DNA of 64,000 bases. Source: Dehalococcoidia bacterium. Lineage in GTDB: Bacteria; Chloroflexota; Dehalococcoidia; Lucifugimonadales; Australimonadaceae. The stretch is from NCBI GenBank assembly GCA_965201135.1, contig OZ241751.1:771663-835662 (forward strand), in the 5' to 3' direction. Of the stretch, positions 1-64,000 are shown in pieces (within the stretch, counting starts at the first letter, position 1; every line of letters begins with the position of its first letter). Position numbers and translations under genes: made by a program. The notes below the pieces were generated by a model, which saw nothing but the letters and a program-made list of their open reading frames with translations, searched no databases and was not told the DNA's origin.

Positions 1-675
1 CGGATAGTACTGCGCGAACTCCATATCGGCGAGCGCGGCGCCGGCGCGGTAGGCCAGCGCGACGCCGGAGCCTCCGCACTGCAGCGACGCCGTGCTCGGC
101 TCGTAGGCGCGACGGACCCCTCCAGTGGCCAGCGCGACGGCTTTCGCGTCGAACGCCCGAACATCGCCGGTCGCCAGTTCCAACGCGACGACGCCCGCGC
201 ACCGTCCGTCGGCGACCACGAGCGAGAGGGCGATCCATTCGTCGTGTATGGGGATGCCCGCGCCGACGGCTTGCTCGTAGAGCGTCTGCGTCACAGCGAG
301 GCCGGTGATGTCGTTGACGTAAGCGGCGCGGGGCTCGCCGCCGAAGGAGACGGGCGCGCGGGCGATAACGGAGCCGTCGCGGTTGAAGGGAACGCCGAGG
401 CGGTCGAGTTCCTCGACGAGGTTCGCGGCGTCGTAGCAGACGCTCTCGACCACGGCGGCGGGGCTGAGCCCCGCGCCTTTCGCCGTCGTCTCTTGCGCGA
501 GCGCGCGGCGGGCCTCCGGCGTCTCCGGCGCGTTCACGCCGTCCTGCTCCGCGACGGAGCGGCTGCGCGCGGGGTGCGATTGCGTGAGCATGGCGACGGA
601 CGCTCCGGCGGCTTTCGCCGCCAGCGCGGCGCGCAGCCCCGCGATTCCGCCTCCGACCACGAGCACGTCGACCAT
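1..675 (-). CDS. FAD-dependent oxidoreductase, SdhA/FrdA/NadB-like flavoprotein (5' part; continues beyond the window)
   Basis: Translated manually; not in the ORF track. MVDVLVVGGGIAGLRAALAA dinucleotide-binding start, then GVPFNR, AKAVALATGG, ALAYRAGAALADMEFAQYYP. GGAGG upstream of ATG at 675. Confidence 0.85.
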   Translation of the reverse strand, partial: MVDVLVVGGGIAGLRAALAAKAAGASVAMLTQSHPARSRSVAEQDGVNAPETPEARRALAQETTAKGAGLSPAAVVESVCYDAANLVEELDRLGVPFNRDGSVIARAPVSFGGEPRAAYVNDITGLAVTQTLYEQAVGAGIPIHDEWIALSLVVADGRCAGVVALELATGDVRAFDAKAVALATGGVRRAYEPSTASLQCGGSGVALAYRAGAALADMEFAQYYP

Positions 676-798
676 GCGCCTTCGCCTCCCTTGCGCCTTA
701 TGCGCGATGCCCGGCGGCGCCGTTCCCATTGCGCCGCCCCCGCTTACCTTACCACGACAGCCCCGCCAATGATAGGGGCGCCGCGCCCGAAGGGTTCC

Positions 799-1149
799 CT
801 ACCGAACCTCCGTTTGCGCGTCCAGCAGCAGGCAGGGCTCGCCCCATTGCTCGGGGTCGTCGAGCGACCAGTCCGCCGGGGATCCGGCGGGGCGCAGACG
901 GATTCCCTCGCCGCCGCCGTAGACCAGAATCACTACGCCGTCGCCGGAGTCCGACGCTTTCGCGGCCATCGCGGGCGCGGGCGCGCCGTCCGCCCAGCCG
1001 GTCACGTCGCACGCGCCCTCCCAACCGTCCGGGCGGAACGCCGCCGCGACCCACCGGACCTCGCAGGGGGACTCCAGCGCCTCGAACATCCGCGTGACCG
1101 AAAGGTCGCAGTTCGCTCCCGCCTCGACGTCCACCTCGATGAACTCCAT
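799..1149 (-). CDS. hypothetical protein (~116 aa)
   Basis: ORF with GGAGG before MEFIEVDVE; lies between two co-oriented genes. Confidence 0.6.
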   Translation of the reverse strand: MEFIEVDVEAGANCDLSVTRMFEALESPCEVRWVAAAFRPDGWEGACDVTGWADGAPAPAMAAKASDSGDGVVILVYGGGEGIRLRPAGSPADWSLDDPEQWGEPCLLLDAQTEVR

Positions 1150-1166
1150 ATCGCGCCTCCCGCCTC

Positions 1167-2465
1167 CTACGCTCCGCGAATCCGGACGCCCGCCGCGCTT
1201 TCGTAGAGATGCAGCGCCCGCTTGAAGATTGCGGCGTTGTCTCCGTCGCCCGCCTTGCGCCAAACGTCCGCCGCCGCCTCATTGAGCGGCAGCCGCAGCC
1301 CGGCGCTCCGCGCGCTCTCGAGAACGCGCTCGCAGAGCGGGGCGTAGACGGTCGCCGGAATCGCGGGGCGGGCGCCGCCGAAAATGGCGTCAGCGACGCG
1401 CTCCAATTGCGCCGACGCTCCGGACGCCGTCCGCATCACGTGGAACATCGCCTGCGGGTCCATCCCCAGTTTCGCCGCGAGCGCGAACGCCTCGAACACG
1501 CCGACGAGATAGAGCGCCGCCGTGAGGTTGTCCAACGCCTCGTAGGGAGCGTCCGCAGGCCGCTCATCCCCGGAGGGCGTCTCGCCCTTGACCTCCACGC
1601 CCGCCTCGCGCTCCAGCGCCTTCACCGCCTCGGTGGGGTCGGCCCGTCCGAGCCCTTGCTCGGCGGCGCGGAGCCACGAGTCGCGGGCGGCGTTCCGCAA
1701 GGGCAACTCCATCTCCGCCTGTCCGATCATCCAGCCCATCAACTCCTGATCTTTGATGTTGGTGGACACGTAGGACGTCTGCTCGAACGTCCGCGAGAGG
1801 ATCTTGGGCGCGATGCGGTCCAACTGACGGCTCGCCGCCGCTCCGCTCCGCATCACGGAGACCAGCGAGCCGACGTCGAGGCCCTGTTTCGCGCCGAGTA
1901 CGAGCGTCTCCATCACGCCGAGTTGGTTGACGTCTTTGACCATATTGTTGACGAGTTTCGCCATATTGCCGGAGCCGACCGGCCCCATAAGGCGCGCGTT
2001 GGCGGACACGGCGTCGAGCGCGGGGCGCGCCCGCTCCATCGCCTCCGCGCCGCCGCCGATCATCACGGTGAGGGCGCCGTCCCACGCGACTTGCCCCGTG
2101 CCGGAGACGGGCGCGTCGAGATAGGCGACGCCGCGCTCCGCGCAGACCGCCTCCATCCGCCGCGCGAACTCGGGATGGACCGTCGAGTGGTCGAGCGCGA
2201 CCGCGCCCGGCTCCGCGCCCGCCAGAACGCCGTCCTCTCCGCATAGGACGGACTCGACGACGGCGTCGCCCACGAGGCAGAGCCCCACGACTTCGGCGCC
2301 CCGCGCCGCGTCGGCGGGCGACGCCGCGGCTCTCGCGCCCATCGCCGCCAACTCTTGGACTTTGCCTTGGCTGCGGTTCGCCGCCGCGACGTCGTGCCCT
2401 GCCTTCAGCAGGTTGACCGCCATCGGCTTCCCCATCATGCCCAGTCCGATGAATCCGATACGCAT
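1167..2465 (-). CDS. NAD(P)-dependent oxidoreductase, 3-hydroxyisobutyrate/6-phosphogluconate dehydrogenase family, with a repeated C-terminal helical domain
   Basis: MRIGFIGLGMMGKPMA, DAPVSG and KLVNN motifs; second 'EAFALAAKLGMDP' helical unit. Confidence 0.9.
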   Translation of the reverse strand: MRIGFIGLGMMGKPMAVNLLKAGHDVAAANRSQGKVQELAAMGARAAASPADAARGAEVVGLCLVGDAVVESVLCGEDGVLAGAEPGAVALDHSTVHPEFARRMEAVCAERGVAYLDAPVSGTGQVAWDGALTVMIGGGAEAMERARPALDAVSANARLMGPVGSGNMAKLVNNMVKDVNQLGVMETLVLGAKQGLDVGSLVSVMRSGAAASRQLDRIAPKILSRTFEQTSYVSTNIKDQELMGWMIGQAEMELPLRNAARDSWLRAAEQGLGRADPTEAVKALEREAGVEVKGETPSGDERPADAPYEALDNLTAALYLVGVFEAFALAAKLGMDPQAMFHVMRTASGASAQLERVADAIFGGARPAIPATVYAPLCERVLESARSAGLRLPLNEAAADVWRKAGDGDNAAIFKRALHLYESAAGVRIRGA

Positions 2466-2598
2466 CCGCGCTCTCCGCCGCGAGAAGTAGGCGAATGATA
2501 CGGCATGCCCGCGCGGGCGAATCGCGGGCGATGGGATTAAGAGCGAAATCGCGCTATTATTCCCCCTTGCGGCGCGACGCCGCAAAGGAGCGCAACGC

Positions 2599-3588
2599 AT
2601 GCAATACCGCAAACTGGGCGACAGCGGCCTCGACGTCTCCGTCATCGGACTCGGCGCCAATAACTTCGGCAACCCATCGCGCATCGCCGACCACGCGGAG
2701 AGCAAGCGCGTGCTCGACAAGTGCCGCGACATCGGGATCAACCTCATCGACACCGCCAACATCTACGGCGGCGGACAGAGCGAGGTCCACGTCGGCGAGG
2801 CGCTCCGCGGCTCCCGCGGCGACTTCCTCATCGCCACCAAGTTCAACCTCAACGGACTGAACGGCCAATCCCCCGCCGACCGGATACGCGCCAACGTCGA
2901 GGAGAGCCTCGCCAAACTGCGGACGGACGTCATCGACCTCTACCAGATCCACTTCATCCCCCACGGGATTCCTCACGAGGAGTACCTGGAGCCGCTGAAC
3001 GACCTCGTCGCGCAGGGCAAGGTTCGCCGCATCGGGGAGTGCAACTACTCCGGCTGGCGCCACGCCGATGCGAACCGGGCGGCGGAAGAGCGAGGCTGGG
3101 CGCGGTTCGTCTCGGCGCAGAACAACTACAGCCTGATGCGGAGGCACGCGGAGTTGGAGTTGCTGCCCTACTGCACGGAGCATAACGTCGGCTTCCTGCC
3201 CTACTTTCCGCTCGCCGGCGGATGGCTGACGGGCAAGTACTCCGGCGGCGCGGAGGTTCCCGGGAGCGCGAGGCGGATGGTCGGCCAGTTGCAAGGCGAC
3301 GAGCGCTCTCGATCCGTCCTCGCCAAACTCGACGCTTTCGCCGGCGAGCGCGGACGCTCCGTCCTCGATCTGGCGTTCGCGTGGCTGCTCGCGCACCCGG
3401 CGGTCAGTTCCGTCATCGCGGGGGCGATGACTCCGGAGCAGGTCGAGGCGAACGCGGCGGCGGCGGACTGGACGCTCACGCTCGAAGAACGCGACGCCGT
3501 GGACGCCATCGCCTCTTGGGACGGGACGGACGAGGAGATCGAGCGATTCGGCATGGGGACGGACGTTCCGCCCGCGCCCGCCCGCTAG
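2599..3588 (+). CDS. aldo/keto reductase
   Basis: MQYRKLGDSGLDVSVIGLG, DTANIYG, IATKF, DLYQIH, PYFPLAGGWLTGKY; AAGGAG RBS. Confidence 0.95.
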   Translation: MQYRKLGDSGLDVSVIGLGANNFGNPSRIADHAESKRVLDKCRDIGINLIDTANIYGGGQSEVHVGEALRGSRGDFLIATKFNLNGLNGQSPADRIRANVEESLAKLRTDVIDLYQIHFIPHGIPHEEYLEPLNDLVAQGKVRRIGECNYSGWRHADANRAAEERGWARFVSAQNNYSLMRRHAELELLPYCTEHNVGFLPYFPLAGGWLTGKYSGGAEVPGSARRMVGQLQGDERSRSVLAKLDAFAGERGRSVLDLAFAWLLAHPAVSSVIAGAMTPEQVEANAAAADWTLTLEERDAVDAIASWDGTDEEIERFGMGTDVPPAPAR

Positions 3589-3615
3589 GCGGCGCTACGC
3601 TCGCGTCGGCGGGCG

Positions 3616-4737
3616 CTACGCCGCGCCGGCGCGGACTTTGCCGGCGACGCGGTCTATGAGGGCGGACTCCATCGTCATCGGGCCGCCCAGGCGGTCGTTG
3701 CGCCATGCGACGACTTCGGCGACGATGCTGAGCGCGATCTCCTCGGGAGAGCGTCCGCCGACGTCGAGGCCGATGGGGGCGTGAATTTCCCGGAGCCGCG
3801 CCTCGGGAACGCCCTTTCGCAAGAGCGATTCGTAGATCATTATCGTCTTGCGCTTGCTGCCGAGCAGCCCGACGTAGCCGGCGTTCGACCGGGCGGCGGC
3901 CTCCGTCGCGTCGTCGTCGAAGTGGTGGCCGCGCGTGCCGACGACGATGGCGGCGTTCGGCGTGACGGGGAAGGCGCGAAGGCCCTCGGAGTAGGGCGCG
4001 ACGTTAACGGACTCGGCCATCGGGAAGCGCTCCGCGTTGGCGAACTCGCGGCGGTCGTCGGTCACCATCACGCGGAAGCCCATCATCTGGGCGAGGCGCG
4101 CCACCTGCAGATTGACGTGGCCGCCGCCGACGCAGATCAGCAGCGCGGGAGCCGTGTAGCCCTCGACGAAGACCTCGTCGCCCTGCTCCGTTCGGATGCG
4201 GGCGGTCTTGCCCATCGGCGTCGCGTCGCGGGCGGCCTCAATGGCCTGAGCGTCGAGGGCGGGGTCGCCGAGCGATCCCTCGGGCGGCGCGCTCTCTCGG
4301 ACGACGACGTAGGCGCCGATGGGGAGGCGGCCGCTCGAGACGAGCGTCGCGACGGCGAGGGAGGGGCCTCCGGCGTAGGCGGCGGCGATTTCGGCGGCGA
4401 GGGCGCGGGCGGACGGCGCGGCGGCGGCGTAGGGCTGAATGTAGAAGAACATAGAGCCGCCGCAGACGAGCCCGTCGCGGGCGGCGATATCCTCGTTGAG
4501 GAAGTAGCGCTTGTAGAGCGGGCCGGAGCGCTCGCGGAGCGCTTCCTTCGCGGCAAACCAGATGTCGCCCTCCACGCAGCCGCCGCCGAGCGTGCCGACG
4601 GTGGAGCCGTCGTTGCGGACGAGGAGCGCAGCGCCCGGCTTCTGCGGCGTGGAGCCTTGCGTGTGGACGACGGTGGCGATGACGAAATCGTCGTTGGCGT
4701 CCGCGAGGGCGGCGGCTTCGTCGTAGACGGCTTTCAT
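3616..4737 (-). CDS. xdhC: XdhC/CoxI family molybdoenzyme accessory protein
   Basis: GSTPQKPGA, GTLGGGCVEG, GLVCGG, GYVGLLGSKRK, HAPIGLDVGGRSPEEIALSI. Confidence 0.93.
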   Translation of the reverse strand: MKAVYDEAAALADANDDFVIATVVHTQGSTPQKPGAALLVRNDGSTVGTLGGGCVEGDIWFAAKEALRERSGPLYKRYFLNEDIAARDGLVCGGSMFFYIQPYAAAAPSARALAAEIAAAYAGGPSLAVATLVSSGRLPIGAYVVVRESAPPEGSLGDPALDAQAIEAARDATPMGKTARIRTEQGDEVFVEGYTAPALLICVGGGHVNLQVARLAQMMGFRVMVTDDRREFANAERFPMAESVNVAPYSEGLRAFPVTPNAAIVVGTRGHHFDDDATEAAARSNAGYVGLLGSKRKTIMIYESLLRKGVPEARLREIHAPIGLDVGGRSPEEIALSIVAEVVAWRNDRLGGPMTMESALIDRVAGKVRAGAA

Positions 4738-4785
4738 AAGGCGATTGTAGCGCCCCGTCGCCGGTCGCGCCGCGGAAGGCCGCGG

Positions 4786-5019
4786 CTACGTCTTGCCGTT
4801 GGCGTCGTCCGCGCGGCGGGAGGGCGGAGGCTCCGTAAAGGGCTCGCCCTTGGCCTGAGCGGCCATCACCCGCTCGAGCCAAGCGTCCCATTCGGCGCGC
4901 TCGCGCCGCCCCTCCTCGAGGCCTTCCTCATACCCTTCCCGCCAGCCTTCGCGCCAGCCCTCGTTGATGAGGCGCGCCTTGCGCTCGTCCAGTTTCCTGC
5001 TCAGCAGCATCGAGAGCAT
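4786..5019 (-). CDS. 77-aa stand-alone duplicate of the C-terminal module of the upstream membrane protein
   Basis: Near-identical to 5027..5251 (MLSxLLSRKLDERK...AQAKGEPFTEPPPSRRA). Confidence 0.55.
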   Translation of the reverse strand: MLSMLLSRKLDERKARLINEGWREGWREGYEEGLEEGRRERAEWDAWLERVMAAQAKGEPFTEPPPSRRADDANGKT

Positions 5020-5026
5020 CGGAACG

Positions 5027-5521
5027 CTACGCCTTGCCGTTGGCGTCGTTGGCGCGGCGGGAGGGCGGAGGCTCCGTGAAGGGCTCGCCCTTGGCCTGAG
5101 CGGCCATCATCCGCTCGAGCCAGGCGTCCCATACCGCGTCCCGCACGACGCTCCCCTCTTGCCGACCCTCCTCACGGCCTTCGCGGCGCCCCTCGTTGAT
5201 GAGGCGCATTTTGCGCTCGTCCAGTTTCCTGCTCAGCAGCGTCGAGAGCATCACAACCTCCGTTATGCACAGGGACAGCCCCGCCGAGGCCACTGCCGCT
5301 GACGCCCAGCCCGCGACGACGTCCACGGCCCATTGTACCACGCCGCCTCCCGCGCCCGCGCCAAAGGTCTCGTGCCAGACGACGAGCGCGGAACTGCCGC
5401 TCATCAGCAGCAGGAAGAAGGTGAAATAGAGCCACCGCCAGCGCTCGTTGACGCTCCAGATGGACTCTCTGCGCTCGGCGGTTCCGCCGTTCTCCGGGAC
5501 GAGGACGTCGTCGGGTTGCAT
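5027..5521 (-). CDS. hypothetical two-TM membrane protein with an EGREEG-repeat C-terminal tail
   Basis: MQPDDVL start; hydrophobic WLYFTFFLLLM and WASAAVASAGLSLCI segments; EGRREGREEGRQEG tail. Confidence 0.7.
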   Translation of the reverse strand: MQPDDVLVPENGGTAERRESIWSVNERWRWLYFTFFLLLMSGSSALVVWHETFGAGAGGGVVQWAVDVVAGWASAAVASAGLSLCITEVVMLSTLLSRKLDERKMRLINEGRREGREEGRQEGSVVRDAVWDAWLERMMAAQAKGEPFTEPPPSRRANDANGKA

Positions 5522-5744
5522 CGGGCTCCCCTGCAAGTTTCGTTGAGCCGCGTCGAGCGGCGCAATGGCAGTGTCGCCAACGGCGTCCGATCCGCGCAAT
5601 GCCCGTTTGTCATACCCCGGCCCGTCCCCACCCCTCGCCGCCTGCCATCCGCCCCTCGCGCAGTCGCGGCGTCTGAGCGCACAATTGCTCGAGGCCGCCG
5701 TCGCCCCCTTGCGGCGGCCGTTCCTTGCGGAAGGAGAGCATCGC

Positions 5745-6176
5745 ATGCGCGCATTGCGGACAGGCCGCGACCTCGCGGAGCGGAGCGGCGTCGAGCCCGG
5801 CGGCGACCTCGCCCCGCTCCTGCGCGAACTCGGGCTGGAGGTCATCCCCTGGCGGTTCACCGGGCGTGTCCGCGAGGTCATCTTCGAAGGCGCCATCGGC
5901 ATCGACGACGCCCTCCCTGAGACGTGGAAGCGCTGGCTCACGGCGCACGCCATAGGCCATCACCTGCTGCACACCGGCGCGAGTCTCTACCTCGCGTCGC
6001 GCCAATGGGTGAACCGCGTCAAGGCGGAGCGCCAGGCCGAGGAGTTCGCCGCCGGGCTGCTTGTCCCCGCGGGCGCGGCGCGCAACGCCGGAGAGAACGC
6101 CGTCGCCGTCCGCTGCGGCGTCCCGCGCGAGAAGGCGCGCTGGGCGCTCGACCGCCTCGCCGAGGCGGGGGAGTAG
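5745..6176 (+). CDS. ImmA/IrrE family metallopeptidase-like protein (HExxH altered to HAIGH)
   Basis: RWLTAHAIGHHLLH...ERQAEEFAAGLLVP; AAGGAG RBS before ATG 5745. Confidence 0.8.
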   Translation: MRALRTGRDLAERSGVEPGGDLAPLLRELGLEVIPWRFTGRVREVIFEGAIGIDDALPETWKRWLTAHAIGHHLLHTGASLYLASRQWVNRVKAERQAEEFAAGLLVPAGAARNAGENAVAVRCGVPREKARWALDRLAEAGE

Positions 6177-6228
6177 GGGGCGCTCGCCTACGGAGCCCCG
6201 CCGCCCTAACCGCGCCAGGCCCGCGCCC

Positions 6229-6390
6229 ACGACGGGGCGCCGCCCCGTCTCCTAGTACCCTCTCCCGCCGCGTTCGCGGCGCCCTCCCTTTAGAGAGAGG
6301 GGGATACGAGATTCCCGCCTACGCGGGAATGACGGCAAGGGGGCGGCGCCGCGCGAGGCGAAGGGGGTAGGTTCCGTTTTCGCGGACGGA
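6229..6390. repeat. REP-like palindromic repeat cluster
   Basis: Modules GTACCCTCTCCCGCCGCGTTCGCGGC and ATTCCCGCCTACGCGGGAATGAC. Confidence 0.85.
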
Positions 6391-7049
6391 TGGTCTCCAG
6401 TAGGTTCCAGCAGGCCGTAGGCGGTCGCGTCGTGCAGGCGCCCCGTGCTTCCGCCCTTTAGGGCGCGGCGCGCGCTCTTGCTTATGGGAAACGATGACGC
6501 GCTTGCGCCGCTCTTCGATTTCGCCGGGGTCAAACCCAGGCCACGGCTTCATATTCTCGCTCGCGGCGAGCAGTTTCATCGCGTCGCCGCCATGGGCGGA
6601 CGCCTCCTCGAAGTGCTGGCGCAACCTTTGCGTCGTGCAGAAGCCCGGCTTGGGGAACGCCGGGCAGCCTCGATTGCTCGTCCATTCGGATTGTCCTCGC
6701 GGGGGGCCGTCCGCCTATGGATACCAGCCCCTTGCCGCGCTTGTCTATGGGCTGATGGCAGTCCGCGCTTGGGCCGCCCGCGAGCGTGTTCGGGACTGTC
6801 GAGCGTGCGGCCTTTTAGCATACCCTACCCTCCCAGAAGCGTTCGCTCATCCCCGGAGCGGCGCGTGACCTTGCGGTCGTCCATCGCCTCCAAGAGCGCG
6901 AGCGTGTGCTTGCCCTTGCCCCGCAGCGAGGCCAACGGCTCCCCGGAAGTCCGCCGCATGGAGAAGCCGTTAGGGTGGGGAGGGGAGGTTGTGGCGCAAT
7001 TCTTCCAACGCGCTGCGGCGCAAGCGGCGGTCGTCGCAGGACGCGGGAC

Positions 7050-10001
7050 CTAACCCCCCGACTTGGCGCGCTTGCACGGCTTGGCGGCGGCCGCGGGGGC
7101 GACGCCGTGCCGGGCGAGCGCGTCGCGCAGGAATCCGGCGGTGCGCGACTCGGGGTGAGCGGCGACCTCCTCCGGTGCGCCCTCCGCGACGATCCGCCCG
7201 CCGTGAATCCCGGGGCCGGGGCCCATATCTATGACCCAATCGGCGTTCTTGATCACGTCCAAGTGATGCTCGATGACCAGCACCGTGTTGCCGCCGTCCA
7301 CGAGGCGGTGGAGGACGCGCAGCAGATGGGCGGCGTCCTCGAACGAGAGGCCGGTGGTGGGCTCGTCCAGGATGTAGAGCGTTTTGCCGGTGGCGCGGCG
7401 CGAGAGCTCCGTCGCGAGTTTGACGCGCTGCGCCTCTCCGCCGCTGATCGTCGTCGCCGGCTGCCCGAGCCGGATGTAGCCCAGCCCGACGGCCTCCAGC
7501 GTTTCGAGTTTGGACTTGATTCGGGGGATATTGGCGAAAAGCGCGTGCGCCTCCGTCACCGTCATCTCCAGCACGTCGGCGATGCTCTTGCCGCGGAAGC
7601 CGATTTCGAGGGCGTCCTCGTTGTAGCGCCTGCCGTTGCAGATTTCGCAGGGAACGGTGACGTCGGGCAGGAACTGCATCTGTATCTGGACGTAGCCGTC
7701 GCCCTGGCAGGCTTCGCAGCGCCCGCCCTTGACGTTGAACGAGAAGCGCCCCGGCATATAGCCCCGCGCTTTGGACTCCGGGAGCGACGCGAAGATTTCG
7801 CGGATCGGCGTGAACGCGCCGGTGTAGGTCGCGGGATTGCTGCGCGGCGTCCGCCCGATGGGCGACTGGTCTATGTTGACGACCTTGTCGACGTTGTCGA
7901 GCCCCTCGACGCCGTCGCTGAGGCCGGGGCGGTCTTTGGCGCGGTAGAGGCGCTGGGCGAGCCATTTGTAGAGCGCCTCGTAGACGAGCGTGGACTTGCC
8001 GGAGCCGGAGACGCCCGTTACGCAGATGAACTTGCCGAGGGGGAAGTCGACGTCCACGTTGCGGAGATTGTTGGCGCGGGCGTTTTTGACGCGCAGGCGC
8101 TTCCCGTTGCCGGTGCGCCGGGCGAGCGGCGCGGCGATCTCGCGTCTGCCGGAGAGATACGCGCCGGTGAGCGACGCCTCGCTCTCCTCGATGTCGCGCA
8201 CGACGCCCTCGGCGACGATCCAGCCGCCGCGCTCGCCCGCGCCGGGGCCGAGGTCGACGATGTGGTCGGCGGAGCGCATCATCGCCTCGTCGTGCTCGAC
8301 GATGAGCACCGTGTTGCCGAGGTCGCGGAGGTTCTTGAGCGTCTCGATCAGCCGCTGGTTGTCCACCGGATGGAGGCCGACGGACGGCTCGTCGCAGACG
8401 TAGAGCACGCCCATAAGGCCGGAGCCGATCTGCGTTGCGAGGCGGATGCGCTGCCCCTCGCCGCCGCTCAGCGTTCCGGCGGAGCGGGAGAGCGAGAGGT
8501 ACTCCAGGCCGACGTTCAGCAGGAAGGAGAGGCGGGAGTCGATCTCCTTGAGGATCTGGTTGGCGATGGCGAGTTCGCGGTCGGTCAGCGTCGGGGGGTC
8601 GGGGTGGTCGGGCCATCGCGGCTCGACGGGGGGCGCGGGCGCGAGTCCTTGCGCGGCTTGCGCCCACGCGCTCGCATCGGCGACGGAGAGGCCGGTCACC
8701 TGCATAATGGAGCGGTCGGCGATGGTTACGGCGAGGGCCTCCGGGCGCAAGCGCTCGCCGCCGCACGATTCGCAGGGGAGCGCGGTCATATAGCGCTCGA
8801 TCTCGCCGCGCATATAGTCGGACTGCGTTTCGTGGTGGCGGCGCTGCAAGTTGGGAATGACGCCCTCGTAGCCGGCTAGCCACTCGAAGACGCGCCCCGC
8901 CTGCGTGCGGTGCCGCACCTTCACCTTGCGCTTGTCCGGGTAGCCGTAGAGCAGCGTTTGCCGGACGTTTTCCGGCAACTTCCGCCATGGCGCGTCCATA
9001 GAGGCGCCTTCGGCGCGGACGACGCCGCGCATCACGCTGATGTACCAGGGCGAGGTGGAGCCGACGCGCGCCCATGGATGAATCGCGCCCTCGTCCAGGC
9101 TTAAACTTGGGTCGGGCACGATGAGTTCCGGATCGACGACGAGGCGAACGCCGAGCCCGGAGCAGGCGCCGCAGGCCCCGTGCGGGCTGTTGAAGGAGAA
9201 CGTGCGCGGCTCGATCTCGGCGAAACTGACGCCGCACCACGGGCAGGAGAACTGCTCGGAGTAGACGCGCTCCTCGTTGGAGTCGGCGTCCAAGGTGAGC
9301 ATTTGGCCTTCGCCGTAGCGGAGGGCGGTCTCGACGGAGTCGACGACGCGGCTGCGCTCCGTTTCGCCGTCGAGCACGAGCCTGTCGACGACGATTTCGA
9401 TGGTGTGCCAGCGCTGCTTGTTGAGTTCGATGGACTCGTCGAGCGTCCGCGTCTCGCCGTCGACGCGGACGCGGACGAAGCCGGCGGCGCGGGCGTCGTC
9501 GAGGACGTCCTTGTGCTCGCCCTTCTTGTGGACGACGCGCGGAGCGAGGAGCATCAGGCGGGCGCCGCGCTGGGCGAGGACGGCCTCCGTGATCTGCTGC
9601 GCCGTCTGCCGCTGCACGGGCCTGCCGCATCTGTGGCAGTGGGGGCGCCCGACGCGGGCGAACAGGAGGCGAAGGTAGTCGTAGATTTCGGTGACGGTGC
9701 CGACGGTGGAGCGCGGATTGTTGGAGACGCCCTTCTGATCGATGGAGATCGCGGGGGAGAGCCCCTCGATGTACTCGACGTCGGGCTTGTCCATGCGTCC
9801 GAGGAACTGGCGGGCGTAGGCGGAGAGCGACTCGACGTATCGGCGCTGGCCTTCGGCGTAGATGGTGTCGAAGGCGAGGGTGGACTTGCCTGAGCCGGAG
9901 GGTCCGGTGACGACGACGAGTTTGCCGCGCGGGATGGTTACGTCGACGTTTTTGAGGTTGTGCTCGCGCGCGCCGCGGACGACGATGCTTTCGAGGGCCA
10001 T
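7050..10001 (-). CDS. uvrA: excinuclease ABC subunit A
   Basis: [11 protein letters not shown], two Walker A motifs ([16 protein letters not shown]), [12 protein letters not shown], zinc fingers. Confidence 0.99.
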
Positions 10002-10111
10002 AGACCTGCGCCGGGGTGGGGGTGCGGGCGGCGCGTGAGCCGCGCCGCCGTCGGGGATTATGATAGCGCTAGCGGGAGGAGGGAGTATGGCGCGAAGGCG
10101 CGCCTCCGTTG

Positions 10112-10128
10112 GAGACCTTTGCATAACC
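10112..10128. mobile_element. solo IS5/MITE terminal repeat
   Basis: GAGACCTTTGCATAACC, identical to the IS5 end, with no partner end nearby. Confidence 0.6.
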
Positions 10129-10132
10129 TAAC

Positions 10133-10628
10133 CGTCATTCCGGCGTAGGCCGGAACCTACTGGCTGCCCCTAACCGCGTAGGCAGGCATCCAATCGGCGC
10201 GAAGCGCCGATCCCCCTCTCCCTATAAGGGGAGAGGACGCCGCGAACGCGGCGGGAGAGGGTACTGCGGACGGGGCGCGTTGCGCCCCGTCATTCCCTAC
10301 CCTCACCGTCATTCCTGCGTAGGCAGGAATCCATTCGGCGCCCCAGCGCCACAGACGGGGCGTAGCCCCGTCTACTATAAGGGGAGAGGACGCCGCGAAC
10401 GCGGCGGGAGAGGGTGCTGGAGTCGGGGCGCAAGCCCCGTCATTCCCTACCCTCGCCGTCACTCCTGCGTAGGCGGGAATCCAGTCGGCTCGCAAGCGCC
10501 ACAGACGGGGCGTAGCCCCGTCTACATGAATCCCTCGGCGCCTCGTCATTCCCGCGAAAGCGGGAACCTACTGGAGGCCGTCATTTTCCCTAGAAGGGGA
10601 GAGGACGCCGCGAACGCGGCGGGAGAGC
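10133..10628. repeat. REP-like palindromic repeat cluster
   Basis: Several CGTCATTCC..GGAA, CCCTCTCCCTATAAGGGGAGAGG and GACGGGGCG..CCCCGTC modules. Confidence 0.9.
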
Positions 10629-10674
10629 GCTACAATCCCGCCCGCGCCGAATTCGGCGCGAGGAGGCGACTGCG

Positions 10675-11226
10675 ATGTATCCGCTCACATTCAACGTCGA
10701 CTACCCGGGAGGAGGGCGCAACAGGCTCACCGCGCTCGTCCGCCCGATCCTGGCGATTCCGATCGTCATCGTGATAGCCGCGCTGAGTCCGGTCATCATG
10801 GCTTCCACTCTGCTGATGATCCTCTTCAGGGCCAAGTACCCGCGCTGGTGGTTCGACTTCAACGTCGAGTGGCTGCGGTTCAACGAGCGGATCAACGCCT
10901 ACCTGCTGCTCTTGCGCGACGAGTACCCGTCCACCGACGAAGAGCAGGCCGTCCACCTCCATTTGGAGTATCCGGCCAACCTCAACAACTTCATGCCGCT
11001 TGTCAAGTGGCTGCTCGCGCTGCCCCACTACGTCGTCCTCTCGATTCTCGGAATCGTGGGGCTCGTGGTCACCTTCGTCGCCTGGCTGGCCGTCATCTTC
11101 ACGGGCCGCTACCCGCAGGGGATGTTCGATTTCATCGTCGGCGTCTTGCGCTGGGGACTGCGAACGCAGGCGTACATGCAGGTTCTGGCGACCGACCAGT
11201 ACCCGCCGTTCCGCCTCGGCGAGTAA
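10675..11226 (+). CDS. DUF4389 domain membrane protein
   Basis: Two repeats: RNRLTALVRPILAIP...YPRWWFDF...LLRDEYP and KWLLALPHY...TGRYPQGMFDF...TDQYPPF. Confidence 0.88.
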   Translation: MYPLTFNVDYPGGGRNRLTALVRPILAIPIVIVIAALSPVIMASTLLMILFRAKYPRWWFDFNVEWLRFNERINAYLLLLRDEYPSTDEEQAVHLHLEYPANLNNFMPLVKWLLALPHYVVLSILGIVGLVVTFVAWLAVIFTGRYPQGMFDFIVGVLRWGLRTQAYMQVLATDQYPPFRLGE

Positions 11227-11335
11227 CTCAAGGGCCCGCGACTCCAACTCCCGCCCGCCCCTTCTCGGCTGCCGAGAGGGGGCGGGCATCGTCTGCCTTG
11301 CTCCGGCGACTTTGACATAATCCGTAGCAGACCTA

Positions 11336-11364
11336 TTGACACGCCTTGAAGACTCTGATACGAT
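11336..11364 (+). promoter_or_regulatory. sigma70-type promoter of hsp20
   Basis: TTGACA-17 nt-TACGAT. Confidence 0.65.
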
Positions 11365-11422
11365 TCGTATCAAACCAAGCGAGCCGGAACGCATGCGGCT
11401 CGAAGAGCAAGGAGGCGAAACT

Positions 11423-11878
11423 ATGGCAATCGAACGCTGGACTCCCTACTGGGGCCTGCGCCCTCTGGGCGGGCCCTTCGGGGCGCCCTACGCGCGCCCG
11501 CGCCACGACCGCTGGGCGATCCCGCTCGACGTTCGGCTCGACGGCGATGACGTCGTCGTCAGCGGCGCGCTCCCCGGCGTCGCCCCGGACGACATCGGCG
11601 TGACCATCGAGGACGGCGTCCTGACCATCGAGGGGCGCGCCGGCTCGGACGAGGAGCGCGAGGAGAACGGCTACCTGCTCCGCGAGCGGCGCTCCGGCGC
11701 CTTCCGCCGGTCGCTCCGCCTGCCGGACGGCGTGGACGTCGACAACGCGGGCTCGTCCTACGAGCGCGGCGTCGTCACGGTCCGCCTGCCGAGGACGGAG
11801 AGCCGGAAGGCCAGGCGCCTCACCCTCGATGTCGCCGGGGAGTCCCCGGCGCGCGAAGAGGCCGCCGCGACCGCCTAG
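11423..11878 (+). CDS. Hsp20/alpha-crystallin small heat shock protein
   Basis: LPGVAPDDIGVTIEDGVLTIEG, RERRSGAFRRSLRLP, YERGVVTVRLP; AAGGAGG RBS. Confidence 0.95.
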   Translation: MAIERWTPYWGLRPLGGPFGAPYARPRHDRWAIPLDVRLDGDDVVVSGALPGVAPDDIGVTIEDGVLTIEGRAGSDEEREENGYLLRERRSGAFRRSLRLPDGVDVDNAGSSYERGVVTVRLPRTESRKARRLTLDVAGESPAREEAAATA

Positions 11879-11904
11879 CCCGCGCGGACTCGCGCCGAAC
11901 AACG

Positions 11905-11934
11905 GACGCCCCGCGAAAATTCGCGGGGCGTCTT
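11905..11934 (+). terminator. hairpin, probable terminator after hsp20
   Basis: GACGCCCCGCGAA-AA-TTCGCGGGGCGTC followed by only a short T run. Confidence 0.55.
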
Positions 11935-12080
11935 CGTTAGAGAACGCCCATAGATGGCAAGCGCAACCTGCCCCGTCATTCCCGCCCTATGGAAAATTAG
12001 GCGTCCGGCTAGGACGAGCGGCGGGATCGCGGAATTCTCCCCCGACCACGTAAGCGCTATACTGCGGCGCGTTGGGCCGA

Positions 12081-12157
12081 GGGCGGTTAGCTCAGTTGGT
12101 TAGAGCGTCGCGTTGACATCGCGGAGGCCAGAGGTTCGAGTCCTCTACCGCCCACCA
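12081..12157 (+). tRNA. tRNA-Val(GAC)
   Basis: Cloverleaf GGGCGGT..ACCGCCC-ACCA, anticodon loop TTGACAT, GGTTCGAGTCC T-arm. Confidence 0.97.
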
Positions 12158-12262
12158 CGCCCAAGTAGAGGCGGCGCGCGCCTGCGCGCGCTCACCGAAT
12201 CCAGACGACCTCCATCGTCAGATTATTCGAGGGGCAGCCTCGCGTGAGCGCGCCGAACGCGG

Positions 12263-12770
12263 CGTCGTTCCCGCGTAGGCGGGAATCTCGCCCCCATTCG
12301 GCGCGAAGCGCCCTCGGACCCCCCTCTCCCTATAAGGGGAGAGGACGCCGCGAACGCGGCGGGAGAGGGTACTGCGGTCGGGGCGCACACACGCCCCGTC
12401 ATTCCTACCCCCTCATACCGTCATTCCTGCGTAGGCAGGAATCCCCCATGTGAGGCGCGCAAGCGCCCAATTCCCCCTCTCCCTACATAGGGGAGAGGAC
12501 GCCGCGAACGCGGCGGGAGAGGGTACTGCGGTCGGGGCGCGTAGCGCACCGTCATTCCCCCCATGACCGTCATTCCGGCGTAGGCCGGAATCCATTCGGC
12601 GCCCCAGCGCCACGGACGGGGCGCCGCCCCGTCTCCAAGGATCCCCAGGGCCTCGTCATTCCCGCGAAAGCGGGAACCTACCCCATCGCGCCCGTCCGCA
12701 GTACCCGCGCCCTGACCGCGAAAGCGGGAACCTACCCTCATGACCGTCATTCCCGCGTAGGCGGGAATCT
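12263..12770. repeat. REP-like palindromic repeat cluster
   Basis: Same modules as the other clusters. Confidence 0.9.
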
Positions 12771-12789
12771 CGCCTCCCCCAGGCCAACC

Positions 12790-13145
12790 CCAGCGCTCAA
12801 ACGGCGCTCATTTGGCGCTAAAAAGCGCTCATTCAGCGCTCACGGAGCGCTCAAACGGCGCTCAAAAAGCGCTCATTCAGTGCTCATAAAGCGCTCACCC
12901 CCATTCATAGCCCCCTAACCCGCCTAAGGCGCCCCGCAAGCCTGCCGGAGAGCCCGACAACCCGCCCGATCTCCGCCGCGCCGCGAACTCCTTCCCCGCC
13001 TTCCCCAAGCCGCTCACGCTATTATGACACAACCCCATTGCGTTCCGCTACGCCCTCTGCTATCCTGACTCCAATGCGCGCTCCGCCCCGCTCATCCCGC
13101 GAGAGCGAATGAGCCGCAAATGAGCGCTTTTGAGCGCTAATTCAG
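12790..13145 (+). repeat. phased GCGCTCA array element, copy 1
   Basis: Ten GYGCT(C/A)A boxes at 10-11 bp spacing (12793-12897), promoter-like TTGCGT-17-TATCCT, then three inverted TGAGC boxes. Confidence 0.8.
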
Positions 13146-13213
13146 CGAAAACGCGCGGCGAGGCGGCGCAGCCGGAGGGAAGCCCAAGCGCGCCGGCGGA
13201 GGAAAACGAACCA

Positions 13214-14563
13214 ATGACCCAGCCCCACGAACTCACGCTCGCGCAGGCCGCAGGCGAAATCGCCGCCCGCCGCCTCTCCGCCGTCGAACTGACCGAGTCG
13301 CTGATCGCCCGCTCCGCCGACATGGAGCCCCGCGTCCTCGCCTGGACGACGCTCTTGCCGGAGCAGGCGCTCGCGGACGCCCAAGCGTTCGACGCCGCCC
13401 GCGCCGCGCCGCGAGGCCCTATCGCCGGCGTCCCCTACGGCGCGAAAGACATCTTCGACACCGCCGGCGTCCGCACCGCGGCGGGCTCCCGGATTTGGGC
13501 CGACCGCGTCCCCGACGCCGACGCCGCCCCCATCGCCATCGCCCGCGCCGCAGGCGCCATACTCCTCGGCAAACTCCACACCACCGAATTCGCCGACGGC
13601 GACCCCGCCCCCACCTACAACCCGTGGAGCGCCGAGCACACCCCCGGCGGCTCCAGCGCGGGCTCCGGCGCCGCAGTCGCCGCCCGCATGGCTCCCTGGG
13701 CGTTCGGGTCGCAAACCGTCGGCTCCGTGCTGCGCCCCGCCGCCTACAACGGCGTCGTCGGCCTCAAGCCCACCTTCGGGCGCGTCCCCCGGCTCGGCGT
13801 CATCCCTATGGCGGCCTCGTTCGACCACGTCGGCTTCCTCGCCCGCAACGTCGAGGACGCCGCGCTCCTCCTCAACGTGTTCGCCGTTCACGATCCCAAC
13901 GACCCGGACTCCGCCGACGCTCCGCCCGACGATTACGCCGCCGCCGTTCGCGGCGCGGACGCTCCGCCCCGACTCGGCCTCCTGCGCGGCTGGTTCTTCT
14001 CCGAAGCGAGCGCCGAAACCCGCCTTGCGATGGAGGACGCCGCCCAGCGGCTCGCCAACGCCGGCGCCGAGATCGAAGAGGTCGACTCGGGCGTGGACTT
14101 CGCCCGCGCCTACGCCGCCCACCGCGTGATGCAAGAGTCCGAAATGGCCGTCTGGCACGCGCCCCTCTACCTCGGCGCCGAAGACCGCTACGGCCCCAAG
14201 ATTCGCGTCTACCTCGACAACGGATTCGCCCACTCCGCCCGCGACTACGTGGCCGCCGCCGACTGCCGCCGCGAGGTCCGGCGCCTCGCCGCCCGCGCGA
14301 TGGAGCGCGTGGACGCGCTGCTTACGCCAACCGCGTCAGGCCCCGCCCCCCGCGACCGGACCCAGACCGGCGACACGCGGTTCCAAAGCCCGTGGAGTTT
14401 CACCGGCTTCCCCAGCGTCTCCGTGCCCATCGGCCTCTCCGCCGACGGCCTGCCTCTCGGCGCGCAACTCGCCTCCCCGCCCTTTCAAGAGGCGCGCCTC
14501 CTCCGCGCCGCCGCCTGGACCGAGCGCGCGCTAGGCGTAACGATCGCCCCTCCGCTCCCGTAG
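13214..14563 (+). CDS. amidase signature family protein
   Basis: GVPYGAKDIFDTAG, TPGGSSAGSGAAVAA, GSQTVGSVLRPAAYNGVVGLKPTFG. Confidence 0.95.
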   Translation: MTQPHELTLAQAAGEIAARRLSAVELTESLIARSADMEPRVLAWTTLLPEQALADAQAFDAARAAPRGPIAGVPYGAKDIFDTAGVRTAAGSRIWADRVPDADAAPIAIARAAGAILLGKLHTTEFADGDPAPTYNPWSAEHTPGGSSAGSGAAVAARMAPWAFGSQTVGSVLRPAAYNGVVGLKPTFGRVPRLGVIPMAASFDHVGFLARNVEDAALLLNVFAVHDPNDPDSADAPPDDYAAAVRGADAPPRLGLLRGWFFSEASAETRLAMEDAAQRLANAGAEIEEVDSGVDFARAYAAHRVMQESEMAVWHAPLYLGAEDRYGPKIRVYLDNGFAHSARDYVAAADCRREVRRLAARAMERVDALLTPTASGPAPRDRTQTGDTRFQSPWSFTGFPSVSVPIGLSADGLPLGAQLASPPFQEARLLRAAAWTERALGVTIAPPLP

Positions 14564-14660
14564 CGGACAGGAACCCGCCCCATGACCGTCATTCCCGCGC
14601 AGGCGGGAATCCCGCCTGCAATGTGAGGCGCGCAAGCGCCCAATTCCCCCTCTCCCTATA

Positions 14661-15866
14661 GAGTCCTTTGCATAACCCTCGCATCAGCGCGATCGGCAGT
14701 TCCGCGCCCCCGGAATCAGCCATTCAACCGCCCAAATCCCCCGATAACGGCCTCCACCTCCCCTGCTCGCCCCCAATTTAGGGGCTTCGCAGGGCCTCGT
14801 ACCCCCAACGGGCGCAATACGCCCCTACCCATGCACAGCGCAACCCTCTCTCAACCCGTCCGCGCGCCGCAGGTTGTACGCCAGCGCCTTGAACAACGCC
14901 TCCGCCTCGTTCCTCATTAGCCCCATGTACCGAACCCGCCAGTACCCATAGCTGCGCTTCAGCGTCCCAAACACCTGCTCCACCGGCGCCCGAACCTTCG
15001 ACAGCAGCCCGTTCCGCCGCCGCTGCCAATGCGGCAGCTCCGTCTGATGCTTATGCCCCCGATGCATGATCCGATCCTTCACGCCCTGCGCCCGCAGACG
15101 CTCACGACGCTCCTTCGACTCATACGCCTTGTCCGCGTACACCGCCTCTTCGTCCCCCATGATCAGCGCGTCCGCAACATCCGTGTCCGCAACGTTCGCA
15201 GGCGTGAACTCAACCCCGCGCACCAGCCCTGACCCCGCGTCCATCCCTATGTGCATCTTGTAGCCGAAATGCGACTTCTTCCCCTTCTTCGTCCACGCGG
15301 CGTCGGGGTCCGTTCCGCTCCGCGCTCCAGCCTCCGAATGCGGGCGCCGCGCCTGCGCCTCGATGATCGTCGCGTCGATCAGCGTTCCGCGCTTCACCAG
15401 CATGCCCTTCGCCTCCAACTGCCGATTCACTTCCGCGAACAGCGCCCGCGCCAGCCCCCGCTCCGTGATCTTCTTCCGAAACCGGCTGATCGTCGAGTGG
15501 TCGGGAACCGCGTCCGTCAGCGTGAGCTCCGCGAAGCGGCGGAACGACAGCCGGTCTTGGAGCGCCTCCTCCATGCCGACGTCGGAGGAGTCGTACCACT
15601 GCTGGAGGACGATGATCTTGACCATCGTGATCGGGCGGTAGGCGGGCCGTCCTTCGGGCGCGGCGTGGACATCGTCGAGTAGGGCTGCGACTTTGGGCCA
15701 ATCGATGAGGCGGTCGATGCGGTCGAGTCTGTCGTTGCGGCCTGCGTTGAAAGGGAGGAAGGCGTCGATGAAGGAGGGGTCGCTGGCTTCGAGATGCATA
15801 GCAGTCTCCTCGCGGTTGCGGGTTGCGGTCATTGTGCGCGATTGCGGAAGGTTATGCAAAGGTCTC
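14661..15866 (-). mobile_element. IS5-family insertion sequence, copy 1 (1206 bp)
   Basis: TIRs GAGTCCTTTGCATAACC / GGTTATGCAAAGGTCTC; 5-bp TSD CTATA (14656-60, 15867-71) inside a repeat hairpin. Confidence 0.95.
14825..15799 (-). CDS. IS5-family DDE transposase
   Basis: GRPAY, LQQWY..SD, PDHSTISRFR, IDATII, FGYKMH, ADKAY, RAPVEQVFG. Confidence 0.95.
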   Translation of the reverse strand: MHLEASDPSFIDAFLPFNAGRNDRLDRIDRLIDWPKVAALLDDVHAAPEGRPAYRPITMVKIIVLQQWYDSSDVGMEEALQDRLSFRRFAELTLTDAVPDHSTISRFRKKITERGLARALFAEVNRQLEAKGMLVKRGTLIDATIIEAQARRPHSEAGARSGTDPDAAWTKKGKKSHFGYKMHIGMDAGSGLVRGVEFTPANVADTDVADALIMGDEEAVYADKAYESKERRERLRAQGVKDRIMHRGHKHQTELPHWQRRRNGLLSKVRAPVEQVFGTLKRSYGYWRVRYMGLMRNEAEALFKALAYNLRRADGLREGCAVHG

Positions 15867-16326
15867 CTATAAGGGGAGAGGACGCCGCGGAAGCGGCGGG
15901 AGAGGGTACTGCGGTCGGGGGTATGGGTAGGTTCCCGCCTACGCGGGAATGACGCGGCCCCGGGGATCCATGGAGACGGGCTTGCGCACCGTCTATGGCG
16001 CTAGCGCGCCGAATGGATTCCTGCCTACGCAGGAATGACGGGGCGCGTCGCGCCCCGTCTCCTGATATTCCCATGCTCCGCGTCCATTCCCGCGAAAGCG
16101 GGAACCTACCTCCTACGCCGTCAATTCGCGCCCCCTATAACCGTCATTCCTGCCCTCTTGACCGTCATTCCCGCGTAGGCGGGAATCTCGTATCCCCCCT
16201 CTCCCTATAAGGGGAGAGGACGCCGCGAACGCGGCGGGAGAGGGTACTGCGGTCGGGGCGCATAGCGCCCCGTCTCCCCGTCTCCCCAAGCGCCTCGTCA
16301 TTCCCGCCCGCGAAAGCGGGAACCTA
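15867..16326. repeat. REP-like palindromic repeat cluster
   Basis: Same modules; abuts the mcrB stop codon. Confidence 0.9.
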
Positions 16327-16842
16327 CGCCTCCTCGCCCGCCTGCGGTTCCTCGTCCCCGCCGACGTCGCCGGACGGCGAGGCGCCGCCGCCCGCCGACT
16401 CGCCGCGCAACTTGGCCAGCGCGAACGCATCCGCAACGCCCTCAACGCCGAACAGCCGCTCCTTGATGTACGGCAGCACGCTGTGCTTCCAGATGCGCTC
16501 GACCTTCTCCTCGTCGAGCCCCGGCTGCATAAAGTAACTCGGACCGACGGCCGCCTCTGCCGCGCCACGATCCTTCAACAGGGCATTCGCCTTGTCCACT
16601 ACGTCCGCGACCCACTCCATCCCTCGCGTGTGCTCGCTCAGCCACTCGCGTAGCACGCCGTTCACAGGCGGCTTGTCCGGGTGAAACTCGACGAAGTGGA
16701 ACCGGCGGCGCAGCGCCAAGTCCACCAGAGCAATGGAGCGGTCGGCGGTGTTCATCGTGCCGATGACGTAGAGGTTGGGCGGCAGCGAGAACGGCCTGTC
16801 GGAGTACTGCAGCCGGATCCCATCTTCGCGGTACTCCAACAG

Positions 16843-18048
16843 GAGACCTTTGCATAACCTTCCGCAATCGCGCACAATGACCGCAACCCGCAACCGCGAG
16901 GAGACTGCTATGCATCTCGAAGCCAGCGACCCCTCCTTCATCGACGCCTTCCTCCCTTTCAACGCAGGCCGCAACGACAGACTCGACCGCATCGACCGCC
17001 TCATCGATTGGCCCAAAGTCGCAGCCCTACTCGACGATGTCCACGCCGCGCCCGAAGGACGGCCCGCCTACCGCCCGATCACGATGGTCAAGATCATCGT
17101 CCTCCAGCAGTGGTACGACTCCTCCGACGTCGGCATGGAGGAGGCGCTCCAAGACCGGCTGTCGTTCCGCCGCTTCGCGGAGCTCACGCTGACGGACGCG
17201 GTTCCCGACCACTCGACGATCAGCCGGTTTCGGAAGAAGATCACGGAGCGGGGGCTGGCGCGGGCGCTGTTCGCGGAAGTGAATCGGCAGTTGGAGGCGA
17301 AGGGCATGCTGGTGAAGCGCGGAACGCTGATCGACGCGACGATCATCGAGGCGCAGGCGCGGCGCCCGCATTCGGAGGCTGGAGCGCGGAGCGGAACGGA
17401 CCCCGACGCCGCGTGGACGAAGAAGGGGAAGAAGTCGCATTTCGGCTACAAGATGCACATAGGGATGGACGCGGGGTCAGGGCTGGTGCGCGGGGTTGAG
17501 TTCACGCCTGCGAACGTTGCGGACACGGATGTTGCGGACGCGCTGATCATGGGGGACGAAGAGGCGGTGTACGCGGACAAGGCGTATGAGTCGAAGGAGC
17601 GTCGTGAGCGTCTGCGGGCGCAGGGCGTGAAGGATCGGATCATGCATCGGGGGCATAAGCATCAGACGGAGCTGCCGCATTGGCAGCGGCGGCGGAACGG
17701 GCTGCTGTCGAAGGTTCGGGCGCCGGTGGAGCAGGTGTTTGGGACGCTGAAGCGCAGCTATGGGTACTGGCGGGTTCGGTACATGGGGCTAATGAGGAAC
17801 GAGGCGGAGGCGTTGTTCAAGGCGCTGGCGTACAACCTGCGGCGCGCGGACGGGTTGAGAGAGGGTTGCGCTGTGCATGGGTAGGGGCGTATTGCGCCCG
17901 TTGGGGGTACGAGGCCCTGCGAAGCCCCTAAATTGGGGGCGAGCAGGGGAGGTGGAGGCCGTTATCGGGGGATTTGGGCGGTTGAATGGCTGATTCCGGG
18001 GGCGCGGAACTGCCGATCGCGCTGATGCGAGGGTTATGCAAAGGACTC
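16843..18048 (+). mobile_element. IS5-family insertion sequence, copy 2 (1206 bp)
   Basis: Same TIRs; 5-bp TSD AACAG (16838-42, 18049-53); transposase translation identical to copy 1. Confidence 0.96.
16910..17884 (+). CDS. IS5-family DDE transposase
   Basis: Same as copy 1; GAGGAG RBS before ATG 16910. Confidence 0.95.
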   Translation: MHLEASDPSFIDAFLPFNAGRNDRLDRIDRLIDWPKVAALLDDVHAAPEGRPAYRPITMVKIIVLQQWYDSSDVGMEEALQDRLSFRRFAELTLTDAVPDHSTISRFRKKITERGLARALFAEVNRQLEAKGMLVKRGTLIDATIIEAQARRPHSEAGARSGTDPDAAWTKKGKKSHFGYKMHIGMDAGSGLVRGVEFTPANVADTDVADALIMGDEEAVYADKAYESKERRERLRAQGVKDRIMHRGHKHQTELPHWQRRRNGLLSKVRAPVEQVFGTLKRSYGYWRVRYMGLMRNEAEALFKALAYNLRRADGLREGCAVHG

Positions 18049-19049
18049 AACAGGTAGTAGAGTTCGCCGAAGACCTTGCCGAGGTTGCCGCGGTTGATCT
18101 CGTCTATGACCAAGAAATGGTCGGCGTCCGGCTCCTCTTCGGCGCGCTTGGCGGCCTGCAGCAACGGCCCATCCTTGAGTTCGTAGCCCAACTGCCCGTC
18201 GTCAAGCGTAGGGCGGTAGCCCTGCACGAAATCCTCGTAGGCGTAGGACGGATGGAACTGCACGAGCGTCACGCGATTCCCGTCGCCGCCCGCGAGATGC
18301 ATGGCGAGGCGCTTCGCCACGTAGGTCTTGCCCGTGCCGGGCGGGCCGTAGAAGATGACCTGCTTCTTGTCCTCGAGGAGGCTCTCAATATCGCGAAGGA
18401 ACGAGGCGTCCTCAAAGCAGAGGTCGGCGGCGAGGGACTCGAGATCGCGTGTCGGCGTAGGCTCGCCGCTCCCGGAGACAAGGAGCACTGTGGCCTGTTG
18501 GTACATGGTACGCCGCCACTCTTCGGGCAGAGTCGCCCGCTGGATGGGGTCCGAACGCCATTCGACGCGGCGTCGGTGGTCGTAAGGGTCGTCGTGAACC
18601 GGTTGGAAGAAATAGTCAGAGACGACCCTTCCGACGTAGATTCGGCTAGCGTCGCGGGCAGGAGTTAGCAACCAGTCACCCTGGCGGATGTCGTGTATGA
18701 ATCGGTAGATGGACCCTGTCCAACTGCCAATGCTGGCATTCGACTTGTCAGGATGGGCATCCTTCAAGCGGTCTCGGAGGTCGCCAAAGTCGACTCCGGA
18801 GAGGTCCTGGCCGTCGAGCCAACCCAAGCCCGCGTAGCCGCCCTGAACGAAATCTTGCGTGTACAGGCCGTATTCCGCCCGCACGCAGAAGACTCTGCCC
18901 ATCGTCGAGAAGTCGGGGACGCTTTCCAGTTGGACGACCATCATCTATCTCCATCCGAGTCTTTGGCTGCGCTGCCGGGGCGCATAATGCCATAGCCGAC
19001 CCTTGCGCGTCAACCTCGCGCTGGCGGGTCGGGCGGGCGGGGTAGGTTT

Positions 19050-20083
19050 ACTGGATTCCCAAACGAAGCGCAACACCAGAGTAAGGTGGCGCCATGGGAT
19101 ACAGCCATATCGGGATCGAAGAGCGGTGTGAGATTGCCCGCCTACTCAAAGCGGGGACCGCGGTCAGGCAAATCGCTGCAAGTCTGGATCGCTCGCCATC
19201 GGCAATCTCTCGCGAGATCAACCGCAACCGGTTGAGCTCAGGCGAGTACAGGCCGGTGCAGGCGAACGAGCGGGCGCAGGCGCGGCGGTGGCGCGGGCCG
19301 CGCCTCGACCGCGACGACTTGCTGCGGGAGGCCGTGCTTTGGCGGCTCGCGTGGGGCGCGTCGCCTGAGCAAGTCGCCGGGCGCTTGGCGTTGGAGATGG
19401 GCAGGCCGGTGATTTCGGACGAGACGATCTACCGGTTCATCTACGGCCAGGTGAAGAGGAAGAAGGACTACGGCTGGCGGCATTACCTGCCGCAGGCGAA
19501 GGCGAAGAGGGGCCGGCGCTCCCGCAAGGGGCGCAGTTCCGCCGTGTTCATCCGTGAGCGCCGCCCGCTGGCGGAGCGGCCTCCGGAGGCCGCCGGCCGG
19601 GTCGAGTTCGGCCACTGGGAGGCGGACACGATGCTGTTCGGCGTTCGGAAGCAGGCGCTGCTGATCCTGCACGAGCGCGCGTCGCGGCTGTCGCTCGTGT
19701 TGCGGCCTGAGAGCAAGGGGGCGGAGCCTGTCGCGCAAGCGATGGTGGCGACGCTGGGGGCTCTGCCGTTGGAGATGCGGCGGAGCGTGACGTTCGACAA
19801 CGGGACGGAGTTTGCGCGGCATTACGAGTTGCACGCGATAGGGACGGAGACGTTCTTCTGCGACGTGAGGTCGCCATGGCAGAAAGGGGGAGTGGAGAAC
19901 GCGATAGGCCGGCTGCGGCGGGAGTTGCCTCGGAAGACGGACTTGGACGGGGTGTCGGACGAGGAGTTGACGCTGTGCGCGTTGCGCTCCAACAACACGC
20001 CGCGCGCGGCGCTGGGCTACCGGACGCCGGTTGAGGTATTCTGGAACGAACAGCAGGTGTTGCGCTTCGAATGTGGATCCACA
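19050..20083 (+). mobile_element. IS30-family insertion sequence
   Basis: Imperfect ~27-bp IRs sharing CGAAGCGCAACACC (left ends 19077, right starts 20056); flanks rejoin to a GGTAGGTT..CCGCTTTCGCGGGAATGAC repeat. Confidence 0.88.
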
Positions 20084-20104
20084 TTTCCGCTTTCGCGGGA
20101 ATGA
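19094..20104 (+). CDS. IS30-family transposase
   Basis: HTH IAASLDRSPSAISREINRN, ETIYRFIY, GHWEADT, TFDNGTEF, SPWQKGGVENAIGRLR. Confidence 0.95.
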   Translation: MGYSHIGIEERCEIARLLKAGTAVRQIAASLDRSPSAISREINRNRLSSGEYRPVQANERAQARRWRGPRLDRDDLLREAVLWRLAWGASPEQVAGRLALEMGRPVISDETIYRFIYGQVKRKKDYGWRHYLPQAKAKRGRRSRKGRSSAVFIRERRPLAERPPEAAGRVEFGHWEADTMLFGVRKQALLILHERASRLSLVLRPESKGAEPVAQAMVATLGALPLEMRRSVTFDNGTEFARHYELHAIGTETFFCDVRSPWQKGGVENAIGRLRRELPRKTDLDGVSDEELTLCALRSNNTPRAALGYRTPVEVFWNEQQVLRFECGSTFPLSRE

Positions 20105-20590
20105 CGGGGCGCATGGGGGATTGTGGAGACGGGGCGCGTTGCGCCCCGTCCGCAGTACCCTCTCCCGCCGCGTTCGCGGCGTCCTCTCCCCTTATAGGGA
20201 GAGGGGGAATGCCCCCTGTGAGAGGGGATATGACGGCGTTGCGTTGTGTCATTGATATGACTATACGCTTAGGCGGCGCGAATTGCAAGGAGGCGCTGTC
20301 ATATTGGGGACGGTTGGAGAGGGGGAGGGGTAGGTTCCCGCTTTCGGGCGAGGCGCCGGGGGACGGGCGCAGCCCCGGTCTCCCCTTATTTCCCGGGGCC
20401 GCGTCATTCCCGCGAAAGCGGGAACCTACCCCCTTGCGGCGGGAGAGGGTACTGCGGACGGGGCGCGTGGCGTTCGTCATTCCTGCGTAGGCCGGAATCC
20501 ATTCGACGCCATAGCGCCACAGACGGGGCGCAACGCGCCCCGTCTCCAAGTATCCCCGGGCCCCTCATTCCCGCGAAAGCGGGAACCTAC
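20084..20590. repeat. REP-like palindromic repeat cluster with an AT-richer spacer
   Basis: Same modules. Confidence 0.85.
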
Positions 20591-20611
20591 TGGGCCGCGC
20601 CGCGCCTGACC

Positions 20612-20962
20612 CCAGCGCTCAAACGGCGCTCATTTGGCGCTAAAAAGTGCTCAAACGGTGCTCATGCAGTGCTCAAACGGCGCTCAAAAAGCGCTCATTC
20701 GGCGCTCAAAAAGTGCTCACTGCCCCGGCGCGCCCTCCCAAGCCCCCGGCCGCCCGCCGCGCCCTTGAATTCCCATTGCCCCCGACTCCGCAAACGGCGA
20801 TCCGGCCCCCGCCACGCGCTCCTAACCCGCGCCTATGCAATGATATGACAGAAGCCTGTTGCGCACAATCGTCCGCCCTGCTACGATAGACCGACGTCAA
20901 GGGCGCGAACCCCCGCGCCGCAGGAGCGAATGAGCGCTTTTGAGCGCTTTGAGCCAATTTTC
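20612..20962 (+). repeat. phased GCGCTCA array element, copy 2
   Basis: Ten boxes at 20615-20719, TTGCGC-17-TACGAT, then three inverted TGAGC boxes. Confidence 0.8.
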
Positions 20963-21059
20963 GCATCCCGTGCCGCCCGGCGTTGGCCCACGGGGGCGCT
21001 TTGAGGCTGGCATGAAGCGCCTTAAGATGGAGGCGCCCGGTAGAGCGAGGTAACACATA

Positions 21060-22160
21060 ATGGCCACGTTCGACATCATGGTTCTGCCCGGCGACGGCGT
21101 CGGGCCCGAGGTCACGCAGGCGGCGCAGCGCGTCCTCGACGCCGTCGCGGCGCGCGGAGGGCATTCCTTCCGCTACAAAACGGACGTCGTAGGCGGCGGC
21201 GCGATAGACGCCTACGGCGAGCCCCTGCGCGACGAGACCGTCCGCGCCGCGAGGCAGGCCGACGCCGTCCTCTTCGGCGCCGTCGGCGGGCCGAAGTGGG
21301 ACAACGCCCCCGTCCGCCCCGAAGCCGCCATCCTCGGCCTCCGCAAAGCGCTCGGCCTCTACGCCAACATCCGCCCCGTCAAAGTCTTCCCCGGCATGGA
21401 GGGCGCCAGCCCCCTCAAGAACGACCTCGTTCGCGGCGCGGATATGGTCATCATCCGCGAACTCACCGGCGGCCTCTACTACGCGACGCCCAAGAAGCGC
21501 TGGGAGACGAAGGCCGGGCGCAAAGGCGTGGACACGCTCCGCTACGCGGAGAAGGAGATCGAGCGCATCCTCCGCGTCGGATTCCAACTCGCCCGCTCGC
21601 GGCGCCGCAAACTCACCTCCGTCGACAAGGCGAACGTTCTGCAGTCCTCCCGCCTCTGGCGCGACATAGCCAACGAAGTCGCGCGCGACTACCCCGACGT
21701 CGAGTTGGAGCATCAGTTGGTGGACTCCTGCGCGATGCTGCTCGTCACGCGCCCGACGAGTTTCGACGTGATGGTGATGGAGAATATGTTCGGCGACATC
21801 ATCTCCGACGAGGCCGCCGTGCTCTCCGCGTCGCTCGGCATGCTGCCCTCCGCGAGCCTCGCCGGGCTGCCCGGCGAAGACGCGCGCGGCAAGCCCCGCA
21901 AAACGCGCGGCCTCTACGAGCCCAGCCACGGCAGCGCCCCCGACATCGCCGGACAGCGCAAGGCCAACCCCGTCGGCTCCATCCTCAGCGCGGCCTTTAT
22001 GCTGGAGTACTCGTTCGGCCTCGCCGACGAGGCCGCCGCCGTCAACGCCGCCGTCGAGCGCGCGCTGAACGACGGCCACCGCACCGCCGACCTCGTCCCT
22101 CCCGGCGCGGAGTTCTCCACGACGGAGCACATCACCGACATCATCATCGAGCGGCTGTAG
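21060..22160 (+). CDS. leuB: 3-isopropylmalate dehydrogenase
   Basis: LPGDGVGPEV, GAVGGPKWD, RELTGGLYY, SVDKANVL, NMFGDIISDE, LYEPSHGSAPDIAG. Confidence 0.97.
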   Translation: MATFDIMVLPGDGVGPEVTQAAQRVLDAVAARGGHSFRYKTDVVGGGAIDAYGEPLRDETVRAARQADAVLFGAVGGPKWDNAPVRPEAAILGLRKALGLYANIRPVKVFPGMEGASPLKNDLVRGADMVIIRELTGGLYYATPKKRWETKAGRKGVDTLRYAEKEIERILRVGFQLARSRRRKLTSVDKANVLQSSRLWRDIANEVARDYPDVELEHQLVDSCAMLLVTRPTSFDVMVMENMFGDIISDEAAVLSASLGMLPSASLAGLPGEDARGKPRKTRGLYEPSHGSAPDIAGQRKANPVGSILSAAFMLEYSFGLADEAAAVNAAVERALNDGHRTADLVPPGAEFSTTEHITDIIIERL

Positions 22161-22255
22161 CCCGCGACGCCGGGGATCAGCGCGCCGGCCGCCGCCGCGG
22201 TCGGCGCCGCGCAAGCCCTCTCTGCTATGATGCGCCCAACGAAAGGAGGACGGCG

Positions 22256-23182
22256 ATGAAACTCATACTCAGCAGGAAGGGCTTCGACACCGGGAGCGGC
22301 GGCAAAGCCAGCCCCATCTTCCCCGACGGCACGATGTTCTCGCTGCCGATACCCGTTGCCGCCGACAAGATCACCTATGGCGAGTTGCGCCACGTCAGCG
22401 AAGACTTGGGCGTGATCAACATCGGCGATGTCGTCAAAGACCTCACGAGCGGGCGTTACGGCCCTGACAGCCGCGCGCACCTTGACCCCCACCTCAACAT
22501 CAGAACCTACCCTGAAGTCGCGGGCTCGAAGCAGGCCAAGAACTGGCGGGGGTTGTTAGGACAAGAAGACAAGGCCCAGGGTCACCTGAACAACCAAGGC
22601 GTGGGCAAGGGCGACCTGTTCCTATTCTTTGGTCTCTACAAGCATGTGGAGCGCGTTGATCAGGGTGACCGCAAGTGGCGCTTCACGCGCGAACCGTGCC
22701 GGCATGTCCTCTGGGGCTGGCTGCAGATAGGAGAAAAGTACGACCTGAATTCGCCAGAGCGATACCAGGTGCCGTCGTGGGCCCACTACCAGCCGCATAT
22801 GCACTACCCCAACGACGCGAACAACACTCTCCACGTCGCCTCCGACACCCTGGAATTGGGAACCGGCCCCGTGACCATGCCTGACGGAGGTGTCGCCCCC
22901 GGGTGGGGACGGTTCCCGCGGTTCGACGAGCGCTTGCTCCTGACGAACCCGGACGGGGCAAGCGTCACCCAATGGCGATTGCCTTCGTGGTTCTACCCTT
23001 CCGCCGACAAGAAAATGCTGAGTTGGCATGGGAACAACCGTGAGCGATGGACGCCTCCGCCCGACGCCAAATACGCCTACCTCAACAGCCAGTCCCGCGG
23101 CCAAGAGTTCGTCTTGGACTGCGACCACTACCCCGAAGCCATCGGCTGGGCGCGCGGCCTCATCCGCGACCTCGGGGCGTGA
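22256..23182 (+). CDS. nucleotide modification-associated domain 3 (Nmad3)-like protein
   Basis: MKLILSRKGFDTGSGGKASPIFPDGTMFSLPIP, AHLDP, AQGHLNNQGVGKGDLFLFFG, HVLWGWLQI, RGQEFVL; AAGGAGG RBS. Confidence 0.8.
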   Translation: MKLILSRKGFDTGSGGKASPIFPDGTMFSLPIPVAADKITYGELRHVSEDLGVINIGDVVKDLTSGRYGPDSRAHLDPHLNIRTYPEVAGSKQAKNWRGLLGQEDKAQGHLNNQGVGKGDLFLFFGLYKHVERVDQGDRKWRFTREPCRHVLWGWLQIGEKYDLNSPERYQVPSWAHYQPHMHYPNDANNTLHVASDTLELGTGPVTMPDGGVAPGWGRFPRFDERLLLTNPDGASVTQWRLPSWFYPSADKKMLSWHGNNRERWTPPPDAKYAYLNSQSRGQEFVLDCDHYPEAIGWARGLIRDLGA

Positions 23183-23204
23183 TGATCCGCAAGCGCGACG
23201 GGAG

Positions 23205-23906
23205 ATGAGCGACGTCACCACGATATACCCCAGCGACGCGGACTACCCGGAGCCCGTGCGCTCGGCGATGAAGCCGCCGACGCTGTACGCCGTCGGCAAT
23301 CTCGACCTGCTCGAGCGCGACGCCATCGGAATATGCGGCTCCCGCGACGCGTCCCCCGAAGCGTTGCGGTATGCCTTCGCCTTCGGGCGCGAGGCGGCGG
23401 AGCGCGATTTCGTCGTGGTCAGCGGCTACGCCAAAGGGGTCGACCGGCAAGCGCACCTGGGCGCGCTGGAGGCCGGGGGAAGAACGATAGCGGCGCTCCC
23501 CGAAGGGATCGGGGGATTCCGCGTCGCGCGGGAGTTGCGCCCGCTCGTGGATATGGAGGACAACTTCCTCGCCGTGTCTATGTTCGAGCCCGCCGCTCCG
23601 TGGCGGGCATGGCGGGCGATGGAGCGCAACAAGTTGATCGTCGGCCTCTCGCAAGGGCTTTTCGTCGTCGAGGCGAACGAGCGCGGGGGAACGATCAACG
23701 CCGCGATGGAATGCGCCCGCCAGCGCAAACCGCTTTGGGCTGTGGCATACTCGAAAAGCGAAATCGGAAGAGAAGGCAACAGAATGCTCCTCCGGCAGGA
23801 TATGGCCTTGCCGCTGGAGCGGCTGAGCGATGTCCGGGACGCCTTGGAGAAGGCCGCGTCGGGAACGGCGCAGCGCGCCGGACAGATAACGATGGCGATG
23901 GGCTAG
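23205..23906 (+). CDS. DprA/SMF-like (SLOG superfamily) Rossmann-fold protein, core domain only
   Basis: PPTLYAVGN, IGICGSR, VVSGYAKGVDRQAHLGAL, AMERNKLIVGLS, VVEANERGGT. Confidence 0.88.
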   Translation: MSDVTTIYPSDADYPEPVRSAMKPPTLYAVGNLDLLERDAIGICGSRDASPEALRYAFAFGREAAERDFVVVSGYAKGVDRQAHLGALEAGGRTIAALPEGIGGFRVARELRPLVDMEDNFLAVSMFEPAAPWRAWRAMERNKLIVGLSQGLFVVEANERGGTINAAMECARQRKPLWAVAYSKSEIGREGNRMLLRQDMALPLERLSDVRDALEKAASGTAQRAGQITMAMG

Positions 23907-23923
23907 GGAGAACCAACCGCAAA

Positions 23924-24361
23924 ATGACCATCCGACTCGAAATCGTAACCGCCGAGCGCGTGCTCTTCGAAGGCGACGTGGACGCAATCGCCGCCCCGGG
24001 CGTCGAGGGCGAGATCGGCGTCCTGCCCCAGCACGCCGCCCTGATGACCGCCCTCCAGCCGGGCGACCTCCGCTACCGCGTGGGAGACAACGAGGAGGAC
24101 TTCGCCGTCACCGGCGGCTTCCTCGACGTGCGCGGCGACCGCGTGTCCGTCCTCGCCGACGCCGCCGAGCGGCTCGACGAGATCGACGTCGTCCGCGCCG
24201 AGGAGGCCGTCGCCCGGGCGCGCCAGCGCATCGCCGAGCACACGGGCGACGTCGACTTGGAGCGCGCCCTCCGCTCCCTGCGGCGCGGGCAAGCGCGGCT
24301 GGGCGTTTCGCGCCGCCGACGCCGGCCGACCGGCGCCCCTCCCCGCGAAGGCGTCGTCTAG
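23924..24361 (+). CDS. atpC: F0F1 ATP synthase epsilon subunit
   Basis: LEIVTAER, APGVEGEIGVLPQHAALMTAL, GGFLDV, VLADAAERLDEID. Confidence 0.95.
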   Translation: MTIRLEIVTAERVLFEGDVDAIAAPGVEGEIGVLPQHAALMTALQPGDLRYRVGDNEEDFAVTGGFLDVRGDRVSVLADAAERLDEIDVVRAEEAVARARQRIAEHTGDVDLERALRSLRRGQARLGVSRRRRRPTGAPPREGVV

Positions 24362-25014
24362 CGCCGCTCCCCGCGCTCCTGCCCGCCGCGCGGATTCAGG
24401 TAGTACGTCATCGACTGAAGCGAAACGACCGGGTCCACGTTCTGCACGTGCACCCCGCTGGGCACGACCGCCGACTTGGGCGCGTAGTTCAGAATCGCCT
24501 TGACGTCGGACTCCACGAGGCGGTCTATCACCTCCTGCGCCGCCCCGGCGGGAACCGCGACGATCGCTATGGACACGCCCTCCGCGTCGGCCACCTCGCG
24601 GAAGTTGGCGACGTCGTGAACGAGAAGCCCGCCCGCCACCTGCCCAATCACCTGCGGATTCGAGTCGAACGCGCAGACGACGCGAAACCCCTCCGGGGCG
24701 AACCCGGGATAACTGATGATCGACCTGCCGAGCCGCCCGACGCCGACGACCGCCACGTTCCACGTCTTGTCCAGCCCGAGGATGCCGCGCAGTTGCCGGA
24801 TGAGCCGCTGAACGCCGTACCCTCTCCCCTGCTTTCCGAAGCGCCCGAAATAACTGAGGTCCTTGCGAATCTGGGCGGGCGTGATCCGCAGAAGTTCCCC
24901 CAACTGCTGCGAACTGACGACCTCCAGCCCCGCCTCGCTCAGGTGCGCGAGGGCGCGGAGATACTGCGGCAGCCGCTCGACGACCACGCTCGGAACCGCC
25001 GCGTCATTGGACAT
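24358..25014 (-). CDS. rex: redox-sensing transcriptional repressor Rex
   Basis: RLPQYLRAL, QIRKDLSYFGRFGKQGRGY, VGVGRLG, ILNYAP. Confidence 0.96.
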   Translation of the reverse strand: MSNDAAVPSVVVERLPQYLRALAHLSEAGLEVVSSQQLGELLRITPAQIRKDLSYFGRFGKQGRGYGVQRLIRQLRGILGLDKTWNVAVVGVGRLGRSIISYPGFAPEGFRVVCAFDSNPQVIGQVAGGLLVHDVANFREVADAEGVSIAIVAVPAGAAQEVIDRLVESDVKAILNYAPKSAVVPSGVHVQNVDPVVSLQSMTYYLNPRGGQERGERR

Positions 25015-25028
25015 CCCCGCGCTCCCTC

Positions 25029-25046
25029 TTGCGAAGCGTTTCGCCC
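25029..25046. promoter_or_regulatory. possible Rex operator upstream of rex
   Basis: TTGCGAA-GCGT-TTCGCCC resembles TTGTGAA-N4-TTCACAA and sits between a minus-strand TATTAT -10 box and the start codon. Confidence 0.4.
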
Positions 25047-25068
25047 ATAATAGCAGCGCGCCCGCCCC

Positions 25069-25340
25069 ACGACCGGGCGCGTCGCGCCGTCATTCCTACC
25101 CTTACCGTCATTCCCGCGTAGGCGGGAATCCATTCGGCGCGACAGCGCCACAGACGGGCGCAGCGCCGACATACCCCCCTCTCCTTATAGAGTCCCTTTG
25201 CATAACTCCGTTTCAGCCCGCAATCTTAATGTTAGGAGTGAATTGGGGCGCCCCGGCTCTGCGGCGGGGGGTTATGCAAAGGTCTCCGTAGGGAGAGGGG
25301 GATATAGGGGTAGGTTCCCGCTTTCGCGGGAAATGACGAG
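25069..25340. repeat. REP-like repeat cluster containing a MITE
   Basis: Same modules. Confidence 0.85.
25190..25286. mobile_element. MITE with IS5-type ends (97 bp, degenerate)
   Basis: GAGTCCCTTTGCATAAC...GTTATGCAAAGGTCTC; the two flanks do not form a clean TSD. Confidence 0.85.
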
Positions 25341-25365
25341 GCGCGTCTCGCGGGCAGAGAGAGAG

Positions 25366-25397
25366 AAGAGCCCCCGCGCTGCAGCGCGGGGGCTCTT
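25366..25397 (-). terminator. hairpin downstream of tRNA-Asp
   Basis: AAGAGCCCCCGCGC-TGCA-GCGCGGGGGCTCTT. Confidence 0.65.
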
Positions 25398-25410
25398 TCG
25401 CTGTCGCGGA

Positions 25411-25489
25411 TGGCGACCCGGACCGGATTTGAACCGGCGATCTCCGCCTTGACAGGGCGGTGTGTTAAACCAGGCTACACCACCGGGCC
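25411..25489 (-). tRNA. tRNA-Asp(GTC)
   Basis: GGCCCGG..CCGGGTC-GCCA, anticodon loop CTGTCAA, GGTTCAAATCC. Confidence 0.96.
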
Positions 25490-25519
25490 GCGCTAGCGAG
25501 CCCCGGCTCCGCCGGGGCG

Positions 25520-25753
25520 TCAGAACGCTCAGCCGACGCCATGATACCCCACGATGACGAGGTCGCCCTCCACCATCACGGGCGTCATGCGCTCGCCACC
25601 GGTGAGCCGCTCCAACTCTCCGACTAGGTCGGGACGCTCCTCCAGGTCGACTTGCCGGTACGCGACCCCGTCCTTGTCGAGGTCGTGCAGCAGCGCGTCC
25701 GAGTAGGAGCAGTCGGGCCGCGTATAGACGACGAGCGCAGGTTCGCTGACCAT
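25520..25753 (-). CDS. Uxx-star family glutaredoxin-like protein, probable selenoprotein (77 aa if UGA = Sec)
   Basis: VYTRPDCSYS...GGERMTPVMVEG..VGYHGVG-TGA-GCG-TTC-TGA, followed by a GC-rich hairpin. Confidence 0.8.
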
Positions 25754-26105
25754 CCTTGGGGGATAGGATAGCAGATTGCGGGGCGCGGCGCCATCCCCCT
25801 GCGCGATGAAAGTTGGGCGGGGAGGCAAGAGAGGGCTCCGCTTGCGCGGGCAAGCGTCGAAGGTCCCTTCCCTTTAAGGGTGGCATCATTTGGCATCATT
25901 TTGACTCATTTACTCCTGCGCTCCGGGGGCGGATGAGGCCAATTCGGGGCCGAAACGGGGCGTTTAGGGCCGATTTGGGGCGAAATGAGGCCAGATGGAG
26001 CCGCCGACAAGGGGCGTCTGGTCCGCAGCGGGGGCACTGAGCGCGAGGATCATAGGGACAGCTTAGGAGAAAAGGGGCGGACGGCGCAAGGGGGAGTTGT
26101 CTCAG

Positions 26106-26425
26106 CAGGGGTAGGTTCCCGCTTTCGCGGGAATGACGCGGCCCCGGGGATGTGTAGAGGGGCGGGGCGCGCGGCGCCCCGCCCCTTCTCATTCGACCGC
26201 CCCGACCGCAGTACCCTCTCCCGCCGCGTTCGCGGCGTCCTCTCCCCTTATAGGAGTCCTTTGCATAACTCAGTTTCAGCCTGCAATTCCTCTTGATGTT
26301 AGGAGTGAATTGAGGCGCCCCGGCTCTGCGGCATGGGGTTATGCAAAGGTCTCTATAGAGAGAGGGGGAATTGGGCGCTTGCGCGCCGAAATGGGGCGAG
26401 ATTTCCGCCTACGCGGGAATGACGA
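26106..26425. repeat. REP-like repeat cluster containing a MITE
   Basis: Same modules. Confidence 0.85.
26254..26353. mobile_element. 100-bp MITE with IS5-type ends
   Basis: GAGTCCTTTGCATAAC...GTTATGCAAAGGTCTC, TSD TATAG. Confidence 0.92.
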
Positions 26426-26467
26426 ACCTGGGGGCGGGAATCCAGAGGCGCCGTAGAGAGTAGAGAG

Positions 26468-26511
26468 AACGGCCTGCGCGTCCTGCTGATCGGCGGGGCG
26501 CGCAGGCCGTC
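26468..26511 (-). terminator. hairpin after the secreted repeat-protein gene
   Basis: ACGGCCTGCGCG...CGCGCAGGCCGT, followed on the minus strand by TCTCTC. Confidence 0.55.
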
Positions 26512-26517
26512 AGCACG

Positions 26518-28236
26518 CTAACTCGCCGGGCTAGCGGGGGTAGTAGGCGTTGTGGGGGTTGTAGGCGTGGTAGGAGTCGTCGGCGTAGTAGGCGGGGTGG
26601 GGGGAGTTATAGGCGCAGTAGGCCTGATCGTGGGGTTGCCGCGCTCCGCGCGCACCTCGTCTTGCGCCGCGTTGAAGCCGTAGGCCGTCCCGTTGCGGAA
26701 CGCTAGGCCGTCGGCTAGCCCCGAGTCACGCTTGACCACCTCCCAGTTGTTCACCCACGTCGCCGGAGACGTCTTCAGGTGAGACGCTATGACCATCACA
26801 ATGTTCCCGCCGGACAAGCCGTACAGGTTACCGTTCTGATGAGTCAGGCCCGCGACGGGCGCGTTCATTCGGTAGGTTCCGATATGCGCGCCGGTTGTCC
26901 CGTTCAGTTTCACGAGAATGTTGCGGGCGGGAGAGTCGAGGGCGACCCAGATATGGGTTCCGTCGTGGGCGACGCCGTTGGGGGTGTAGCCGAGCGCGTT
27001 GGGGATGCAGAAGGGCGTCGCCGACACGGAGGTGGTCGCGTCCGTTTGCGGAATCCATTTGTAGACGTGGGGAACGCGGACGGCGACGCGGGAGCCGTCG
27101 GCGAACGCAATGGCCTCGGCGCGGGAGACTGCTGCTGCGATGAGGTGTGTTCCGTCGGAGGTCAGTCCACGGATCTCTGCGGCTGGCTTTTTGATGCGGC
27201 TTGGGGACGGAGAGGGCGGCGTTGTTCCATCGTTATTGAAGACGTGGATGTAGCCGTCGCCTGAGTGTCCGCCCACGTACCACTTGTTGCCCAACCGCGC
27301 CAGACTCTGCGGATTCAAGTTCCCGATGCTGGGCGTGAGCGCGAAGAGCCGCTCCGCAGACGGTTGCCGCGCCTTCCGCACTTTGTCCCGGGCGGCGTTG
27401 AAGCCGTAGGCCACGCCGTTGCGGAACACCAGGCCGTTGCGAATCTCGACCGCCCGCCGGACGATTTCCCAGTTGTTCGCGCTCGTGGTCGAAAGCGAGG
27501 TTGGGGATATGCGCATCAAGTCGCCGCCCCCGGTGGCGTACAGGTAGCCGTTCTCGTACACCAGCGCGCCAGCCCACTGGTTCGTTTGGTAGAGCGTGTC
27601 TCCCAAGAGGTTCAACTTCAGCAGCCCGTGCTTGGATTGCCTGTTGGCTCCTGGCCAAGACACGGCTACCCACGTGTCCGTTCCGTCGTGGGCGACCCCA
27701 TCGACGTGGTGCTGCCCACCCCCAGGCGGCGCAGGCAACCGAATAACGGCGGAATACGAGGGAACAAGGGCGCCGTTCGTCTGGGGCGTCCACTCGTACA
27801 CGGTCGCCTGATTCGTGACGGCGATGAGTTTCGTTCCGTCGGTCGCGAGGCCGCGGACGACGCCGCTATTGTAGACGAATGCGCCGCCCCCCACCCCTGA
27901 GTTGCCCGCCACTCTGATACGCCGCTCGTAGGTTCCCGAGTCCGAGAAGATGTGGATGTGGTTATCCGCGTAGGCATTGGGTCCAAAGCCGCCCACATAC
28001 CACTTGTTCCCCAACCGCGTCAGACTCCGCGGGTTCTTCAATGTCCCAATATGCGGCTTGATGGCGAACGACTCCGGCCCCGGCGCCGGCGTGGCCGTGG
28101 CGGTGGGAGTCGCCGTGGCGGCGGTTGTCGCCGTCGAGTCGCCGCCGGTTTGGGCGACAGCGGGGCTGGGAGCGACGGCGACGGCGAAGCCGATGACGGC
28201 GAGCGCCGCAAAGACTGCGAGCATTCTGGTCAGCAT
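26518..28236 (-). CDS. secreted protein with two tandem beta-propeller-like domains and Pro/Thr-rich linkers
   Basis: Signal peptide ending AVAQ; duplicated units SL.RLGNKWYVGG...GVAHDGT..WVA...NNWE.V...FRNG.AYGFNAA; (PTT)n tail; GGAGG RBS. Confidence 0.8.
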   Translation of the reverse strand: MLTRMLAVFAALAVIGFAVAVAPSPAVAQTGGDSTATTAATATPTATATPAPGPESFAIKPHIGTLKNPRSLTRLGNKWYVGGFGPNAYADNHIHIFSDSGTYERRIRVAGNSGVGGGAFVYNSGVVRGLATDGTKLIAVTNQATVYEWTPQTNGALVPSYSAVIRLPAPPGGGQHHVDGVAHDGTDTWVAVSWPGANRQSKHGLLKLNLLGDTLYQTNQWAGALVYENGYLYATGGGDLMRISPTSLSTTSANNWEIVRRAVEIRNGLVFRNGVAYGFNAARDKVRKARQPSAERLFALTPSIGNLNPQSLARLGNKWYVGGHSGDGYIHVFNNDGTTPPSPSPSRIKKPAAEIRGLTSDGTHLIAAAVSRAEAIAFADGSRVAVRVPHVYKWIPQTDATTSVSATPFCIPNALGYTPNGVAHDGTHIWVALDSPARNILVKLNGTTGAHIGTYRMNAPVAGLTHQNGNLYGLSGGNIVMVIASHLKTSPATWVNNWEVVKRDSGLADGLAFRNGTAYGFNAAQDEVRAERGNPTIRPTAPITPPTPPTTPTTPTTPTTPTTPTTPASPAS

Positions 28237-28379
28237 ACGATTGAGCCTCCTGATGCTAAGGTTTGCGGCGAGGCGTCTCCGCCAAAGCCGCGCGGAACGT
28301 AGCATAGCGGGGGAGTGTCAACCCTATGCGCTCGTTCGGCGCGCGTGAGGCGGCATTGGGGGTTAGGGGCGGCGCAGCC

Positions 28380-28566
28380 GGTAGGTTCCCGCTTTCGCGG
28401 GAAATGACGAGGCGCCTGGGAGACAAGGGCGACGGGGCGCGATGCGCCTCGTCCGCAGTACCCTCTCCCGCCGCGTTCGCGGCGTCCTCTCCCCTTCTAG
28501 GGAGAGGGGGATGCGGCGCTTGCGCGCCCGAAGGGGGCGGGATTCCCGCCTACGCGGGAATGACGG
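28380..28566. repeat. REP-like palindromic repeat cluster
   Basis: Same modules. Confidence 0.85.
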
Positions 28567-28694
28567 TAAGGGGGCTGCGCACCGTCTCTGGGATTGGCGC
28601 GTAGGGCGGCTAGGCGCCTGAGGGGCTCCGCCCATTCCTAGGGAGCGGCGCCCTGCGCGGCCGCGCCGCGCAATGCGCGTAGACTCTCCTCACT

Positions 28695-29957
28695 ATGGCG
28701 AGCAGGTTCGACGCGCTCCGGCATCGCGGCTTCCGTTTGTACTGGATCGGGTTCGTCGTGTCCGTGTCCGGGCAGCAGATGCAGTGGATGGCGGAAGGAT
28801 GGCTGATCTACGAATTGTCCGGGTCGGCGTTTCTGCTGGGAGTGAACGGCGCGGCGCAGTTCGTTCCGTCCACGGCGTTGACGCTGTTCGGCGGCGCGCT
28901 GGCCGACAAGTTCGATCAGCGGCGGCTGCTCATCGCGGCGCAAGCGCTCTATATCCTCGCGCTGGGGACGCTGGCCGCTCTGGGAATCCTCGGACTGCTG
29001 ACGGCGTGGCTCGTGATCGCGGGCGGATTCGTCCTATCGGCGATTGGCGCGTTCGAAGGGCCTGCGCGGCAGGCGATGTTTCCGCATCTCGCGCCCCGCG
29101 AGGCGATGCCGAGCGCAGTCGCGCTGAACGCGGCGATTCATCCGTCCACCCGCGTCTTCGCGCCGGTCGTCGGCGGGTTCGTGAGCGCCTACGCGCTCGA
29201 TTCCTCCGGATCCGCGAGCGTCGCCGGGGGCGTCGTGTTCGCGCTCACCGCGCTCGCGGTGGCCGTGTACGCGGCGATGCTCCTGCAAGTGCGTTTGCCC
29301 CCCGTCGTCCGGGCGCGAGGGCGAAGCGTGCTCGCCGATATGCGGGCGGCGCTGGGATACCTATGGCGGGAGCGAACGCTCGCCTTCCTGGTCGGGACGG
29401 CCTACTTCAATATGGCGTTCGGCGTATCGGTGAGCATCCTCTTCCCGGTGTTCGCGGAGGACATACTCGGCGTCGGCCCGGAGGGGCTGGGGCTGATGTG
29501 GGGCGCGACGGGCGTGGGGAGCGTAACCGGCGTGATCATCGCGTCGGGAATGACGCAGCCGCGCCAGCAGCGGACTCTTCTGACCGGCGGGCCCGCGGCG
29601 ATGGGCGCGTTTATGCTGGCGTTCGCGCTGTCCGACTTCTACTGGCTCTCGCTGGGGCTGCTGTTCGCGTTTGGAACGGGGGCGTCCGTGCTGAACGTCG
29701 GGGTTCAGACGAATATGCAGATGCTGGTCGCCAACGAGTTTCGCGGTCGCGTGATGGGGATATGGAGCATGGTGCACACCAGCGTGCGCCCCGTCGGCGA
29801 GTTGCAGTTCGGCGGCATGGCGGCGTTGCTGTCCGCGCCGTTCGCGGTCGCGGCGGGCGCCGGCGCCGTCTTGGCGTTCGCGCTCGGCTACGGCTGGCGC
29901 AGCGCCCAAATGCGCCGTCTGCGCGACTTGCGCGAGGAGGCCGACCGCAAGGAGTGA
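28695..29957 (+). CDS. MFS transporter (MFS_3/EntS-like)
   Basis: ALRHRGFRLYW, GGALADKFDQRRLL, EFRGRVMG; about 12 hydrophobic segments. Confidence 0.93.
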   Translation: MASRFDALRHRGFRLYWIGFVVSVSGQQMQWMAEGWLIYELSGSAFLLGVNGAAQFVPSTALTLFGGALADKFDQRRLLIAAQALYILALGTLAALGILGLLTAWLVIAGGFVLSAIGAFEGPARQAMFPHLAPREAMPSAVALNAAIHPSTRVFAPVVGGFVSAYALDSSGSASVAGGVVFALTALAVAVYAAMLLQVRLPPVVRARGRSVLADMRAALGYLWRERTLAFLVGTAYFNMAFGVSVSILFPVFAEDILGVGPEGLGLMWGATGVGSVTGVIIASGMTQPRQQRTLLTGGPAAMGAFMLAFALSDFYWLSLGLLFAFGTGASVLNVGVQTNMQMLVANEFRGRVMGIWSMVHTSVRPVGELQFGGMAALLSAPFAVAAGAGAVLAFALGYGWRSAQMRRLRDLREEADRKE

Positions 29958-30154
29958 GCGGCGGAGTCGGCGTTGCGGGGCTCGCCGCTGGGCGTAAGCG
30001 TTTGCGCCTTCGGAATAGCCTCGCCCCGCGACGCACGGGCGCTGATCGCCGCCGGCTGCGGAGCGCTCACGCTGGACGACCCGCGCCCCTCCTGTCTGGG
30101 GCTCCCGGCCGAGGTGCTCGCCAGCGTCTAGGCGCGGCGCCGCGCCCCTTGTCC

Positions 30155-30283
30155 CTAGCCCCGGCTGCCGCCGGTGGATGGATAGAGTTGCAGGTCTATC
30201 CCATTCGGGTCGTGGAAGTAGAGCGTACGCTGCCCCTGGCGCTCGGCGGAGCGCGCCTCGACGCCGAGCGCCTTCATCCTGCG
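30155..30283 (-). pseudogene. 3' remnant of a VOC/glyoxalase family gene
   Basis: RRMKALGVE...QRTLYFHDPNGIDLQL; in-frame stop immediately upstream. Confidence 0.6.
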
Positions 30284-30830
30284 CTACGGCGCGCACGAAG
30301 CGGAGCGCGGCGACGTTCGGGCGTCCTGCTTCACGATGGATATGAACGCGGTCTTTCAGGAGTTCGTCACCGCCGCGCTGCGGGAGAAGTTGGAACTGTC
30401 CAACGGCGCGTTCGGGGAGCGCTGGGTTAACTCATTGGACGTGGATGGGAAGATAGGGCTGGAGCCCGACCTCGTGTGGCGAGAGGGTGGGCGCTGCGTG
30501 TTCGTGGGCGACGCCAAGTACAAGCGCATTCCGAACCGCGAGCATGGCGAGCGCGACGACCGCGCCCCGAACGCCGAGCGCGCTTCGAACGCCGACCTCT
30601 ACCAGATCCTCGCCTACGCGACGGCGCTCGATCTGCCAGGCGGCATGCTGACCTACGCCAAAGACGACCAGAGCGAAGCGAACGAGACGACCTACACGGT
30701 TCGGCACGCGGGCAAGCGCCTGCAAGTGGCCGCGCTCGATCTGTCGGACGCGCTAGACAACGTCTTGACGCGCGTCGGGGCGATTGCCGAGGACGCGCGG
30801 GCGTTGCGGGCGCGACGGCGCGCGGCGTGA
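30273..30830 (+). pseudogene. mcrC: McrC-family nuclease, C-terminal fragment
   Basis: ILR..GDVRASCFTMDMNAVFQEFV, LEPDLVW, VGDAKYK (PD-(D/E)xK), ADLYQILAYA; the N-terminal half is missing. Confidence 0.85.
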
Positions 30831-30867
30831 CGGGGCGGGATTCCCGCCTACGCGCCGTCGCCGCGCC

Positions 30868-31154
30868 CTTACCCCGGCAAGGCCGCAAGCCCCGAATACG
30901 CGGAAGGCGTCGAAGTTCGCCGCGTCGGAGCAACGGAGAGATCAAGTGGGCGTGGAGCGTGTGTTCGTCAGCGAAGCGCTGATTGGCGAGCCGGTGGGGC
31001 TCGTCCGGCACGACGACCGGCTTTGGACGGTCCGGTTCGGCCATTTGGAGATTGGGCGGTTGGACGGCTACGCCTTGCGTATAATCAAGATGCCCGTCAG
31101 GGCGTTACCCACCGTATCCGGGCTAGCGTTACCGAAATGTCTCCGGTCGGACAC
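30868..31154 (+). mobile_element. degenerate 3' end of an IS481-family element
   Basis: Frameshifted PEY..GVEVRRV..NGEIKW..VFVSEALIGEPVGL...WTVRFGHLEIG, then repeated GTTACC..GT(A/C)TCCGG motifs ending in ACA. Confidence 0.65.
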
Positions 31155-31238
31155 GGCGCTGCGGGCGCGGGAATGACGACGCTGGGGGCGGAGGAATGAC
31201 GGAAGGAACGCCGGAGCGATGAGAGGAGCAGAGGGACG

Positions 31239-31928
31239 ATGACGATTCCCGCAGGGCGGAGCCCGCGAGCGGAGTTCGACCGCGACTTGCGGCGGCTGCA
31301 GGACGAGTTGCTCGCGCTGGGGAGCATGGCGGAGAAGGCGGTCGCCAAGGCGGTGGAGGCGCTCCGGACGCGCGACCTCGCGCTGTCGCAGCAGGTCGTC
31401 CGCGAGGACGACGCGATAGACAAGAAGCGGGCGGAGTTGGAGGAGCAGGCGGTCGAACTCATCGCTGTCCAGCAGCCGGTCGCGTCCGACCTGCGGATGC
31501 TGATCGCCGCGCTGCATGTCTCAATGGAGTTGGAGCGCATCGGCGACTACGCGGAGGGCATCGGGAAGATCAGCCTGATGATGGGCGATCAGCCGCCGAT
31601 CAAGCCCCTCGTGGACATTCCTCGCATGGCGGAGAAGGCGACGGCGATGCTGCGCGCCTCGCTCGACTCGCTGGTCAACCACGACATCGACCGGGCGTAT
31701 CAGGTGCTGGCGGACGACGACGAGGTGGACGCGCTCTACGATCAGGTCTACCGCGAGTTGCTGCTGCTTATGGCGCAGGATCCGAAGATTATCGAGCGCG
31801 GAACGTATCTGCTGTGGACGGCGCACGACTTGGAGCGGATCGCCGACCGAGCGACGAACATCGCGGAGCAAGTGGTGTACCTCGTTAGCGGCCGGCACGT
31901 TGACCCGGGCCGCGTTTCGAAGTACTAG
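31239..31928 (+). CDS. phoU: phosphate signalling protein PhoU
   Basis: QQPVASDLR, ELERIGDYA, DDEVDALY, LERIADRATNIAE. Confidence 0.96.
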   Translation: MTIPAGRSPRAEFDRDLRRLQDELLALGSMAEKAVAKAVEALRTRDLALSQQVVREDDAIDKKRAELEEQAVELIAVQQPVASDLRMLIAALHVSMELERIGDYAEGIGKISLMMGDQPPIKPLVDIPRMAEKATAMLRASLDSLVNHDIDRAYQVLADDDEVDALYDQVYRELLLLMAQDPKIIERGTYLLWTAHDLERIADRATNIAEQVVYLVSGRHVDPGRVSKY

Positions 31929-32023
31929 CGCCGACTGCGCCGGGGGCCGATGCGCGACGCGCCCTACCCTACCCGCCCGGCGCGCCGGCGCTTGCGGCAG
32001 GAAGCGCAAGGCATGCGAGACCG

Positions 32024-33007
32024 ATGACGGCGGACGGCTCGCGCGGCCCCGGGCCGGCGGCGCGGACGGTCGCCGTCACCGGGGCGTCCGGCTACTTGGG
32101 CGAGTTGCTCGTCCGGCGGCTGCTCGCGGAGCCCGGCGTCGAGCGCGTCACCGGCGTGGACGTTCGCCCCGCCGCCGTCATGGACGAGCGGTACGCGCAC
32201 TTCCGGCAGGACGTTTGCGACCCGCTCGACGAGGCGCTCGCGGGCGCGGACGCGATGGCGCACCTGGCGTTTCTGATGCGGCAGCCGCGCGACAGGTCGG
32301 AGGGCAGGCGCGTCAACGTTCAGGGAGCGCGGAACGCGGCGCGGGCATGCGCGAAGGCAGGCGTTCGCCGCGCCGCGCTGATGTCGAGCGCGACGGTCTA
32401 CGGCGCATGGCCGGACAATCCGCCGCTGTTGACGGAGGACGCCCCCGCGCGCCCGAACCCCGGCTTCGCCTACGCGGAGGACAAGGCGGAGGCGGAGGCG
32501 GCGTTCCGAGCGCTCGCGGCGGAGCGCCCCGGCGTTCGCGTCTCTATCCTGCGCGCGTGCGTCGTGATGGGGCCGAACGCCGACAACTTCGTAACCGACG
32601 CGCTCGCCAAGCCCTTCCTCATCGCCGTTCGCGGCGCCGACCCGCCGATGCAGTTCATTCACGAGGACGACCTCGTCGCGCTGCTCGTTCGCGTTCTGAT
32701 GGAGGATCATCCGGGCGTCTTCAACGCAGCGGGGTCTGGGAGCGTTCGCTGGCGCGAGGCCGCCGCGCTCGCGGGAAGGCGCGTCGTCACGGTGCCCGCT
32801 CCGCTCGCCGCCGGCCTCACGGATCTCGCGTGGCGGACGCGCCTGCAAAGCGACGCTCCCGCCGCGGGGCTGGCGCTCATCCGATGGCCGTGGATGGTCA
32901 GCGCGGAGCGCGCCGCAACTGAGGTCGGCCATCGGTTCGCCTATTCGTCGCGCGACGCGCTGCTGGCGTATTTGGGGAGGAGGCGGCGCAGCCGCGGGGC
33001 GGGGTAG
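32024..33007 (+). CDS. NAD-dependent epimerase/dehydratase family protein
   Basis: VTGASGYLG, SSATVYG, YAEDK (YxxxK), QFIHEDD. Confidence 0.92.
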   Translation: MTADGSRGPGPAARTVAVTGASGYLGELLVRRLLAEPGVERVTGVDVRPAAVMDERYAHFRQDVCDPLDEALAGADAMAHLAFLMRQPRDRSEGRRVNVQGARNAARACAKAGVRRAALMSSATVYGAWPDNPPLLTEDAPARPNPGFAYAEDKAEAEAAFRALAAERPGVRVSILRACVVMGPNADNFVTDALAKPFLIAVRGADPPMQFIHEDDLVALLVRVLMEDHPGVFNAAGSGSVRWREAAALAGRRVVTVPAPLAAGLTDLAWRTRLQSDAPAAGLALIRWPWMVSAERAATEVGHRFAYSSRDALLAYLGRRRRSRGAG

Positions 33008-33049
33008 GTTCCCGCTTTCGCGGGAATGACGTTTGGGGTTGGATAACTA

Positions 33050-33130
33050 TGCCGCGTATAATCAAGACCCCCGTCAGCGTGTTACCCATCGTATCCGGGC
33101 TAGCGTTATCCTTGTCTCCGGTCGTTCACG
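33050..33130 (+). mobile_element. second IS481-like right-end remnant
   Basis: Near copy of 31076-31150 (GCGTATAATCAAGA..CCCGTCAG..GTTACCCA.CGTATCCGGGCTAGCGTTA..TGTCTCCGGTCG), flanked by repeats. Confidence 0.6.
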
Positions 33131-33183
33131 AATTCGGCGGGAGAGGGTACTGGGGGACGAGGCGCTGCGCGTCCCCTCCCCCG

Positions 33184-33489
33184 TCACGCCCCCAGCACGG
33201 CCTGCCGCAGCGCCGAGTTCGCCCGCGCCTGCCAGCCGGGGCCGTCCTCTCGCAGGCGCGACACGACGTCGGCGTAGAGGCGGAGCGTCACGCGCGTCTT
33301 GCCGACGGCCCGGCGGCGCTCCTGCTCTCGCGCTAGCCGCCTCGCGTGCGCGAACTCCATCGCAGGACGCATCCGGGCGAAATCCTCGTCCGTCAACTCC
33401 GGGTTGTCCGGGTCGAGGGCGATGCCCGCGTTTATCGCCGCGTTTTCCTCAGGCGTAGGGCTGATGTGCCCCGGCTTAAGAGGAGGCAC
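33184..33489 (-). CDS. brnA: BrnA family antitoxin
   Basis: DPDNPELTDEDFARMRP, KTRVTLRL.ADVV..LR..GPGWQARANSALR. Confidence 0.9.
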   Translation of the reverse strand: MPPLKPGHISPTPEENAAINAGIALDPDNPELTDEDFARMRPAMEFAHARRLAREQERRRAVGKTRVTLRLYADVVSRLREDGPGWQARANSALRQAVLGA

Positions 33490-33729
33490 AGCGGTTCTCC
33501 TCCTTCAAGTTGGATTTTGCGAATGCTGATGATCCGCGTGTTCCCCATGCGCTCAGTGTACACGACCGTGTGCAGACGGTGGCCAATGTAACCGAGCGCG
33601 CGGAATCGCAGCTCGCTATGCCGGTCGTCCGGCTCTATGATCGCCCCGCTCCACTGGAAGCGCTCTATCTCATCGAAGTCTATGCCGTGCTTGGCGATAT
33701 TCCCGCCGCTCGTCCCGCTCGTAAGGCAT
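33476..33729 (-). pseudogene. brnT: BrnT family toxin with two frameshifts
   Basis: MPYERDE / NIAKHGIDF...ELRFRALGYIGHRLHTVVYTER..RIISIRK / SNLKEENR segments separated by frameshifts. Confidence 0.85.
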
Positions 33730-33789
33730 ACGTCTAGATTAGCCCCGCAAGCGCCGCGCCGTCAACCGGCGCCTATCGCGCCATCCCCG

Positions 33790-34980
33790 TCACCTCCGCG
33801 TAGGCGAGAATCCCCGCCTCCCCGACGCCGCGTACAGCAGCGGGGTGAGCAGCGCCGTTCCGGACAGCGCCGCGCCCAAGACCGCGACCGACGCGGACAA
33901 ATTCGTCGCGTCGGCGAGCGGGCCGAACACGAGCGGGCCCAGCATCTGGCCAGCCGCCCAGTAAATGCCCACGACCGCCATAAAGACGCCCCGCTGCTCC
34001 GGAGCGCTCGCCATCGCCGTGAGGCTCACGTTCAGCACGCGCCCCGCGTTGAACGCGAGGCCGAGCGCGAACATCGCCGCGAGCGCGCCGGAGTACGCGC
34101 CGCCCCACGCGGCGACGGCGAGCAGCAGCAAGCCGTGCGCCCCCATCGTAAGCGCGTAGGTTGGACGCTGTCCGGCGCGCCCCAAAAAGCGGGCGAACGC
34201 GAATCCGGCGATGATGGCGCCGAACGCGTGAACCGCCAGCAGCAGGCCGACGGCGTCGTCATCGAAGCCGCGCTCCTTGAAGAGCGCCGCGCCCACCGAC
34301 GCGAGCGCCGAAATCTGCAGCGACGTCGCAAGCGCCATCACGGCGGGCAGCATCGTCTCCCGCTTGCGGAACACGCCGGGAACCGGCGCGAGGATCTCCC
34401 GCAGCGTCAGCGCGGCGCGGCGCGGCAGTTGCGGCATCACGGCGACGACGCCCATCGCCGCGACCGAGATGCCCGCCGCAAACAGAAAGCCGTTCGCGTA
34501 GCCGAGCGCGACGGCGGCCAGCCCGCCTCCGAAGTTGCCGGCCACTCCGCCCACCGCCGCGAAGCCGAAGAATCGCCCCACCAACGCCGTCGTCCGCGAC
34601 TCGTCTATGCGGCTCCCGTAGGATTGCGCCGACGTCCAATAGATGGCGCGCGAACCCCCGAACATCGCCTGCGCGAATAGGAGCGACGCCAGCGACGAGG
34701 AGAGCGCGAGCGCGAGCGACCCCAGCGCGATCGACGCGAAACTCGCCTGAATCACCCACCGCTCGCCGACGCGGTCGGAGAGGACGCCCCCAAACAGGCG
34801 CAGCGCGACCTGAAAGAGCCCCTGCCCCGCGATGATCAGCCCTAGCCACGCGGGGTTGTACCCGAGCGCGATGATCTGCAGCGGAACGAGAACGATGATT
34901 CCGCCGAGCGCGACGCTGTACGCGGTCGTGTGAAAGTAGAGGCCGGCCTCGGCGGCGCCGGCGCGGAAAACGGAGTGCAT
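33790..34980 (-). CDS. MFS transporter
   Basis: GVLSDRVGER motif A, EQRGVFM, multiple TM segments. Confidence 0.9.
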   Translation of the reverse strand: MHSVFRAGAAEAGLYFHTTAYSVALGGIIVLVPLQIIALGYNPAWLGLIIAGQGLFQVALRLFGGVLSDRVGERWVIQASFASIALGSLALALSSSLASLLFAQAMFGGSRAIYWTSAQSYGSRIDESRTTALVGRFFGFAAVGGVAGNFGGGLAAVALGYANGFLFAAGISVAAMGVVAVMPQLPRRAALTLREILAPVPGVFRKRETMLPAVMALATSLQISALASVGAALFKERGFDDDAVGLLLAVHAFGAIIAGFAFARFLGRAGQRPTYALTMGAHGLLLLAVAAWGGAYSGALAAMFALGLAFNAGRVLNVSLTAMASAPEQRGVFMAVVGIYWAAGQMLGPLVFGPLADATNLSASVAVLGAALSGTALLTPLLYAASGRRGFSPTRR

Positions 34981-35402
34981 CGCCTCCGTATGCTACCAGC
35001 GCCGCGCATCCCTCACGGACTCGGGCTCGCGCCCGCCGTGCAGACCTCCCCGCTACCGCGAACGTTCACGCGCGCCCGCAGCCGGACGCGCTCGTCCGCG
35101 AGGTCGCCGCGCGTCGGAACGTAGCGGAAGGCGTCGCCCGCCGTCGTCGTCGCCGCTTCCCCATGCGGCGGAAGACGACGAGCACAGCCCCCGGCGTCAT
35201 TCCGTCGCCATCTCCTATGACCTGATGAATAACCTGCAAGGGGCGCGTCGGCCGGGTCCAGGGGCGCGCAAGCGCCATAGACGTGGCGTTAGCCCCGTCT
35301 CCCCAATCCCCCGCCGACCGCCCGGTTGCGGTACAATTCGCCCGATATGGCGATCCCTAGCGCTTCTCCGACGCGCGCCGTTCGCAGGAGGCGCCGCCCG
35401 CT

Positions 35403-37628
35403 ATGCAGGTAGCGTGCGCCGCCTGCGGGGCGCTGAATCCGACCTCGCATCGTTACTGCACGCAGTGCGGCGCGCCGATGGCTCCGCAGACGAGCCGGGC
35501 CGACGGCGCCGCTCTTTCGCACCCTCTTGGGCATGAGGGCGCTGGGCGAGGTGTCCAAGAGAGTACTGGGCGAGGCGCCCAAGAGGGCGTTGGGCGCGCG
35601 CCGCGGCGCGACGGCGGCCGCGCTCCTTTGCGGATGCCGTCGCTTTCGCCGCCGCCGGCGGCGCGCGAGTGGGCGAACCGCCTCGCGGAGTCGGCGGCGC
35701 GGGGGCGCGAGCGCGTCTTGGGCGCCGTCGCCCCCGCCCAGTTGCTGATAAGCGGCGCCGCGCTGGTGACGCTCGCTCAATTCACGTTTTTGAGCCCGGA
35801 CTTCAATCAGGCCGACCCTCCGGCGTTTGGGCGCCTCGCGCTGATCGCCGGGATGCTCGCCTTCGCGCTAGGCAGTTTCCTGTTCCTGCGCGAGCGCGGC
35901 GGAGGCGGCGCGGCGGACGGCGGCGCTCCTCTCGCGCCCTCGGAACGGCGCGGCGATCTGAGGCGGTGGGCTTGGGGCGCGGGCGCCGCCTTCGCGCTCT
36001 ACCTCGCGTTCCGGCTGCTCCGCGGCTCGACCGCCGGAAGCGACATGCTGCCTTGGCTGGCGGCCATCGCCGCGTTCGCCGTCCCGCTGCTGCCCCGCGA
36101 CGCCCTGGCGAGAGCGTCCGCCGCGCTCCGGGCGATCCGGACCGACGCGCTGATCGCAGGGGGCATTGCGGCGGTCTTCATCGCGCTGAACGCCCGCGAC
36201 ATCAACCACTGGCATTACTCCTACATCGGCGACGAGTTCGAGTTCTGGAACTTCGCTAGGAACATCAATCTCTACGGGCTCACCCGCCCCTTCAGTCAGG
36301 ACGGCGTGTACGGGTTCAACCCGGTGATGAGCCTCGCGGGCAAGGCCGCGGTGATGCGCGTGTTCGGCAACGACCACTTCGGCGCGACGCTGTCGTCGGT
36401 TCTGACGGCGGCGGCGGCCATTCCCGGCGTCTACCTCGCGGCCTACCTGGCGGGGCGCGGGCGGACGGCGGCCATCGCGGGGGCGTCGCTCTTCGCGTTC
36501 TCCCACTACCTCTTCGCGCTCTCGCACATCTCCTACAACAACCTCGACGCGCTGCTTCCGATGTCCTACGCGGCGGGGTTCTTCCTGCTGGGCGTCCGCC
36601 GAAACAGCCCGCTGTGGTTTTACGCGGCGGGAGCGGCGGCGGGAATGGGCTTCTACACGCACTTGGCGGCGCGGGCGACGATGCCCATCCTCATCGTCGC
36701 GCTCGCGCTCTCTCCCAGCCTCATTGGGCGGTCGCGCGCCGTCTGGCTTGGCTTCGCGGCCGCGGCGTTTCCCGCGTTCATCGTCAACGGCGCGCAGGCG
36801 CTCGGATGGCTGTTCCCGCAACTCGCCGGAGGCTATTCGGAGGCGATCAGCGGCCCGTTCCTCGACCGCGTGACGGAGAACGTCCGCAATCTGTTCGCGT
36901 TCCACTACAACATTCACCGGTCGCACTACGTGACGAGTTCGCTGATGGACTCCCTGAGCGGGGGCGTCGCGGCGCTCGGCGTCGGCTACGCGCTCGGAAC
37001 GCTGCGCGAGCATTCCTCGCGGCTCCTTCTCGTGTGGCTCGCCGCTTTGTTCGTGTTCGCGGGGCTGCTTTCGCCGCATCCGCACGTGCCGAACACCCGA
37101 ATGTTCCTCTTGCTGCCGCCGCTCGCCATTGCCGGAGGCGTCGTCGTCGGACGCTACGCCTGGGCCGCGGCGGCGCGCCTCGTTCCCGGACGCGCGAGCG
37201 AGCGAGCCGCGTGGGCGCTTGTCGGCGCGCTGATCCTGACGGCGTTCGCGCTGAACGCGAGGCAGTTCTGGGTCGCGTCGCCGCCGCTGACGCCGCTCAC
37301 GAACGAGGCCATCGCAACCGGCGCGTGGCGAGACTATTGCGAATCGGACTTGACCGCGACGGTGTTCCTCGCGCCGAATATGCATATGCTGGCGCTGCGC
37401 CGGTACGACCCGGATGGCCCGGAAGTCCGCATCTTGCTCGCGTCCGACGTCGAGGCAGGCGCGCCGCTTCCCGCGCCGGAGGCGTTGCGCTGCGTGATCG
37501 CCGCGCCCGCCGGCGCCCCGGAGATCCGCGCTCTCGAGGACGACCTGCGCGAGCGCTACCCCGGCGTCGAGCCGCTGACCGTCGCCCGATACAACGGCGA
37601 GGCGACGGTCTATCGCTTCCCGAATTAG
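35403..37628 (+). CDS. GT-C membrane glycosyltransferase (ArnT/PMT_2-like) with N-terminal zinc ribbon
   Basis: CAACGALN....YCTQCG ribbon; many TM segments; YIGDE loop motif; AGAAAGMGFYTH. Confidence 0.8.
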   Translation: MQVACAACGALNPTSHRYCTQCGAPMAPQTSRADGAALSHPLGHEGAGRGVQESTGRGAQEGVGRAPRRDGGRAPLRMPSLSPPPAAREWANRLAESAARGRERVLGAVAPAQLLISGAALVTLAQFTFLSPDFNQADPPAFGRLALIAGMLAFALGSFLFLRERGGGGAADGGAPLAPSERRGDLRRWAWGAGAAFALYLAFRLLRGSTAGSDMLPWLAAIAAFAVPLLPRDALARASAALRAIRTDALIAGGIAAVFIALNARDINHWHYSYIGDEFEFWNFARNINLYGLTRPFSQDGVYGFNPVMSLAGKAAVMRVFGNDHFGATLSSVLTAAAAIPGVYLAAYLAGRGRTAAIAGASLFAFSHYLFALSHISYNNLDALLPMSYAAGFFLLGVRRNSPLWFYAAGAAAGMGFYTHLAARATMPILIVALALSPSLIGRSRAVWLGFAAAAFPAFIVNGAQALGWLFPQLAGGYSEAISGPFLDRVTENVRNLFAFHYNIHRSHYVTSSLMDSLSGGVAALGVGYALGTLREHSSRLLLVWLAALFVFAGLLSPHPHVPNTRMFLLLPPLAIAGGVVVGRYAWAAAARLVPGRASERAAWALVGALILTAFALNARQFWVASPPLTPLTNEAIATGAWRDYCESDLTATVFLAPNMHMLALRRYDPDGPEVRILLASDVEAGAPLPAPEALRCVIAAPAGAPEIRALEDDLRERYPGVEPLTVARYNGEATVYRFPN

Positions 37629-37729
37629 GGGAAGCGGGCGCTGGCGCGGGCAGGGCTGGACAATGCGGCGTGGGACGGCAAGCGGGAACCTGCCGCCCCC
37701 CCTGCCCGCCCTGATGGTATGCTACCCCT

Positions 37730-40700
37730 ATGACGATGCAGCCTTGGCTGACGCCCGCCAGACCCGGCGACGGGAGCGCCTTTATGCGCGACGTCGTCGC
37801 CTATGCGAACGCCGTCGCCGACAACTTCCGCCAGCGCGTCGCGGCGCAGCCGGAAGACCAACTCAAGGTGCCCGTCGGCGAGTTGCTCCAAGCGATGGGC
37901 CGCATTATGGGCCGGAGCGTCAACTACCGCACGGAGGTGCGCCCCGACGATCTGGAGGGCAGACCCGACATCGGCGTCACGGCGGACGGACTGCTAATCG
38001 GCCTCGTCGAACTGAAGGCGCCCGGCGTCGGGGCGCGCCCGGAGATGTTCAAGGGGCGCAACGCGGAGCAGTGGGAGCGGTTCAAGCGGTTCCCCAACCT
38101 CGTCTACACGGACGGCGCGGAGTGGAGCCTCTATCAGAACGGGGAACTCGCGAGTCGCGTCCGCATCAGCGAGGACGTGTCGCGCGGGGCGAGCGCCGTC
38201 GTTCCGGGCGAGCGCGGCGCGTTGGAGACGCTCTTTCGCGCATTCCTGGACTGGGGGCCGACGGCGCCCTCGACGGCGGAGGGGCTGGCGGCGTACCTCG
38301 CGCCGCTCACGCGCATCCTGCGCGACGAGGTGAGCGCGTCGCTCGCGCGCCTAAACAGCCCGTTGCGCGACCTCGCCAACGAGTGGGCCGACCTGCTGTT
38401 CCCCGAAGGCGGCGACGCGCAGTTCGCGGACGCCTACGCGCAGACGCTGACCTACGCGCTGCTGCTCGCCCGATTCGAGGGCGCGGAGCGGCTGACGCCC
38501 GCGTTCGCGTCCGAAGCCTTGCAGCGCAAGTACGGCTTGCTCTCCCGGGCGATCACCCTCATCGAGGACGCCACCGTCCGTGACGAAATCATTATGCCGA
38601 TTCAACTGCTGGAGCGCGCCATCGGGGCGGTGGACGCTCCGCGCTTGAACCGGCAGGGCGATCCGTGGATCTACTTCTACGAGCAGTTCTTGGGCGCCTA
38701 CGACCCCGAACTGCGGAACAGCAGAGGCGTCTACTACACGCCGGTAGAAGTTGTGCAGGCGCAAACGCGGCTCGCGTCGGAACTGCTCCTGACGAGGTTC
38801 GGCAAACTGAACTCTTTCGCGGACGAGAACGTCAACGTGCTGGACCCGGCGACGGGCACGGGCGCCTATCTCCTGAGCGTGCTCGACGTCGCCGCCGAAG
38901 TCGTGAGCAAGCGGTATGGACCAGGCATTATTCCCGAACTCCTCTATAAGTTGACGCAGCGGCTCTTCGGTTTCGAGATTCTGGTCGGCCCTTACGCCGT
39001 CGCGCACTTGCGCGTCACCCAGCGCCTGCGCGAGGCCAGCGTGGATGACGCGCCCCGAATCTACCTCACTGACACGCTGGAGTCGCCGCACCACCCTCCT
39101 GAGTTGCACGGGAGGATGCGGAACGAGATCAATATGGAGCGCGAGCGGGCGCAAGGCGTGAAACAGAACACGCGCGTCTTCGTTTGCATCGGCAATCCGC
39201 CCTATGACCGCGAGAACCGGAACCCCGCCGAGAACGACCGCGGCAAACGCAAAGGCGGCTGGGTGCGCTACGGGAACGGCGCCGCCAACGGGAAGAAGAA
39301 CGGCAACGGCAATGGGAACGGCGCCAACGGCGGCATGCCGATCCTCGAGGATTTCCTCGCGCCCGTGCGGGCGGCAGGCGGCGGCGTCCACCTCGTGAAC
39401 CTCTACAACGACTACGTCTACTTCTGGCGGTGGGCGCTGTGGAAGGTGTTCGAGGGGGTCGGCGGCGAGGACGGCGGCATCGTGTCGTTCATTACCGCGT
39501 CGTCTTATCTGCGGGGCCCCGGCTTCGCCGGCATGCGCCGCAAGATGCGCGAGGCGTTCGACGAGATGTGGATCATCGACCTTGAAGGGGACAACCTGGG
39601 CCCGCGAAAGACGGAGAATGTGTTCGCCATCCAAACGCCGGTGGCCATCGCCATAGGCGTCCGCGACGGGGCGCCGAATCCCGGCGAGCCGGCCAAAGTC
39701 TGGAAGGTGCGGCTCTCGGGGAGCGCGAAAGAGAAACTCGCCCGCCTCAATGAGATGCGGTCGTTCGCAAACGCGCAGTGGCAACCCTGCTCCAGTGAGT
39801 GGGACGCTCCTTTCTACCCGGCCGGGGAAGGCGGATACTTCGACTGGCCGAAAGCGACCGACCTGTTCCCGTGGCAAAGCGCGGGAGTCACATTTTCGCG
39901 GACGTGGCCCATCGGCGCGGCTCCTGACGCGCTGGAGGCGCGTTGGCGGAATTTGCTCTCGCGCCCCCGAAGCAGACGCGCCGACGCGTTCAGGGAGTCG
40001 CGTGACCGCAAGGTCGGCGATCAGTATCCGCCGCTGACCGTCGACGGGGAGCGGGAGCCGGCCATAGCCGACCTCCCCGCCGACGCGCCGGCGCCGCCCA
40101 TCGCGCGCTACGCCTACAGGTCGTTCGACCGCCAGTGGATCTTGGCCGACTCGCGCTTAGGGGATACGATGAGGCCGGAATTGTGGCGGGCGCACGGGCC
40201 GAAGCAGGTCTATCTGACGAGTTTGCTCACCAGCGTGCTCGGCGAGGGCCCCGCCGCAACCGCGTCCGCCGAGATTCCTGACCGCCATCACTTCCGCGGC
40301 TCATTCGGCGCGAAGGACGTCGTTCCGCTGTGGAGGGACGCGGAGGGAACGGAGCCGAATGTCGCCGGCGGATTGCTGGAGCGCTTGGGCGAGGAGCACG
40401 GCGCGGAGGTTCCACCGGAGCGCTTGTTCGCCTACGCCTACGGCGTTCTCGCGCAGCCCGCCTACGTCAAGCGGTTCTGGGAAGAGTTGGAGTTGCCCCC
40501 ATTGCGTCTGCCGATCACGAAGGACGCCGCGCTGTTCGCCCGCGCCGCCGACTTGGGCGCGCGCCTGCTGGGCGTCCACGCCTACGGCGAGCGCTACGGC
40601 GAGGGCGCTGCGAACGGCGCGGCGCAGTGCGCGAAGCAGCCGACGGCCTACCCTGCCGGACACTCCTACGATCCGCGAACGCGGACGCTGCGCGTCGGGG

Positions 40701-41032
40701 ACGGCGAGTTCTCGCCGGTTTCGCCGGAGGTTTGGAACTACGCCGTGTCGGGGATGCCGGTCGTGAAATCGTGGTTGGACCGGCGCAAGCGGGAACGGAG
40801 CGGGCGGAAGTCGTCGCCTCTGGACGAGATCGGCCCAAAGCGGTGGGATTTCACGCAGGAGTTGCTGGCGTTGCTCTGGGCTCTGGAGGCGACGGTTGCG
40901 CTGCAGCCGGAGGGCGCGGCGCTGCTGGAGGAGATCTGCGCGGGCCCGCTGTTCGCGGCGTCGGAGTTGCCGTCGCCGTCGGCTGCGGAGCGCCGCCCGC
41001 CCGACGTCAACGCCGCGCAAGCGGCGTTCTGA
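37730..41032 (+). CDS. single-polypeptide restriction-modification enzyme (nuclease + N6-adenine MTase + Type ISP-like TRD, no helicase)
   Basis: PDIG...VELKAP nuclease motif, RGVYYTP, VLDPATGTGAYL, IGNPPY, RYAYRSFDRQW, VKSWLDRR. Confidence 0.9.
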   Translation: MTMQPWLTPARPGDGSAFMRDVVAYANAVADNFRQRVAAQPEDQLKVPVGELLQAMGRIMGRSVNYRTEVRPDDLEGRPDIGVTADGLLIGLVELKAPGVGARPEMFKGRNAEQWERFKRFPNLVYTDGAEWSLYQNGELASRVRISEDVSRGASAVVPGERGALETLFRAFLDWGPTAPSTAEGLAAYLAPLTRILRDEVSASLARLNSPLRDLANEWADLLFPEGGDAQFADAYAQTLTYALLLARFEGAERLTPAFASEALQRKYGLLSRAITLIEDATVRDEIIMPIQLLERAIGAVDAPRLNRQGDPWIYFYEQFLGAYDPELRNSRGVYYTPVEVVQAQTRLASELLLTRFGKLNSFADENVNVLDPATGTGAYLLSVLDVAAEVVSKRYGPGIIPELLYKLTQRLFGFEILVGPYAVAHLRVTQRLREASVDDAPRIYLTDTLESPHHPPELHGRMRNEINMERERAQGVKQNTRVFVCIGNPPYDRENRNPAENDRGKRKGGWVRYGNGAANGKKNGNGNGNGANGGMPILEDFLAPVRAAGGGVHLVNLYNDYVYFWRWALWKVFEGVGGEDGGIVSFITASSYLRGPGFAGMRRKMREAFDEMWIIDLEGDNLGPRKTENVFAIQTPVAIAIGVRDGAPNPGEPAKVWKVRLSGSAKEKLARLNEMRSFANAQWQPCSSEWDAPFYPAGEGGYFDWPKATDLFPWQSAGVTFSRTWPIGAAPDALEARWRNLLSRPRSRRADAFRESRDRKVGDQYPPLTVDGEREPAIADLPADAPAPPIARYAYRSFDRQWILADSRLGDTMRPELWRAHGPKQVYLTSLLTSVLGEGPAATASAEIPDRHHFRGSFGAKDVVPLWRDAEGTEPNVAGGLLERLGEEHGAEVPPERLFAYAYGVLAQPAYVKRFWEELELPPLRLPITKDAALFARAADLGARLLGVHAYGERYGEGAANGAAQCAKQPTAYPAGHSYDPRTRTLRVGDGEFSPVSPEVWNYAVSGMPVVKSWLDRRKRERSGRKSSPLDEIGPKRWDFTQELLALLWALEATVALQPEGAALLEEICAGPLFAASELPSPSAAERRPPDVNAAQAAF

Positions 41033-41055
41033 GTGGGGGGGCGCCCGGCGGCGCC

Positions 41056-41210
41056 CCGACCGCAGTACCCTCTCCCGCCGCGTTCGCGGCGTCCTCTCCC
41101 CTTATAGGGAGAGGGGGAATTCGGCGCTTGCGCGCCGTCTTGGGGCGGGATTCCCGCCTACGGGGGAATGACGGTAGGGGGTAGGTTCCCGCCTACGCGG
41201 GAATGACGGC
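41056..41210. repeat. REP-like palindromic repeat cluster
   Basis: Same modules. Confidence 0.85.
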
Positions 41211-41299
41211 TTAGGGAGGGCGGCGTTGCCCTTCGGCGGGTAGGGTAGGGCGCGTTAGCAGATGATGGCGAGCCAGTAGTAGAAGGCAATCGCGCCCGC

Positions 41300-41968
41300 T
41301 TAGCGCGGCGCCAGCATCTCGTCCAGCGCTTGACGTTCGGCCCGCGTGAACGATAGGCCGTGCTTCTCCTTCACCGCGATCCATTGCTCCGCGTACTGCC
41401 GCCACGACGCCCGGAGCGGAGGGCGCCACTCGCTGGGGCCTCGCGCTCCCTTCTCCAAGTTCGTCCCCGCGCCGATGGCGTTGAGGTTGTCGAGGTCGTT
41501 GAAAAAGCGCGCCCGCCGCGCGGCGTCCCAGCCGCCGCCGCCCGATACGTGGGCGTTGCGGAGCGAAACGTGGTGGTCTATGTGCAGCGCGCCGGCGGAG
41601 AGGAACCGCTCGCCCGTCCAGACGTCCGCCCACAGTCCGCTGACGACGCGGCAATCGTCGAGGCCGACCTCGACGAGGCTCTCGATGATGAGCGTCTCGG
41701 CGCGGGTGTCTTGGCAATCGCCGTCCGCGTCGGCCCAGCCGTCGTCCCAATCGTCGCGGTCGTAGGGCGGCGTCGGCGTGGGCGTCGCGGCGGGAGGCGC
41801 GGGCGCCGGAGCGGGAACGGCGGCGGACGGCGACGGCTCGGGGTCGCCGGCGCACGCCGTCAGCGCCGCTAGGAGCGCGGCGAGCGCGGCGGCCAAGCGG
41901 GGCCGCGCCCGCGCAAGGCGCGCCACGCGATAGGCGCCAGGCGAGGCGAATGTTCCGCGCTGTTCCAT
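41300..41968 (-). CDS. exported HNH-family (DUF1524-like) nuclease lipoprotein
   Basis: Lipobox LTAC; YDRDDW, DCQDTR, HIDHHV, FFNDLDNL, NLEKG, EWRPP. Start codon uncertain. Confidence 0.8.
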   Translation of the reverse strand: MEQRGTFASPGAYRVARLARARPRLAAALAALLAALTACAGDPEPSPSAAVPAPAPAPPAATPTPTPPYDRDDWDDGWADADGDCQDTRAETLIIESLVEVGLDDCRVVSGLWADVWTGERFLSAGALHIDHHVSLRNAHVSGGGGWDAARRARFFNDLDNLNAIGAGTNLEKGARGPSEWRPPLRASWRQYAEQWIAVKEKHGLSFTRAERQALDEMLAPR

Positions 41969-42064
41969 AGCCCATAGGCTAGAGGACGCCCTACGGATGG
42001 ACGCAAGGGGCAAGTGTCATCGCAACTTGCGCCGCCGAAGACGGGGCTAGCGCATCCCACGGCG

Positions 42065-42362
42065 CCGTCATTCCTGCGTAGGCAGGAATCCCCCTCTCCC
42101 TATAGAGACCTTTGCATAACTCAGTTCCAGCCTGCAATTCCTCTTAATGTTAGGAGTAAATTGAGGCGCCCCGGCTCTGTGGCGAGGGGTTATGCAAAGG
42201 ACTCCTATAAGGGGAGAGGACGCCGCGAACGCGGCGGGAGAGGGTGCTGCGGACGGGGCGCGTCGCGCCCCGTCTCCCGAATCCCCCGGGTCCACGTCAT
42301 TCCCGCGAAAGCGGAACCTACCCCACGCGTCGCGCCATGCCCGCGAAAGCGCGGACCTACCC
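42065..42362. repeat. REP-like repeat cluster containing a MITE
   Basis: Same modules. Confidence 0.85.
42105..42204. mobile_element. 100-bp MITE with IS5-type ends
   Basis: GAGACCTTTGCATAAC...GTTATGCAAAGGACTC, TSD CTATA. Confidence 0.92.
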
Positions 42363-42471
42363 CCTCCCAACTCCCCCAAACCGCCCGCCGCCGGATCGCG
42401 TACAATCCCGAGCCGACCTAGAATGCCGCGGCGCCGGTCGCGCAACCAAACCCACGAGCAAGAGAGGCGTT

Positions 42472-43146
42472 ATGGCAGGCCACCTCGACCCCAACGACCC
42501 CGTAGTGCAGGCGTTCGCCACACTGGGCACGACCCCCGTCAGCGACGCGATGGACAGGCTCGGACTGGCGGGCCAAGCCTTCGGCATCAAGCCCGTCGAC
42601 CGCGAATTCACGCTCTGCGGGCGCGCCCACACCGTCCGCAACGAGCCGATGACCGCCGGCCACAAGGGCGAGAGCGTCGGCGACTACATCGACGAGGTCG
42701 CGCCGGGCGGCGTCGTCGTCATCGACAACGGCGGGCGCCTCGACGCCACCGTCTGGGGCGACATCCTCACGATAATGGCCGACCGCAACAACCTCGGCGG
42801 CACCGTCATCCACGGCGTCTGCCGCGACTCCAACCGCGCCCTCAAACTCAACTACCCCATCTTCTCCCGCGGCACCTATATGCGAACCGGCAAAGACCGC
42901 GTCCGCGCCGACGCCTACCAGGAGCCCGTCTCCCTCGGCGACGTCCGCGTTCTCCCCGGCGACCTCCTCCTCGGCGACGGCGACGGCGTCCTCGTCATCG
43001 CGCAGGAGCACGAGCAGGCCGTCCTCCAAGCCGCGCAAGAGATCGACGCCGCCGAAGAGCGCATCCGCAACGAGATAATGAAGGGCGGGCGCCTCGACGC
43101 AGCCCGCGAAAAGTTCAAGTACCACTCCCTCCAAAGCCGCGCGTAA
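42472..43146 (+). CDS. RraA family / HMG aldolase-like protein
   Basis: VSDAMD, GRAHTV, VWGDIL, GVCRD, PGDLLLGDGDGVLVI. Confidence 0.92.
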   Translation: MAGHLDPNDPVVQAFATLGTTPVSDAMDRLGLAGQAFGIKPVDREFTLCGRAHTVRNEPMTAGHKGESVGDYIDEVAPGGVVVIDNGGRLDATVWGDILTIMADRNNLGGTVIHGVCRDSNRALKLNYPIFSRGTYMRTGKDRVRADAYQEPVSLGDVRVLPGDLLLGDGDGVLVIAQEHEQAVLQAAQEIDAAEERIRNEIMKGGRLDAAREKFKYHSLQSRA

Positions 43147-43149
43147 TCT

Positions 43150-43336
43150 GGCCCCCTCTAACGGGAGAGTATGCCGCGAACGCGGCGGGAGAGGGCGCTG
43201 CGGACGAGCGCGATGAGCGGTCGTCATTCCTGCGTAGGCAGGAATCCATTCGGCGCCCTAGCGCCGCAGACGGGGCAAAGCCCCGTCTCTATGGATCTCC
43301 CGCCGCATCGTCATTCCCGCGAAAGCGGGAACCTAC
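43150..43336. repeat. REP-like palindromic repeat cluster
   Basis: Same modules, between convergent genes. Confidence 0.8.
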
Positions 43337-43457
43337 ACATCCCTGTCCCGCCCTGCCCGCAAAAGCCCCTCCCCGTGCGACAACTCCCCCTTGCGCCGCC
43401 CGCCCTGTCTCCCTATTCTCCCAGGCCCCGTCATGGCGCTATGCCCCCTCTCCCCTC

Positions 43458-44558
43458 CTACGCCGGAGCCGCGGCGCCCGCTGGACGCCCGCGCTTCGCT
43501 TCTATGCTCTCCAGCGCCTTCCGGTAGGACGCCGCGAACGCATCCACCCCGTCCGCCAGCAGTTTGTCGGTGACGGCGCCAATGTCCACGCCTGCGTCCG
43601 CGAGCGCGGCGAGCGCCTCCCGCGGGTCTCCGCCCGCGTCCACGGTTCGCGCCGAAACGCCGTGGTCCAGCGTCGCCTCCAGCGTCTCCGGCGGCATCGT
43701 GTTCACGGTGTCCGGCCCGATTAGGCCGTCCACGTAGAGCGTGTCGGGATAGGCCGGATTCTTGACGCTCGTGCTCGCCCACAGAGGCCGCTGCGGACGC
43801 GCCCCGCGCGCCTGCAGCGCCGCGAAATCGGCCTGCGCGAACCGCTCGCGGAACAGCGCGTAGGCCGCCCGCGCGTTGGCGACCGCCGCCGTCCCCCGCA
43901 GCGGCGACTCCTCGCCCAGCGCGGCGTCCACCGCCGTGTCCACGCGGCTCACGAAAAACGAGGCGACCGACGCCGCCCTGTCGAGCGCCGCGCCGCGCGC
44001 CGCGAGCGTCCGCAGCCCCTCGACGTAGGCGTCCATCACCCGCTCGTAGGCGTCCAGCGCGAAAATCAGCGTGACGTTGACGTTCAGCCCCTCGCCGATG
44101 AGTTCCGCGACCGCCGGAATCCCTTGCGGCGTCGCCGGAACCTTGATCATCAGATTCGGCTCGCCGACCGCCGCCCAGAGACGCCGCGCCTCGCGGACCG
44201 TGCGCTCCGCGTCGTAGGCGAGCGCGGGAGAGACCTCCAGCGAAACGTAGCCGTCGCGTCCGAGCGTTTCGTCGTAGACGGGGCGAAGCGCGTGCGCGGC
44301 GTCTTTCACGTCGGCGACGGCGAGCGCCTCGAAAACGCGCTCGGAGTCGCTTTCGCGCTCGGCGAGCGCCGCCAGCGCCGAATCGTAGGCGCCGCTCCCC
44401 GAAATCGCCTTCTCGAAGATCGTCGGATTCGACGTCAGCCCCGTCACGCCCGCGTTCACGAGCCGCTCGATCTCGCCGCCCGTCAGCATCTCCCGGTGGA
44501 TGTAGTCAATCCACGTCGACTGCCCGAGCGCCAGGTTTCGGCGAACGGCGTTATCCAT
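43458..44558 (-). CDS. tal: transaldolase
   Basis: GLTSNPTIFEKAI, GYVSLEVSP, NLMIKVPAT, ASFFVSRVD, LWASTSVKNP. Confidence 0.96.
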   Translation of the reverse strand: MDNAVRRNLALGQSTWIDYIHREMLTGGEIERLVNAGVTGLTSNPTIFEKAISGSGAYDSALAALAERESDSERVFEALAVADVKDAAHALRPVYDETLGRDGYVSLEVSPALAYDAERTVREARRLWAAVGEPNLMIKVPATPQGIPAVAELIGEGLNVNVTLIFALDAYERVMDAYVEGLRTLAARGAALDRAASVASFFVSRVDTAVDAALGEESPLRGTAAVANARAAYALFRERFAQADFAALQARGARPQRPLWASTSVKNPAYPDTLYVDGLIGPDTVNTMPPETLEATLDHGVSARTVDAGGDPREALAALADAGVDIGAVTDKLLADGVDAFAASYRKALESIEAKRGRPAGAAAPA

Positions 44559-45039
44559 GATGAGCCTCCCGCGCCGTCTCCGCGCCCGCGTTGGCGGACG
44601 CCTCCAGCGCCTGCACTTTCGCCAGCCTGCGCCGGTGGCGCTCCTCGCCCGTGAAACGGGCGTTGACGAACGCCGCGAGCGCCTCCCGCGCCGTCTCCGG
44701 CCCCACGACGCGCCCGCCGATGCACAGCACGTTCATATCGTCGTGCTCGACGCCCTGCCGCGCCGAGTACGTGTCGTGGCACATCGCCGCCCGCGCCCCC
44801 GCGACCTTGTTCGCTGCGACGCTCGCCCCGACGCCGCTCCCGCAGAAGACAACGCCGCGCTCAGCCGTTCCGTCGGCCACGGCTCGCGCCACGGCCGCCG
44901 CGAAGTCGGGGTAGTCGTCGTCGGGATCGTAGGCGAGCGCACCCATATCGAGCGCGTCGTGGCCCCACTCGCGCAGAAGCCGGGCGGCCGCGCCCTTCAA
45001 CTCGAACCCCGCGTGATCCGCTCCTATCGCGATTCGCAA
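44551..45039 (-). CDS. rpiB: ribose 5-phosphate isomerase B
   Basis: IGADHAGFELK, DYPDFA, CGSGVGASVAANK, RHRRRL; TTG start. Confidence 0.95.
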   Translation of the reverse strand: MRIAIGADHAGFELKGAAARLLREWGHDALDMGALAYDPDDDYPDFAAAVARAVADGTAERGVVFCGSGVGASVAANKVAGARAAMCHDTYSARQGVEHDDMNVLCIGGRVVGPETAREALAAFVNARFTGEERHRRRLAKVQALEASANAGAETAREAHHG

Positions 45040-45119
45040 CGCTCGTCCTCTCTACGGAGACCTTGCATATTCTAACGCGCCCGCCTCCGGCGCCCTCGCC
45101 TACTACGTTGCGGCGCCGG

Positions 45120-45525
45120 CCCCCCCTCTCCCTACAAGGGGAGAGGACGCCGCGAACACGGCGGGAGAGGGTACTGCAGTCAGGCGGGCGCAACGCGCAT
45201 CGTCATTCCCTACCCTAAACCGTCATTCCCACGTAGGCGGGAATCCATTCGGCGCGCAAGCGCCACAGACGGGGCGCAAGCCCTGTCTCCCCCTCATCCC
45301 CAGGCGCATCGTCATTCCCGCAAAAGCGGGAACCTACTGGCGCATCGTCATTCCCGCAAAAGCGGGAATGACGCCCCATTGAGACGCGCAAGCGCCGAAT
45401 TCCCCCTCTCCCTATAAGGGGAGAGGACGCCGCGAACGCGGCGGGAGAGGGTACTGCAGTTAGGCGGGCGCAACGCGCATCGTCATTCCCTACCCTAACC
45501 GTCATTCCCGCGTAGGCGGGAATCC
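45120..45525. repeat. REP-like palindromic repeat cluster
   Basis: Same modules, with internal duplications. Confidence 0.88.
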
Positions 45526-45543
45526 CGCATCCGGAGATTCGCG

Positions 45544-45805
45544 GTCTCCAACGGAAGCCTTGCTTAACCCCCCCCCCCCCCCCCCCCCGCGCCGACTCAA
45601 GCGCAGGCGCTTCTTGAGTCTCGTACCAGGGCGAGTCATCGAGGTCAATAGGGTGTTCGGGGAACTGCTCGTTCCACAGCGCGGAGCGCTCGCGCCAGAG
45701 CGCCGTTTCCATCCGCGCCCAAAGCGCGGTGAGTTCAGCCAACTCCCGGCCGAAATCCACGACGGTAACGGACGACGACAGGATAGACGACTGCCCGTTG
45801 CTCAT
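45544..45805 (-). CDS. hypothetical protein containing a G21 tract; 3' end uncertain (frame runs into repeats)
   Basis: MSNGQSSIL... start overlaps the upstream stop (ATGA). Confidence 0.4.
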
Positions 45806-46041
45806 CGGCTTACGACGAGTGTGTGGCTGCTCTCCGCGCACCTCGCCATCATCAGGCTGCCGTAGATGATCTGCGCGTTGACGAACCGTCGCTCGCTGCC
45901 CGACTCGCGGGCGGCCAGAACCTCCCTCGCCCACTCCTGCAAGGGACTTCCGCCTTTTTTCGGGGCGACGGCTTCCGCCGACTCCACGATAAAGGGCATT
46001 CTGCCCATCAGAGACGTTGCGGAGGAGCGTTCGCCGACCAT
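45802..46041 (-). CDS. hypothetical protein (79 aa)
   Basis: GGAGG RBS, MVGERSS...; ATGA coupling to the next ORF. Confidence 0.45.
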   Translation of the reverse strand: MVGERSSATSLMGRMPFIVESAEAVAPKKGGSPLQEWAREVLAARESGSERRFVNAQIIYGSLMMARCAESSHTLVVSR

Positions 46042-46082
46042 TCGTTCGCCTCCATCGGCCCGGTCGCTAAGCCAACCCCTAT

Positions 46083-46295
46083 GCCCGCGCAAGCGCCGAA
46101 TTCCCCCTCTCCCTACAAGGGGAGAGGACGCCGCGAACGCGGCGGGAGAGGGTACTGCAGTCAGGGCGAGCGCAACGCGCATCGCCATTCCCTACCCTAA
46201 TCGTCATTCCGGCGTAGGCCGGAATCCAGAGGCGCGCAAGCGCCGAACCCCTACTCCCTACAAGGGGAGAGTACGCCGCAACGCGGCGAGAGGGG
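46083..46295. repeat. REP-like palindromic repeat cluster
   Basis: Same modules. Confidence 0.8.
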
Positions 46296-46388
46296 ACGCT
46301 GGAGGCGGGCGCGGATATCCGCGCCCTTAGCCATCCGTTGCGGCGCGAAGAGAGGAGAGGCGATGCGCGGTTTTGGGCGTCGAGGCCG

Positions 46389-46691
46389 CTACTCGGCCTC
46401 GACTTCGGCCTTCGGGCGCCGGCCGCGCCGCCTGCCGTTCGACGTCCAGAAGAAGACGGTGTCCCCGCTGCGCTTGACCTCGAGGCTCGTCCCGAGCGCC
46501 TCCGCGGCGAGCGCGAGACGGCGCCGAATCGCCTGCGTCGTCTCCCCTTCTCCCGCCTCCAGAACGCCGGCCTCGCCCGACGCCCGCTGGATGTACTGGA
46601 TGTACTCCTGCAGCAGCGCCGCCCGCTTTCCGGTCGCGCTCTTCGCCCGAGCCTCGCTTATCGGAACCGTGCTAAACCTCGGCATTCTCAT
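46389..46691 (-). CDS. small basic hypothetical protein, possibly DNA-binding
   Basis: GAGG RBS; AIRRRLALAA helix, VFFW, RRRGRRPK tail. Confidence 0.7.
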   Translation of the reverse strand: MRMPRFSTVPISEARAKSATGKRAALLQEYIQYIQRASGEAGVLEAGEGETTQAIRRRLALAAEALGTSLEVKRSGDTVFFWTSNGRRRGRRPKAEVEAE

Positions 46692-47222
46692 ACCTCGCGC
46701 AAGGACGCTTGATTGGCCTAGCCGCGTCCTGCGGCGCGCATTCTAAACGCAATTCCCCTCGTTGTCTATACCCCGTTCCAAAATAGGCCGTTCCGGGCGC
46801 GATAGGCGCGAATTTCGAGCCCCTTAGATACGCATTCGCGCGCCAAGTTCGCGCATGCCTACGCTCCATAACCGCCCCGACCGCGACGGCGGGAATCGCC
46901 GTAAGCGGCAAGCGCCGCGCTGCCACGGGCGTTCTGGTGAGCGCGTGAATCGTCCAATTGATCGCGTCCCGCGCATTCCGTTCGCGCTGCGGAATTGCGC
47001 GTCATCGAGTAAGAAAGCGCGGAGCGCGGCGGCATGCGCCGCGCTTGATGCGGACGCGCCGGCTATGGAATCGGCAAGCCGCGCGTAGGCGACCGGAGCG
47101 AAAGCGGCGCGCCCAAATTCGCCTGATTCGCCCGATGTTGACGAGCGATCGAGGCGCGCCGCGCCCCCGAATTCGCCCAAAGCGCCCTATACTCAAGCGA
47201 ATCCCACGCGCAGGAAGCCCCG

Positions 47223-48011
47223 ATGCAATTGCCCCCCATCGTAGACGCGCACCACCAACTCGGCGGGGCCGACGCCCCCATTGACGCGCTGGCGCAGTTG
47301 CTCGAGGAGAACGGCGTCGAGCGAACCGTCCTCGTCCAACCCGAGCCGTCGGAAGAGGCGTCACGCGCCGCTCTGAAAGCCGCCGAATCCGCCGATTTCG
47401 TCGCCGCGGCCGTCGTCTGGGCCGACGTCGAGTCGCCCGGCATTGACGGAACGCTGCGCCGGCTCGCCCGCGTCCGCAAACTGCGCGGCCTCTGCCTGCC
47501 CGCGCATCTGCAGGAGGACAACCACTGGCTCACGCGCCCCGGCGTTCTGCGCGGCCTCCGCGCCGCGGCCAAGCGCGGCCTCATCCTTGACGTCATGGTC
47601 GAGCCCCGGCAGTTGCCGTCCGTCCGCGCCCTCGCCCAGGAGATTCCCGACCTCCCCATCGCCGTCGCCAACCTCGGCTCTCCGTTCATCGGACGCGGCG
47701 AGCGCGAGCCCTGGGGCGTTTATATGCTCCGCCTCGCTCCGATGCCGAACGTTCGCGTCAAGATCAGCGGCCTCGTCTCTCTCGACGCCGAGCCGTGGAG
47801 CGCCGCCCGCATTCAGCGATTCGTCGAGCCCGTCGTCCGGCTCTTCGGCAGCCGCCGCGTAATGTTCGGCAGCGACTGGCCGCGCCACGCCGGCCGGGCG
47901 CCTTACGACCAGGTCGTCCGCGTCGCCGTCGAAACCGCAGGCCCGATGACCGCGCCCCAACTCGCCGACCTCTTCGCCGCGACCGCCTCCGCCTTCTACC
48001 GCCTGCCCTAA
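47223..48011 (+). CDS. amidohydrolase_2 family protein
   Basis: IVDAHHQ, TVLVQ, NVRVKISGL, FGSRRVMFGSDWP. Confidence 0.88.
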   Translation: MQLPPIVDAHHQLGGADAPIDALAQLLEENGVERTVLVQPEPSEEASRAALKAAESADFVAAAVVWADVESPGIDGTLRRLARVRKLRGLCLPAHLQEDNHWLTRPGVLRGLRAAAKRGLILDVMVEPRQLPSVRALAQEIPDLPIAVANLGSPFIGRGEREPWGVYMLRLAPMPNVRVKISGLVSLDAEPWSAARIQRFVEPVVRLFGSRRVMFGSDWPRHAGRAPYDQVVRVAVETAGPMTAPQLADLFAATASAFYRLP

Positions 48012-48092
48012 CCTCTTCGTCCCCTGCCCTATGCGTCCCGCAATCCGCCGCCCAAATCGCCTGCCCGCGCAGGCGGAAATACGGAGGATCCA

Positions 48093-48554
48093 ATGCTCAA
48101 AATCGGCGACTTAGCCCCCGATTTCACCTCGCGCCTCGACTCAGGCGAGTCGTTCACCCTGTCGGAGCAGCGCGGGAGGCGGAGCGTCGCGCTCTTTTTC
48201 TTCCCCAAAGCGGGGTCGCCCGGCTGTGCGCGGGAGGCCGCCGCCTTCCGCCGCGTGCACGACGACTTCGCGGAGCGGAACGCCGTCGTCATCGGCGTCG
48301 GCCCGAACGACGCGGATGAGGTCCGCCGGTTCGCGGAGCGCGACGGCCTCCCCTTCCGCCTCGCCGCCGACCCCGACGGCGCCGTCCACCGCCTCTACGA
48401 CGCCGAGCGCAAGTTCGGGCTCGGAACCTCGCGCATCACTTACGTCATAGACCGGGAGGGAATCGTGCGCGGCGCCTTCCACAACGAATTGCTGATGGGC
48501 AGCCACGCCCGCAACGCCCTCAAAACGCTCGCGGCGATAGGGGCGGAGGAATAG
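48093..48554 (+). CDS. bcp: peroxiredoxin, BCP/PrxQ type
   Basis: GDLAPDF, FFPKAGSPGCAREA, RITYVIDREG. Confidence 0.9.
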   Translation: MLKIGDLAPDFTSRLDSGESFTLSEQRGRRSVALFFFPKAGSPGCAREAAAFRRVHDDFAERNAVVIGVGPNDADEVRRFAERDGLPFRLAADPDGAVHRLYDAERKFGLGTSRITYVIDREGIVRGAFHNELLMGSHARNALKTLAAIGAEE

Positions 48555-48630
48555 GGCGAGCGGCTCCGCGCGGCTGGATTCCCGCCTACGCTGGTTGGGC
48601 GATAGGCTATGCAACGGTCACCGGGAAGAA

Positions 48631-48705
48631 TGGAGCCACCGAACGGATTTGAACCGTTGACCTGCTGTTTACGAAACAGCTGCTCTGCCGCTGAGCTACG
48701 GTGGC
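48631..48705 (-). tRNA. tRNA-Thr(CGT)
   Basis: GCCACCG..CGGTGGC-TCCA, anticodon loop TTCGTAA. Confidence 0.96.
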
Positions 48706-48875
48706 TTGCGCCGGGGAGCGAGGCCATTCTACCACGTCGCGCAAGGCGATCCTCCGCGCTTCGGAGGCTTTCGTCATCTAACCGCCTGATCGAGCGGACG
48801 GAACGGCGAGCCCTATAGGTTGACTGAGGCGCCGCGCTTCGCGCTTCTTCCGCCTGCGTGTAGCACCGCCCTACC

Positions 48876-49658
48876 CTAACGGCGCCAGGCGGTTGCGGGC
48901 TTGGGCTGCTCTTGGCCGTCCACGATTACGGCGTCCACGCGCTCGTCGAAAAAGCAGAGCATGCCGGCGACGCCGGCGACCTCGGCCATCGGGCGCTTGT
49001 AACGCCAGGCGGCGCCCTCGACTTCGCCGGAGGGCGTCCGAACGGAGTAGTAGTCGGCCTCGCCCTTGTAGGCGCAGCGGCTGATCACGGCGCTCGGGCG
49101 CAGCAAGTCCATGCGAACGTGGGTTTTGGGGAGATAGTAGCGCGGAGGGTGGCCCGGCTCGATGAGGAGCGTCGGCGCAGCGCTGTCGGCGACCTTCTCG
49201 CCGGCGGCGTGGATTTCGACGCGGCGGGAGGACTTGAGCGCCTCGACGCGCTTGAAGGGGTCGCGGGCGTGAACGAAGACCTGCTCCTCCTCCTCGAACC
49301 AAGCGTCCATCGCGCCCCACTCGAACGCGATCATTCCGGCGAGGAAGGCGAACTCGTCGGCGGGACCGGGGTGCTCCCATGCGGCGCCCTCGGCGGAGCG
49401 TCCGCCCGCGCGGACGTCGTAGCGCGTCATCGTTCCGCGCGCGCCGGGCTCGGAGCGTCCGCCGGGGGCGAGGGCGTCTTGGCAAACGTCGGCGCGAGGG
49501 AAGTAGTAGACGGGCGGGCCGCCGGGGCGGAAGAGGCGCGCTTGGGTCGAGTCGGCGATCGTCTCGCCGCCGAAGCGGACGCGGACGCGCTTGGGGCTGC
49601 GGATCCAGATTGGCTCAGGGGCGGCGACCAGGCGATTGTGGGCGTCGAGGAATTCCAT
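48876..49658 (-). CDS. DUF427 double-domain protein
   Basis: VYYFPRADV, HARDPFKRV, RYYLPK, RCAYKGEADYY. Confidence 0.9.
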   Translation of the reverse strand: MEFLDAHNRLVAAPEPIWIRSPKRVRVRFGGETIADSTQARLFRPGGPPVYYFPRADVCQDALAPGGRSEPGARGTMTRYDVRAGGRSAEGAAWEHPGPADEFAFLAGMIAFEWGAMDAWFEEEEQVFVHARDPFKRVEALKSSRRVEIHAAGEKVADSAAPTLLIEPGHPPRYYLPKTHVRMDLLRPSAVISRCAYKGEADYYSVRTPSGEVEGAAWRYKRPMAEVAGVAGMLCFFDERVDAVIVDGQEQPKPATAWRR

Positions 49659-49821
49659 GGGGGGGTCTCCTTAGGTGACCTTAACTATTATCATTCCCGC
49701 GTGGGCGGGAATGACGGTTAGGGGGCGGGATGACGGGCAAGGGGGCGCGGCGCTTGGGGATTGGGGGAGACGAGGCGGCGGATTCGCATAGGGAGGCGGC
49801 GCGGCGCTAGAATCGTCCCCG

Positions 49822-50868
<1,047 letters not shown>

Positions 50869-50885
50869 CCGGCGGGGCGTCGCCA

Positions 50886-51101
50886 GCGCCCTCTCCCGCC
50901 GCGTTCGCGGCGTCCTCTCCCCTTATAGGAGACCTTTGCATAACCCCCTGCCGCAGCGCCGGGGCGCCTCAATTCACTCCTAGCCCCAAGAGGAATTGCA
51001 GGCCGAAACTGAGTTATGCAAAGGTCTCTATAGGGAGAGGGGGATGCGGCGCTGGCGCGCCTCAAATGGGGGCGAGGTTCCCGCCTAAGCGGGAATGACG
51101 G
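50886..51101. repeat. REP-like repeat cluster containing a MITE
   Basis: Same modules. Confidence 0.85.
50929..51028. mobile_element. 100-bp MITE with IS5-type ends
   Basis: GAGACCTTTGCATAAC...GTTATGCAAAGGTCTC, TSD TATAG. Confidence 0.92.
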
Positions 51102-51155
51102 TCATGGGGGGCGATGAAGGTTGGGGGAACGGCAAGAGGGCACGCGAACGCCGTC

Positions 51156-52595
51156 TTAGTAGACCTCGTCGTAGGAGCCGAAGGTCAGCGCGAAGAGCGC
51201 GAAGTCCGGGGAGTTGGACGCGAACTTGACCTCGGCGGCGCCGAACTCCGGCAGCGCGACGGCGTTGTAGAGGTCGGGCTCGTCGACCACGAAGTAACTG
51301 CGCCCGCCCTCGATGACGATATGCTCCCCCGCCTCGTCCGGCGCAAGCGGGCGGTAGGCCAACTCCACGCCGGGGTCGGCGTCGGCGGGCGGAAGATCGG
51401 CGATGGAGACGTCCACCTCGAACGGCTCGGTTCCCTCGGGGAAGCCGACGACGATGTTCGCCGTGCGAGCGAGGAAGCGCAGCGCGATCCAATCCTCGAG
51501 GCTCTCAGTCTCCCGGGCGTGGGTGAGCGCTTCGAGGTCAGTGCGCCACGAGCCGTTGAGGTAGACGAACTGATTGAGGTGAATGCCGGGGTCGCGGTAG
51601 AACTGCGTCAGGCCGAGTCCGTCGTAGTAATTGGGCTGGCCGACGTAGACGCCGGTCGGCGAGGAGTTGCGGTTCCATCCGCCGTAGATCTCGCGCGTTT
51701 GCCTATCCTCGAACGAGTTCACGTACGCTTGCGGGTCGGCCTGCGGCCCGGGGTCGGCGTTCACGGGAATGTCCGATACGTCGTATCCGGCCTCTTCGAG
51801 CAGTTCGCGGATGCGCCGCTCCGTCTCGTCGTACTCGCCCTCCCCGAAATGCCTGTATCTGACGACGCCGTTCGCGTCCATCAGATACTTGGCGGGCCAG
51901 TAGCGGTTGTCGTAGGCGCGCCACGTGCGGTAGTCGTTGTCCTGCGCGACCGGCCAGACGACGCCGAGTTCGTCCGACGCGTCAATGACGTTCTCCGCGA
52001 CCTTCTCGTATTCGAACTCCGGCGTGTGCACGCCGATCAGCGCGAGGCCGCGGTCGGCGTACTTGGCGTGCCAGTCGCGCAGGTAGGGCATCGTGCGGAT
52101 GCAATTGATGCAGGTGTACGTCCAGAAGTCCACGAGGACGACCTTGCCGCGCAGCCCCTCCATCGTGAGCGGCTCGCTGTTGATCCAGCGCTCGACGCCG
52201 GCGAACTCCGGCGCGGAGTCGCCAAGTTCTCCGCCCTCGTCTCCCGACGGCGTTATGGGAGTAGGCGTCGGCGTCGGCTCCGGCGTGAATCCGGGGACGG
52301 GCTCCGCTTGCGGCGCGGACGCGGGCGACGGCTCGGCGCCGCCGCCGTTGCAGCCCGCCGTCAGGAGCAGCAGCGCCAGAGCAGCCGCGACGACGACGGC
52401 GCCCGCAAGCGCGAGCCCAGCGAGCGGCCTGCGTCCCCGCGAACGCCCGACCCGGCCTCGCGCGGGACGCGGCCCGCGTTCTCTGTAGGAGTCTCCGGCA
52501 TGGAGGCGTTGCCCTGCGGGAGGGGGTTGCCCCGCCTTGCGCGGAGCCGGACGCGCCCTGCGCTCTCTGTAATAGTCTCTGTCGGGGATGCCCAA
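51156..52595 (-). CDS. membrane-anchored redoxin (DipZ C-terminal-like thioredoxin)
   Basis: LVDFWTYTCINC, IGVHTPEF, NRYWPAKYL, FALTFG; TM segment/lipobox TAGC; TTG start after GGAGG. Confidence 0.88.
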   Translation of the reverse strand: MGIPDRDYYRERRARPAPRKAGQPPPAGQRLHAGDSYRERGPRPARGRVGRSRGRRPLAGLALAGAVVVAAALALLLLTAGCNGGGAEPSPASAPQAEPVPGFTPEPTPTPTPITPSGDEGGELGDSAPEFAGVERWINSEPLTMEGLRGKVVLVDFWTYTCINCIRTMPYLRDWHAKYADRGLALIGVHTPEFEYEKVAENVIDASDELGVVWPVAQDNDYRTWRAYDNRYWPAKYLMDANGVVRYRHFGEGEYDETERRIRELLEEAGYDVSDIPVNADPGPQADPQAYVNSFEDRQTREIYGGWNRNSSPTGVYVGQPNYYDGLGLTQFYRDPGIHLNQFVYLNGSWRTDLEALTHARETESLEDWIALRFLARTANIVVGFPEGTEPFEVDVSIADLPPADADPGVELAYRPLAPDEAGEHIVIEGGRSYFVVDEPDLYNAVALPEFGAAEVKFASNSPDFALFALTFGSYDEVY

Positions 52596-52964
52596 GGCGC
52601 GCTCCTCCCTGCCGCGTCCGTTCCCGGGCCTACGCCGCTCCTGCGAACGCGCTGATGGCAATCCTATCCGATTGCGGCGTTGGGCGGAGAGCCGGGCCCG
52701 ACGGCACCGTCAGAGGGTTATGGCCGTAAGCAATTCTTGCTCATAGCGTTCGTAGAGCGGCGCTTGGCGATCTGCGCGGCGTCAGAGCGTCGAGCGGAGC
52801 GACTGCGGAGCGGGCGGGGTACGCGCACCTCTTTTCGGCGGCGACGGAGGCGATGCCGTGGAGGAGGGCGGCGCGCGCTAATGTAGAATCAAGATGCGCC
52901 GACGCTTCGGCGCGGCGATCTCAATGCGCGTCCGCTCCCCCGCCTGCGGACGCGGGCAGGCTGC

Positions 52965-53915
52965 ATGCTCGACGACGCTCAACTCCGCGATATGGAGACC
53001 CAAGCGCGAGACCTCGTCCGCGACGCGGGCGGTATCCTCGCCCGCTATTTCGATCAGCCGCTGAGCGTGGACTACAAGTCCGCCAACAACCGCAATCCCG
53101 TGACCGATGCCGACCGCGCCGCCGACGAGCGCCTCCGCGAGGAACTGGCGCGCCGCTTCCCCGAACACGGCGTCGTCACCGAGGAGACGGAGTCGGAGTC
53201 CGACGAGCCCCGCGAGGTCACGTGGGTGGTCGACCCGCTGGACGGCACGACGAACTTTCTGCACGGGCTGCCGATGTTCGCGTGCATGGTGTGCGCGCTG
53301 GAGCGCGGCGAGCCGGTCGCGGGCGCCGTCTACGTTCCCCGGATCGGCGAAATCGGGGGGCGCGTCGTCCACGCGAGGCGCGGAGGCGGCGCGTCCGACG
53401 ACGGACTCCCGCTCTCCCTCGATCCGTCCGACCCGACCCGACGGATGGCGTCCGTCCCGGGCTACTTCCTGCGGATGTTCACGCACCACCGGAACCTGCG
53501 CCGCAGATTGGGCGACTTGCGGAACACGGGCAGCGCGGGCTACGAGACGGCAATGACGGCGATGGGCGTGTTCGATTACGCGATCTTCAACGGCCCCTGG
53601 GCGTGGGACCTCGCCGCCGGAATGCTCGCCGTCCGGGAGGCGGGAGGCGCCGTCGCGCTGCGAAACGCCCGCGCCAAAGAGTGGGCGCCGTTCGAGACGT
53701 TCGCGCCGTCGCCGGACGCCGCGCCGCGCCCCAGCGAGTTGCGGCGCTGGCGCGGCGCCGTCGTTTTGGGCAGACGCGAAACCGTGGCGCAATTGACCTC
53801 CGGCGTCGCGCCCAAGACGTACCCAATCCGGGAGTTGCGCCGCCGCGCCGCGAGCCTCTTCGGCAAAGGCCAAGCGCCGGACGCTCCCGCTCCCCCCGCC
53901 CCGCCGAGAGAGTAG
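52965..53915 (+). CDS. inositol monophosphatase family protein
   Basis: VTDADRAA, WVVDPLDGTTNF, WDLAAG. Confidence 0.93.
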   Translation: MLDDAQLRDMETQARDLVRDAGGILARYFDQPLSVDYKSANNRNPVTDADRAADERLREELARRFPEHGVVTEETESESDEPREVTWVVDPLDGTTNFLHGLPMFACMVCALERGEPVAGAVYVPRIGEIGGRVVHARRGGGASDDGLPLSLDPSDPTRRMASVPGYFLRMFTHHRNLRRRLGDLRNTGSAGYETAMTAMGVFDYAIFNGPWAWDLAAGMLAVREAGGAVALRNARAKEWAPFETFAPSPDAAPRPSELRRWRGAVVLGRRETVAQLTSGVAPKTYPIRELRRRAASLFGKGQAPDAPAPPAPPRE

Positions 53916-54042
53916 GAAGCGAATAGCCCCGGCGGGCCGCTTGCTCGCGCCCGCGTGCCTGCGGGCGCCATTTTCAAGACGCGGGGCTGCGGCTCGCCAT
54001 TCGCTTAGGAGCCCGCAATCGCGCAGCCGAAGCCGCCTGCCG

Positions 54043-54816
54043 TCACAGCCACGGCCACGGCAGGTCGCGGCGAGTGCGGGGCGACGGCAGCGACGGGTCG
54101 GCGAGCAGCAGACGGATGCGCTCGCGGAGGGCGTCCAGTTCGGCGGGCTCCAGGAGTTCGGCGAGCGCGCCCGCGCAGGCGCCGCCCCGCTCCAGCCCGC
54201 GCAGAACGCGCTCCACGTCCGCCAGCAGGCCGGGCGGGACGCGCTCGCCGGAGAAGTCCCATATCACCGTCCGCAACTTCGGCTCCTCGTGAAACGTCAG
54301 GCCGTTGTCCACCGCCCAAACGCGGTCGTCGGGCCCCAGGAAGCAGTGGCCGCCCTTGCGGTCGGCGTTGTTGGCGAGCAGATCGAAAACGGCGAGGCGG
54401 AGCGCCTCATCGGGGCGGTCGTCGCGCAGCGTAAAGAAGTTGGACTCCGGGTCGTGCGGGACGAACAACTGGAGGGAGCCCTCGCCGGCCTCGCCCTCGC
54501 GGATGACGGTGGGGGGAATGAGCCCCCAGCCGAGCGCCTTCGAGAACTCGTAGGCGGCGCGCTCGCGGCGGTGGAGCGTGCCGGGCGGGAAGTCGCGCAG
54601 CGGACGCTCGCCCGCCTGCGGCTTGTAGACGCCGCATCCCGCCTTGCCGTCGAGCGCGAGGCGGACGACGAATGTGTAGTTGGACGCGGCGGGATGCAGC
54701 CAGCCGTCGCCGATTTCGGCGTCGCGGACGAACGCCTCCGCGTCCGGCGCCGACGGCGGCGCGTCGTGGCGCCCTCCCGCCAGTTCGGCGTAGGGGAAGT
54801 GGGCGTAGAGGGTCAT
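54043..54816 (-). CDS. SCO1664 family (PI3/4-kinase-like) protein
   Basis: SNYTF, VYKPQAGERPL.DFP.GTL..RE.AAY, NNADRKGGH, VDNGLTFH...KLRTVIW. Confidence 0.88.
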   Translation of the reverse strand: MTLYAHFPYAELAGGRHDAPPSAPDAEAFVRDAEIGDGWLHPAASNYTFVVRLALDGKAGCGVYKPQAGERPLRDFPPGTLHRRERAAYEFSKALGWGLIPPTVIREGEAGEGSLQLFVPHDPESNFFTLRDDRPDEALRLAVFDLLANNADRKGGHCFLGPDDRVWAVDNGLTFHEEPKLRTVIWDFSGERVPPGLLADVERVLRGLERGGACAGALAELLEPAELDALRERIRLLLADPSLPSPRTRRDLPWPWL

Positions 54817-54818
54817 CG

Positions 54819-55307
54819 TCAGTTGGAGCGCGGGCAGGCGTGGCGGGCGGAGTCGCTGAGGGGCGCGCCGCAGAACGCGCAGCGCGGGCGGCCCGCGTCG
54901 CAAACCTCCAGGGCGCGGTCGGCGAGCCAGTCCAGCGCCTCGCGCTCCATCCACATAGCGATAGCGTCGCCCTCCTCGTCGGAGCAGTGCGCGAGGATCA
55001 TATAGCGGCCGGAGTCGCGGTCGTGCCCGATGGAGAGCGCGGTGACCTTGTGGTTGAAGTCGGCGCGGTCGTTGGGGGCGGCGGACGCGACGGGCTCGCC
55101 GGTGGCGCGGACGGACGCGCCGAGGATGCGCTTGACGGCTTCGGCGAGTTCGCGCAGTTCCTCCTTCTCGAGCCACAGGAGGGCGGAGCCGCGCTCCCCG
55201 GCGGCGCGGATGCGAAAGAATCGCTGGCCGGCCGGGCCGACGGACTCCGGCTCCACGAGCGAGCAGACGCCGAGGTCGTGGCGGGCGTAGACGCGGTCGT
55301 CAGCCAT
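54819..55307 (-). CDS. DUF3090 family protein
   Basis: VGPAGQRFF, LWLEKEEL, AGRPRCAFCGAPL...HACPRSN. Confidence 0.85.
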   Translation of the reverse strand: MADDRVYARHDLGVCSLVEPESVGPAGQRFFRIRAAGERGSALLWLEKEELRELAEAVKRILGASVRATGEPVASAAPNDRADFNHKVTALSIGHDRDSGRYMILAHCSDEEGDAIAMWMEREALDWLADRALEVCDAGRPRCAFCGAPLSDSARHACPRSN

Positions 55308-56262
55308 GGCTCTGCTTCTGGAACATCGCGCCGACGGACGTTCCGGTGTGGATGCGAAGAATCGCCTCTCCCAGGAGGGGCGCGATGGAGACGATCTTGA
55401 CGCCGCCGTTCGCCTTGTCGGGCGGAAGGGGAATCGTGTCGGCGCAGACGTAACTGCGGATGGGGCCGCTTCGCATGCGCTCCGCCGCTCCGCCGGAGAG
55501 CACGGCGTGCGTGGACGACGCGTAGACGCCGACGACGCCCGCCGACAGGAGCGCGTCGGCGGCGTTCACCATCGTCCCGCCGGTGTCGACCTCGTCGTCC
55601 ATCAGGATCGCCGTCTTGCCCTCGACCTCGCCGATGACGTTCAGCAGTTCGCTCTTGTCGTCGTTACCCAGGCGGCGCTTCTCGATGATGGCGAGGGGCG
55701 CCTCCAACTGCTCCGCCATATCGCGGGCGCGCTTGGAGATGCCGATGTCCACCGCGACGACGACGGGATTCTCCAAGTTGAGCGTTTTGAAGTGGTCGAC
55801 GATGGTCGGCATCGCGGTGAGTTCGTCCACGGGAATGTTGAAGAAGCCCTGGATCTGGCCGGCGTGGAGGTCCATCGTGAGCACGCGGTCGGCGCCGGCG
55901 GTGGTGAGGAGGTCGGCGATGAGGCGCGCCGTGATGGGCACGCGGGGCTGATCCTTCTTGTCGGTGCGGCCGTAGCCGTAGTAGGGAATGACCGCCGTGA
56001 TGCGCCCCGCCGAGGCGCGCTTCGCGGCGTCGATCATAATCAGCATCTCCATCACGTTGTCGTTAACGGGAACGCAGAACGACTGCACGAGGAAGACGTC
56101 CCGCTGGCGGACGTTCTCGTGGATGCGGACGAACGTGTTGTCGTTGCTGAACTTGAAAGCCTGGAGTTTGCTGAGGGGAGCGCCGAGGTAGCCGGCGACG
56201 GACGAGGCGAGGGCGGGGTTGGAGTTGCCGGAGAAGATTTTGAGTTCTTCGTAGAGGGGCAT
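55300..56262 (-). CDS. prs: ribose-phosphate pyrophosphokinase
   Basis: IFSGNSNPAL, VIPYYGYGRTDKK, MDLHAGQIQGFF, DDEVDTGGT. Confidence 0.97.
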   Translation of the reverse strand: MPLYEELKIFSGNSNPALASSVAGYLGAPLSKLQAFKFSNDNTFVRIHENVRQRDVFLVQSFCVPVNDNVMEMLIMIDAAKRASAGRITAVIPYYGYGRTDKKDQPRVPITARLIADLLTTAGADRVLTMDLHAGQIQGFFNIPVDELTAMPTIVDHFKTLNLENPVVVAVDIGISKRARDMAEQLEAPLAIIEKRRLGNDDKSELLNVIGEVEGKTAILMDDEVDTGGTMVNAADALLSAGVVGVYASSTHAVLSGGAAERMRSGPIRSYVCADTIPLPPDKANGGVKIVSIAPLLGEAILRIHTGTSVGAMFQKQSHG

Positions 56263-56422
56263 CGTTCGCTCCGGGCGCGCGGAGGCTTGGGGAGTCGGGG
56301 CGCCGCGCGGGATTCTACACGACGGGCGCGGGGGTTGGTCGTCGCGGACGCTCCGCGCGGGGATATTGCACCGGGCGCGGGCGCGCGCAAACCTTCTCCA
56401 TTATAGAATCCCCTAGCGTCCA

Positions 56423-57133
56423 ATGATTATCGAAACGCGTGACGGAATCGCCAGGCTCGCCCTCGCCGACGGGCGGAGCGCGGACGCGCTCGCCGGCGCC
56501 CTCCGCAGCCTCGACGCCGACCCCGAGGCGCGCGTTCTGCTCGTCTCAGGCGATTGGAGCGCGGCGGGCGGCGCGATGCGCGACGCGCCGGACGACGACG
56601 ACCCCGTCGCCGCGCTCGCCGCGCTCCGCATTCCCGTCGCCGCGTGGATCGACGCCCCGTGCCGCGAGGAGGCGCTGGAACTCGCGCTCGCCGCCGACGT
56701 CCGCCTCGCCGGGCCGTCCGCGTCGTTTCGGATGGCGCAGGCGCGGGAAGGGCGGCTGCCCAGGCGAGGCGGGACGCAGCGGCTTCCCCGCGCCGTCGGA
56801 CGCGGGCAGGCGATGCGAATGCTGCTGGCGGGCGAGACGCTGGACGCCGCCGAAGCCGTCCGCGTTGGCCTCGCCTGCGCCGCCGCAAGCGAAGAGGACG
56901 CCGTCGGCGTCGTCTCCGCCGTCGCCCGCGCCGCCCCCATCGCCGCGCAATACGTGAAAGAGGCGGTCGCCGCGTCCGCCGACCTCCCCCTGCGCGACGG
57001 CATGCGCCTCGAGGCCGACCTCAGCATTCTGCTGCACTCCACTGCCGACCGCGCCGAAGGCGTCCGCAGTTTTCTCAATGGACGCGGGGCGGGGCCCGGA
57101 GAGAGGCGCGCTCCGAGGTTCGAGGGGCGATGA
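56423..57133 (+). CDS. enoyl-CoA hydratase/isomerase family protein (divergent)
   Basis: ELALAADVR, GGTQRLPRAVG, DRAEGVRSF, PRFEGR. Confidence 0.88.
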   Translation: MIIETRDGIARLALADGRSADALAGALRSLDADPEARVLLVSGDWSAAGGAMRDAPDDDDPVAALAALRIPVAAWIDAPCREEALELALAADVRLAGPSASFRMAQAREGRLPRRGGTQRLPRAVGRGQAMRMLLAGETLDAAEAVRVGLACAAASEEDAVGVVSAVARAAPIAAQYVKEAVAASADLPLRDGMRLEADLSILLHSTADRAEGVRSFLNGRGAGPGERRAPRFEGR

Positions 57134-57846
57134 GCGGCTTCCTCGCGCTGCGGTACGAGAAGCGAAACGGCGTCGCCGTCGCCGCGCTGAGCCGCCCCGA
57201 GGCGGTCAACGCCTTCAATCTGCGGATGCGCGACGAGTTATGGGAGGCGCTTGGCGCGGCGCGAGACGACCCCGACGTTCGCGGGCTGCTGCTGACGGGC
57301 GACGGCGAGCGCGGCTTCTGCGCCGGGGCCGACCTTACGGAGTTCGGCTCCGCGCCGTCGCAGGCCGCCGCCCGCCAAGCGCGATGGGCGCGCGACCTCT
57401 GGGGCGCGCTTTGGGATATGCCGAAACTAACGATGGCGGCGATCCATGGCGTCTGCTTCGGCTCCGGCGTCGAAATCGCCGCGCTCTGCGACTTCCGAAT
57501 CGCCTCGCCCGACGCCGTGTTCGCGCTGCCGGAGGCGTCGCTCGGCCTCGTTCCCGCGGCGGGCGGAACGCAAACGCTTCCCCGCGTCGTCGGACTGCCC
57601 CGCGCGATGGAGGCGGCGCTCACGGGCAGGCGCGTCTCCGCGCAGGAAGCCCACCGCATTGGCTTTGCGACCTGGCTCGCCCCCGGCGAGCGCCTGCTCC
57701 AAGAAGCGGAGGCGCGGCTGCGCGAGGCCGCGTCCGCTCCGCCGGAGGCGCTCGCGCTCGCGAAGCGCGCCGTCAACGAAGGCTGCGACTTGACGCTCGC
57801 CGAGGCGCTCCGGCTCGAGCGAAGGCTCGCCGCCCAACTAGGCTAG
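57130..57846 (+). CDS. enoyl-CoA hydratase/isomerase family protein
   Basis: RPEAVNAF, FCAGADL, CDFRIAS, FALPEASLG, GGTQTLPR; ATGA overlap with the previous gene. Confidence 0.92.
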   Translation: MSGFLALRYEKRNGVAVAALSRPEAVNAFNLRMRDELWEALGAARDDPDVRGLLLTGDGERGFCAGADLTEFGSAPSQAAARQARWARDLWGALWDMPKLTMAAIHGVCFGSGVEIAALCDFRIASPDAVFALPEASLGLVPAAGGTQTLPRVVGLPRAMEAALTGRRVSAQEAHRIGFATWLAPGERLLQEAEARLREAASAPPEALALAKRAVNEGCDLTLAEALRLERRLAAQLG

Positions 57847-57877
57847 ACTTTCCTTACGCCGGCAACGGAGGCCCGCC

Positions 57878-59428
57878 CTGCATACGCTCGACCTGCTCGC
57901 CATCGCCGCCGCCATCGCGCCCGACAGGCCGGCCGTCGTCTCCGACGGCGGCGCGCTGACCTACGCCGCGCTCGCCGAGCGCGCCAACCGCCTCGCCAAC
58001 GCGCTCGCCGCAGGAGGCGTCGGCCCCGGCGACCGGATCGCCGTGATGGACGTGAACACGCCTCTGCACTTTGAGGCGTGCTTCGCCGCCGCGCGGCTGG
58101 ACGCAATCTACGCTCCGCTGAACTTTCGCGGGCGCGGCGAGGAGGTCGCCTATCCGCTGCGCCATGCGGCGCCGAAGGCCGTCATCGCCGGCGAGCGGTA
58201 CGCCCCGCTCGTTGAAAGCGTCCGCGGCGACGCGGCGTCGGCGTCCGTGTTCGCCGTAGACGCGTCCGCGCCTCCCGGCGGCTGGCGCGCCTACCAAGCG
58301 CTGCTGTCGGAGGGCGGCACTGAGGAGGAAATCTTTCCGCAGGGCTCGCCGGACGAGACTTTCGCGCTCCTATTCACGGCGGGCACCACGGGGCAGCCGA
58401 AAGCCGCGATGCTCCCGCACGAGAGTTTCTCCTCGTTTATGCTCGCCAACGTCGAGCCGCCCGATCCGGACGTCGAGGAGCGAACGCTGCTGACGCTGCC
58501 GCTCTATCACGTCGCGGGGCTGCAGGCCGCGCTCGCGGGCGTCTACGGCGGGCGGACAATCGTTCTGCAGCGGCAATTCGAGCCGGGCGAGTGGCTCGAA
58601 CTGGCGGATCGCCATAGGATCGAGCGCGCCCTCCTCGTGCCCACGATGCTCAAGCAACTGCTCGATCATCCCGCGCTCCCCGACGCCGACCTCTCCGCGC
58701 TGCGCGTGCTCACCTACGGCGGCGCCCCAATGCCGCCTCCGCTCATAGAGCGGGCGGTCGCGCGGCTCCCCGGCGTTCAATTCATCAACGCTTTCGGCCA
58801 AACCGAGACGGGCTCCACGATCGCTATGGTTCCCCCGGAGGACCACGACCTCGATTGCGCGCCGGAACTCGCCGCGAAGCGCCGCCGCCGCCTAACGAGC
58901 ATCGGCAAGCCTCTCCCCGACGTCGAAGCGCTCATCGTCCGCGAGGACGGCGGCGAGGCGAACGTCGGAGAGCAGGGCGAGATCGCCGCGCGCGGCCCGC
59001 GTCTGATGCGCGGCTACTGGGGGCAGCCCGACGCGGCGCGGTCCGCCCCCGGCGGCTGGCTCCTCACCGGCGACCTCGGCTACAAGGACGAGGACGGCTA
59101 CATCTATCTGTCCGGCCGGGCGAAGGACTTCATCAAGCGCGGCGGGGAAATGGTCGCGCCGGAGGAGGTCGAGCAATTGCTGCACGCCTGCGCCGGGGTC
59201 GAAGAGTGCGCCGTCATCGGCCTCCCCGACGAGACGTGGGGCGAGGTCGCCGCGGCGGTCGTCGTCCCGTCGCCGGGCGCCGCCCCGACGGAGGAGTCGC
59301 TGCTGCGGGCGTGCGGCCCGCTCGCGCGGTTCAAGCGCCCGGAGCGCGTCTTTTTCGTTGACGCCCTCCCCCGCAACGCGCTCGGCAAGGTCCTCAAGAG
59401 CGATCTGCGCGCCCGTTTCGGGGGGTAG
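57878..59428 (+). CDS. AMP-binding acyl-CoA synthetase (probable CTG start)
   Basis: FTAGTTGQPKA, FGQTE, TGDLG, GRAKDFIKRGGE, LPRNALGKV; the frame extends 55 codons upstream of the ORF-track start to a CTG after GGAGG. Confidence 0.92.
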   Translation: MHTLDLLAIAAAIAPDRPAVVSDGGALTYAALAERANRLANALAAGGVGPGDRIAVMDVNTPLHFEACFAAARLDAIYAPLNFRGRGEEVAYPLRHAAPKAVIAGERYAPLVESVRGDAASASVFAVDASAPPGGWRAYQALLSEGGTEEEIFPQGSPDETFALLFTAGTTGQPKAAMLPHESFSSFMLANVEPPDPDVEERTLLTLPLYHVAGLQAALAGVYGGRTIVLQRQFEPGEWLELADRHRIERALLVPTMLKQLLDHPALPDADLSALRVLTYGGAPMPPPLIERAVARLPGVQFINAFGQTETGSTIAMVPPEDHDLDCAPELAAKRRRRLTSIGKPLPDVEALIVREDGGEANVGEQGEIAARGPRLMRGYWGQPDAARSAPGGWLLTGDLGYKDEDGYIYLSGRAKDFIKRGGEMVAPEEVEQLLHACAGVEECAVIGLPDETWGEVAAAVVVPSPGAAPTEESLLRACGPLARFKRPERVFFVDALPRNALGKVLKSDLRARFGG

Positions 59429-59469
59429 GGCAAGGCGGCGGCGCTAGGCCCGCCTTGCGCGGGGCGGCT

Positions 59470-60035
59470 CGGCGCTTGCGCGCCTCAATGGGGACATCAT
59501 TCCTGCCTACGCGGGAATGACGGAACGCTACGCGCCCCGACCGCAGCGCCCTCTCCCGCCGCGTTCGCGGCGTCCTCTCCCCTTATAGGGAGAGGGGGAA
59601 TTCGGCGCTTGCGCGCCCTTGTCCGTCATTCCTGCGTAGGCAGGAATCCATTCGGCGCGCTAGCGCCATGACGGGGCGCGTTGCGCCCCGTCTCCCCTGA
59701 TCCCCAGGCGCCTCGTCATTCCCGCGAAAGCGGGAACCTACCCCATGCGCCTCGACCGCAGTACCCTCACCCGCCGCGTTCGCGGCGTCCTCTCCCCTTA
59801 TAGGGGAATGCGGTGCTTGCGCGCCCTTTTGTCCGTCATTCCTGCGTAGGCAGGAATCCATTCGACGCGCTAGCGCCATGACGGGGCGCGTTGCGCCCCG
59901 TCTCCCCTGATCCCCAGGCGCCTCGTCATTCCCGCGAAAGCGGGAACCTACCCCATGCGCCTCGACCGCAGTGCCCTCACCCGCCGCGTTCGCGGCGTCC
60001 TCTCCCCTTATAGGGAGAGGGGGAATTCGGCGCCC
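59470..60035. repeat. REP-like repeat cluster with a ~209-bp tandem duplication
   Basis: 59602-59807 is nearly identical to 59811-60014. Confidence 0.9.
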
Positions 60036-60070
60036 GCCGTTCGGCGCCCCGCGTGCTAGAGTGCGCCCTT

Positions 60071-61360
60071 ATGCAGCGCCCGTCCGCCCCAGTAGGCCGC
60101 CTTCCGAGGCTGTGGCCGTCCCGCTTCTACTACGGCTGGGCCATCGTCTGGGCGAGTTTTCTCATATCCGTCGCGCAGGTTCCGATGTACGGGCCCGTGT
60201 TCTCCGTGTTCGTGAAGCCGATAGGCGACGACCTGGGCTGGTCGCGCTCCACGATCACGGTCGCGTTCACGGTCGGCAGTCTGGGCGGAGCGCTGCTCGC
60301 GGCGGGCGTCGGGCCGCTGCTTGACCGCTACGGGGCGCGGGGCGTGATGGCCGCGACCGGCGTGATCGTCGCGGGGGGAATGCTCGGCGTCGCGGCGATG
60401 AGCGAGCCGTGGCACTTTTGGCTCGCCTACGGCGCGGCGCGGACGGCGGCCGTCGCGGGCGTGAGCCTCGGAACGACGGTCGCCATCGCCAACTGGTTCA
60501 TCCGGATGCGCGGGCGCGCCATCGCGGTGCGAGCCGCCGGACAGCGCGGAGGGCAAGCGCTCGTTCCGCTCCTCATTCTGCCCGTTCTGCTCACGTTCGG
60601 TTGGCGCGAGGCGTTCGCCGCGCTCGCCGTCTCCGCGCTGCTTCTCGTGACGATTCCCTCGCTCTTGACGATTCGCCGCCGTCCCGAGGACTTCGGGCTG
60701 CGCCCCGACGGCGACGCGAGGGAGGGCGCGTCCGCGTCCGGCGCCGGCCCTGCGGGCGAGCCGTCGTGGACGCTGGGCGAAGCGCGGAGGACGCGGACGC
60801 TGTGGGCGGTGACGGCGGGGATGTCGTGCGGCATCGCGGCGCAGATCGCCATCAACGTCCACGCGGCGCCGAACTTTCAGGACAAAGGCTTGTCGGAGGG
60901 GCTGACGGTCACGATCGTGAGCGTCTTCACCGGCGTCGCCGCCCTGTCTATGGCGGGATGGGGGGCGCTGCTGGAGCGCGTTCACGTCCGCTGGGCGAGC
61001 ATGGGCGCGATGGCGCTTTTCGCCGCCGCGATGGGCGTTCTGCTGATCGCGGATACGTATCCGACGGCGCTCCTCTTCGCCGTTCTCTTCGGGCTGGGCA
61101 CCGGAGGCTGGACGGTGGCGCAGATGATTATGATTCCGAACTACTTCGGGCGGCTGCACGCGGGAGCGATCAAGGGGTTCGTGTCGCCCATCGAGGGCGT
61201 CGTTGGGATCAGCGGCCCGCTGATCGCGGCGATGGTGTTCGACGCGGCGGGCAGTTACGACTTGGCGTTCGCCGGGGCGGCGGCGCTGTTCGCGGCGGGC
61301 TTCGCCGCGTTCTACGCGGCCAAGCCGCCAGGCGCGCCCCCAAGCGACGCGACGCTCTGA
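60071..61360 (+). CDS. MFS transporter (OFA/MCT-like)
   Basis: FYYGWAIV, GPLLDRYGAR, ANWFIRMRGRA, RRRPEDFGLRPDG, NYFGRLHAGAI. Confidence 0.93.
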   Translation: MQRPSAPVGRLPRLWPSRFYYGWAIVWASFLISVAQVPMYGPVFSVFVKPIGDDLGWSRSTITVAFTVGSLGGALLAAGVGPLLDRYGARGVMAATGVIVAGGMLGVAAMSEPWHFWLAYGAARTAAVAGVSLGTTVAIANWFIRMRGRAIAVRAAGQRGGQALVPLLILPVLLTFGWREAFAALAVSALLLVTIPSLLTIRRRPEDFGLRPDGDAREGASASGAGPAGEPSWTLGEARRTRTLWAVTAGMSCGIAAQIAINVHAAPNFQDKGLSEGLTVTIVSVFTGVAALSMAGWGALLERVHVRWASMGAMALFAAAMGVLLIADTYPTALLFAVLFGLGTGGWTVAQMIMIPNYFGRLHAGAIKGFVSPIEGVVGISGPLIAAMVFDAAGSYDLAFAGAAALFAAGFAAFYAAKPPGAPPSDATL

Positions 61361-61537
61361 GGCAGGCTTGACAGTCCCGGACGGCGCCATTGCGCCATTA
61401 AAGAATGGCCGCCGCAGCCTATTGCGCTGAGGGATTCGAGCGCCGTATCATCGCCGACCAAGCGCTGAAGACGAGCGTAATCGCTCCGCCGTCCGCGCCC
61501 CAAGCCGCTTTCGCTGTTCACTGGGAGGAGGGGCAGC

Positions 61538-63607
61538 GTGAGGTTCGCGCGTGATCGGGCGTCATTGGCGTTTGCCGTCGCGCTGAGCGCGGGGGCAAGC
61601 GCGCTGGCTGCGCTCGCGCTCATGGAATCGCCCGCCGCAGGGCAGACGGGCGGCGAATTCGCCGACGTCGCGCCGCAGTTCCCCCTCCGGCAAGGCGCCA
61701 CGATCATCTCCTGCGTGACCGGCGCGGAATGCGGCGAATCGCTGCCTCCCGCATCCGGCGGCAATCCGCCCCTCCGCTACTCGCTCGCCGACCCGTCGTC
61801 CCTCCCGGACGGCCTATCCTTCGCGACGTCCACCCGCGCCTTCTCCGGCGCGCCGACCAGCGTCGGCCAGAGCAGCCATACGCTCCGCGTGACCGACGTG
61901 GACGGCGACTCCGACACGCTCGCCTTCTCCATCGCCGTCGCCGCCGGGCCGACCCCGACGCCCACGTCCACGCCTACGCCTACCGCAACCCCCACGCCTA
62001 CGCCTACCGCGACGCCGACGCCGAGGCCCGACACGCAGCCGTCGTTCGGCGGGCAGTCCATCCCAGATCAGACGTGGACGGCGGGCGAGCGGATCGTCAA
62101 TCTCCAGTTGCCCGAGTCGACCGGCGGGAACGGCGTTCCGCTGTATTCCCTGTCGCCCGGCCTCCCGGACGGCGTAGCGCGAGAAGCGCAAGAGAACATC
62201 CATTATCTCTACGGAACGCCGAGCTCCGCTTTCGCCAAGACGCTGTTCACATGGAAGTCGCAGGACAACGACGGCGATGCGGTCGAACTCACGTTCCACG
62301 TCATCGTCCTCGCCTCGGGAGGCCCGACCGCTACGCCCACGCCTACGCCAACCGCAACCGCCACGCCCACGCCAACGCCGACGCCTACTGCAACCCCCAC
62401 GCCCACGCCCACCGCAACTGCGACACCTACCCCTACTGCAACCGCGACGCCTACGCCGACCGCCACTCCTACCCCTACGCCATCGCCCACGGCGACGCCT
62501 ACTCCCACCGCGACGCCTACGCCGACCCCGGTGGCTGAGATCCTCGTCCTCACGCGTGAAGTCGTCGAAACCGCGACGCCTACTCCTACGCCCACGGCGA
62601 CGCCTACTCCTACGCCGACCCCGGTGGCTGAGATCCTCGTCCTCACGCGTGAAGTCGTCGAAACCGCGACGCCAACGTCTACCCCGACCGCCACGCCTAC
62701 GCCTACCGCGGTCCCATCGTCCGTCCGCGTGCTCGCCGCCGAATACGATCCGCCGCCAACGCCTACTCCTACGCCAACGCCCACGCCTACACCGTCCCCT
62801 ACGCCAACGCCTACTCCTACGCCAACGCCCACGCCTACACCGTCCCCTACGCCATCGCCTACTCCTACTCCCACTCCTACCCCTACGCCTACACCATCCC
62901 CTACGCCTACTCCGTCGCCAACACCTACCCCAACGCCATCGCCTACTCCTACTCCGAAGCCAACGCCAACACCTACCCCAACGCCAACGCCAACGCCTAC
63001 TCCTACTCCTACTCCTACCGCCGCTCATCGTTCGGCGCCGCGGACTGACGCGCCGCCGGCGCCGACGCCTACGCCCACGCCGGCGGCGGCGGAAGAGCCG
63101 CGCTTCCCGCTTGCTCCGCCGGGCGTGTCCGCTCCTACGCCAACCTCCGAAGGGGCGCCCTCGCCGTCCGGGCCCGGTCAGATCAGCCCGCCGCCGCCGT
63201 CGCGGGACGGACCGGGTCGTCTATCGCCTCCGTCGGCGGACTCGACGGCGACCCCGGTGGCCGGCCCGCCCGGGACATGGAGCGCGAGCGTGCAGCCGAC
63301 GCCGACGCCCTTGCGGCAAGGGCGCCTCGCGCCCCCGGAAGGCGCCGCGTCCGGCGGCTCCTCGCCTAGCGGGCCCGGAGACGCGAGCGGCGTTGGAGAC
63401 GGCGGGCCCGGAGGCGCGAGCGGCGTCGGAGAGGGCGGATCGCCGGCCTCGACGGGCGGCGGCGGGGGCGGCGCGGCGCTTGGGAGTTGGCTGCTGCTGG
63501 CGGCGCTGCTCCTGCTGCTGCTGGCGCTGGCGCGGCGGAGCAGACGTCGGGCGCGTCGAGCGTTGCGCGCGGTCAGGCGGCGCTTCGGGAGAGCGGCGTT
63601 CGCGTAG
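61538..63607 (+). CDS. surface protein with two putative Ig-like domains, long (PT)n stalk and C-terminal membrane anchor
   Basis: Signal peptide; LP.ASGGN.PL.YSL...LPDG...GxP repeats; TPTP runs; [18 protein letters not shown] followed by an Arg-rich tail. Confidence 0.85.
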
Positions 63608-63675
63608 GCGGCGGGCTAGGCGCAGGGTAGGCGCTGCATCATCGCCGAGGCGGCGCCCGCCTATTCCCGTTTCTG

Positions 63676-64000
63676 TTACCTGTCTTGCGCCGGCAGCGCG
63701 ACGACCGCCTCGCCCGTCGTCGTTCGGACGCCGGCGCCGTTCTCAATCCAGATTTCGCAGCGCGCCGTCCCCGCCGCCTCGTCCTTCTCGACGACCTTGC
63801 CCCGGCAAGCGAGGACATCGCCGGGGACATCCATCTCGCGGTAGCGGACGGAGAGCGACAGCAACCGCCCCTCCGGGCCCGCCCAGTCGGTCATCAACTG
63901 ACCGAGGAACGCGCTCTTCAGCGCGCCGTGCAAGATCACGCCGGGCAGACCTTGCGCGTTGGCGAAATCCTTGTCGTAGTGGATTTCGTAGAAGTCGCCG
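63676..64000 (-). CDS. MaoC family dehydratase (3' part; begins beyond the window)
   Basis: GDFYEIHYDKDFA..QGLPGVILHGAL...PGDVLAC.G. Confidence 0.88.
   Translation of the reverse strand, partial: GDFYEIHYDKDFANAQGLPGVILHGALKSAFLGQLMTDWAGPEGRLLSLSVRYREMDVPGDVLACRGKVVEKDEAAGTARCEIWIENGAGVRTTTGEAVVALPAQDR

Follow-up and report, generated by a model that had tools for sequence, protein, structure and literature searches.

Phased box arrays in a Dehalococcoidia genome duplicate the leader of a small-terminase-like gene and are candidate packaging start sites

The window analysed here, a stretch of 64,000 nucleotides from a Dehalococcoidia bacterium (assembly GCA_965201135.1, contig OZ241751.1, positions 771,663 to 835,662; the source genome is labelled G000), contains two intergenic elements that are gene-less duplicates of a chromosomal terS leader. 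The preliminary description, which reported ten phased boxes, a promoter and three inverted boxes, overlooked that the element is the leader of terS with its first codons, that it occurs in about 26 copies and that it shares its promoter class with scattered phage-head genes. On the basis of these sequence features we tentatively regard the phased boxes as candidate docking sites of the small terminase TerS, that is, as pac-like starts for packaging by a host-kept (domesticated) GTA-like head, a reading to which we give somewhat less than even confidence. A TerS ring of some 8-12 subunits would wrap the array of about 105 bp with one helix-turn-helix (HTH) per DNA turn, would touch the promoter and start-codon region as well, at its inverted boxes, and thereby repress its own gene, and would recruit TerL, after which cutting would be followed by the loading of neighbouring chromosome into capsids. 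The copies would likely have spread by recombination inside REP-type mosaics, and would likely persist mainly at places with a host gene in front of their promoter.

Layout of the two copies in the window

The features are as follows (window coordinates).

12249..12780, no strand: REP-type hairpin cluster 5' of copy 1, context outside the conserved unit
12788..13147, plus strand: copy 1, gene-less terS-leader duplicate (array, spacer, promoter and gene-start boxes)
12793..12897, plus strand: array of copy 1, ten phased GYGCT(C/A)A boxes, putative TerS wrapping array
13023..13029, plus strand: TATGACA of copy 1, its TGACA 8 nt 5' of the -35
13038..13066, plus strand: putative promoter of copy 1, TTGCGT-17-TATCCT with extended TG, under the threshold of the consensus scan
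13110..13137, plus strand: three inverted TGAGC(GC) boxes of copy 1, 10-11 bp apart
13214..14563, plus strand: amidase gene (PF01425) downstream of copy 1
20388..20598, no strand: REP-type hairpin cluster 5' of copy 2, context
20610..20960, plus strand: copy 2, gene-less terS-leader duplicate
20615..20719, plus strand: array of copy 2, ten phased boxes
20844..20887, plus strand: TATGACA (20844) and promoter-like TTGCGC-17-TACGAT (20859-20887) of copy 2
20931..20956, plus strand: three inverted TGAGC boxes of copy 2, steps 10 and 9 bp
21060..22160, plus strand: leuB-type dehydrogenase gene (Iso_dh, PF00180) downstream of copy 2

The arrangement is largely as first described. The boxes start at 12793-12891 in copy 1 and at 20615-20713 in copy 2, and in each the steps are 11, 11, 10 and then six times 11 bp, so that the single 10-bp step reported earlier indeed recurs. 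Both copies carry the TTGCG(T/C)-17 nt-TA(TCC/CGA)T promoter with extended TG (13038-13066 and 20859-20887) and three reverse TGAGC boxes, which start at 13110 (degenerate), 13121 and 13131 in copy 1 and at 20931, 20941 and 20950 in copy 2; each copy follows a REP cluster and precedes an unrelated gene. TATGACA is present too, at a distance that had to be revised from about 140 bp to 131-132 bp from the start of the last box, and may be an activator or class-specific element common to the phage-head gene promoters. The promoters of the window copies fit the E. coli consensus at only 7-8 of 12 positions, and a consensus scan for sigma-70 promoters and terminators between 12700 and 13250 gave no match. 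An Rfam search returned no family above the gathering score for the element, only a tRNA at 12081-12154.

Genome-wide copies and conservation

The genome contains 28 clusters of at least four phased boxes, one of which is an unrelated 21-bp repeat, leaving 27 arrays, against none in an order-4 Markov control genome. Together with 26 promoter cores these form 25 complete copies, two arrays without a core and one core without an array; the element, initially taken to occur twice, is therefore present about 26 times. A second array family counts 53 copies, and its only TerS in G000 is frameshifted or leaderless; the two families together comprise 79 sites with a mean gap of 37 kb. Contigs from four sequencing runs cover the element, none of them spanning the locus, and in other sponge-derived strains the differences lie mainly within the spacer. 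No RNA run is listed among the runs that contain the element, which carries no information about expression.

In the 11-bp register of 75 units, six box columns are conserved at 97-100% and the C/T column at 79%, as compared to 40-68% for the spacer columns. Boxes no better conserved than spacers, the outcome that would have refuted the preliminary description, are therefore not what was found. In 20 of 25 copies the last box and the core lie 131-133 bp apart (three have 122, and 142 and 85 occur once each), and in 20 of 26 the core and the first downstream box are 86-89 bp apart (98 in three and 108-109 in three). The spacers have 68% identity with a median of six gaps per pair, their length nonetheless being kept to whole helical turns. 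The proposal of a phased protein-binding array at a portable promoter is supported: the boxes form two opposed clusters on either side of it, and the conserved geometry is consistent with looping or wrapping.

The further suggestion of an iteron, centromere or transposon end is not supported, as the neighbours are unrelated host genes and neither terminal inverted repeats nor target-site duplications were seen, by eye, in the flanks of 25 copies; a MITE was rejected on the same grounds. Plasmid R1 parC and iteron arrays do have about ten 11-bp units close to a promoter, but the G000 arrays are dispersed over the chromosome (26 loci), derive from the terS leader and have no rep or par gene among the 22 downstream genes scanned. 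A CRISPR-like or coding repeat was rejected in view of the 7-nt repeats, the limited vocabulary of the 4-nt spacers and a period not divisible by three; CIRCE and lac-type operators were dropped for want of an inverted pair at suitable spacing. The LexA box is of the GAAC-N4-GTTC type, and no such box lies within 300 bp of any of the 26 copies, giving no sign of SOS control. The GC skew of the genome indicated no clear origin.

The master copy and the identity of its gene

One array leads directly into an intact gene for a 140-aa HTH protein (P0001).

G000 C1:2893746-2892654, minus strand: master copy with intact terS

A terS-orf2 cassette has at its 5' end the repeat unit (about ten boxes, length-conserved spacer, TGACA-N8-TTGC promoter and three inverted boxes). 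The repeats cover the promoter and start of terS, as in a pac site: the ATG sits within the inverted boxes of the master copy, as seen in G000 and G002, and the inverted boxes of the cognate gene span both the ribosome site and the start codon.

The product is identified as small-terminase-like by its profile matches, by its fold and by a viral homolog that neighbours TerL and a portal-like gene. The best PHROG match is a terminase small subunit (E 1.8e-6), and TerS families make up 7 of 15 matches; PF13022 matched weakly, below its cut-off (E 0.003). In a structure search of 48,161 chains, in which all Z scores were modest (<8), the top match was phBC6A51 (Z 7.0, rmsd 2.6, 62 aligned), whose PDB entry 2ao9 shows 21% identity to the N-terminal HTH and helix across 62 residues, and the DNA-binding domain of SF6 G1P scored Z 5.6 and rmsd 1.9 over 51 aligned residues. 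The name terminase small subunit is carried by 9 of the best 50 BFVD rows, and a TerS profile found nothing under E 0.02 among the sequences of solved structures. The viral homolog (L102) lies immediately 5' of TerL and a portal-like gene, with no phased boxes 5' of its start. The protein combines an N-terminal HTH, a predicted helical oligomerisation domain and a terminase context. Its partner orf2 has no Pfam or PHROG match, no usable Atlas match and no viral relative; a fold search gave no match (best Z 6.1, uninformative), and a toxin-antitoxin reading of the pair was set aside because orf2 lacks any supporting match.

Phage-head genes under the same promoter class

G000 has genes for TerL, portal, protease, capsid and head-tail adaptor. 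The TGACA-N8-TTGC promoter, which occurs 61 times as compared to 1-6 times for other spacings, also heads the portal, protease-capsid and adaptor genes and 5 of 13 TerL genes. TerS, orf2 and TerL are all present in 22/22 genus genomes. In G000 no TerS adjoins TerL; among the relatives, 20 TerS-TerL pairs lie within 5 kb of each other, in 17 of 21 genomes (read by eye from lists), and in G143 TerL, portal, protease, capsid and adaptor form one cluster. The capsid gene is present in 21 of 22 genus genomes, single in nearly all; at the level of the order 38 of 121 genomes have it, as do 18 of the 24 TerS-positive genomes, although these are kin and not independent.

All 13 TerL copies of G000 have the Walker A motif and the nuclease aspartates intact, and synonymous codon differences exceed non-synonymous ones (808:80 and 2180:853). 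Besides a portal and a capsid, a pac system would need a catalytically competent TerL, which these residues predict, and vertically kept, conserved head genes amid host genes, as found here, are typical of a GTA. With the queries used, tail terminator, tail tube, tape measure and head closure were not found in G000, which does have the adaptor; G076 and G087 carry a terminator, and G076 a tail tube as well. TerL subfamily 1 has TE instead of DE in Walker B, likewise in the relatives.

Comparison with known systems

SPP1 pac has three repeat sets across the promoters and start of terS, and the HTHs of the ring lie one DNA turn apart (PMC4737164). The G000 element resembles SPP1/SF6 pac and G1P in its short direct repeats over the promoter and start of a small-terminase gene, in the HTH-bearing TerS fold and, presumably for its array, in an HTH at each DNA turn over some 100 bp (PMC4737164). 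It differs in that the sites are chromosomal, 26 in number and gene-less, with strict phasing of the boxes and two opposed clusters. Moreover, box sequence and recognition helix vary together, whereas the isolated SF6 HTH is described as binding pac DNA non-specifically (PMC4737164), which by analogy would count against the docking-site reading.

P1 pac consists of HEX4 and HEX3 clusters within pacA, and here too two clusters of short repeats flank a central stretch and overlap the 5' end of the small-subunit gene (PMC10028697). In contrast to P1, the G000 boxes lack GATC, the clusters are inverted, with about 10 and 3 boxes around a promoter, and they are not on a phage genome. phBC6A51 (PDB 2ao9) is called a small terminase in PMC11331095; the partner orf2 of the G000 TerS has no match.

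With GTAs such as RcGTA the system shares near single-copy, vertically kept head genes amid host genes at several scattered loci (PMC6854486). The same paper describes RcGTA TerS as lacking an HTH and says that GTAs had no known pac equivalent. Unlike the RcGTA type, with its random packaging, TerS here has an HTH and 1-8 paralogs with differing boxes, TerL reaches 13 copies, and the queries used found no tail genes in G000. Literature searches, which covered mainly openly available papers, yielded general work on GTAs and terminases and no paper on such a TerS-array system, and site-directed chromosomal packaging starts are unreported for GTAs in the literature searched. If true, our reading would describe a GTA-like system in which packaging starts at defined sites, something not previously demonstrated according to PMC6854486, and would provide natural TerS-box pairs, with an array of about ten boxes that follow each other at every turn of the DNA, bearing on the debated model of DNA wrapping around the ring.

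Genomic neighbourhood and alternative explanations

A co-oriented host gene lies downstream of the element in 24 of 26 copies, as compared to 138 of 224 polar REP clusters, and 43 of the 53 copies of the second family also face a host gene. This favours promoter use and makes the main rival explanation one in which a TerS-like protein has turned transcription regulator and the copies are portable promoter-operators that it represses or loops, with no packaging start, which we consider possible but rather unlikely. It agrees with the boxes that, at the cognate gene, overlie its ribosome site and start codon, with the lack of a separate -10 between copy 1 and the amidase, with the tail genes not found in G000 by the queries used, and with the invariant C14, C72, H90, C102 and C104 of orf2, whose Cys/His-richness could point to a metal or redox sensor. 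A phage packaging protein and its site would then have been turned into a mobile promoter-operator, by which housekeeping genes are rewired separately in each lineage. However, the downstream genes have no common pathway (esterase, alkyltransferase, biotin carboxylase, thiE, primase, acpS, DNA methylase, inositol-phosphate synthase, Rrf2 and others), the element is absent 5' of amidase and leuB in 5/5 relatives, another -10-like hexamer precedes the next gene in 11 of 26 copies, and it is left unexplained why TerL and capsid genes are conserved and carry the same class of promoter. In two relatives the amidase has a native promoter of the type of the copy 1 promoter, and leuB has its own promoter-like site 3' of copy 2, which matches the one in two relatives.

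The copies could also belong to the REP-type intergenic mosaic as selfish or near-neutral modules; they would go back to an old terS leader, gene conversion would have kept them alike, and any protein binding would be incidental. G000 indeed multiplies many REP-flanked units (the 13 TerL copies, coiled-coil and membrane-protein families), the spacer sequences form a small, shuffled vocabulary, some orphan arrays have no evident cognate TerS, and a metagenome pattern scan gave 117 loci of 11-bp GYGCTCA repeats, mainly homogeneous minisatellites, none with a TerS-like gene within 1.2 kb. Such an origin is improbable considering that spacer length is kept to whole helical turns through compensating indels despite about 32% divergence, that the boxes are far more conserved than the spacers and that the sponge-derived strains differ mostly in the spacer. 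Noc, SlmA and MatP sites are structural chromosome anchors, and by comparison a TerS-like ring might be a nucleoid organiser with the ~79 sites of both families as wrapping or bridging anchors. The 37-kb mean gap and the phased A/T at unit positions 8-9 (86% and 83% of 180 units, the genome having 68% GC) would suit this role; it is nevertheless very improbable, as the sites show no significant excess of regularity over a random distribution (P 0.07), the site families are lineage-specific and a promoter is invariably part of the site.

Box sequence and recognition helix

The docking-site reading extends to a broader and more doubtful proposal, that sponge-associated Dehalococcoidia may keep a domesticated phage-head system with non-random packaging, in which a panel of sequence-specific TerS proteins, with a 7-bp box readable from the recognition helix, would act on pac cassettes (about 79, one per 37 kb) that select the encapsidated host DNA and double as portable promoters. 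The box sequence does vary with the TerS paralog, both clusters changing together. Over 34 TerS lineages, box similarity tracks four recognition-helix residues with a partial r of 0.52, which 0 of 2000 random column sets reach, the boxes having been read by hand and the four columns picked after the data had been seen. The code is not deterministic: at the held-out locus L134 TGAGACA was predicted and TGA(A/G)GCC-type boxes were found, and G006 has 20 GTCTCA arrays, with no matching TerS at the four of its five loci that were looked at. Two of 22 genomes, G000 and G002, combine A-type arrays with a close TerS. The covariation of helix and box offers a ready test of HTH specificity; where residue 2 is basic, box position 6 is C in 25/25 cases, versus 2/9 otherwise, in a tree compatible with a single origin of the non-basic state.

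Conservation of the repeated element

The repeated unit is a copied leader of terS, the gene of the small terminase (TerS), and its box and geometry are under constraint in a genome that keeps phage-head genes with one promoter class. Two copies lie in the window:
12788..13147, copy 1, before an amidase gene
20610..20960, copy 2, before leuB

Both have the layout of the preliminary description, namely ten boxes at steps of 11, 11, 10 and six times 11 bp, then TATGACA, TTGCG-17-TA(TCC/CGA)T with a TG, and three inverted TGAGC boxes. A search of the genome and its relatives found the phased motif again, but the element is not confined to these two copies as had been supposed. The genome that contains the window (G000, a 2.94-Mb single contig, C1, of 68% GC) has 26 promoter cores (25 via a pattern search plus copy 2), 25 of which are joined to an array, with exactly ten boxes in 17 of the 25. 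Clusters of at least four phased boxes number 28 (including one unrelated 21-bp repeat), versus 0 in an order-4 Markov genome. Among the 40 relatives searched only G002 has the array; sponge metagenomes are among the sequencing runs that carry the sequence.

The boxes are far more conserved (97-100%, and 79% at the C/T position) than the spacers (40-68%), as counted in a fixed register over 75 units drawn from 15 copies. Of 25 copies, 20 have 131-133 bp between the last box and TATGACA, three have 122, and one each has 142 and 85. From the core to the first inverted box there are 86-89 bp in 20 copies out of 26, and the other six are split evenly between 98 and 108-109 bp. Among 19 copies with 131-133 bp, the DNA between the last box and TATGACA is only 68% identical, with six gaps between two copies in the median. 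Lengths therefore vary mostly by full turns of the helix, suggesting a protein that would occupy one face of the DNA at both clusters. In G002 the upstream distance is 145 or 174 bp and the downstream one 107-108.

Origin of the element

At C1:2893746 (minus strand) the element runs into an intact gene of 140 aa, the start codon of which lies inside the inverted boxes and which is followed by an overlapping gene of 115 aa, orf2. The same pair is found in G002. In the copy at 401.4 kb the gene start is frameshifted, and the remaining copies end just past the inverted boxes. The 140-aa protein has 1-8 matches per genome in all 22 genomes of the genus, with orf2 downstream of it in nearly all. 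Its top PHROG is the terminase small subunit, and its predicted structure consists of an HTH and two long helices (pLDDT 84). The top structural match is phBC6A51, with the SF6 G1P DNA-binding domain ranking lower and modest Z values under 8; nine of the best 50 BFVD matches have small-terminase names, and one viral homolog lies directly 5' of the gene for the large subunit (TerL). The element almost certainly derives from the terS leader.

The orf2 product (L024:2655-3002, minus strand) is a small, all-helical protein in which four Cys and one His are invariant, and it is coupled to terS throughout the order. A search for a recognisable family or fold found none; the protein likely binds metal.

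Another terS paralog, present in G000 with a frameshift or without its leader, gave rise to a second family of orphans, with 53 copies. One of them lies in the window at ~25870-26100 (minus strand, anchor 25917); its TG(G/A)NGC(A/C) boxes are arranged as two opposed arms.

Covariation of box and protein

The terS paralogs have the promoter core in common and gene-start boxes mostly phased at 10 bp, and the 7-mer box differs clade by clade (automatic calls of box chains succeeded at 47/53 loci). Inverted arrays, where present, carry the same box as the gene-start cluster. The sister clade has TGATAGC-type arrays, also with downstream offsets of 87/97, and the inverted arrays hold eight TGTCTCA boxes in G008 and nine GTGTCGC boxes in G056, from another family.

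Similarity between boxes tracks four residues of the recognition helix, whose columns were selected after data inspection (r 0.52, and still 0.52 as a partial correlation that takes the remaining protein into account). The comparison covers 34 lineages with boxes read by hand; it leaves out loci that are nearly identical or lack a clear chain, as well as the ambiguous L162 and L170. None of 2000 random four-column sets reached this correlation, and among distant pairs r was 0.53 (367 pairs). C occurs at box position 6 in 25/25 cases with a basic second helix residue versus 2/9 without, an association for which the tree is compatible with a single origin of the non-basic state. At the held-out locus L134 the box predicted from the helix did not match. 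G008 has 11 TGTCTCA arrays, three of them at matching terS genes; for the 20 arrays of G006 no matching TerS was found (4/5 loci examined). The G006 sites (e.g. C1:74942 of that genome) are GTCTCA triplets with a 10-bp period, dispersed at 20 places.

Phage-head genes and their promoter class

The 13 TerL copies of G000 fall into two subfamilies. In addition the genome has a single portal gene, a single protease-orf-capsid operon and a single operon for the head-tail adaptor, and all these genes are dispersed among host genes. Walker A and the nuclease aspartates are intact in all TerL copies, and the differences are mostly synonymous. TGACA-N8-TTGC occurs 61 times, versus 1-6 for other spacings, and is found 5' of portal, protease-capsid, adaptor, terS, the terS orphan leaders and all five subfamily-1 TerL genes (once across an insertion sequence); five relatives show enrichment as well (10-43 vs 1-9 in the control). 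The capsid gene is present in 21/22 genomes of the genus (74-91% identity) and 38/121 of the order, TerS in 24/121, of which 18 also have the capsid. TerL lies within 5 kb of TerS-orf2 in 17/21 relatives, G143 retains a canonical head cluster, and G076 has tail terminator and tube as well. With the queries used, no tail terminator, tube, tape-measure or head-closure genes were found in G000.

Each of the 13 solitary TerL genes (e.g. L103:1635-3458, minus strand) lies between REP clusters, and five are ~92-96% identical; such a gene is possibly a self-spreading unit. Their tails include translated REP-derived sequence, and Walker B of subfamily 1 has TE for DE genus-wide. Beside one copy, nucleotidyltransferase/HEPN-like gene pairs, read from translations, stand in tandem (L104:597-3079). 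Within the window, an orphan subfamily-1 TerL promoter (20262-20305, minus strand, TGACA-N8-TTGC) faces an IS30-like transposase (19094-20104) instead of TerL, and 5027-5612 (minus strand) encodes a member of a membrane-protein family of ~12 copies with this promoter class, a candidate lysis or particle-related gene; a paralog had no PHROG match. Eight coiled-coil genes starting with MTMQAVEM also have the promoter class (C1:387909, 504750, 720420, 917682, 918553, 1069149, 1086685, 2934755). Their weak tape-measure PHROG match (1e-4) is probably due to the coiled coil.

Possible function

TerS probably binds the element. A TerS ring would wrap the ten-box array and would also contact the inverted boxes. 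This is consistent with SPP1 pac (the packaging start), which spans promoters and the start of terS with ring HTHs one DNA turn apart (PMC4737164), with P1 pac, which has two hexamer clusters within pacA (PMC10028697), and with small-terminase rings of 8-12 subunits (PMC11331095). The terS-leader unit resembles a pac region in all features checked, binding and cutting being putative here. The TerS of RcGTA lacks the HTH, whereas the present one has it, and for GTAs a discrete packaging start is reported as not known (PMC6854486). No literature on a terS-leader packaging system was found in the main texts of open-access papers.

That the copies mainly serve as pac-like packaging starts is the most probable of the readings, if a tentative one that may well prove wrong. 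Against it stand the tail genes missing from the G000 searches, the non-specific binding of the SF6 domain, the viral homolog without boxes upstream and the orientation bias, 24/26 copies facing a co-oriented gene compared with 138/224 in the baseline of polar REP clusters. A portable operator is a rather doubtful main role that can coexist with packaging starts; the genes faced have no pathway in common. The amidase appears to rely on the promoter of the element, and leuB retains its own promoter-like site downstream. It is improbable that the unit is a neutral or selfish repeat, and more improbable still that it is a nucleoid anchor. The earlier idea of a transposon end is not supported, the flanks showing no TIR or TSD.

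Neighbourhood of the window copies

In G002, G003, G006, G008 and G019 neither the leuB nor the amidase ortholog is preceded by the element (0/5 each), so both window copies are lineage-specific insertions. Both element and amidase are covered by contigs of three other sponge or marine runs; these differ chiefly in the spacer, and no piece spans the whole locus. Near-identical segments at C1:1970161 and 2072059, with element, truncated amidase start and aminotransferase, are a recent duplication related to copy 1. At 14652-18057 of the window, a 972-bp segment inside an McrB-like gene has an IS5-type copy on either side; the two copies are inverted (1217 bp, 100% complementary), and the arrangement resembles a composite or an inversion event.
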